From: Eledone cirrhosa
Lineage: Eukaryota
Direction: 5' to 3'
Assembly: GCA_964016885.1 (NCBI GenBank)
Contig: OZ024742.1
Span: forward strand, 174,964,001-175,028,000
DNA: 64,000 nucleotides
Part shown: in pieces, positions 1 to 64,000 of the stretch
Position numbering within the stretch: the stretch's first letter is position 1
How the letters are laid out: each line of letters starts with the position of its first letter
The notes under the pieces: model-generated
What the model saw: the letters and a program-made list of their open reading frames with translations, nothing else
Told to the model about the DNA's origin: nothing
The model's database searches: none
Program-made: the position numbers and the translations under genes

Positions 1-177
1 ATTTCTTTTCTTAAAAGACATTTGATACCTTATCCACTGATGGCCTATTTATTCATCTATTACTACCAACCTTAAGGATTTATACTGCCCCTTTCCATTC
101 TTAACATTGGTCAATTTCAACCTGGTTATAAAACCTTACTTATTCATATGTATGTTTTTTTGTATTCTTCAATAAAC

Positions 178-326
178 AAAACTCATTATTTCTGAAGACT
201 CCGGGTAGTGAAGACGTATGTATCTTTTTCTTACTATGATATTTTGTAATATGTTTTACATAGATCAATAATTGAATGAACATACAGAGAACTACCCCCA
301 GAAACGATCGTAAAATAATGAGTTTT
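178..326 (+). ncRNA. Type I hammerhead ribozyme with ~100-nt extended stem II (family E), in a PLE pseudo-LTR remnant ending in (TA)n
   Basis: 14-bp stem I AAAACTCATTATTT/AAATAATGAGTTTT; core CTGAAGA (192-198) and GAAA (301-304); palindromic stem III ACGATCGT with GUA cleavage triplet; stem II base GGGTAGT/ACTACCC. Confidence 0.8.
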
Positions 327-489
327 ACTATGAATTAACAGTTTTGTGTTTAATTTCATTGTTTTAATATTTCTATTTATATTTATATATATATATATAT
401 GTGGGGGGGGGGGAGTCTAGTTTAGAATAGGTAGACCTGTATCACTTCATGTCATAAGAAGTAACTAAAAGTGTTAATGTCATAAATGT

Positions 490-738
490 TAGTTGACATG
501 TGATAAGCATTAACAATGATCACTGGGTGAAGAGGTGCCAAGAAATCCCAGTGGAAGGAAGCCTCAGTAGAAGTAGCTCAAGAAACACCCAGGCAGAGTT
601 TGTGAGAGTTGACCTCAAATCACTGAAACTCACAGAGTAGATGACAAAGGAATTTAATGAGATGTTGTTGTGAGAAGTACCTGTCCAACCCATGTACGAA
701 TAGAAAAATAGACATAAAAATGATGAGGTGGAGGATGA
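490..738 (+). mobile_element. Degenerate 3' end of an RTE-clade LINE
   Basis: Translates to WVKRCQEIPVEG...DLKSLKLTE, similar to the RTE C-terminus at 10041-10676; ends in a GATGATGA-like tail. Confidence 0.55.
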
Positions 739-1439
739 TAATATATATATGTAGTGAGAGAGAGAATATTGAGAACTTCAAATTATTTTTTTTACTATGG
801 AAAATAGTCTAACAAATTGGGCATAAAAGCCCCTGGACAGAGAGATGATCATTATATTGAGTCAATTACATTTCAAATTCTCCCAGTGCTTCTTAAGTCA
901 ACTGATTTGTATATATGTATGTATATGTATATATATATATATATATGTAATCATACATGATACCAAGTTTGCACAATGTTTAAGGACTGTAAACCTGTGG
1001 GATATAGTGTTGCGAATATTGAGAGAATATATAATTGGAAGCAGAAAATAGCATTAGATTCATAGGTTTATGCTGAATCAAGAAAATTGAATGAAAGGCT
1101 ACATATATCAAACATGTAACATCTGATTTCAAAATGGGAAGAATTCTATGGATTGAATGAACTTATCTAGCTTTTATTAGCTATGTTACCTCAAGGTAAA
1201 CAATTAGTCTGATTCATCACATATACACACTTTCTATCTCCCTCTGTGTATGTGTGTTTATGTTTGCATATATATGTTTGTGTGTATATATATATGTATG
1301 TGTATGTATATATGTATGTATGTTTGTGTATATATATATAGATATATAGATAGATAGATAGATATATAGATAGATAGATAGAGAGATAGATACATGAGAG
1401 ATATTGAAATGGAAATGATTCATGAACTAAACTTCTTAA

Positions 1440-1868
1440 TCATCATTTTACTTCCATGTTTCCATGGGTTAGATGAGTCCTTTCCAGTACAGCATCACTC
1501 CACTTGTATATTTCCGTTGTTAATTCTTTTGAGAGATTTCATTTCTTAAGATCGGCTATAGCTACTTCTACCCATGTATTTTTTAGTCATTCTCTACTAC
1601 AACTTCCTCCCATGTGGAGTTTCGGGCAATTCTTTGTTCAACAATCATCATCCATAATCATTACATGTCTCCACAACCATAATATACTCTTTTGCATGCA
1701 ACATCCAACTTATGATCAGTTTCTTTTCTCATCCTATTTATGCTTTGTCATTCATGTACACTAAAATTACACATCCAGCAGCGCAGGACAATTCGTTTCT
1801 CTCCAACCATCGCATATCGGTTGTCTTTACTGTCCAAGCCTCACTTTACTGTCCAAGTTTGTCAACCA
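1440..1868 (-). mobile_element. Degenerate RTE LINE 3' fragment
   Basis: Similar to 9931-10330 (ctccaaccatcgcatatc, acatccagca, catcatccat); catcat tail at the left end. Confidence 0.55.
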
Positions 1869-1920
1869 AAATATATAAATATATATATATATATTTATAT
1901 ATATATATATATATATATAT

Positions 1921-2845
<925 letters not shown>

Positions 2846-2876
2846 CACACACACACAGACACACACACACACATAC

Positions 2877-3867
<991 letters not shown>

Positions 3868-3885
3868 TATATATATATATATATA

Positions 3886-4872
3886 CAGTGAGCGGACGAA
3901 ATTTGTTCGCAAGATTACTGTCTAGGAAGAGTAACACAGTAGTTTTCTTTTTTAAGATATATTTATCAAACTTGGGTCAGTTTGTCTTCATGAATTGTTC
4001 TTTCTATCTCACTCGATAAACCCGCCATTGGGTTTGATGACGGCCTCAAGGCGGCCTCGGAACCGGCTACAGGCCTTCGTCACTGTCCCCCGGCTTAGGG
4101 CCCTAAAGGCACTTGTGATCCTGGCCTTCAGATCGTCTTTCGTATTGCAGCTAGATCTGTTGGTGTCTCGTTCCACTGCGCCCCACACAAAGAAGTCGAG
4201 GGGGTTGCAGTCAGGCGAGCTGGGAGGCCAGATGTCAGGTGAAGTGTGGTCAACAAAGTTCTCTGACAGCCAGGCTTGGGTCTTTCGGCTGGTATGGCAG
4301 GGCGCTGAGTCTTGCTGCCACACGTACGGCCTACCTGCAGCTACCTGGTCGATCCAGGGCATTACTACCTCGCTCAGAACGCGGATGTAGCCATCGGTGT
4401 TCTGCTTGAGGCCCTCAGGGAAGAAGTGAGGTGGCATGACGTCACCTTGACTGCTGACGACACCTAAGACCAATGTTGTCGCTGGAAACTTTGTCTGCAT
4501 GACTCTGGGCACGTCTGGATGAGACGGCAAGCCACCTGATGTTCTGGGATTTGATCTTCTAGTCTTGGCAGAAGTTTTTCTCGTCGGAGAAAAACCTAAG
4601 CATGTCTGGCTCCACTGGGTGTTTCAACTTATTGATCAGCTTCTTCACATGCTTCAGTCGCTTTTCTTGCATCGCCTTTGACAGAAATTGTCCTTTCCTC
4701 ATCTTGTATGAAACGTAGCGAATGTCTTCATGTACTACCAGCCTAATGAGCTTTTCATCCACGTCTTTCTCCCTTGCAATCGCACGCATCAACTTGCTAG
4801 GTTCATTGTTGATGATATCCTGAACTTCAGCGACGAACTCGGGAGTTCTGAAGGCGTTCAATCGTCGATCAT
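3886..4872 (-). mobile_element. Tc1/mariner DD37D (maT-type) transposon, 5'-truncated, transposase pseudogene
   Basis: ORFs 4559-4861 (FFSDEKNF) and 4009-4530 (WQQDSAPCH...WPPSSPDCNPLDFFVW); 37 residues between the 2nd and 3rd Asp; end CAGTG... follows TA. Confidence 0.85.
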
Positions 4873-5012
4873 GTGCAGAACAATAATATAAAAGACGTAA
4901 AATAAGAAAATATTTTTTAAAAAATTTAAAAAAATTTTTTTTTTTTTACTTACTTACTTAAATTTTCACTCCAACTAATTTGTTTCTTGCCTGGAGACTC
5001 AGCTGAGAATAG

Positions 5013-5094
5013 ACTCCCTGATGACGCAATGAATTCTCGACAGTTGGATTACGTAACTGTCTTTATCCCATTGCATAAACTAATTAGTTGGAGT
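5013..5094 (+). ncRNA. Hammerhead ribozyme, family A, core-mutated copy
   Basis: Same as 5567-5648 except GAAA reads TAAA (5076-5079). Confidence 0.75.
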
Positions 5095-5566
5095 GAAAAT
5101 TTAAGTAAGTAAGTAAAAAAAATTTTTTAAATTTTTTAAAAAATATTTTCTTATTTTACGTCTTTTATATTATTGTTCTGCACCCTCCTGCATTGAACCA
5201 CCTAGGTACTATGACATAACCTGTGTATTTGCTGGCATGGACGTGCATCTGTGCGCCTATGTTAGTTGATATATTAAATTATCTATATTTATCTCCAAAT
5301 CACTGATTTGTCGAGTAAACCTGCCAAAACCACTTCTAAATTTTTTTGGGGTGTTAGTAGGCGTCAGTCATCTTACCATCCCATTCCTTCTAACTAGCCT
5401 CTGTGTCACGTGATTGATTCTTTAGAATCGGCCATTTGACTAGAAGCAGTGAGAATTTCAGTACATGGAATCCAGTCCTCGCCAGCTGTTCTTTCTACCG
5501 AATTATTATTATTTTTATATAAGCCGCCAGTGTCCGCGCATTGCCTGGAGACTCAGCTGAGAATAG

Positions 5567-5648
5567 ACTCCCTGATGACGCAATGAATTCTCGACAGTTG
5601 GATTACGTAACTGTCTTTATCCCATTGCAGAAACTAATTAGTTGGAGT
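5567..5648 (+). ncRNA. Type I hammerhead ribozyme, family A, intact core
   Basis: ACTCC-CTGATGA-C-GCAATG..(GACAGTT/AACTGTC hairpin)..CATTGC-A-GAAA-CTAATTAG-TT-GGAGT; palindromic stem III. Confidence 0.85.
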
Positions 5649-5868
5649 GAAAATTTAAGTAAGTAAGTAAAAATTTTTTAAACATTTAAAAAAAATTATT
5701 TTCTTATTTTACGTCTTTTATGTTATTGTTCTGCACCCTCCTGCATTGAACCACCTAGGTACTATGACATAACCTGTGTATTTGCTGGCATGGACGTGCA
5801 TCTGTGCGCCTATGTTAGTTGATATATTAAATTATCTATATATATATTTATATATATATATATATTTT

Positions 5869-5919
<51 letters not shown>

Positions 5920-6022
5920 ATATATATATTTTTATATATATATATATTTTTATATTTATATATATATATATATATATATTTTCATATATATATATATTTA
6001 TATATATATATTTATATATATA

Positions 6023-6093
<71 letters not shown>

Positions 6094-6096
<3 letters not shown>

Positions 6097-6255
6097 AAGT
6101 ATGTATGTATACGTACATACATATATGTATACAGACGTACAGTAGCATGCATAAATTCAGGCTGTTCGGTTTGTTGACAAACAAACGAACAAAGCGACGT
6201 TATAATAAACGTCGGCTAAACTGATGCGTGCATATATGTATGTGTACCTGTATGC

Positions 6256-6322
<67 letters not shown>

Positions 6323-6760
6323 TGCTACTGTACGTCTGTATACATATATGTATGTACGTATACATACATACTTACATTTAAGTAAGTGCCATACTGAGAG
6401 TGAGAAATGAAATTTCGTTTTCATTTTTTTTCAACTTATCGTTTTCGGTATGCCTGACCGATTTAACTCACTCAATATGCAAATTAGGCTGCTCAGCCGT
6501 TAATTTTCATAAGGAAAGTATATACTTTCGAACGTTCAACTATCTGGCAGATGGGTAAACGGTGCTGATGATAGCTAACAAGCTTGAAACTAGTACATCG
6601 TTCCTGTGTCAGTGTTGAACAAAAAGGTGACGTGGTTGCCTTAACACCGTATGGCATAAATTCAGGCTGTTCGGTTTGTTGACAAACAAACGAACAAAGC
6701 GACGTTATAATAAACGTCGGCTAAACTGATGCGTGCATATATGTATGTGTACCTGTATGC

Positions 6761-6857
<97 letters not shown>

Positions 6858-6976
6858 GCATGCTACTGTACGTCTGTATACATATATGTATGTACGTATA
6901 CATACATACTTACATTTAAGTAAGTGCCATACTAACAGTGAGAAATGAAATTTCGTTTTCATTTTTTTCAACTTAT
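6094..6976 (+). mobile_element. Non-coding HHR retroelement (retrozyme-like family D): short inverted arm plus ~1.6 tandem ~505-bp monomers with internal (TA)n
   Basis: 6149-6438 repeats from 6654; 6095-6152 is the reverse complement of 6317-6375; HHR at 6558-6602; (TA)n flanks. Confidence 0.8.
6558..6602 (+). ncRNA. Minimal type I hammerhead ribozyme, family D
   Basis: AACGGTG-CTGATGA-T-AGCT-AACA-AGCT-T-GAAA-CTAG-TA-CATCGTT: 7-bp stem I, palindromic stem III ACTAGT, GUA triplet. Confidence 0.85.
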
Positions 6977-7478
6977 ATATATATTCATATATATTTACAT
7001 ATATATATATATTTATATATATATATATATATATTTTTATATATATATATTTATATATATATATCCTCTGTCCTAGCGATTTTGTCCCCTGAAGAGTTCG
7101 AAACACGAGTCTTATCCTTAATAGGTTATCTCAAAATGAGAACGAAACCATGGGTCGGGATTTAGGGATTTAACCCTGGTATGTATATAAGCATTTCTAA
7201 CTTTAATTTTATACCTAATTGTATATGGTTGACCGTATATTTAATTAATTTCCAAGTGGTGTTGAAATGTTGGGTAAATATTGTATGGCGGTTGGCTGCG
7301 AAGACGCTGCTATCGTTTATTTATTTACTGTTTCTTCATAGGTGCCTTTTAATCTTATAGCCTGGTCTAATTGATTTTTTTGTGCTAATTGGCAGAATAA
7401 ATGATGTATATATATTATCAAATGATTCTATGGGCATGCTTTACTTTATAGAATTTATATATATATATATATATATAT

Positions 7479-7890
7479 TTCGTTTCTGAATTTGTTTAGC
7501 AAGATTTTTTATCTGAAATCGTGTATTGAAACCGATATTGTTATACTTTGGGAGGGTCATGTTGCTGGTGCTCAGTTTGCGCATGCGCCACATCCGGGTG
7601 TCTGTGTGTGTTTGTGTTCATTTATCTAGAAACAAAATGGCGTAGAATAGAAGAAAGGAAAGGCACAGAAACAAAGAAAGGAATCCCCAGTCACTGAAGA
7701 GGTCACAGAGTGTGTGACGAAAGGACTATGACTATATATAAACAACTATCTGGTTGTGGAACCAACCAACCAACCAGAAATTTATAAGTTTGTAAATTTG
7801 TAAATTTATAAATATATAATAAATTGAAGTGAAGGCAACTGGTGCGTGTGTTTCTTATTGGCAACATGGCCCTCCCAAAGTATAACAATA
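7479..7890. mobile_element. Family B pLTR-only inverted insertion with intact HHR at 7689-7733 (+)
   Basis: Tail-bearing minus arm 7479-7625 (internally deleted), plus arm 7628-7890 ending at CCCAAAGTATAACAATAT; AGTCA-CTGAAGA-GGTCACA..TGTGAC-GAAA-GGAC-TA-TGACT. Confidence 0.8.
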
Positions 7891-9304
7891 TATATATATA
7901 TTTATATATATATTTATATATATACATAAATATATATATTTATATTTTTATATATACATATATATTTATATATACATATATATTTATATATATATATATA
8001 TATATATTTATTTATATATCGACAGTCGATCGACTTTTTGTCAAATCGGACCGAGGAAACAATGTTTCCATTGGTCTTTCCAATTGCTAGTACTATCTAT
8101 CGGTCGCAACTCCCACACAGTGCCTTAGACCACCAGCCCCCATGTATATCATTTAAACATTTGCACCACAGCCCCCAACTATTGTATACAACTGTACACA
8201 CACCTCGATAATGCCCGGTCCCCCTCTGCATCGTTGTCATGTATGCATTCTCTTTTTCCAGCATTTTATTTTATTGTATTTTATCTTATTTTATTTTATT
8301 ATTGTATAATATTTCATTATTTTATGTCATATACGTATATGTTTTTTTATATATGTGCCACCCACGCTATATGCGATTAGTGCAGGGATATTGTGCTGCC
8401 GTAACATTTAGGCATATTGTGTAGGCACCTTCAGATTCACACCGCCACGTGATCGGGTTGGGTCAAAGCCTCAAATGCGCTGTCTCATACAATACTGTGT
8501 GCACCATCTGCGCAGCGGCACGTGGGAAGACGGATGAGGGGATAATCATCAAGTATATGCCTCCGGTGTGGGAGCGCGCGGGTGCATGTATGTATGTGTG
8601 TCCACACAGACAAGCATGAGCACGGGTGTGCGCATGCCTGGGTCGATGTATTTGTCTGAGTATGTCTACGTGGGAGTACGGATGACTTTCCATGGATTTT
8701 TCTTTTCTCATCTGTTTATATATGTGCGGCGTCTTGGCTAAGCACACTACCCTGAGTCCAGTGTGTGTGAGTGTAGAATTGAGTGTATTTGTTGAAAACA
8801 CCTTTGATATAGCCCTTCTGTTTGAAAGGCTGTTGAAAGCTTTCTTTTAAAAACATTTTTAAAAACGTTCTTAATACAGGTTTTTTCTTATTTTTTTCTT
8901 TTTGAAATATGTATGGTGGAGGGTATTCTAAGACTGTGTCCTACAAATGTTATGCTAAATATCCATGATCTGTTTTTTTTTTATTCCCACAAAACATTAG
9001 TTATGATGAATGATGCATACAGCATAATTGCGGGTGTCTGCCTGACCGATGTAGACTAAGGCGCATAGGGCAATGAAGACGTCGAAGTGATGCCAGCCGT
9101 TCAAGATTACAGCCCCTATCCCACCACAGTAGTAATTCTGATACATGAAGAAATTTTGATTGACAGGTGGAGAAGGAGAAGAAGCAAGAAGTGGGCAACC
9201 ATGAGTGGATAGAGATACCGGTGACGTGAACAATTCTTGACCACTCATGGAATGACAACAGGATCTAAATCAACAAACGAAGGAATTCGATGTTAAAGGA
9301 CAAT

Positions 9305-9915
<611 letters not shown>

Positions 9916-9930
9916 CATAATTTCATAAAT

Positions 9931-10740
9931 ATCATCATCATTTTACGTCCGCTTTTCCCTGCTTGCAAGGGTAGGATGGGTCCTATTCAGCACACCCTCT
10001 CCCCACTTGTCACGGTCCTTCGTCATCTTCTTGGTGAGTTTCAGCGATCTGTTTCTTTGTGGTCTACCTCTATGCGTCTTCCCTCCACTTGGACTTTCTG
10101 GCACTTCTTTTCCCAGCGGTCATCCTCCATACGCATCACATGTCCATACCATCTCAGCCTTCTCTTCTGCACACCACAACTTATCCCTCTTATGCCCAGT
10201 TTCTTTCTCAAATCGTCTATGCTTGGTCGTTCACGCACATTGACATTGCACATCCAACAGAGCATACTTGCTTCACTTCTCTCCAGCCGTCGCATATCCT
10301 CTGCAGTTGCTACCCAAATCTCACTACCATGCAGCATCGCGCATCTCACACAGGCATCATATAACCGTCGTTTCATATGCATGGAGAAACCCTTCTTTGT
10401 CAACAATAGAAGCAGCTCCCTTATCTTATTCCAACCCTCCCTTATTCTAGATACTATGTCCTCGGAACACCCCCCTCCCATGCTAATCTGATCAACTAGG
10501 TACCGGAAGCTATCAACCACTTCTATAGAACTCACCTGCATTGGAAAAATGTGTCTATCACTGTGATTACTACTGCCAACTTTCCCTGTACATCTACTGC
10601 ATACGTAGTTTTCCCTACCTGTTAGTTTGACTGCTATACCACTATATCTCTTGTGTACCCAAGATCTGCATTGCATACATTTTATGGAATTTATGGCAGT
10701 CCTTTCCTACATATCGAACATGACTTTTGTCTAAGCTATG
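9931..10740 (-). mobile_element. RTE-clade LINE, 5'-truncated RT C-terminal fragment
   Basis: ORF 10041-10676: [30 protein letters not shown], plus a Cys/His (PHD-like) segment CRSWVHKR..YVCSRC; (GAT)n tail. Confidence 0.85.
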
Positions 10741-10865
10741 TTCACTCTCAGTCCTCTTGATTCCAACAGCTGTTTCAATAGCCAAAATTTATATGAGATG
10801 CTGAATAGGACCCATCCAACCCTTGCAAGCAGGGAAAAGGGGTCGAAAGATGATGATGATGATGA

Positions 10866-10904
<39 letters not shown>

Positions 10905-10959
10905 AAGTTGTAGAAATCTTATAACGAAACGTCCGTCTGGATGGAAAGAGATATTTATT

Positions 10960-11140
10960 TAATAATTGTTTCTACTTTAGGCACAAGGCCAGCAATTTAC
11001 CAGTGCATTACTGGTACTTTATTTTATCGACCTCGTAAGGATGAAAGGCAAAGTCAACCTCGGCGGGATTTGAACTCAGATTGTAAAGGGACGTGACTAT
11101 GCTGGAAAGTATGGCGTCCGACCGTCTACCGATACTGAAT
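10960..11140 (-). mobile_element. tRNA-derived SINE with conserved central domain (Deu/Nin-like)
   Basis: Minus strand GAGTTCAAATCCCGCCGAGGTTGACTTTGCCTTTCATCCTT (B-box plus conserved core); other copies at 51559 and 63250. Confidence 0.7.
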
Positions 11141-11293
11141 GTCTCATATGAAATAATATAACCAGCTATCCACGAAATACTGATTAGTTAGCACCCCAAA
11201 CACTAAATTGGGATAATACTTAAGTATAACCTAATGTTTGTTGCGTGAGATGGAGTTGGTCGGGGTATCGCTTAAGGCTTTCTCTGTTTATGT

Positions 11294-11425
<132 letters not shown>

Positions 11426-11454
11426 TTTATATTTATATTTATATATATATAAAT

Positions 11455-11705
11455 ATATATCAAATACATAAGAACCGTAGAGCAAATATCTATTAAAATA
11501 ACAGATTAAAGTTTAAGCAAAGAATCGCTGCTTTCACCATTAACGTGATCTTCTGAAACTCAGAAGATCCCGTTAAGGGTGAAAGCAGCGATTCTTTCCT
11601 TAAACTTCAATCTGTTAATTTAATAAATATTTGCTCTACGGTTCTTATGTATTTGATATATATTTATCACTATCGAGCCCTCGTTGTATTTTAGTCTTCA
11701 AATTT
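11455..11705. mobile_element. Palindromic pLTR-like insertion with HHR-like cores in both arms
   Basis: ~11455-11555 inverted against ~11560-11662, plus a unique ~40-nt tail; arms read CAGAAGA-TCCC-GTTAA-GGGT-GAAA; (TA)n flanks. Confidence 0.6.
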
Positions 11706-11725
11706 ATTATTATTACCATTATCAC

Positions 11726-11759
<34 letters not shown>

Positions 11760-11763
11760 CATA

Positions 11764-12177
<414 letters not shown>

Positions 12178-12204
12178 TATATTTATATATATATATATAT
12201 ATAT

Positions 12205-12572
12205 CATCATCATTTTCATCATCATCATTTTACATCCGATTTTCCCTGCTTGCAAGTGTTGGACGGGAACTGATTCTGGCTTGATTTCTACAGCTGGATG
12301 CCCTTCCTAACACCAACCTAATTTACAGTGAGTGGTGGGTGCTTTTTTCCGTGGCGCCTACACGTCCACATTTTTTTGCTGTGATACCTCCACGACCAGT
12401 TTGCAGTGGAATGATAGGGACTCCAGTCCTATCATCTCATTTCTACAGCTGAGTTAACTGGAGCAATGTGAAATTAAGTGTCTTGTTCAAGGAAACAACA
12501 CATCACTAAGTCTGAGGATTGAACTTACAACCTTTCATTTGCAAGGCCAATGCTCTAAACACTAAGCCATGT
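12205..12572 (-). mobile_element. tRNA-headed SINE with RTE-like 3' end
   Basis: Minus-strand A/B-box head (TGGCTTAGTGTTTAGAGC...GTTCAATCC), GGAAGGGCATCCAGCTGTAGAAA motif, (GAT)n tail; near copy at 42330-42660. Confidence 0.75.
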
Positions 12573-12612
12573 GCGTCCATATATTTATATATATATATAT
12601 ATATATATCACG

Positions 12613-12645
<33 letters not shown>

Positions 12646-12682
12646 ATTATTATTATTATTATTGTTATTATTATTATTATAG

Positions 12683-14353
12683 ATAGACTGTTTCAGTTTA
12701 AAACCATTCTGAATGGACTCAACACAAACTTACAATTCACAATGGATTACAGCCATGAACAACTCCCTTTCCTCGACATTCTCATCAAGAAAACAACCAA
12801 CAAAATAGAAACAGACATATACTACAAACCGACAGACTCCAAACAATACCTCCCATTCAACTCGTGCCACCCTAGACACACCAAGATGGCAATTCCTTAT
12901 AACCTAGCCAGAAGGATCTGCACAATAGTTTCAGATAAATACACATGCTACACACGACTAGAAGAATTAAAAAACACCCTTATCAGCAGAAACTCCCCAC
13001 CATCCCTAATCAACAATCGATTTCAACGTGCCCTAAAATTAGACATCCAGGAACTCAGACACCCCAAACCCAGGAATGAACCGCAACAAAAAACTCTTTC
13101 ATACATCTCCACACACAACCCCCTCAACAATGAGGCATTCGATACCATCCTCCAGAATATTTCTTTAATACAAAGAGACCCAAGAATGAACAAAATCCTC
13201 CAAACACACAACATCATTAAGAGCAAAAGACAACATAAATCCATAAAAAAACACCTCACACAAGCCAAAATCCAACAAACTCTCACCATGAACCCTACAG
13301 TAACAAAATGCGGAAGTCCCAACTGTGGCATATGCATAAATCTAATAGAAGGTTCAACATTCCATTTTAAACAAGGACAGCGTTTCACAGTTAAGCACAA
13401 CTTTACATGTGCATTTGAAAACCTAATCTATGTTTTGACCTGCTCAGGTTGTCAAGAGCACTACATAGGACAGACAAAATCCAGCCTCCGTCAACGTATG
13501 ACCGTCCATAAATCACAAATTAAAATACAGGAATACAGAAATATTGCATTTAGTGAACATATCGCCAATTGTGCACACAACCAACATCCAAACTTTAACA
13601 TTTTCCCCATTTACAAATTCATAGACAACACTACTTTCATCCAACGCACCAATAAGGAAACATATTTCATTAACAAATTCCAACCACTATTTAATGCTCT
13701 AAAAATCGGACCAATCTAAAACTGCAACAAACAATCAAACATTTATAAGTGTTACCTCCCTCACACCCTGCCTAATCCTTTTTCTTAAATAAATTAAATA
13801 TCATCCAGCAAGAATTGCTTCCCCCTGCATATTAACTCTCTAAAAAGGGAAATTATATCAAACCCCAGTCCACCATTTGGAATAATGGAATCATGGATCA
13901 ACTAAGCACTCTTGCTATATTAATACATTTTGATCTGCTTAACTTCAATAACTATGCCTGTAAATAACATTATTTTTTCTTCCACATTGACTTTTTATGC
14001 TCTACATTATGCCCGTTTTTTTTCTTTTTTCTTTTCACTTCAGAAACCTTGTTTGTAAATAACATTATTCTTTCTGCACCTTCTCTTTAACATGTGTGAC
14101 ACCACACTAATAGATTTCACTATCATTTGATAATGCATAAAAATGCTGAAACCAGTAATAGACAATTATTAAATATATAAATAGATAAATAAATGCCATT
14201 GTTAAATAATAAATAAATCAACTAATACCTTGACCCTTCACACAAAGTAAAACATTTTGTTTTAATCATTTTCTAACCCAGAAAAAAGAGAGAGAGAGAG
14301 AAACAAAAAAGGAAAAAAAAATATTTTTCTTCCTTACAATCGTCTCTTTATCC

Positions 14354-14357
<4 letters not shown>
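12683..14357 (+). mobile_element. 5'-truncated Penelope-like element (Neptune-like): RT thumb, Cys linker and GIY-YIG endonuclease, then 3' UTR/pLTR
   Basis: ORF to 13719: LPFLDILI, TDIYYKPTDSKQYL..SCHP, KCGSPNCGIC, LIYVLTCSGCQEHYIGQT..LRQRMTVH; degenerate HHR near 14120-14162; ends in (TA)n. The ORF's YI-repeat N-terminus is microsatellite. Confidence 0.85.
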
Positions 14358-14410
<53 letters not shown>

Positions 14411-14646
14411 CAAATACTGGATTTTTACCAACCATCCAGGGGTCCGGGTAAATTTTTCAATCATATATTTTTTTATTTGTTTGACCCGAATTACTTGGTC
14501 GTTTCTATGGCTGGGCGGATAATGGTTTAACCATCGTCTCAGTGTGTTTGGCCTTTTAACGTATGTTGTACCTCTGGTTCATTAGAATTATTGAGCGTGG
14601 AAGTTGTTTTTCGCTAATTTCCAAAGCCGAAATACGATTCTCGCTA

Positions 14647-14707
<61 letters not shown>

Positions 14708-15496
14708 TGTATGTATCCAAAAGGGATGACTGAATATGCACATGTGATTTTTTCCACCTTTTTTATTAGATATTTTTCACATTCCTTCCCATTCTCACTC
14801 TCTATCTTTCTATATTATCTTTTATTTCTAATTCTATCTTCTGATGAATGACTAGTATCTAACATGTTAAGACTCTCTTTCTGCTATTTGTAGCGTTCAA
14901 CTAATTTATTTCTCCGATGTCCACTACCGTTGCAGCTGGTACCAAATCTCTATACATATTCAAGATTTTTCATTATGACTTGTTATGCCCACCATTCTTT
15001 TTTCTATCAAGTGATAACACTATCTGATTTTACACTAGCTTCCAATCCTTTTGATACACGGCCATCCCAGCCAAAACCGGCTCTGGGCCTATGAAACAAA
15101 ACCAACCATTTAGAAGTGTACCTATTTAAATTTAACCAATGCATCAATATAATTTAGAATAAGACCCAAATGTTATGTTACTATCTAAATAATGAAATAA
15201 TTCATAATTTAAGTAAATACCCTGAAATTATTTATTGATTAATTGAAATAGAGTATATTTAATTAGAAATATGGTTACAGAAGTGTTGTAAGTATCAGTA
15301 TGTTTCCACTTACACCTCTCTAAGTCAATGACATTGGATCGAGATCTTTGGCGCCATGCAGTTGTACAGAAGACCCGACTACTATTGCATACAAACCTAC
15401 AGTCAGTAGGCACCTCTTAACTCAATGTACACCCCACCGCCACACACTACCCTATCCTCCCTCTCCCGTTCCGTCCACTGTGTTGATGACACAACA

Positions 15497-15718
15497 GTCC
15501 ACACTGTAAGGTGGCTGTGTAGGAGACATGGTGAAAAGGCTCCCAGTCCACACTGTAAATGTGGTTGGTGTTAGGAAGGGCATCCAGCTGTAAAAAAACT
15601 TGCCAGAGATGCTACCATGCGAGCGATATATGGTCTCCCGACCATTCCCGCATCAAATGGAACAAAACCGTCTAACCCACGCTAGAGTGGAAGAATGGAC
15701 GTTAAACGATGATGATGA
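15497..15718 (+). mobile_element. SINE (GGAAGGGCATCCAGCTGT family)
   Basis: CAGTCCACACTGTAA subrepeats, conserved motif, GACGTTAAACGATGATGAT tail. Confidence 0.7.
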
Positions 15719-16449
15719 TAATATATATACAAATGTTCTTAAAGCTCGAGTTGAAACACGAGTGAATTAGAATTCTAATGCACTCGCACTTTAACTCGAT
15801 CTTCGAGAAAACTTTGTTTGGATTTTTATTCCAGCTATAGTAGCTTTCTATTTTAGATGGATACCATGGCCTCCGGTTTGTTGGCTATTTCTGTCCGTCT
15901 TTCTTCTCCCTCTTCTTTCGTTCTTACATTCTCCTTCTTGCTGATTCTGGTCTTCTCGTCCCCATCTCCTACCCGTGGCTCTACTTATCACATCCGTTTG
16001 CTGCCACTTCCACAGCAACAGGGCTTGTTGTCTTTTCTAGTAGTGACTTGGTGCCGAGCAGATGCATCTTGTATCTCCCTCTCTCTCTGATCTGTATATC
16101 TCTCCAATTAGTTTGTTTTATCATGCATACATCTTACTATCAGAAATATTTATTTTCTATTGCAAGAACTGGCAATTTTCTGTAGTACTCTCAAGTTAAA
16201 TTGTTCAAAACCACAACCGTTCTTAGAGCTGAGGAGGTGAAATGATATTTGTTTGATCTTGTCTTGTTCGTTTTCTTCGCTCTTTTCTTCCTACCACTTT
16301 TGTGGGGCAACACAGTTCTAGCTGCTGATATCTGTCCTTTAAGCTAAAGTTTACCCAATGCTGTCACTGGTGGCATTTTGCTGTTTTAACAGCTATTCTT
16401 GCAATCAGTTTTTCTCATTATTTTTCTCATTATTTTATGGATATATATA

Positions 16450-17050
16450 TATACATAGGTGAACGGCAAAGCCTAAACGAATTCGGAGAGAGATGAGGCA
16501 AAAGCGGAATCACATGGTGTGTGCAGGAGAGGAGATTATGTATAGACATGTGATGCATATGAAGGATGACAGCTGCATAAAAAGGTGCAGAGTGCTAAAA
16601 GTTGATGGAAGCCTTGGAGTGGGGAGACCCAAGAAAACCTGGGATGATGTGATAAAAAGCTGATCTTGCTCCAATTGCACCTCTCAAAGGATTGAGACCT
16701 CTGGCGTTACTCACTAATACAGAAGACTCAACTTCCCATGGGTACAAGCCGAAGCTGAAGAATAAAGAAAGTATGCCCCTACGCCCTCCCACTGTAAAGT
16801 GGTCATGTATGTGTCACCACAAAAAAAGAACCCAGTCCACACTGTAAAGTGGCCGTGTAGGTGCCATAGTAAAAAGAACTCAGTACTCACTGTAAATGGT
16901 GTTAGGACAGAGCATCCAGCTGTAGAAATCAAGCCAAAATTAGTTCTGTATGAGCAAGACATGGTCACCTGACCTAGCATTGCCCACAACAGGACAACGT
17001 GTCTAACCCATGCTAGCGTGGAAAAGTGGACATAAAATGGTGATAATGAT
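16450..17050 (+). mobile_element. RTE 3' fragment followed by a SINE of the same family as 15497
   Basis: 16520-16650 encodes RRRLCIDM../GRPKKTWD-like RTE C-terminus; 16785-17050 has CACTGTAAAGTGG subrepeats and a GAT tail. Confidence 0.6.
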
Positions 17051-17342
17051 ATACATATTTATGATATAATACAATCCAGCAGAAAGTTGTCAACATGGGT
17101 TAATGTAAAAAATCACTTCTTGCTATTTTAATATCCCTATCTGTCACGTCTGAATAATTTATTATTCAAACAAAGTTTTTATCTTGGAAATTGTGAAGAA
17201 AATGTGGCAAAAAAATTTTAGAGTTATGATTAAGAAATAATAGTTTCATTTACCGTATTATATCACAACATCTTTTATATTATCTAATTTCATTGTTTGA
17301 GGGGAAAAATTGTTGCTCTAGTATGAAATAATTGATATATAT

Positions 17343-17690
17343 ATCATCATCATCATCATCACTATTTAATGTCCATTTCTCCACGCTAGCATGGGTCAGA
17401 TGAGTTATCCTGTTATGAGCAATGCCAGGTCAGATGCTCATGTCTTTTGGCTTGGTTTCTACAGCTGGATGCCCTTCCTAGCACCAACCTCATTTACAGT
17501 GAGTACTGGTTGCTTTTTCTCGTGATGCCTACATAACCAGTTTACCGTGTGGACTGAGTGCTTTTTCTCGTGACACCTACACAAACACTTTACAGTATGG
17601 GCTAGGCACTTTTTACCCTGTGACCGCTTTACAATGAGGGCTGGGCACTTTTGTCGTTTCCCCATCATGACCATTTTACAGTGTGGGCTG
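17343..17690 (-). mobile_element. SINE (same family), inverted relative to 16785-17050
   Basis: (CAT)n start, TTTCTACAGCTGGATGCCCTTCCT, tandem ~38-bp TTTACAGT subrepeats. Confidence 0.7.
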
Positions 17691-17816
17691 GAGGCTTCAC
17701 TGGTTGTATACTTCAGTTTGTCCTCATGGGAGATATATGAATGTATGAGAGGGGGTTGGGGGTGCGTACTATATATATGCTTCAGCTTTTGCCTGTCCCC
17801 ATGTGGGAAGTCAGAT

Positions 17817-17881
<65 letters not shown>

Positions 17882-17991
17882 TCATCATCATCATCATCAA
17901 ATTTTACGTCCGCTTTTCCACCTAATATATATATATATATATATATATTAATTCAAAATATTAACAAAATAGAAATTCTTGTGATCAATTA

Positions 17992-18058
17992 TATTTTATT
18001 ATACATATTTCAGAGGCACTGAATTAAGTTAAACAGTACGTCCTCATCAGATAAAATA
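17992..18058 (-). ncRNA. Type I hammerhead ribozyme (family F), intact core, in the inverted pLTR arm
   Basis: TATTTTAT-CTGATGA-GGAC-GTACTG..CAGTGC-CTCT-GAAA-TATGTA-TA-ATAAAATA on the minus strand. Forward copies at 18458, 22459 and 26460 have AAAA instead of GAAA. Confidence 0.75.
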
Positions 18059-18719
18059 AAATGATACATGACATACCCTGACATAGTAGATGGTTAAGAT
18101 TTAATCAAGGTAGTGATTAACTTATGACAAAACTCAATATGTATACCCTAATATTGCGAACATAACTAAATAAGTTATCACATCAGCTGTTTCTTCCTAT
18201 ATGCTTTCCTTTCCCTCCTCTTTCTCTATAGATTTTAAAAATATAAATTCTATAACTGTTATATTGATGCCATGTATTTCTTAAAATATATTACTCAAAC
18301 TCTCTCTATTGTTTGTATTACGTTTTCTCATGTTCTCAATATTAGGGTGTAAATATTGAGTTTTGTCATAAGTTAATCACTACCTTGATTAAATCTTAAA
18401 CAACTACCATGTCAGGGTATGTCAGGTATCATTTTATTTTATTTTATTTTATTTTATCTGATGAGGACGTACTGTTGAACTTAATTCCGTGCCTCTAAAA
18501 TATGTATAATAAAATATAATTGATCACAAGAATATCTATTTTGTTAATATTTTGAATTAATATTAATAACTCTGGAAACTATTAACTGTAGAATGCTTCC
18601 AATCTATTGTCAAACTCATTCGTTGATGTATTCATTGAATCTTGTTTAACTCTTAAATATATATAGCTCCCAGCAGGTTGAGCGCTTTTCTATACAGTAG
18701 ATTGCATATTTAATAAATT

Positions 18720-20944
18720 ATGGAATTCTTAACCTTCCCGACATCCCTTAAGTGAGGAATACATGAGGAAAATTATCGAACAAACAAACTCTTTTATAAG
18801 AAGAATGAGATGGCGAGCATTTCATTTCGAAAATAAAGATGCTAAAAGAAAAACCAACAGCAATCATTTCGAAACTTTATTTAAATCAAGAAAGAATCCT
18901 ACATACAACAAACTCCTGGAGTATTTTGAAACTGAAATGCTCGGTATACTTAAGAAAATTAAATTTAGGAAAAACCCATATATAGGTCACCAATACCTTA
19001 GAACTTTAAAAGAAAAAATCACGGAAATAAAAAAAAAGTGAATAAAATATTGGTAAAATCGGACAAAACAAACAATTTATATGGGATAAATAAAGAAGAA
19101 TATAATAACTTGATTTTAAAGGAACTTAGGAAAAATTATAAAACGCCCCGGCTGAAGATCTTACAGACATCAATAATGATGCATATAAATTAATTGCCAA
19201 ATTAGAAATTGAAGGAAGAACAGAGCCTCTTATAACTAGACAGCCGCGGATCAATTTATAAGATCACAAAAGAAACTTCGAGGAATACCTGCCAGTTAGA
19301 CTGATTGCTCCATCCAAATCGGATATTGGAGTAATCAGTAAAGATATTATTGATATAATTCTACCTACTCTGAAATTGAGGTCTAAATTGAGCTTGTGGA
19401 AGGATACACCGAAGTCATTGAATGGTATAAGAATATAGATGATAAGAAAAACCGTAAATTCATCCAGATGGACATAACAAGCTATTACTCTTCCATTACG
19501 CCCAACCTACTGAATAAGGCTTTATCATACGCTTACAAACATACTGATCTAACTACGGATGAAATTGATATCATATTAACTGCTAGAAGAACTCTTATTA
19601 ACTTCAACAATGAGTATTGGACCCGCTCAGATAGAAATAGAAACTTTGACATTACCATGGGATCATCTGATTCAGCGCAAATCACGGATCTTCTGGGAAT
19701 TTTCATCTTAAATATGATAAATAGAAAACTGCCGGAGATTACCGGTGGTTTATATAGGGACGATATTTTATTTACGGTTGTTAAACACAACAATATAGAA
19801 CTAAATAAAGTAAAGAAAAATATAATTGAATTCTTTAAAATTTACGACCTTGAACTAGAAGTAAAAAGTGGTACCAAAATAGTTAATTTCCTTGATGTTA
19901 CCTTTAACTTAAACTCTGGTTTTTATTACCCTTTCCATAAGCCCAATGAAAACTTAAATTACGTTAGTTATTACTCTAATCACCCTAAGTCAGTGAAAAA
20001 AGCAAATGTAAATAGCGTACAAAAACGCAGAAATAGAATATCTGCCAATAAATCAATATTTGATGTAAATGCAGGATATTACAATGATGCGCTAAAAAAG
20101 GCAGGTTATAAAAATAATATAGAATATATAGACAATAATAATCCAAGTTTTAATCCTGATAAAAATATTGGCATATATAAACGAAATTTTATAAATTCTA
20201 TTAATTATAATTTAAACACCTGTACTGTGAATAAATTGGGGAAAAGAACCAGAACTAAATCAGTTATATGCCCCCCACCCCACCCCTGCTTCTGTAGCAG
20301 TAAGAACACCAATAGCTAATCTATTTTTTAAAGCTTTGGATACTTCATTCCCTAGTCAACATAAATAACATTCCATTTTTAATAAACACATAATAAAATT
20401 ATCTTATTCTACAACTATGAATATGGCCCAAACCACGCTAAAATAAACAGTATAATTCTAAATCAAAATCAACATAATGATATAAATAATAATAAATCTA
20501 AATGTAATTGTAGAAATGAACCAGATTGCCCTCTGAAAAATAATTGTTTGGATAGAAATTTGGTGTAATTGCACCGTAAAAACAAATGACAACACATACA
20601 ACTACATAGGAGCAACTTCTTCAACATTTAAATCGAGATTTGCGAATCACAAATGCTCATTCTCGAATTCTAATAGGAAGTCTTCGACTTCTTTATCACA
20701 GTTTATATGGTCATTAAAAGACAAAAAGTTAAAATACTCGATCTTTTGGGCGAAGCTTTGTAATAGTGGAGTTTATATCAACTCTTCAATATCAATTAAC
20801 TGCAGCCTCTGTACAAAGGAGACCCTATTAATAATTAATAATTATGAAAACTTAATTAACAAAAAAAGTGAATTATTCTCAAACTGCCTTCATAAAGCTT
20901 TGTCTACATTCCAAGCCTCGCAAAAAGTCATGAAAAAACAGTAA
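18720..20944 (+). pseudogene. Naiad-like RT plus C-terminal GIY-YIG polyprotein, frameshifted (copy 1)
   Basis: FIRRMRWRAFHF, FIQMDITSYYSSI, FDITMGSSDSAQITDLLG, GLYRDDIL, VNFLDVTFNL, CNCR..CPL..C, NYIGATSSTFKSRFANH, CSLCTKE, LINKKSELFSNCLH; several frameshifts and stops. Confidence 0.88.
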
Positions 20945-22720
20945 GCAACCAAGCCTGATTTTCGACGTCTATCATCAACTGTTGAACTTATAAGTCATAA
21001 CGGTTTATAAAATTTTAATAATGCTTTATCTTCTAATCATTTATAATGGAATTAATGTTCGAATGAATGACACTTGTTTGATGACTGGTTTACTTGATAG
21101 ATATGCATACCCTATGATTGTTTGGATATTTTTAACTTTGATTCAGATCTTTATTTTTCTGTCTCTGTTTTAAATATATAGTTTAGATATCTAACTTGTA
21201 AATTTACTGATTATAATTTGAACTGTGGATCATTCATGCGTTTCCATATTTTATATATATATATAATTTACTAATTTTGAGATGGTTTTTGGGGACTCAG
21301 AAAGTTGGATTTTCACTTTGTTTTTTTATGTATATTTAACAAACCATAATAGCTGACAAATATTGGTCTATATCTCCACCGAACTGGAGGTAAAACTACA
21401 ATTATAGCATTACTAACAATGATTATAATTGTTATTCTTTATTAAATGTATACCGTTTCATTAATACCTATAATTATATCTATATATAGTTTGTACAAAT
21501 ATCTTTATCTAGTGTAATAACATAATCGCAGTTACATTTATACATAATTTAAACACTCAAATGACATTATGTATTATTATAAGTGTTTGGTTTTCCCTGG
21601 AAGGTCGAACTTATATAATCATTTACTTAATACAATATATGAACAAATAATAAACTATAATCTTGGTATATTATGATCAATACATATATATAGTTGAAAA
21701 TTCTGACTTCTTTAAGTTTGATTATAAAGCCGATTGATACTTTAGGCACTCAAACTATTAACAATAAATTCTTTAATAGTTATAACTATAAATATCTTAT
21801 AAATTATATTATAGAAACTATTGTCAATATTATGAGTAATTTTGGTAAAGATTACCTTTGTGGGGATAGGAAACATTATATATATATATTTTCCTTCTTT
21901 CTCGGGTTTCGTAAATCCTTTAAATTTGTTTTCATAAAATTTGAATTTTAGAAATTTAATATAATTATATTATAATATTAATACAAATACCTATTAACTT
22001 TTAAAACCTAAAATTTGATTCTTTACCCTGAAATAACATAAATTAAATATTTTGAAAATTAACCGCCAACTATACTATATAAGAATCTGTGTGTTTAGAA
22101 ACTTGAACATAAATTACTCCCCTTTGTCTCTCTCTCTCTTTAATCATCTTTCATCTGTCTTCTCAAGCTAAATACTAAATAAGTTATTACATCAGCTGTT
22201 TCTTCCTATATGCTTTCCTTTCCCTCCTCTTTCTCTAGTAGTTTTTAAAAATTAAAAATTCTATAACTGTTATATTGATGCCATGTATTTCTTAAAATAT
22301 ATTACTCACACTCTCTCTATTGTTTGTATTACGTTTTCTCGTGTTCTCAATATTAGCGTATACATATTGAGTTTTGTCATAAGTTAATCACTACCTTGAT
22401 TAAATCTTAACCATCTACCATGTCAGGGTATGTCATGTATCATTTTATTTTATTTTATCTGATGAGGACGTACTGTTGAACTTAATTTCGTGCCTCTAAA
22501 ATATGTATAATAAAATATAATTGATCACAAGAATATCTATTTTGTTAATATTTTGAATTAATATTAATAACTCTGGAAACTATTAACTGTAGAATGCTTC
22601 CAATCTATTGTCAAACTCATTCGTTGATGTATTCATTGAATCTTGTTTAACTCTTAAATATATATAGCTCCCAGCAGGTTGAGCGCTTTTCTATACAGTA
22701 GATTGCATATTTAATAAATT

Positions 22721-24945
22721 ATGGAATTCTTAACCTTCCCGACATCCCTTAAGTGAGGAATACATGAGGAAAATTATCGAACAAACAAACTCTTTTATAA
22801 GAAGAATGAGATGGCGAGCATTTCATTTCGAAAATAAAGATGCTAAAAGAAAAACCAACAGCAATCATTTCGAAACTTTATTTAAATCAAGAAAGAATCC
22901 TACATACAACAAACTCCTGGAGTATTTTGAAACTGAAATGCTCGGTATACTTAAGAAAATTAAATTTAGGAAAAACCCATATATAGGTCACCAATACCTT
23001 AGAACTTTAAAAGAAAAAATCACGGAAATAAAAAAAAAGTGAATAAAATATTGGTAAAATCGGACAAAACAAACAATTTATATGGGATAAATAAAGAAGA
23101 ATATAATAACTTGATTTTAAAGGAACTTAGGAAAAATTATAAAACGCCCCGGCTGAAGATCTTACAGACATCAATAATGATGCATATAAATTAATTGCCA
23201 AATTAGAAATTGAAGGAAGAACAGAGCCTCTTATAACTAGACAGCCGCGGATCAATTTATAAGATCACAAAAGAAACTTCGAGGAATACCTGCCAGTTAG
23301 ACTGATTGCTCCATCCAAATCGGATATTGGAGTAATCAGTAAACATATTATTGATATAATTCTACCTACTCTGAAATTGAGGTCTAAATTGAGCTTGTGG
23401 AAGGATACACCGAAGTCATTGAATGGTATAAGAATATAGATGATAAGAAAAACCGTAAATTCATCCAGATGGACATAACAAGCTATTACTCTTCCATTAC
23501 GCCCAACCTACTGAATAAGGCTTTATCATACGCTTACAAACATACTGATCTAACTACGGATGAAATTGATATCATATTAACTGCTAGAAGAACTCTTATT
23601 AACTTCAACAATGAGTATTGGACCCGCTCAGATAGAAATAGAAACTTTGACATTACCATGGGATCATCTGATTCAGCGCAAATCACGGATCTTCTGGGAA
23701 TTTTCATCTTAAATATGATAAATAGAAAACTGCCGGAGATTACCGGTGGTTTATATAGGGACGATATTTTATTTACGGTTGTTAAACACAACAATATAGA
23801 ACTAAATAAAGTAAAGAAAAATATAATTGAATTCTTTAAAATTTACGACCTTGAACTAGAAGTAAAAAGTGGTACCAAAATAGTTAATTTCCTTGATGTT
23901 ACCTTTAACTTAAACTCTGGTTTTTATTACCCTTTCCATAAGCCCAATGAAAACTTAAATTACGTTAGTTATTACTCTAATCACCCTAAGTCAGTGAAAA
24001 AAGCAAATGTAAATAGCGTACAAAAACGCAGAAATAGAATATCTGCCAATAAATCAATATTTGATGTAAATGCAGGATATTACAATGATGCGCTAAAAAA
24101 GGCAGGTTATAAAAATAATATAGAATATATAGACAATAATAATCCAAGTTTTAATCCTGATAAAAATATTGGCATATATAAACGAAATTTTATAAATTCT
24201 ATTAATTATAATTTAAACACCTGTACTGTGAATAAATTGGGGAAAAGAACCAGAACTAAATCAGTTATATGCCCCCCACCCCACCCCTGCTTCTGTAGCA
24301 GTAAGAACACCAATAGCTAATCTATTTTTTAAAGCTTTGGATAGTTCATTCCCTAGTCAACATAAATAACATTCCATTTTTAATAAACACATAATAAAAT
24401 TATCTTATTCTACAACTATGAATATGGCCCAAACCACGCTAAAATAAACAGTATAATTCTAAATCAAAATCAACATAATGATATAAATAATAATAAATCT
24501 AAATGTAATTGTAGAAATGAACCAGATTGCCCTCTGAAAAATAATTGTTTGGATAGAAATTTGGTGTAATTGCACCGTAAAAACAAATGACAACACATAC
24601 AACTACATAGGAGCAACTTCTTCAACATTTAAATCGAGATTTGCGAATCACAAATGCTCATTCTCGAATTCTAATAGGAAGTCTTCGACTTCTTTATCAC
24701 AGTTTATATGGTCATTAAAAGACAAAAAGTTAAAATACTCGATCTTTTGGGCGAAGCTTTGTAATAGTGGAGTTTATATCAACTCTTCAATATCAATTAA
24801 CTGCAGCCTCTGTACAAAGGAGACCCTATTAATAATTAATAATTATGAAAACTTAATTAACAAAAAAAGTGAATTATTCTCAAACTGCCTTCATAAAGCT
24901 TTGTCTACATTCCAAGCCTCGCAAAAAGTCATGAAAAAACAGTAA
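22721..24945 (+). pseudogene. Naiad-like RT/GIY-YIG pseudogene (copy 2)
   Basis: Near-identical to copy 1, including the same disabling mutations. Confidence 0.88.
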
Positions 24946-26793
24946 GCAACCAAGCCTGATTTTCGACGTCTATCATCAACTGTTGAACTTATAAGTCATA
25001 ACGGTTTATAAAATTTTAATAATGCTTTATCTTCTAATCATTTATAATGGAATTAATGTTCGAATGAATGACACTTGTTTGATGACTGGTTTACTTGATA
25101 GATATGCATACCCTATGATTGTTTGGATATTTTTAACTTTGATTCAGATCTTTATTTTTCTGTCTCTGTTTTAAATATATAGTTTAGATATCTAACTTGT
25201 AAATTTACTGATTATAATTTGAACTGTGGATCATTCATGCGTTTCCATATTTTATATATATATATAATTTACTAATTTTGAGATGGTTTTTGGGGACTCA
25301 GAAAGTTGGATTTTCACTTTGTTTTTTTATGTATATTTAACAAACCATAATAGCTGACAAATATTGGTCTATATCTCCACCGAACTGGAGGTAAAACTAC
25401 AATTATAGCATTACTAACAATGATTATAATTGTTATTCTTTATTAAATGTATACCGTTTCATTAATACCTATAATTATATCTATATATAGTTTGTACAAA
25501 TATCTTTATCTAGTGTAATAACATAATCGCAGTTACATTTATACATAATTTAAACACTCAAATGACATTATGTATTATTATAAGTGTTTGGTTTTCCCTG
25601 GAAGGTCGAACTTATATAATCATTTACTTAATACAATATATGAACAAATAATAAACTATAATCTTGGTATATTATGATCAATACATATATATAGTTGAAA
25701 ATTCTGACTTCTTTAAGTTTGATTATAAAGCCGATTGATACTTTAGGCACTCAAACTATTAACAATAAATTCTTTAATAGTTATAACTATAAATATCTTA
25801 TAAATTATATTATAGAAACTATTGTCAATATTATGAGTAATTTTGGTAAAGATTACCTTCGTGGGGATAGGAAACATTATATATATATATTTTCTTTCTT
25901 TCTCGGGTTTCGTAAATCCTTTAAATTTGTTTTCATAAAATTTGAATTTTAGAAATTTAATATAATTGTATTATAATATTAATACAAATACCTATTAACT
26001 TTTAAAACCTAAAATTTGATTCTTTACCCTGAAATAACATAAATTAAATATTTTGAAAATTAACCGCCAACTATACTATATAAGAATCTGTGTGTTTAGA
26101 AACTTGAACATAAATTACTCCCCTTTGTCTCTCTCTCTCTTTAATCATCTTTCATCTGTCTTCTCAAGCTAAATACTAAATAAGTTATTACATCAGCTGT
26201 TTCTTCCTATATGCTTTCCTTTCCCTCCTCTTTCTCTAGTAGTTTTTAAAAATTAAAAATTCTATAACTGTTATATTGATGCCATGTATTTCTTAAAATA
26301 TATTACTCACACTCTCTCTATTGTTTGTATTACGTTTTCTCGTGTTCTCAATATTAGGGTATACATATTGAGTTTTGTCATAAGTTAATCACTACCTTGA
26401 TTAAATCTTAACCATCTACCATGTCAGGGTATGTCATGTATCATTTTATTTTATTTTATCTGATGAGGACGTACTGTTGAACTTAATTCCGTGCCTCTAA
26501 AATATGTATAATAAAATATAATTGATCACAAGAATATCTATTTTGTTAATATTTTGAATTAATATTAATAACTCTGGAAACTATTAATTGTAGAGTGCTT
26601 CCAATCTATTGTAAAACTCATTCTTTGATGTATTCATTCAATCTTGTTTAACTCTTAAATATATATATATATATTAGGGTGGCCGCTTTTCCACCCTAAT
26701 ATATATATATATACTCTTTTACTCTTTTACCTGTTTCAGCCATCCGGCTGAGGCCATGCTGGGGCCCCACCCTTATATATATATATATATATA

Positions 26794-28618
26794 TTAGGGT
26801 GGCCCTTAGCAATAGGTAATTTTCTGAAAGTTTTTACAACAATAATTTCTATAGAATCAAAAACAATGTGAACACTGAACACTGAACATTATTTTTGCAT
26901 ATAAGAGATGATTTAGTGGGAGTTTGATATGTTTTACGGTTTTCGGTAATGATGTGTAAAACAAATTGTTTCTCAGTTTCATCTTTTGTGAGAATGTTAT
27001 TGTAATCTTGAATGAGTTTGACACCTCTTTCTGAAGCATCATTCACAACAACTGGCTTCTCAAGTTTTTCAAGTTCACTTTTGTAACCAGGATCATCCTT
27101 TCATGTTGAAGGCTCTTTGTCGAGGAAATCGGTGTTGATAGAAAATCTCATGAAGAAAGTTTCTGTACCAGGAGTTACAAAAGACTAAAACTTGATATTT
27201 GTAAAGGAAGAAAAGTCATTTTGGTAAAGTACCTCTTCAGTTGATTTTTCTACTTCCTCTTCTTTACCTTTGTCTGCTTCCAGCATAACTTGAGCAATAT
27301 TTGCCTTAACCTCTGTTGGAACATTGTCATCAAATATGGATAGAGCCACAGTTTTGGGAGCTAAGTACCAGAGATTGCTGGAAAACATTTTCGCAGCAGC
27401 CTTACTGATTTCTGGATCAATATCCTGATAATTTATCAGTTGACGCATGAATAGGAAATCCTGATAAGGTGCTTTAATTATTTCTGATGACAGAAACCAG
27501 GCTCAAATGTACACTTGAGCAAGAAAAATACATATTCTTCTTAAAGAGTTCTTCTCCCCAGGACATAACTGAAATTGATCTTGAAACAGGTATATCTTGA
27601 ATGCATAAATTGCATTTGACATCCACCTTCCATGACTTACAGCTCCTGGTGTATGAAACAATATCCCATTCTTTGGAATGCTGCCAAGAAAGATCATCGT
27701 TAACTCCAACAATTCTCAGTAATCATTTCGCTGTTTTTTCTGTGTAGAAAGTTGGTATTCAATAAATCCAAGAATAGTAGAGCGGATATCATCAGGCATT
27801 TCATTTCTACCAGTTATGTAAACCATCTTGTTCAGTTTCATCCAAGTTTCTCTAAATCTTTTGAAATACGCCATATCTGGACCAGAAGTTGCACCCATTC
27901 AGTGAGTCGAAACAGCTCCTCAAAACTAAATCTAAAATGTGATGACGGCCAGGGAAGTTCAACAGGTCGCGATTGAACAATTTTTCTAGATTTGTACAGG
28001 CACCATTTACTCGACTTGTGTTGTTTGCTGTCGTATCATGGCAAAGTGCCTGAATTTTGTCGGTTATATCCCACTTCTCCACTGCTTGATAAACAGCCAT
28101 AGCTTGCTGTTCTCCTGAAGATGTTGGAATTTCAGGATCTCCCAACAATTGCTCCTTGCCTTGAAAAGTTACTATTATTGCCAGTCTATCAACCTTTTCA
28201 ACGCCTGTGAGTGCTAGGAGCAGCTTTCCATCCCAGTGCAACACTAATTCTTGACAGCCATTTAGGTTAAATTTGTGCTGTATTTCTGTGTCTTGTTAAA
28301 TTTTTTTTTTAAGGCATTCAAAAGAAGTGCGATTTATTACCAGGTTTTCAGTATCATGCCTGAAAACCTCTGCAGCAGCCAATAATATGTAAACCCCATT
28401 TCTGTCAGTGATTTTGCACCTATCAAAAACCTCAGAGAGATGGGAGAGTAAATATGACTTCCCGGGCAAAAACTTCAAAATTTCACGGTCGATGAGGATC
28501 GCCTTGTAGTTGTCTGCTTAAGCTAAACTTTTACATAGATTGGTTCTCTGTTAATTCAAACAAAATAGGGGGCTGGGAGCTAAAACTTTGGAAAGTTGAA
28601 AAATAAGGGCCACCCTAA
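26794..28618 (-). mobile_element. hAT-superfamily (hATm-like) DNA transposon, degenerate transposase
   Basis: 15-bp TIRs TTAGGGTGGCCCTTA / TAAGGGCCACCCTAA within (TA)n; minus ORFs LHWDGKLL, CHDTTANNT, GRHHILDL (CxxH-like), PGAVSHGRWM, NDASERGVKLI. Confidence 0.75.
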
Positions 28619-29643
28619 TATATATATATATAATGTGCGTGTGTGTGAAATTTGAAATATATTTGTCCAAATGCAAATGATCATAATAGTAGCCAATCAC
28701 TATAAAAAATAGTTGAAAACATTCTGTAAAGCACACCTGGAGATACGGAAAAGTGAACACAGACACCTACAAGGAATTATAACCTACATCTCTTGGATAT
28801 TGAGCAAGTGTGTTAACCACTACAGGATTCTTTTTGAGGCAATGTTTTATGAACCAATGCCCTTCCCTATGCCAATTATTTTAGGCTCCTCTTACAACAT
28901 GCAGGGATACAGTGGATCTATTCTAAACCAGATTCACACAGAAATTTAGAATTCAGTTTATTACAGCAATAAAAAATGTTTTAAGGTGATCACTCCTACC
29001 AAATCTGACAATAGCTATGGCAAGCTTCATATTTGTTTTGGGTGCTTTTTGAGGCAATGTTTTATGGTTGAATACCCTTCCTTGAACCAACCCTTTTAGC
29101 CACCTCTTACAAAGTACCTATTCTAAACCAGATCAACACAGCATCCCCCAGATATAACAAGTAAAAAGAACCTAAAGGTAAGTTAATATACAAGTAAAAA
29201 AACGACTAACCCACCTAGAAAACTTAAATCCCTATCATAATGATTATAATCTATACTGTAATAAGTGCATTGTCTCTCTGTCACACCATTAATATAGAGA
29301 GGGAAATACTATTCAACCTCTCACTCACTTCACCTCCCCCTTTCTCTAACTAACTAAAATATAACATGTGAACAAATGAAAATAATGTTTTTTTGTTGTT
29401 TGTTTGTGTGTGTATTTCTGTATGCCCTTCAACATTTAGACAACTAGTATAGACTTTAAAAAAAAAGTATTTTGCGATAAGGGCAGGTTATTGTTGTTAT
29501 TGAGAGAGAAATACAGAGAGATAGATAGAGAGAGAGTATGTGTGTGAAAAAGAAATACAGTGAGAGAGAGAAAGAATGTGTGTGTGAAAGAGAGATAAAA
29601 TTAAAATTTGTTTCACGGAAATAAAACGTGTTGTTGTTGAGAA

Positions 29644-29674
<31 letters not shown>

Positions 29675-29899
29675 AAGTGTGTGTGTCTATGAAAGATAGA
29701 TAGCTAAAGAGAATTGTCACCAGACTAACAAGTTTTTATTGAAAACACAGGAATGTTAAGTACAAGTTTGTCAACACATGTGAAAAAACATGTGCATGTG
29801 TGTTTCTGTATGTCCTAAGGAAAATCAGGGTACAACTAGTTGCGATAATGATATTTATGAAAGAGAAAAGACATACAGGTATAAATGACACAGATGACA

Positions 29900-30400
29900 A
29901 TAGTCCTGATGGTGAATAACAGGGAGGGATTTGATATATTGCACCCAATACACTCAGTGTCATGTTGTTGCCAAATAAATTCCACCCAGTACACTTCATA
30001 AAATGATAGTGTTGGTGCTATGATAAATTGCATCCTGTACAAAATGCATGTAGTACACTCTGCTAGGTGTCATGTGTTAGTGGCATGATAAAATATATCA
30101 CTACACACTGTAAAGTGATAGTACTGGTGCAACAACAATATACACCCAGTGCACACTGTAAAGTGGTAGTATTGGTGCAGCAATAAAATATACCCAGTGC
30201 ACACTGTGAAGTGGTAGTACAGGGACACAATAAAACACTCCTAGCTTACCTTGTGAAATGGTTGACATTAGGAAGGACATCCAGCTGTAGAAACTATGCC
30301 AAAATTAAGCATATGTCTAAGATGTTCCATAACAGATTGTGATAACTTGTCCAGCCCATGCCAGCATGGAAACAGACATAAAATGATAATGATGATAAAG
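29900..30400 (+). mobile_element. Old SINE with ~38-bp tandem subrepeats
   Basis: Repeated ACCCAGTGCACACTGTAAAGTGGTAGT; AGGAAGGACATCCAGCTGTAGAAAC; GATAATGATGAT tail. Confidence 0.6.
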
Positions 30401-32121
30401 TGGAGGAGAATGTTCAACAATAGGTGACTGAATTTGTTTGAGAACATCACACTGCTACAGAATATTTTGTTATTATTTATTTATTTCTACAATTGTTGCA
30501 ATACCTTGTCGATTGAATTTTTGGTGAAACCTAAGTGTAATGGTTTAACAAATCAACTATTTAACTTGATTTATCAGTTCTATTCTCTATTGTATTATCA
30601 TCCTTCTCTGGTTATTAATATTGATTGATTGGAAATGTGGTCTATTATGACAGGAACTAATATTTTTTTACATTTAGCTGAAAATTCCTTTGATGTTTTC
30701 TGTAAACATTGCCATAATTACAAACTGGAAGTCTCTACGGTTATTCCCTAGGAACTTTCACTACAAGAAACCCATTTTTCAATACACAGTATCAGTATAA
30801 TGAATGTTATTGTTAATTTTAGCAGGGATTTGTACTCTAGATCTAACCAATTATTTAAAATGGACTGATAAATTTTGTTTTATACTTTTAATTTTTAACT
30901 AGTTAGAATCATTTAACTGATTTAGTTGATTATATCAACCCAGTACATAATGTTTGAAGTCTGGTACAATCCATACAGACATGGGCTATTTCAGCTTCAA
31001 GTAAATGATAATGTTTGAAATATGTTTTTCTCATTTATATTCCAGTTTGAAATGTATTTGAATTTGATATTCATCAACTTTAACCCTTTAAATACCAAAC
31101 TGCCTAAAACTGTCCCTGGTACTATTTTAAAAGGTTTATATTTATCTAAAAATGTTCCATCATGATTAGATGCAAGGACACTTAAGTTATGTTCCAAATA
31201 CCAATGTAATAATGAGAAATTTAGTTGTTTTATTATATTTAAATACATGGTTGATATATTACTAGTTAAGATTAGTAAGTCAGCTAAGTATACTTAGAGA
31301 AAGGAAATTTTAGAATGTCCAGGAATCAAACTTAACTTAACCTTATAAGGTTGTGCTTCATGATGGCTGCTGTCTAAAGATTGAAACAAGTCAAAGGATA
31401 AATTAGAATATCTGCAGACACAACTTTTTACTTCCAAACAAGAAAATGATTCCACTTTTAGTAATTTTCTACTTGAAAAACATTAATTAGAGTTTTTGAA
31501 AAATCCTGATGTCAGTAAGTAAAAGAACATAAATACTTTCAGTCAATTGAAGCCGTCACCTAGTGGGACTTGAACTCTGTGGACTTGTTTTGTACCTAAA
31601 TGGCTGGTTGTTTTTAAAAATAAACTGAATTAAATCTAAACTGCTGAAAAATAAATTAAAATGACATCATATTAATGATTAAAAGCTAAAAGCTTTTCAT
31701 GTTTTGCCAAATTCAGCTCAAAGAATATTTTAATCTTTCCTAATAGAATAAATTTATTTCATAGAAATTTACTACCTATCTATGTAAAGAAATCAATAGA
31801 AGCAGAAATGCCTTCAGTTATTTCTTCATAGTTAAGCTGTTTCTCTGATTCTTAATTATGTGTTTTTTTCACCTACTTTTGACTGCAAGTGTTGCCGAGA
31901 AAAAATATATGCTCAGCTTTAAGAAAGACACAGATACGTTCCATCATTGCAGTAAATAATCAAAGCTAGAATCACTATAAATGGTCTACTGTCGTATTTT
32001 ATCATTACTTTGATAAATATTGTGTATTTATCATTACTGCTGTTGTTGGCAGCTAACAATCAGGAAAATTTCACATTTGACCTTCAGAAAATATGTAACA
32101 TGAATCATTGCATTCCATTAA

Positions 32122-32335
32122 CATTTTAGCATTTAAACTGGCTACAACCGACAGAATGTTCTCGCCTCTTTCTGTTCAAACCAGCAATAACCAGCCACTC
32201 ATACCGATGTTACGGTATTTTTCTCAAAAAAAATAATATCAAAATCTTATAAATCCGATATTATGTGAGATAATTGTGTGAAGTAAAGCCTTTACCATCA
32301 ACATACAATAGTAAATATAGAGTAATGCTAAAGGG
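32122..32335. mobile_element. TTAA-flanked MITE (piggyBac-type termini)
   Basis: TTAA-CATTTTAGCATT ... AATGCTAAAGGG-TTAA: imperfect TIRs and TTAA TSD. Confidence 0.6.
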
Positions 32336-34406
32336 TTAAAATTGAAATTGATTTTATCTTTCGTTTTTTACAAGTTTCTGTCATTAGATTGTAATGGGGC
32401 ACTGTCTTGAAATTTCTTTCTTTTTCTTTTATCTTATCGACCCCAGTATTCATTTTTATTGATCACTTTTTTGTCACACTGCTAATATACAGGGCATAAA
32501 CAAAAATAAACATGTACACACATACATCAAATTTCACTTACAAGCATTGATCAACTTAAGAAACTCGTCTAATATAGCCCAAATCACATGGTTGCAAAGC
32601 AAACTCGTTAACCACACAGCCATGCAAAAATTTGTTCAATTATTTTAACTAATAAAAAAAAAATGCATTTCTCCATCTTGATACTCATGTCTCTCATGCA
32701 GACAATAATCAATGTTGTATTATTGTAATTATGACTTAAAGGAGGAAGTACCAAGCTTATGGTTACTTTACCAGGGTTTTAGTATTGGTGGAAAGTGGCA
32801 ACAAGTGTTTTATGTCCATTTCTCACAGCTAAAGCATGAGTTAATTTTGAACACCCTATGAAAAGTTTAATGGTAATCAAGGAGAATTTTTAAAGCAGTT
32901 TTTCACAGTTAGATGTCCTTTCTGGCTACAACTCATTTAATTTATATTTACACCATGCTGGGATGCAGTGTATCAATTCTAGATACCTGATATATACAAT
33001 AGACCTCAAGAAAAACTTCATGTTTAGCATGAAGAGCATTTTTGAAGCAATGTTTCACACGTGGATGCTCTACCTAGAAACAATCCTTTTAGTTACTTCT
33101 TATTATGTACATGTGTGATATATCTATTCAAAACTGGTTAAATGCAGCACATTGGCGGATTGAAGGAAATAATTTATTTGTAGAGGAGAGACATTTAATA
33201 TAAACAACATTGTTATATATTACTGTCAGTTTTTGAAAGAATTGTGACACGATAAGAATGTTAAATGATTGGAAAGCCAAACAATGCATATAAAGAATTA
33301 AACATAGTAATAAATAAAACACTACGTTGAATTATTTCTACACAGTGTTTGGCCTCCCAGTCATATAAAATTATGCAATTCTGTAATGTAGAACTTTGGG
33401 TGGTTTCAGATGTTTTAAGATCAAAAGGGTTGAAAAGGTAAACATACACATAAGGTTTAGGAAATTCAGCATACAAACTCTTGTACAATCACTCATTCAT
33501 TCACATATTCGTGACAATTTCTATTAAGAGCTGGTATGGTAGAGACATTATCACACATATATATGGATTAGTTTCTTGAGAAAAGCCAGGTTTACATTAG
33601 AAAATTCCCTGGGAATGTTAACAGTAATAAGATGTTACTGAAAATAGAATTAGATTTGTATTACACCTACAAGTAGGATCATAGATACACTGCATTCCCT
33701 TGTATTCTAAGTTGGCATTAAAAGAGTTGGTGCTAGAAAGGGCAACAGACTGTAAAACATTGCTTTCAAAAGGACCTGATGATGAATATCATATCTGTTT
33801 TAGACATCACAAGGCTAACCATTACTTTAATGAGGAAAATAACCTTAAAATATTTGTTGGCTATCAAGAAAAATGTTTGAAAGACAGAGAAGAGAACATT
33901 CAAGTTTTTCCAGAATTCATCTTTGTAAAATTAGTCGAACCATATCAATCGAATATAATAATCATTTATTTCTGTTGTAGATATCGATCATGACTTTAGG
34001 TGTCTACAGAAAAAGCTACATTTCTTGACTATTGATACATCCCAGTTTAATTAATATATACCATCATCATCGTTTAACATTGTTTTCCATGCTAGCATGG
34101 GTTAGACGGGTTGTCCCATTAGAGGCAAGTTAGGTCAGGTGACAGTGTTTAACTCATATAGGACTGTTTCTGGCTAGATTTCTATGGCCCTTCCTAACGC
34201 CAACAGCAATTTACAATATATATCTTTAATTAATGTGGCAACATGCCTCTGGTCACATTATTCACACTGTCACTATTATCTAACTTCTTGTGCTCACTCT
34301 GAGGAGAAATTTAATAATTACTCTATCAACGAGTGCTTTGTGACAGTCTTCGAAGATCAGGTGCTAATCTGCAACTTCGATTATAAGCATTACTATTATA
34401 TATATA

Positions 34407-34997
34407 TTTCGTTTCTGAATTTGTTTAGCAAGATTCTTTATCTGAAATCGTGTGTTGAAACCGATATTGTTATACTTTGGGAGGGTCATGTTGCCAATAA
34501 GAAACACACGCACCAGTTGCTTTCACTTCAATTTATTATATATTTATAAATTTATAAATTTACAAATCTACAAACTTATAAATTTCTGGTTGGTTGGTTG
34601 GTTCCACAACCAGATAGTTGTTTATATATATAGTCATAGTCCTTTCGTCACACACTCTGTGACCTCTTCAGTGACTGGGGATTCCTTTCTTCTCTTCGTT
34701 TCTGTGCCTTTTCTTTCTTCTATCCTACGCCATTTAGTTTCTGTGTGTGTGTTCAACAGAAACGAAGAGAAGAAAGGAATCCCCAGTCACTGAAGAGGTC
34801 ACAGAGTGTGTGACGAAAGGACTATGACTATATATATAAACAACTATCTGGTTGTGGAACCAACCAACCAACCAGAAATTTATAAGTTTGTAGATTTGTA
34901 AATTTATAAATTTATAAATATATAATAAATTGAAGTGAAAGCAACTGGTGCGTGTGTTTCTTATTGGCAACATGACCCTCCCAAAGTATAACAATAT
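34407..34997. mobile_element. Family B pLTR-only palindromic insertion with two intact HHRs (34632-34676 minus; 34785-34829 plus)
   Basis: 34464-34705 and 34756-34997 are apparently identical ~242-bp inverted repeats around a ~50-bp spacer; only the left arm has the ~57-nt tail; TA flanks. Confidence 0.9.
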
Positions 34998-35009
34998 TAT
35001 ATATATATA

Positions 35010-35931
<922 letters not shown>

Positions 35932-35934
35932 CTG

Positions 35935-36260
35935 GGTAAAGATGTGTGACTTTGTGGTAAGGTGTTCAGCTCGAAATCATAAGGTCATGAGTTTGGTTCC
36001 CATCAGTGCATTGTGTCTTTCAGAAAGATTCTTTATTTCACATTGTTCCAATTCATTCTGCTGGAAAAATGAGTTGTACCTGTAAATTGAAGGGTCGCCT
36101 TGTCACATTCTGTGTCACACTGCATCTCTCTGAGAACAACGTTAAGGGTATGCATGCCTGTGGAATGCTCGGCCAATTGCTAGTTAATTTCACGAGCCGT
36201 CTGTTCTAGTGATCGTATCAACTGGAACATTCTACATCATGCCCGATGGTGTACCCGTTA
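35935..36260 (+). mobile_element. Old tRNA-derived (CORE-like) SINE
   Basis: TGTGGTAAGGTGTT..GAGTTTGGTTCCC A/B-box-like head followed by a CORE-like body; related to 50090-50350. Confidence 0.5.
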
Positions 36261-36354
36261 TATAGATTTGCCAGCTTAGACACGTCAACCATTGTTCAGC
36301 TTAGCACTCAATACCTAAGAGTGTAAAATGAAGGCAAAAACTCATTATAATATA

Positions 36355-37131
<777 letters not shown>

Positions 37132-37559
37132 TTAGTTAAGCAAAACAAGACCACAAATTTCACAAGGAAGACATTATTAAAAGATTGTCAACATATTTTA
37201 GTTTGATGTAAGGAATGTAGATAATAAAATAATAATATTAATAATAATAATGTCCGTTTACAATTGTTTCGCTACTCCATATAATATTTCTGGATCAAAT
37301 GACTATATATCATTATTGATCTGGTTCAGTTGAAAATAATTAACATATTTAAAGATAGAGCGGCTCATCAGAACGTCAAAGGAATATAAATTAAAATAAG
37401 GAAAGAATGTTACATAATGTAATGTTCCATATATTGGTATTTCACTATGGTGTCCTGGGTGTATCAATTGTCTGCCATAATCAAGCAGAATTCTTCTGTG
37501 GAGGCTGCATTGTGTGAGATTTGCCTATGGGTAACATAGGCAGATCTCACACAATGCAT

Positions 37560-40500
37560 TTTTAGTCGTCGGCGACTAAACCGGCAACCTCATCAAGTTT
37601 ACTTGGTGAGGAGGGTGATTTTGGATATACTGCAGCACAAAAACAAAACCTGACAAAGGGTGGAAGAACTCATAAGTGTCAACGGCCATCCAAAAAGTGT
37701 GTAAATATGTATATAGTTTATATAGTGTATATTTGGTAGCCTTGGTCGGCAATCTGTCTAGGAGAGGGACCACTCTGATTTCAAAGCCGGGGCGGACAGA
37801 GCTCTTTGGCCTTGATAGGCAATCTGTCTAACTAATCCTGACTGGGTTAAACGACGACATTGGTAAGCAGGATGTCGGATCAGTAGATAAGGCAATGATC
37901 AAGTAACTGTGGATTTAGTTCATACTACTAGTGGCAAGGCGATTATATCAACTATTGTTGGATGTTTCGGTGAGACACAACCGCTCTAATACAGAGTACT
38001 GCTTTGACTTGTATGGAGTAGCGACCGCAAGTGTATATCCAGCTATTGAAAGCTAAATATGACACAAATCCTTCGATGTTCATCCCGCAGCGCTCGTCGC
38101 GGGGTTAAACAGGGAGCGCGTCCTGCAACGGATTCCCAGCTTGCAGTCGAAAAATCAGATACTGGGAAACACACGGAGAAAACAACCAACCCGACTTGTA
38201 CAAGGAAAGAAAGACATCTTTGCTGGTACACTCAATGTTCAAACACTCCAGAAAGACCATAAAATCCCTGAACTGATTGTTTCAGCAGGGGCGACCAACC
38301 ATGACGTTATCTGTCTTCAGGAGCACCGGTTCATACTTCATACATGAAGAGCTTGTAACAAAGGAACAAATATTTTGCAATTGGAGGCTGATAACCTGCT
38401 CAGCTTGGAAAAACAACATGAATGTAGCAAATGGTGGAGTTCGAATGATTTTCAGCCCGCGAGCCTATGATGCACTTGCGAGTGTTGAAATGATAACATC
38501 AAGGATAATGATAGCTACGTTTAACGGGAATCCTAAATCCACTGTAATCTCCTGCTATAGTCCAACAAATGTATGTGACATGGCCGAAGTAGAGACGTTT
38601 TACATGGAACTAACATCACTCACAAGACAAATCCCGAAACATAATGTTCTCATCATTGGCGGAGACTTCAACGCGCGTCTTGGACAGCGTGATGGATTCA
38701 AATTCTCATACCACTCACAAACCAATAGAAACGGTTGTATGCTAAAAGATTACTTGTGTGAGAACAATTTACGATGTCTCAACGCCATATTCCAAAAACG
38801 ACCAGGCCAGCGGTGGACACAAAAATCGCCAAATGGCGACAAGACACAACTGGATTATAACATAATCAATCGAAAATGGAAGAACAGCGCAAAAAACTGC
38901 AGTGCATATGACCCATTTGTTAGTGTTGACTCAGATCATCGCATTGTCTCGGCCAAGATACGATTAAGTCTCCGAGTGGATAAAAAGAAATCTGCAAATG
39001 CTACTCCTTATAACTGAGCAGTTCTGAATACCAATCCTGAGACTTACAAAACCTTTCTAACCCAACTGAGCAACCGATTTGCTGCTCTACGAGTCTCTGC
39101 GCCAACAAAATCGTCAAATTCTACATTTAACCACTTTCAAATGGCATTCAAAGAGGCACCGGCCGACACCATCCCTTTAAAACCCAAGGTTAAAAATCGA
39201 AAACCCTGGAAAACAGAGAGGATACGCCAAAAGCGCAAAGAATTGCGAAAAGCTGCAGAATTGAAAGACACTCAATGATCTCCAGGGATACATTAGTAAC
39301 TTCAATGCTGCTTGTACAGCACTGAAAAGTGAGTATGAAATTTAACAAGCTGAATACAAGCAGATAAAGATCAATCATATCTCGAGTACGGTCTGCTGAA
39401 GCCTGGAAATCTGTCAATGAAATTAGTGGCAGAAAAAGGAATGACAGAGCCAAACTGAAAGCCTCCAGCCAAGAAAACTGTGGCAACAACATTTTCAGAA
39501 CCTACTTGGCAAAGCACCACAGATCATCGAAGATGAAATAATACCCGTTTTTACAGAGGAACACCAAATACAGAAAGGTTCTTTCACTATGGAGCAACTA
39601 GAGAAAGCAGTGAAAAGTATTGGTAACGGAAAGCGTGCGGACTCGACGAGATCCCAGCTGAAGTGTGGAAGGTACCTGAATTTCACCCAATCCTACTAGA
39701 GTTGTGTAATGGTGTCTATAATCAAGACCCCATAGACAAATGGACTGAGGGATGTATACTCCCTTTTCCCAAAAAGGGCGATCTTGAAATGGCTAAAAAC
39801 TACCGTGGCATAACACTAATGGCAATTGTCGCAAAGATATACAATCTCATGTTGCTTGACAGAATAAGACCTGTCATTGACCCCTTGCTGAGAAAAAACC
39901 AAAATGGCTTCCGCACCAACAGATCAACATCCGGGCAAATACTTACTATTCAGCGTATCTTGGAAGGCGTAAAAGCCAAAAACCTCCCAGCAACTCTCCT
40001 GTTTATTGACTTTTCAAAAGCATTCGATTCCATCCATCGTGGGAGGATAAGAGAGATAATTCTAGCCTACGGCTTGCCAAAGGGAACAGTAAATGCCATC
40101 ATGATGTTATATAAAAACACCCGCGCAATGGTGTGCTCACCTGATGGAGATACCAACTTCTTTGACATCATTGCAGGAGTACTCCAAGGGGATACTCTTT
40201 CACCATATATTTTTATCATCTGCCTCCACTATGTATTGAGAAAAGCCCTGGACGAAAACTTAGAGCTTGGTTTCACTCTCACAAACCGAAAGTGTAGACG
40301 CCATGCAGCTCAGAAAATCACAGATTCTGACTATGCGGATGATTTAGCGGTCCTCGCTGACTACCTTAAGGATGCAACATCACTACTTCACAACATCGAA
40401 TCAGTTACAAAGGAAATCGGACTCTATGTCAACGCAGGCAAAACAGAATATATTTTCCTGAACCAAGACTCCTCAGTTGGAATGTGAAGTTTAAACGGCG

Positions 40501-41072
40501 ATATAATCAAGCAAGTTGACGACTTCAAATACTTCGGTAGCTATAAGCCTCCACAGAACATGATGTTAACATCAGACTGGGAAAAGCCTGGGGAGCATTG
40601 AATGCAATGGAAAAATATGGAAATCAAACCTGCGGGCCAAACTGAAAAGGAATTCCATCAGAGCTGCTGTGGAATCTGTGCTTGTTTATGGCTGTCACTT
40701 GGACGCTAACGACAAAACTGGGGGAAAAGCTAGATGGGGCATACACATGTATGCTCCGTGCTGCTTTAAACGTATTTTGGAGGGAACACCCAACAAATAA
40801 GGATCTCTATGGCAATATGCCACCTATCAGCAGGTCAATACGTAAACAGAGACTCAGATTTGCTGGCCACTGTTGGCGCAGCAAAGAAGAAATAGCAGGC
40901 AATATATTGTTATGGAGTCCATCTCATGGAGCAAGAAACGCTGGTCGTCCCAAGAAGACATACGTCAAGAAACTTGAGGACGATACTGGATGCACTGGCA
41001 AACGCTCCGAGAGACAGAGATGGGTGGAGAAAACGTGTCGTAGAAGGCCGAGCAAGCTCGACCTGATGATGA
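37560..41072 (+). mobile_element. Near-full-length degenerate RTE-clade LINE (APE endonuclease plus RT)
   Basis: AGTLNVQTL, VICLQEHR, ISCYSPTN, IIGGDFNARLG, QLDY, SDHRIV (APE); NYRGITL, NQNGFR, FIDFSKAFDSI, GVLQGDTLSP, DYADDLA (RT); LRFAGHCWR; TGATGATGA tail. Confidence 0.92.
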
Positions 41073-41427
41073 ATGGACTATGTACTTGGAAGGGAAAAAA
41101 CTATGCAACTGTTTGATGATGATTGACAGGTTCTCGGACATGACTACTCTAGTCATCCTAATTCTGTGTGCAGCACTAACATGACAAAAGTTAGCCTTGT
41201 ATACACAATGTTTATGATATATAAACAAAGTATATTATCTGCTTGATAACAAATTATGAATATATATATCTATAATTTTGTTATCAAAAAGAACAAAATG
41301 AGGTTTCCCATAAGGTTTTCATTGATTAGGCTGTTATGTTTTGTTCTTCTTAATACAAGTACTTGACTACAGCATTGAGTGCTGATATTGGCACCTTCCT
41401 CAATAAACCACAAATATACTGAATCAC

Positions 41428-41478
<51 letters not shown>

Positions 41479-41484
<6 letters not shown>

Positions 41485-42040
41485 GGAAAAAATGAAACGA
41501 AATTTCATTTCCCACTCTTAGTACGGCTGTTACTTAAATATAAGTATGTACACGCACATACATATATGTATACAGACGTACAGTAGTATGTATATACATA
41601 TACATGCATGCACACATATATATAGGTACGTATGGATTCACCGAACATTTATTATAATGTTCGGTGTGTTTGTAAACAAACATCACGTATTAAGCCGTAG
41701 TGTCTAGCAACCATCGTTGCTCGTTTTGACAAAGGAACGCTGTACTAGTTTCAAGCTTATTAGCTATCGGCAACAACGTATACCTTCCTGCCAGATTGTT
41801 GAACGTCTGAAAGTATATACTTACCTTACGCATATTGACGGCTGAGTAGCCCAATTTGCATATCGAGTGGCTTAATCGGCCGAGTGCACCGAAAACGATA
41901 AACGGAAAAAATGAAACACACCGAGCATTGTAATAAATATTCGGTGAATCCATACGTACATATATATATGTGTGCATGTATGTATATGTATATACATACT
42001 AGTGTACGTCTGTATACATATATGTATGTACGTGTACATA

Positions 42041-42045
<5 letters not shown>
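41479..42045 (-). mobile_element. Family D retrozyme-like copy: one ~420-bp monomer with terminal redundancy plus an inverted arm
   Basis: AAACGGAAAAAATGAAAC at 41481 and 41901; 41917-42045 is inverted against 41540-41668; degenerate HHR (TTGCCGA..AGCT..AGCTT-GAAA-CTAG-TA) at ~41737-41780 minus. Confidence 0.78.
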
Positions 42046-42076
<31 letters not shown>

Positions 42077-42329
42077 CAGAAAAAGCACCCAGTTACATGC
42101 CATGCAGTTTTACATATGATGGTGGTACTGCACTTGGAAGGCCAGTTTGTTCAATGGATTAGATAACTGCTCTGTTGAAGGTGCATGTGGGATAATGGGA
42201 CAAGAAATTTTACAAATGTCTTTCAACCATTATATAGAAAATTTAAGACAAGAAATAGATAACAGACTTAATATTTAAAATGGGCAAAATTGAGTGTGTG
42301 TGGGTATATATATTTCATTTCATTTTTCA

Positions 42330-42660
42330 TTCATTTCATTTTACGTCCGCTTTTTCCCTGCTTGCAAGGGTGGGACGGTAATTGATTCTGGTTTTGATTT
42401 CTACAGCGGGATGCCCTTTCTAACTCCAACCTCATTTACAGTGAGTGCTGGGTGCTTTTTGTGCCGTGGCACCTCCACGACTACTTTGCAGTGGAATGAT
42501 ATGGACCCCAGTCTCTATCATCTCATGTCTACAGCTGAGTAAACTGGAGCAATGTGAAATAAAGTGTCCTGCCCAAGGAAACAACACATCACCCGGTCTG
42601 AGAATTGAACTCACAACCTTTCGATTGCAAGGCCAATGCTCTAACTACTAAGGCATGTGC
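42330..42660 (-). mobile_element. tRNA-headed SINE
   Basis: Near copy of 12205-12572; head TGCCTTAGTAGTTAGAGC...GAGTTCAATTC on the minus strand. Confidence 0.75.
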
Positions 42661-42669
42661 CGCTATATA

Positions 42670-44093
<1,424 letters not shown>

Positions 44094-44178
44094 TTGTGTG
44101 TATGTATGTGTGTGTGTATATATACATATATGTGTGTGTGTATATATATATATATGTGTGTGTGTATATATATATATA

Positions 44179-44261
<83 letters not shown>

Positions 44262-45319
44262 AGAGATAGACAGATGAATAGATATGTGTGTCTGTTTTAC
44301 CTTTATACTGTATACATACAGTATGGGTGTACTTCAGCCTCTTAGTTCACAATCTTATATATATCTGCATTAACTACCAACATGGATATTTATTAAATAC
44401 AAATTAGTACATCCATTTTGGCTGCTTAGTACATAATAAATAAGCATAGTGTAAATGTTTGAAGTGAGCAAACTGGCAACCCTGTCAAAATAGAAATGAC
44501 TCTCCATTGGGATTTTACTAACATTGTACCTCAACATGCATTGAGTACTACCCTGATCTGTGATATTCCCACTCCCCACACCATGAACACTTCATATAAA
44601 GAATATATATATATATCAAAGACATGACAATTGCCCTAGTCTTAATGATCTACATGATAAACACACCCAGTACATGCTGTAAAGTGATTGGTGGGACATA
44701 GAACATCTGGCCAACAAGGGGTTGAGAGGATTTTTCACTTCTATCATAGACATAACAACCTCCCTAGTGTTGGTGCCACAATGAAGTGCACTTGTAGTGA
44801 CCCCTAGGATAAAATAAGACAATTAATTAGAGTTACTTCCCGTAGGCATTATAAATAGACGAGCCTTGTGTTTCTCACGCTCTTATTCGCTGCCGGCCTC
44901 GTTCTGACGAGCAGCTCTCTATACTCTTGCGACTACTTTGGAACTAAACACTATATGTACAGAGCATATCACCTCTATCTTGTATGCCCGGATTACTTTA
45001 TCTTTATTTCTAAAGTGGTTGATTACCAGCGGTATCTTCCGGAGAAGATTAAACCAATAAACCAATTCACTAAACTGGTGACCCCGACGTGATGATAGAC
45101 TCTAAACTGGATTCCTTCGTTTTGAACACAATATTTTTCTGAAAATTATCTCTCGTGTCTGTTGTTCGACCAAGCTTTTGTTTTGAAGTCGCCATCTTTG
45201 TGACACATCTTTGCTTGTTCGGTGTTAATTTTACTTAAGTTTTCCATGGTACTACCACGTGTGTGGTAGTTGAAGAAAAAACGACGAAGCAATTTCTCGT
45301 TCAGCATCCACTGTGTCAA

Positions 45320-46060
45320 TTATGAGCAACTCATCGTTATCGGAATTTTCTGGTGACGGTAAATTGTGGTTTGCCCAGTTGGATTCATATTTTGCCGCCA
45401 ACGAGGTTCAAGCGGCACAACAGAAACTATACGTGCTAGTTAGTGGAATTCCCGCTTCGCTGGCAACCACAGTTAAGGACATCATTACAGAACCTCAAAA
45501 AGACACCTCTTACGACTCCTTAAAAGCAGAAGTGATCCGTAGGAACAGTCGGTCGTCTGAAAGTCGATTTCGTTCATTGTTAGATGAAAAATTGGGCGAT
45601 AGAACTCCTGAGTTTTTACGGCGTGTCCTGGAACTTAGCGATTCAACCGCCGAGGATAATTCCTTCGTAAAGAAGCTATTCTTCTCCATGTTTGCCAAAC
45701 AACGTACAGACCATATTGGCGAATATGGTTGACCCCAGTTCCTTAGAACAGATTGCTGCCTCTTCGGATCGAATTATGGCATTTTCTAGAGAACCTACCT
45801 CGGCGGATTCGGTCGTCGCTTCTTCTGCCTTTAAAAACAAGCCTGTCTCACCACGTGAGGATGCCATGTTGAGAGTCATTGACGCGTTAACACGTCAAGT
45901 GGCTAAACTGTGTCGGGGTCGAACGTCATCTAGGTGGCCTTCACGAAGGTGGTCTTCTTCTTCTCTTCGTCGCGCCAACTCCCCCGCCCCAAATTTCTCT
46001 TTATGCTGGTACCACGAGCGTTTTGCTGAGAACCACTGAATACAGCCTTGTTCATTCGTG
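45320..46060 (+). pseudogene. gag: gag-like ORF (frameshifted) with CWYH (CHCC-type) motif
   Basis: LWFAQLDSYF, YDSLKAEVIRR, LGDRTP, LCWYHERF. Confidence 0.75.
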
Positions 46061-47690
46061 AAGTCGGGAAACGCCAGAGAGGTTCGCTGAGGGCGGCAGT
46101 TGACCTCAGCGTAAAGCCCCCAAACCGCCACTTCTTCATTAAGGACCTCCTGTCTGGAAGATCCTTCCTCGTGGATACTGGAGCCTCCTGTAGTATTTGG
46201 CCGTTCTATTGCATGAAGGATACCCCTGTCGAATCATCCATTACTCTGCAGGCCGTTAACCTCTCGCCTATAAAGACGTACGGACAATTCTCGCTTCCCC
46301 TCAAATTCCAAAATCTCTGTAGGGATTTTAAATGGATTTTTACGGTCGCTGACTTGCATATCCAATCTTGGGAGCGGATTTCCTCCACAATTTCTCCTTG
46401 ACTGTAGATGTCTGAAACCAACGTCTGGTGGATGACATCACCGGTTTCTCAATTCGTGGCCGAAAAGCCAGTGCTCCAACGATCAGCCCAATATACTTCA
46501 TCGCTGCCACTGGAGACGCCTACCATTCGTTGTTAGGATCGTTCCCGGAGCTCATCGATGGAAATTTTTGAGTTACGGAGCCAACTCACGCAACTGAACA
46601 TTTTATTGCCATAATTTTCACGTCCACGTAGTTTACCGGCGGACAAGTTAAAGGCAGCACGGTCCGAGTTCGACCATATGCTGCAGCTGGGCATTATTCG
46701 CCCATCTACTAGTCCTTGGGCTTCCCCGTTACATATGGTGCCCAAGACTTCTGGCGACTGGGGACCCACTGGGGATTGTAGGATGTTAAATGCGATGACC
46801 GTCCCGGATAGATATCCGATTCCCCACCTTCAGGATTTTGCATCTTCGTTGCAGGGTTGTAAGATTTTCTCCAAACTCGCTTTAGTGCGAGCTTACCACC
46901 AAATTCCAGCCAGGAAGGAAGACATTCTGAAAACGGCTATTACGACTCCTTTCTGATCCTTCGAGTTTTTAACCACGCCTTTTGGACTCAGGAATGCCGC
47001 TAGCACTTTACAGCGGTTCATAGACGAGATCACTCGTGGTCTGGATTTCATTTATGCATATATAGATGATCTTCTCGTCGCTAGTTCCTCTCCAGTAGAG
47101 CATATGCGTCACCTGAAATTTTTATTTTGCCGACTCCAGGATTACCGCGTTCGAGTAAATCCCGCAAAATGTGTTTTCGGATTAGCTTCACTAAATTATT
47201 TAGGTCACGTCATCGATGCCGAAGGTATTCGACCCCTTGCACAACGAGTTAAGGCTATACAGGATTCACCTCCGCCTACCTCACTTCACCGGTTGCGTCA
47301 CTTCCTAGGCCTAATCAATTTTTATAGACGTTTCGTCCCTCAATGTGCACAATTACTGTCTTCCCTTACCGAGATTTTTAAAAATTGTCGGAAGAAGAAT
47401 GAGGATATTTCCTTGACACAAGCACAACTCGAAGATTTCCAGACAGCACTTGCTAATTCATCTTTGCTAGCCGACCCAGTACCCGATGCCAAGCTTTCGC
47501 TTTGTGTTGATGCATCTGATACCGCCGTGGGAGCAATTTTACAACAGTATAACGCTAAATACCAACAACCTTTGGAATTTTTCTCCAGGAAGCTGAAACC
47601 GGCAGAAACTCGTTACAGCACGTTTGGTCGGGAGTTATTAGCCATACATCTGTCGGTGAAACATTTTTCTCATATTCTTTCACTGTTGTA
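46060..47690 (+). pseudogene. pol: pol remnant: protease, RT, partial RNase H
   Basis: FLVDTGAS; [39 protein letters not shown]; LCVDASDTAVGAIL, RYSTFGRELLAI; no integrase follows. Confidence 0.88.
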
Positions 47691-48544
47691 CATACACCTG
47701 CTCCTTCAGCCCCACCTTCACCTACATACAAGACCACAACCCGTTCCGGTCGAAGAGTCCACTGGCCCAAAAGATTTTGTCAAACAGTTTTTATCTGAGC
47801 TGGCCACTATGGAGCCTTTTTTGCTCGTGTATTACATGCTTTTCTTTACCTTGTTTCTTAACAGTTGAAAGTTTTCTTTAACTATAGAGTTTCTTTTTTT
47901 GTATTGTTTTTTCATGTACCTTTTTCATACCTTTGTCTTGATCCCAATTACTTGCGGAGTCGCTACAATTACCTTGCGGTTATTTGTCTCTCGTCTGGAG
48001 GAGAGTATTGTAGCGATCCCTAGGGTAAAAAAAGAGAATTAATTAGAGTTACTTCCCGTAGGCATTATAAATAGACGAGACTCGTGTTTCTCACGCTCTT
48101 ATTCGCTGCCGGCCTCGTACTGACGAGCAGCTCTCTATACTCTTGTGACTACTTCGGAACTGAACACTATATGTACGGAGCATATCACCTCTATCTTGCA
48201 TGCCCGGATTACTTTATCTTTATTTCTCAAGTGGTTGGTTACCAGCGGTATCTTCCGGAGAAGATTAAACCAATAAACCAATTCACCAAACACTCAGTTG
48301 AGTGTGGGATAATATGTGAGATTCGAGCCCCCAACTCATCTGGTAGCACAGTAACCATTCATAAGTACTGATTGTATTGGTGCATTTTACTGGGACACCA
48401 ACACTACCATTTTAAATAATATAAACATAGAGACAACAGAAGCAGTGATGTAAAACTGGTTGGAGCTATGATAAAATTAAGTGGATAAATCAAGTAGCAA
48501 ATATAATATGATTCCCAAATGATCTTTGCTATAAAGCCACTTAC

Positions 48545-48585
48545 CTTTCATTTGATTCTGCAAGCTGCAGGTTTGTTTATATTCT
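48545..48585 (-). other. Candidate 41-nt host exon
   Basis: Minus strand tttagtttcag|AGAATAT...ATGAAAG|gtaagt (consensus splice sites), one open frame EYKQTCSLQNQMK, outside recognisable repeats. Confidence 0.3.
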
Positions 48586-49076
48586 CTGAAACTAAATAAT
48601 ATTTCCCTGCATTTATCAAACTTTTATATTTGCTCAGAGAGATAATTCTGGGAAAAAGCACTGAAATATTAATACTATTACGAATATTTTAATTAGATTT
48701 AATTAAGACAAACAGAGTTGTTTACAAAATAGCTTGAAGCCAAGGAAAACAATATTGAATCACATGTATCTAATTATTTTGGAAACAAACATTTACTGTT
48801 ATTCTTCTTGCTGTATTATTAGAGGGTTTGAACATTTAATTTTTGTAAAAGTAAATAGATACACATATATAGGTGGCCATACTGGTGTCACAAAAAACAT
48901 CCAGTCAACTCTGAACAGTGGTAGTACTGATGCCATGAAAACATTTTCCAGTACATATTATGAATTGGCTGGCATTAGGAAGAGCAAGTCGTGGTCATTT
49001 GACCTGTCGGACCTCATAATGTGTCAGTTTGTCTAACCCATATTAGCAAGGAAAATAGATATTCAACGGTGATAAA

Positions 49077-49134
<58 letters not shown>

Positions 49135-51105
49135 TCTTGTGTAATTATTCAAACAACTAGACAAGATTCATAAAAAAGTTTAAAAGTTTTCTGTAGTTTC
49201 GTTGTTATAAGGAATATATTTAAGGCAGAGCTGGTTGATCAGAATAGTGTTTAGAATCAATATTCCCTACTGTTGAATATCAGTAGATATTTTTCCTTGT
49301 GGCTAGCTGATTACGCACTCAAGACAATGAAAGGTGGCGGGAAACTTCAAATACATTAGAGTTGTAAAACTCACAAGAATAGAAACACAGCAATCCATCA
49401 AAATGGTTGTTAATCTGTGCTATTAATGCCTCAGTTATTCTAAAGTGTTTGGTGATAAAAAGAATTTTTAAAATTTGCATCCACAATCAAGCATATTTCC
49501 TACTGTGTTATTGTAGATTTTTGTAAGGGGAGAGTGTGTTCTGCTTTGCTGAAGTGGAAGCGAGTCAGTAAAAGAGAATGGGAATTAGACAAATACTAGA
49601 AAAGGCTAAAAATCAAGAATCTTTGATAACAAATGTGAGACAAATGATCAATACTCTGGACAATGATAAGGACATTATCTAACTCTCCACAGACAATGGT
49701 TATGCCTCAATAGTTTTGAAGAGAGTGGAAAACATTTACGAACTATTGATCTAAGCAGCACCTCAGCTTGACGAATAAAACAAAATCTAGCCATAAAAAG
49801 CTGTGCAAAGGATTTTAGCACTAGATATCATTCAGACAAAGACAAATAGAGCAATCGACAAAACTTTGAATACCAATTTCTATCAGTTAGCAGATGTATG
49901 GTATAAATGACAACATATTGGCAGTATTTATCATTTTACATTGCAAACTTGGTTTCATTTAAAATAAAGCCCTATATAGAAGATATCAGATGTAAAATTG
50001 TTTATAGAAATCTCCCATAGAAATTACTGTTCTGAATAATGTCTGCTTGTCATACATTTCTCTTGGTTAATAGATGGACACAGAATGACTGAATGGTTAA
50101 GAGGTTTGCTTCATAACCATTAGGTCTCAGGTTCAATCCCACTGCATAGTATTTTGGGTGCAAGATTACATTAGTGTAATTCTCAGCAAGATTCAGAGTG
50201 GCATAACATGTGACATATGCCACACTGTCTTTGAATTACAGATACAATCTATTGTGTATAAATATCTAAGTGGCTGAGTATTTCACACAACGTATACCCC
50301 TTATGTAATTCTCAGCTAGATTCTGTATGATACATTGTGTGAGAAGGTTGACTCTTTAAATTATAGTAACAGTCAATCCAAATTCTTTCAGAAGGCATGA
50401 GTCAACACATGGCTATGGTAAATAACATTTGCCCTAGAGATACTATGCAGTGGAATCAAACCTGGGAACTAATAATTGTGTAGCAAACATCTTAATAAAT
50501 CGGTCATTCTGTGTCCAACTATAAACAGAGGGAATAACAAAGAAACAATATTCAGAACAAATAAGGTGGAGGGAAACTTTCTGGAAGCCTGTCGGATAGA
50601 CTCCTAGTCTAATTCAAAGAGCCAGACTTGTCACACTGAATCTTGCTGAGAATTATACTAAGGATACATGTGCTTGTGGAATGCTCAGACACTTGTATGT
50701 TAATTTCATGAGTAGGCAGTTCTATTGGTTAAGAAATTGGAACACCTTTTGTTGGAACCAATGGAGATCTAATATAATTACTCTTTTACTGGTTTCAGTA
50801 ATTAGACTGTGGCCTTGATGAGGTACCATGTTCAAGAGATTTAGTCAATCATATTGACCCTAGTACATTGGTTTTAAGTTCAGTACATATTTTATTGATT
50901 TCTTTTCTTTAAACTCTTAAGTTATGAGGCAAAAACACACAGTAAATGTAAACACACACACAGACATAAATTTGGACACAAACACACATATGCATATATC
51001 ATGATCATCATAATTTAAGGTCCATTTTTCCATGGTAGGAAGAATATATATATATATAATACATATATATATATATATTACATTATATTATATCCATAAC
51101 CTAAA

Positions 51106-51179
51106 TATTTTATCTGATGAGCATGCTGGACTTTTCTGTTAAGATCGTCTAGTTTCATGAAACCTTTGGTAATAGAATA
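51106..51179 (+). ncRNA. Isolated type I hammerhead ribozyme (family G)
   Basis: TATTTTAT-CTGATGA-..CTGGAC..GTCTAG..-GAAA-CC-TTT-GG-TA-ATAGAATA: 8-bp stem I, hairpin stem III, GUA triplet; downstream of (TA)n. Confidence 0.7.
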
Positions 51180-51286
51180 ATTATATTGTGTTGTTTATTA
51201 TGTAATTAAATAGCTCTGTACTATACATAGATCACTCTTCTCTCCATTAACTTTTCTATGGAAATACATAACTAATATATATAGTA

Positions 51287-51998
51287 CTAGCAGTGGTACC
51301 CGGCATTGCATGGGATAAGGTATTGTGAAATATATAACCGCCTTAGCTAAGTTTAGTATTGCCACAACCACGGCTGGCAAAGAAGTAAGGGTCTGATGGG
51401 ATGTAAGTAAGCAACACTGTGGCTTAAAACGTAAGGAAGAAGTTGTGTGTACTTACCAACTGTTTGGGGAACGAGTGTGAGATTTATCTTGAGCAAGGGT
51501 GGCAGAATAACCGGAGGCAGCAGACAGCCAGACATACAGACAGATATTATAAGGGCGCATTCAAATCCCGCCGAGGTTAACTTTGCCTTTCATCATTACG
51601 GGGTCGATAAAATAAAGTACCAGTAATCGATTGGGATAATTGCTGGCCTTGTGCCAAATATAGAAACAATTATAAGGGCGCGTTCTGGACGTAGAGCGAA
51701 TTGTAAGAAGTGATGTAATGCAGACAGACAGCCAGACATACAGACAGATATAAGGGTGCGACGTTATATGTATGTATCTATCTAAAAAGAGAAAGACTAA
51801 GGATTATAGAGAGAGATCGCTCAATCGCCTAATGCGGTCCCTAGGACATTGAACATTTGAAATTTCTTTTACTCAGAACACTCCCTGAAACATAAGTATT
51901 ACATGTGTAAAGTTTGAAAACAGTCGGTTGGGTGTTTCTCTAGCTTTAGGGATTCAAACTTACACACACACAGACATCCTCAGTTTTATATATATAGA
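51287..51998 (-). mobile_element. Non-autonomous Helitron with nested SINE
   Basis: Minus strand starts TCTATATATATAAAA and ends CCCATGCAATGCCGGG..CTGCTAG, inserted between A and T. Confidence 0.78.
51559..51668 (+). mobile_element. 5'-truncated SINE with 13-bp TSD
   Basis: ATTATAAGGGCGC at 51546-51558 and 51669-51681; same family as 10960. Confidence 0.8.
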
Positions 51999-53959
51999 TA
52001 TGCATACATAAGTTCTTCCATTCTATTATAGCTACCACATTTCACTCTCAAGCCGGGGATGAAACTTAGGCTATAGTAGAGGATACTTGCCCAATGTGTC
52101 ATGCAGTAGGACTGAACCCAAAACCATAGGGCTGCAAAGCAAACTCCCTAACCACAACAACAAGGTTAACATACCTTTTCTGGTCTCATTATCTGGACCG
52201 CAGCAATGGTGGGACATCACCTTCAGGGATTTCAGTTAATTGCATTTGAACATTGTACTTTGTCTGCTACTTATTTTCTTAATTTCCTATTTATAAAATA
52301 GCTAAGTCCACCAAATTATAATGTGTGCACTACCTTGTCTTCCATCATGTGTTTATTCACATATACACACACACATCTAGCTATACAGCAGACCTCTCCA
52401 TGTTTTCAGTCTACCAGATTTAACTTAGATGGCAGTATTATCAAACAATGGAACAAACATATTACCAATTCAGTCATTCTTATACCTAGTGTTAGAAGCT
52501 ACCATCATCATTGTCCATCTATTTACTCTTCTGGCAAGGTTTGAATTGGTAATCACAGACCAAATCAATACTTGATTAGAACCACTGACCTCTCAAACAG
52601 AATATGGGTCACTTCTCACTTATTCAAGAAATTGTACAGGAATGTATCGAAGTTCCTGAAATCTGCAGAGGGCATTGTATGCATTTTATCATGACACCAA
52701 CATTATGGAGGCTGTAATGTCTTTGTCATACATAAAGAGTCTTCCTAACCCTCTGTTTGGATAGTATTTTATCATGGCCACAACACTATGGATATGACTT
52801 CATAAATAAAGTGATCTCATTATCCTTTGTTTGGCAGGTATTTTCTATGGCTGGATAGCCTTCCTTTCACCATCTACATTTCAGAGTGAACAAGGTGTAC
52901 CCATTTCACTCTGTAAAATGGTAATGCTGGAGCCATGATAAGATGTACCCAGTAGACTCTGCAAAGAGTGTCATGATAAAATACATTCAGTAAACTCTAT
53001 AAAGTGGTTGTGGAGGTGCTACGATGAAATACATTAAATAGCCTCTGTAATAAGGAAGGTATGAATATGACATGGTTCTGACTTATCAAATCTCAGTATG
53101 TGACAATTCCTCCAAACTATGCCAGCATGGAAAATAGACATAAAATGATAATGATGTAGATGACGATGTACTATTTTTATGGGTTTCCCTCATTGGACTG
53201 TGACCATGTTTGAGCCCCACCTTCAAGGATTAATGTCAAGCATAATGATTCCAGAATTTATCTTCTGGATTGATCTATATAGTTTGTATGTCTGTTATCT
53301 TTTAATGATGTGTTTCAAAACATTGGTTTACACCAATATGAAGAAACAGTATATAACAGACACAATATAATATTTCCTAACAGGATTCAATAGTTTTGCA
53401 TTGTTTTAAATGTTCTTTTATTTAATTCTATGTCATTTATTTTCATTAAACAGGAACATTCTAGAAGATAGCTGAAGGTAAGACCATTTTCTTTTTTCTT
53501 GATTGGCTAATTTTAACTCAAATTACCTTGCTTTTCTCTCTTTACATGATTTTTATTGTTGTTGAGTTCTGTCAACTACAAAATAACTATTATCAAATTG
53601 TTTATGTTCTTTACTACTAACTTACTGCAGACATTGAAATAAAATATATTCTATTCTAGCTTGCTAGAAATTGTTGTTATTTTTTTTATTTTAGTTAATG
53701 AATAGTAATTATTTATACTAAATCACAGTGTATATTTGAAGATTTCAGGTAACCTTAGGTAAATATAGCTATTATTCTTGAGTTAAAAGTGTTTGCTGTC
53801 AGCAGAATAAAATGTGAATTGTAGACACTTTCAACTATTTCTCCATAAACAGAAAAACATATTTTGTTTTTATGCATTTCAGACACTACTGTGTTCTCAT
53901 CAAAGGAAAAAGGCAAATGTTCATGACCTTTTTCCATCCCTCTCTAACTGTTGGAAGGA

Positions 53960-54433
53960 AGGGAGAAATTACCTTCAGATCTAATGTCTGGTCCGAATGC
54001 TTGCAACAGAATGGACACTATAAGAAGCATCAAAAGGCTCAAATATTCTAAGGAGATTACACAATAGTGATTGCCTAAATTCAAGAAATGAAATCATCTC
54101 ACGTTGTCTGGAAACGCCTCTCGCATAACTACAAAGCTCCAGATTCTAATATTCTAATCAACTCGAACAATCTATTCCGGACATTCACAGTTATCTCCCT
54201 TATTCCTTTCGCCTGTGGTTTTGTATCGCTTGGGTGACCGTTTCTGCGCATGCTCGTTCATCCGGTTGTTTTTCCTGTTCCATATAACCATTACCAGTCC
54301 GAGCTGAAGATCCGCATCAGGTGAAATAATTTTTCTCGGTATGGTGAACTAACTGTTGTGTTACTACTTCTACCAAACTCATCCCATGGACTGTGTGCTC
54401 TACCACTGCAGATATTACCTTCCAGTGTTCCAC

Positions 54434-54437
<4 letters not shown>
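53960..54437 (+). mobile_element. Old Naiad-like PLE 3' remnant with degenerate HHR (54299-54339)
   Basis: Encodes CLNSRNEIISRC (compare LINKKSELFSNC); CCGAG-CTGAAGA..GAAA..CTCGG; ends in (TA)n. Confidence 0.5.
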
Positions 54438-54491
<54 letters not shown>

Positions 54492-54799
54492 TTAATATAG
54501 ATGAGATTCTACAGGACTAGAACTGTTTCATTCTTTAGAAATCATCAGGAATCTGGCTTTGCAAAAATAAATGTTGTGGTATTTATATCTTTTCAGGTGG
54601 TAGGAGAGGGTGGGGAGTGGGATGGGTGGAGGTCATTGGTTGAAAGAAAAGTTAATTCATTAAAAGCTAATTCTTTAAAGCTCTACTTAGAGTGACAAAG
54701 GCCAAGAGAATTCTATAAACCAGTTCAAAATATTGGGTGTCTATCATTATTGTCATATTTCTCTTAAGCTATATTCAAGGTGTCAACAGACACATTCAC

Positions 54800-54870
<71 letters not shown>

Positions 54871-54871
<1 letters not shown>

Positions 54872-55719
54872 CGGCGATGAATTAGTTTTGCGAGGTTTTT
54901 TATATGAAATCGTGTGTCGAAACAAATATTGTTATACTTGGGGAGGGTCATATTTGTGTAATATTGCCAGAATTAATAACAGAACACACTCACTGTTTGG
55001 TTGGTTTTCGCTTCTGTGTCTTTTATATCGGTAATCTAATTTATTCGGTCCTCAATGTTGCCATTGACTGACCGACGGTCAAAAATAATACAGATAAAAT
55101 ATAGACACAAACACATATATATATAGTTTATCAAATTTCTTTCGTTGCACATCTGCAACATCGTCAGTGGTGCTATTGTTTCCTCCCGTTACATTGTATG
55201 TCTACGCCATTTTTATTTAGTCTGTCTATATATTTATTTATTTATTTGTTTGTTTGTTTATTTTATTTTGTCTTCTTTGCGCATGCGTTTGCGTGTGTGT
55301 ATAGTGTTTTGTTTGATGTGTGTTCGTCATTGTATTCCATGTATTCTATGTATTCTATATTTACTAGTGTGTGTTTATATGTGTTTGTTGTTATTGTGCT
55401 TGTGTATTTATTTATTTATTTATTTATCTATTTATTTATTTATACTTCTCTTAGGTCAGTGTTGTTGGGGGAGGAAACAATAGCACCACTGACGATGTTG
55501 CAGATGTGCAACGAAAGAACTTTGATAAACTATATATATGTGTTTGTGTCTATATTGTATCTGTATTATTTTTGACCGTCGGTCAGTCAATGGCAACATT
55601 GAGGACCGAATAAATTAGATTACCAATATAAAAGACACAGAAGCGAAAACCAACCAAGCAGTGAGTGTGTTCTGTTATTAATTCTGGCAATATTACACAA
55701 ATATGATCCTCCCCAAGTA

Positions 55720-55725
<6 letters not shown>
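54871..55725. mobile_element. Family C pLTR-only palindromic insertion with HHR cores in both arms (55140-55167 minus; 55489-55516 plus)
   Basis: ~54927-55187 inverted against ~55469-55725; only the left arm has the tail; homologous to 43430-44010; (TA)n flanks. Confidence 0.85.
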
Positions 55726-55759
<34 letters not shown>

Positions 55760-55768
55760 CATATACAT

Positions 55769-55831
<63 letters not shown>

Positions 55832-55852
55832 TATACATACACATATACATAC

Positions 55853-55931
<79 letters not shown>

Positions 55932-55934
<3 letters not shown>

Positions 55935-57990
55935 AAACAGAGACTGGACGACAAATTATGGCTTGACATAGAAACGAATTTCTGTCGGGCTGCCTACCAA
56001 CTAAAATGGATATCGACTCTCGGCAACAACACCACGGAATCTAACAAAGCCAGATTCCCGATATACCAACTGGATCGCCCACTCTGTCCACCGCCGGCCA
56101 ACCGTGAGCTTGAAGAAAAACTCTCGAGGCTAAAACATTCCGTATTTAACATCTTACGGAAACAGAAGATAGCCCCAAACTTCTCCAGGACACAACAACT
56201 CGCCCTGAAGAACCTACAGAATAGGGAACTTATATACTTACCATCCGACAAAGGTAAAGAGTTTTACGTCATATTTCAAGCCACATACAACAACCTAGCC
56301 TTTGAACACCTAAGCGACAATGACGTATATACAGAGATCCCGGACATGACTGCAGCCCAGATCGAAAAACAGACCAACTCCATCTGGTTCGATATCTGTA
56401 GGAGAAGACAACTCCCAAATAAAGTTAAGCTCAACTACACCACTAGAAATAGCAGACTGCCCACTTTCTACCACCTCATCAAGACCCACAAGAATAGTAC
56501 TAAGACACAAATAAGACCCATCGTCTCTAGCATAGAAGGACCCCTATACAAAATTTCCTGGCTCCTCTCCCAGGTCCTCAAGCCTCTACTCTCCACCTTT
56601 CCCGGGCATGTCAGTAGCTCTGACGAAGTTATACGTAGACTACACCAACTCCAGCCAGAACAACTTAAACTAAATAGATACGCCTTTAGCCTCGACGTTG
56701 TCTCCCTCTACACTACAGTCTCCGCTCATCCAGCTGTCGATTTATTGACGGACTGCGTGGTCGCAGAGGACATCCACTGCTACGGACTCCATCCGACGGA
56801 CATACACCAGCTTTTGTCCTTCACAGTGGACAACACGTACTTCACCTTCCACCACCACACATACAGACAGACAACAGGATTACCCATGGGATCCAGCCTA
56901 TCGGACCTGCTGGCCATCACCTATATGAACCAGCTAGAATGCCGAGCCCTCAACACCTGCCATTCCCATACCTTCTTCACCCGATATGTAGATGACATAC
57001 TCATCCTTACATCATCCCGTGAGGAGGCAGATAAAATATACACAACATTCTCCAACATGGACGCCAGTATAAAGTTCAGCATGGAACGCCCCAATGACCG
57101 CGGATCCCTATCCCTACTGGACTTCCAGCTCAGGGTAACAGAGGAAGGAAACATCCACACCTTCTTCTATAAAAAAGAAGCGAGCAGGGACCTCTGCGTA
57201 CATTTCAGATCGGCCCTCCCAGCCGGCGCTAAGTTCGGATACATAAGGAACGAACTAACACGTATCCAGAACAAATGCACCGACGCTAGAGACCGAGACA
57301 CTCACCACACATTTCCTGGAAGTACTCAAACTGAACGGATACACAAAATCCACCACTAAGGAAAGAAACCTCGGCAATCTTAGAAGTAAGGAAGCACTAA
57401 TTATAGACAAAACACAACCACCAATCAATAATAGACTAGAACTCAACACCCAATTTATAACTTGATAGAGCATCTAACCCCATATTTACACAGCCCCCCC
57501 CCCCCACACACACACGCACGCATACACACACACACACACGCTTACACCTCCACTTATTCTCTCACACACACACACATACACACACAAAGACCAGTTCTAA
57601 CACAAGATAACATCTATCCCCCACATTTACGTATAGAAATATCTTCTCACACTCACACACACAAATACTTACACCTTCATGCACTCTCCCACACACTTAA
57701 ACAGGCATGTAAAAAAAACCCTTTTAAAGGGAGACTACTCTTTATCCACCTAATCTTAACTCTTTGAAATTAGAGGTAGAACAGATACTCTATACCATTT
57801 CCTGTCAGCATGACTTGGCAAGCTATTTAGAACACGGGTTTAACCGCTTTACTTCCGTCCGAAGAAAAGATATTATCTCGAAAATTAAGGACATTTAAAT
57901 AAATCTAAGGTAAAAGACTAATTGTCAACAATATCTTTTGCATTTGCTTTCTTTATGTTATGTTCATACCTGCGTTTTTTTGGCTTTATT
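55932..57990 (+). mobile_element. Penelope-like element: long open RT domain (55932-57359), endonuclease missing
   Basis: [59 protein letters not shown]; truncated after the thumb; possible HHR remnant at 57857-57892; TA-rich flanks. Confidence 0.88.
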
Positions 57991-58108
57991 ATACATATAC
58001 AAACGTTTATATATATATATATATATACATATATACAGATATATATACATATATATACATACACATATATATACATATATACATATATACATATACACTT
58101 ACATATAT

Positions 58109-58139
<31 letters not shown>

Positions 58140-58272
58140 CATACACATAAATATACACATATATATATATACAACCATATACAAACTCATCTACATACAC
58201 ATATATACATATATATACACATATACATAGATACACACACATATATGTATATATATATACATACATATATAT

Positions 58273-63710
<5,438 letters not shown>

Positions 63711-64000
63711 AAAAAAAAACAAAAAAAACTCACTTATTGACACTTATACGTACGACATACACATACATATGCGCGCACACACACGCATACATACGCGCGC
63801 ACACAGCAACACTCATACATACAAACAAACACACACACGCTACTCACTTACACACACATATATACATATATATATATTACCGTCATTACTGATACAAGAT
63901 TACAAGATTATGTTAACTGTTGACTTTCAAGAGTTTGTATAGTTGAAGCCGTTCGTATTACAGTCCAGTATTATTACAATTGCTTTACAGCATAGAGATA

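What the first reader, a model, noticed from the sequence alone, without database searches (positions are those of the whole stretch)
6094..6976. Family D: second, unrelated retrozyme-like family with a minimal hammerhead and an internal (TA)n tract
Seen: ~505-bp tandem unit with a textbook minimal HHR (6558-6602, palindromic ACUAGU stem III). A diverged copy at 41479-42045 has a ~420-bp unit with ~20-nt terminal redundancy. Both end at the same TTTA/CTTA-(TA)n site and neither is coding. The monomer carries its own (TA)n tract, the same sequence these elements insert into. Inference: a circular-template non-autonomous element that may spread new landing pads for itself and for PLEs.
Basis: partly seen in the sequence, partly recalled or inferred. 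Interest (0 to 1): 0.75.

Follow-up and report, generated by a model that had tools for sequence, protein, structure and literature searches.

The report
Abundant retrozyme with Penelope two-ended insertions
This is one copy of a very abundant, protein-free 420-550-base repeat that carries a hammerhead ribozyme motif and sits in TA repeats; its mirror-image copies almost always end at two different fixed points, so it was likely pasted in from RNA by a Penelope-type jumping-gene enzyme, making it a new family of the known animal 'retrozymes'.

Summary
The 505-bp unit, the type I hammerhead (6558-6602) and the second copy (41479-41917, minus strand) are there. The family is huge: 26,105 exact ribozyme hits in a 3.0-Gb genome, 23,085 with an intact core, with compensatory base changes.

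Corrections:
- The ribozyme is a canonical short-helix-III type, not the published 'minimal' type.
- Copy 2's core is mutated and its TA tract is short.
- Both copies carry a missed head-to-head inverted arm.
- 3' ends are not permuted. They fall at two fixed sites about 60 nt apart (A, B), the Penelope 'tail'.

Where both ends could be assigned, inverted insertions had one A and one B end in 31 of 31, then 16 of 17. In 10 of 29 neither arm contains the other, so both were likely primed on RNA. 35 of 39 copies run through the cleavage site, so the template was circular or uncut multimer. Circles are likely but unshown, and no RNA run was listed. No coding partner was found. Nested insertions in the internal TA tract exist but are rare.

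It is a new member of the non-LTR retrozymes. The scan noted this footprint before in other families of this genome.

The parts
5822..6093 (.). (TA)n target tract, left flank of copy 1
   Evidence: sequence
6094..6156 (-). Inverted arm of copy 1; its outer end is site A
   Evidence: 63 nt, 98% identical to 6314-6376 reversed
6149..6976 (+). Direct arm of copy 1 (subfamily D1), 1.64 units of 505 bp; outer end is site B
6263..6319 (+). Internal (TA)n tract, unit 1 (tip of a predicted long hairpin)
   Evidence: fold of sister units
6535..6619 (+). Extended helix I carrying the hammerhead at its tip
6558..6602 (+). Type I hammerhead motif, intact core, predicted cleavage 6595/6596; U-U at base of helix II, 2-bp palindromic helix III
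6768..6857 (+). Internal (TA)n tract, unit 2
6912..6976 (+). Tail between fixed end site A (~6912-6918) and fixed end site B (6975/6976)
6974..7064 (.). (TA)n target tract, right flank of copy 1
41431..41481 (.). (TA)n flank of copy 2 at its site B end
41479..41917 (-). Direct arm of copy 2 (subfamily D2), 419-bp unit + 20 nt; outer end is site B
41736..41780 (-). Hammerhead motif of copy 2 with two core changes (degenerate)
41914..42045 (+). Inverted arm of copy 2; outer end is site A
   Evidence: 94% identical to 41540-41671 reversed
42043..42074 (.). (TA)n flank of copy 2 at its site A end

Best explanation
Family D is a high-copy, non-coding, hammerhead-bearing tandem repeat (a non-LTR retrozyme) that was likely copied from RNA into (TA)n tracts by the enzyme of a Penelope-like retrotransposon working in trans. 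Shown: copy number, conserved ribozyme and fold, two fixed 3' ends about 60 nt apart, scattered 5' ends, head-to-head arms with one A and one B end, (TA)n flanks, read-through of the cleavage site. Inferred: a copy with two or more hammerheads is transcribed; the weak hammerhead cuts incompletely, giving monomers and multimers that are likely ligated into circles; a Penelope RT/GIY-YIG protein (predicted dimer in the one element studied in vitro) nicks both strands of (TA)n; one cut end primes at site B and the other at site A of the same RNA; the two cDNAs run upstream, often through the cleavage site and round more than one unit, and join head-to-head. The internal TA run is the slippage-prone tip of an RNA hairpin and is only occasionally hit by later insertions. 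Window copies 1 and 2 are dead-end products (one hammerhead each).
For: 26,105 hits to a 25-nt ribozyme pattern, 0 for the reversed control; 23,085 with the 9 upstream bases, including the CUGANGA core, also intact. The frequent core change among sampled copies is U/C at the free position 7. One stem I pair occurs as G-U 7, U-G 7, A-U 3, C-G 2 of 20 rows. 8 of 121 predicted pairs over the whole unit are compensatory. Circular folds give z -10.6 and -8.9 on the sense strand, stronger than antisense. 3' ends: 75 B, 60 A, 45 other of 180 arms; TA follows 126 of the 135 A/B ends. Head-to-head pairs: 31 of 31 assignable are A+B (53 pairs, 22 with an unassignable end, 2 duplicates); a second set gave 16 of 17 (28 pairs, 11 unassignable). 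In 10 of 29 neither arm contains the other, and 29 of 29 have both arms from the same subfamily. 35 of 39 arms pass the cleavage site; the stop rate there (4/39) matches other 30-nt windows (3/42, 7/49, 3/52). The hypervariable middle is the same within arrays in 153 of 254 unit pairs versus 74 of 4211 between arrays. One insertion has 12 full units in strict XYXY order in both arms. Inverted 5' copy, one-sided tail and (TA)n bias are Penelope hallmarks (PMC8557442, PMC3846280). A Penelope protein cuts and extends both strands and starts inside its RNA at two sites that define the tail (PMC11167929).
Against: No autonomous partner was found: 0 of 50 GIY-YIG loci and 0 of 28 Hydra-type loci have family D as their own terminal repeat; these sample only part of 10,597 candidates. 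Self-cleavage, transcription and circles are not shown. In the one in vitro study the hammerhead was not needed for insertion (PMC11167929), and 8 of 9 Xenopus retrozyme dimers did not cleave (10.64898/2026.07.22.740005). Some arrays are mixed (XXYYX; local period-2 duplications), which a single monomer circle cannot give. 19 of 29 pairs are also compatible with fold-back copying, 3 with symmetric junctions. One A+A pair was found. 45 of 180 ends were unassigned, partly through parser breaks. Covariation counts rest on related subfamilies, so independent events are few.
Confidence: 0.8

Rival explanations
1. Same element and enzyme, but no circles. The templates are uncut linear read-through transcripts of tandem loci, and long arrays arise afterwards by DNA-level tandem expansion, as satellite DNA does.
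For: Read-through of the cleavage site fits uncut RNA equally well. Mixed arrays and local period-2 duplications exist. The hammerhead has weak features and was dispensable in vitro for PAc (PMC11167929). Li et al. propose local amplification (10.64898/2026.07.22.740005).
Against: Only 8 of 57 unbiased arms hold two or more hammerheads, so linear copying with truncation would shrink arrays each round. Some arrays have identical TA lengths in nearly all units, across both arms in two cases. Strict XY alternation runs through both opposite arms of one insertion. Junctions are unique to each locus apart from local duplicates. The core is conserved across subfamilies.
Confidence: 0.35
2. The inverted arm arises by self-priming or fold-back of one cDNA (or from an antisense template), with the second end set by endonuclease cutting, not by two primings on the RNA.
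For: Proposed for Penelope inversions from junction palindromes (PMC3846280). 19 of 29 pairs have one arm inside the other, and 3 have symmetric junctions. The 12-unit insertion is nearly symmetric.
Against: 10 of 29 pairs have neither arm inside the other, including a tail-only arm opposite an arm that lacks the tail (L108). The longer arm was the A arm in 8 and the B arm in 8 of 16.
Confidence: 0.2
3. Family D copies are just 5'-truncated terminal repeats (pLTRs) of an autonomous Penelope element that I did not find.
For: All end features are those of Penelope termini. Only part of the genome's Penelope families was examined.
Against: The unit joins back onto itself past site B in arrays of up to 12 full units with no ORF between. 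The two apparent ORF links were single insertions into a Hydra-type element: the junction pattern occurs once in the genome, and 38 other copies of that ORF end in the best-hit list lack D at that junction.
Confidence: 0.08
4. The internal (TA)n tract is an adaptation that seeds landing pads for the element itself and for Penelope elements.
For: Nested insertions exist: a D1 insertion inside a D2 tract (L016), D stubs inside D (L250), a palindromic TA-flanked repeat (L033).
Against: About 5 of roughly 340 tracts are hit. (TA)n is already abundant. Only 4 of 56 D2 tracts reach 20 nt. The tract is part of a conserved hairpin. A neighbouring coding Penelope's end also has short internal TA runs.
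Confidence: 0.07

Closest known systems
Metazoan non-LTR retrozymes (Cervera and de la Pena 2020, PMC7229834; Li, Clavereau and Pollet 2026, bioRxiv 10.64898/2026.07.22.740005)
   Same: Non-coding tandem units with a type I hammerhead in each, GC under 50% (33.7%), strongly self-paired predicted RNA, tens of thousands of copies, coexistence with Penelope elements. The U-U pair at the base of helix II also occurs in axolotl HHR_Amex2, which cleaves weakly alone and better as a dimer.
   Different: Unit a little larger than the usual 150-450 nt. In the parts I read, these papers do not describe fixed A/B ends, inverted arms or (TA)n targeting. Expression, cleavage and circles are shown for their examples, not for this family. 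No parent pLTR was found here.
Endonuclease-bearing Penelope-like elements (Penelope/Poseidon, Neptune, Hydra; PMC8557442, PMC3846280, PMC11167929)
   Same: Partial tandems, inverted 5'-truncated copy, tail at one end only, two internal RT start sites, (TA)n bias, hammerhead upstream of the ends.
   Different: No ORF. The tail is about 60 nt rather than 30-40. The unit closes on itself, so arms can be many units long.
[quoted passage not shown]
   Same: Type I, conserved core, palindromic positions around helix III, expected to work as dimers.
   Different: min-HHRs lack helix III, have a 7-8 bp helix II, a short helix I and a G10.1-C11.1 pair. This motif matches that paper's 'canonical' metazoan type instead.

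Membership tests
Non-LTR retrozyme | Short tandem units, each with a type I hammerhead | tested here: met
   Units of about 420-580 bp from hammerhead to hammerhead, arrays up to 12 full units. The two window copies themselves hold only one hammerhead each.
Non-LTR retrozyme | No protein-coding capacity, not attached to a coding element | tested here: met
   No ORF; apparent ORF links were single insertions; 0 of 50 GIY-YIG loci carry D as their own end. Sampling is partial.
Non-LTR retrozyme | Low GC, highly self-paired monomer | tested here: met
   GC 33.7%; 68-69% paired, z -10.6 and -8.9; 8 of 121 pairs compensatory. Predicted structure only.
Non-LTR retrozyme | No LTR, PBS or PPT | tested here: inconclusive
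   No LTR-type layout in the copies mapped. PBS and PPT were not searched for.
Non-LTR retrozyme | Self-cleavage of the RNA | not testable with these tools
   Needs an in vitro assay; the conserved core is indirect support only.
Non-LTR retrozyme | Expression as circular RNA | not testable with these tools
   No RNA holder was listed; only contigs could be laid.
Autonomous Penelope-like element | ORF with RT and GIY-YIG endonuclease | tested here: not met
Penelope-type insertion footprint | Inverted 5' copy and a tail at one end only | tested here: met
   31 of 31 and 16 of 17 assignable head-to-head pairs are A+B
Penelope-type insertion footprint | Fixed 3' ends, variable 5' truncation, (TA)n targets | tested here: met
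   135 of 180 ends at A or B; TA follows 126 of those 135; 5' ends scattered
Non-autonomous derivative of a named Penelope family | Sequence similarity to an autonomous pLTR | tested here: inconclusive
   None among 78 loci examined, out of thousands of candidates
min-HHR (PMC4209133) | No helix III, long helix II, G10.1-C11.1 pair | tested here: not met
   2-bp helix III, 4-bp helix II, U-U at the base

The most novel reading that the evidence does not exclude
A Penelope enzyme grips one circular retrozyme RNA at two fixed sites, primes one target strand at each, and rolls both cDNAs round the circle, monomer or dimer. This would explain in one step the Penelope inverted copy, the one-sided tail and the birth of retrozyme arrays. 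Family D, with tens of thousands of copies and a protein-free 420-nt substrate, would be a ready test system.
Probability: 0.45. Interest if true: 0.6.

Novelty: new member of a known kind. Interest (0 to 1): 0.4.

Why it matters
The element class is known, and the link between retrozymes and Penelope elements has been argued from co-occurrence and pLTR similarity. What this family adds is a countable insertion footprint: 47 of 48 assignable inverted insertions have one A end and one B end, and a third of those tested cannot be made by fold-back. That ties retrozyme mobility to Penelope chemistry and favours two primings on the RNA over the published self-priming model. It is testable with a short non-coding RNA and a purified Penelope protein. 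I found no paper stating the rule as a count (searches; subscription papers are not covered), but the one-sided tail is described qualitatively in PMC8557442 and PMC3846280. The landing-pad idea is true only as a side effect.

Tried and rejected
- Rfam scan: only microRNA-type hits below threshold on TA-rich DNA and no hammerhead family. Uninformative.
- Autonomous partner: L083 looked like D fused to a GIY-YIG end, but other copies of that Hydra-type ORF lack D there and have their own hammerhead and ends. The L011 junction occurs once in the genome. 50 GIY-YIG loci from several families held D only as separate nearby insertions.
- Expression: no RNA holder listed. Laying contigs of four runs said nothing on RNA. 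No evidence either way.
- Two end-calling parsers failed. One search merged TA-rich noise. One search gave 10 mixed versus 6 same-end pairs; 5 of the 6 same-end calls were internal variants misread as ends (their printed flanks continue into the unit), and the sixth is the L250 pair kept. The alignment-based one search replaced it on the same 40 loci.
- Short inverted stubs in the 5' flank of unpaired arms: found in only 6 of 55, all of the opposite end type. Weak.
- Pile-up of 5' ends at the cleavage site (expected for cut linear monomers): not seen.
- Circular permutation of 3' ends: not seen.
- Source of the XY dimer array: a sister locus has X and Y units in the order XXYYX but different microsatellite middles, so it is not the direct source.
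- 4 of the 6 automatic 'nested insert' flags were variant anchors, not inserts.
- bioRxiv supplements were not available and PMC supplements were not opened; supplementary figures on Hydra ends and retrozyme insertion models may bear on novelty.

Full report
Observation. The stretch 6094-6976 lies between two (TA)n tracts. A type I hammerhead sits at 6558-6602. The second copy is a 439-nt minus-strand arm (41479-41917, one 419-bp unit plus 20 nt) with its own inverted arm (41914-42045); its core has two changes and its hammerhead region folds no better than shuffles. Neither copy codes. Each has one hammerhead, so neither could release a unit-length RNA by double cleavage (inference).

Family size and ribozyme. 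A 25-nt helix II-III pattern has 26,105 exact hits in the 3.0-Gb own genome and 0 reversed. 23,085 keep the upstream core as well, and a pattern near the 3' end has 34,598 hits. There are two main subfamilies, D1 (copy 1; about 465-580 bp) and D2 (copy 2; about 420-430 bp), plus intermediates. The frequent core change among 93 sampled motifs is U/C at position 7, the free position (the numbering is established knowledge). One stem I pair appears as G-U, U-G, A-U and C-G. The whole unit folds far better than shuffles as a circle (z -10.6 and -8.9, 30 shuffles each; antisense -5.4 and -4.9), and 8 of 121 consensus pairs show compensatory change in 14 units. These counts rest on related subfamilies, so independent events are few. 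By the definitions in PMC4209133 the motif is the canonical metazoan type, not the minimal type. The U-U pair at the base of helix II has a precedent in axolotl HHR_Amex2, weak alone and better as a dimer (PMC7229834).

Ends. In 97 stitched regions (30 best-hit loci, the first listed hits on contig 1, and extensions) 180 arms were mapped: 75 end at site B, 60 at site A about 60 nt upstream, 45 elsewhere or unresolved; TA follows 126 of the 135 A/B ends. 5' ends are scattered. So start points are not circularly permuted. Of 53 head-to-head pairs, 31 had both ends assignable and all 31 were A+B (two are local duplicates). In 40 further loci, 28 pairs were found, 17 assignable, 16 A+B and 1 A+A. 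An earlier motif parser on the same loci gave 10 versus 6 because it misread internal variants. Both window copies obey the rule. In 10 of 29 distinct pairs neither arm lies within the other, and both arms always belong to the same subfamily. Fold-back copying of one cDNA cannot make these ten, so both ends were likely primed on the RNA. The other 19 fit either model.

Comparison with Penelope elements. An inverted 5'-truncated copy, a 30-40-bp tail often at only one end, and (TA)n bias are described for Penelope-like elements (PMC8557442, PMC3846280); the latter paper proposes self-priming on an antisense template. The anole element PAc cuts and extends both target strands, is predicted to be a dimer, and starts reverse transcription inside its RNA at two sites that define the tail; its hammerhead was not needed for insertion in vitro (PMC11167929). 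Family D's footprint matches this. The window and genome hold many such elements. None of the 50 GIY-YIG loci and 28 Hydra-type loci examined has D as its own terminal repeat, and the two apparent fusions were single events. The partner is unknown.

Template. Among 57 arms chosen by a 3'-end pattern only, 39 come within 30 nt of the cleavage site and 35 run through it; the stop rate equals that of other windows. Cut linear monomers are therefore not the usual template. Only 8 of the 57 hold two or more hammerheads, yet arrays of 6-12 near-identical full units occur, with shared microsatellite patterns (153 of 254 unit pairs within arrays versus 74 of 4211 between). One insertion has 12 full units in strict XYXY order in both arms, with its A and B ends in the same unit type, as a dimer circle would give; fold-back of one array would also give it. 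Other arrays are mixed or show local duplications. I put circular templates at about 60-65%. No RNA run was listed, which is no evidence either way.

Landing pads. The internal TA run is the tip of a conserved hairpin. It is long in D1 (median 34 nt, 70 of 94 at least 20 nt) and short in D2 (median 12 nt, 4 of 56). Nested insertions were seen by eye in about five of roughly 340 tracts, including a full D1 A+B insertion inside a D2 tract (L016), D stubs (L250) and a palindromic TA-flanked repeat (L033). The effect is real but small beside the (TA)n arrays already present. No background rate was computed.

Papers, and what I saw. PMC7229834: parts 2 and 3 of 6 plus passages. bioRxiv 10.64898/2026.07.22.740005: parts 1-3 of 5 (introduction to discussion) plus a term search. 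PMC11167929: parts 1-2 of 4 (main text). PMC8557442: passages and section 11. PMC4209133: parts 1-2 of 4. PMC3846280: passages. No supplements were read. Clade labels for window ORFs (Neptune-like, Hydra-type) are my reading of their motifs against PMC8557442, not a phylogeny.

Verdict. A new, very abundant family of a known kind, the metazoan non-LTR retrozymes, which works like a non-autonomous Penelope element. The ribozyme motif and family are solid. Mobilisation by a Penelope enzyme is likely (0.8), circles are plausible, and adaptive landing pads are unlikely. The countable A+B rule is the most useful result. Earlier notes of this scan report the same footprint for other families in this genome; none matched this sequence. 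Interest 0.4.

Noticed in passing
window 5136-5946 and 58332-59604: Another hammerhead repeat (motifs at 5572 + and 58453 -), about 530-550-bp period, with a 438-nt head-to-head inverted pair.
   Followed up: no
window 7089-7156, 7694-7728, 34464-34997: Further hammerhead motifs. 34464-34997 is a perfect 242-nt inverted pair with a hammerhead in each arm. The end near 7480-7570 shares about 25 nt with the end of a Neptune-like coding element seen in L083 (by eye).
   Followed up: no
window 18233-26720: Tandem copies of a 4001-bp Penelope-like element with RT-like and GIY-YIG frames (Hydra-type motifs); a hammerhead-like motif lies nearby on the minus strand at 18050.
   Followed up: partly
window 12559-13719, 55707-57359, 42833-43276: Fragments of other Penelope-like ORFs next to (TA)n: GIY-YIG (Pfam hit), RT (Pfam hit) and a GIY-YIG-like piece.
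   Followed up: partly
L221 (G000:C1:125824800-125834700): Head-to-head insertion of 14 units in strict XY alternation, nearly symmetric, junction just past site A; best single candidate for a dimer-circle template.
   Followed up: yes
L125-L136: A Hydra-type Penelope family also has two fixed ends, roughly 90 nt apart by eye, before (TA)n, downstream of its own hammerhead.
   Followed up: partly
L200 (G000:C1:145868500-145877000) and L202 (G000:C1:83811000-83820500): Long open frames of 938 and 1096 aa ending in GIY-YIG; candidate intact Penelope ORFs.
   Followed up: no
L033:1720-1990, also flanking L071, L072, L089, L163: A short TA-flanked repeat with an internal perfect palindrome, seen beside several family D ends and once nested inside one.
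   Followed up: partly
runs X4-X6: Runs labelled with three other organism codes hold over 60% of the sampled words, at very low depth where laid and none laid for X4; relatives or carry-over, not resolved.
   Followed up: no
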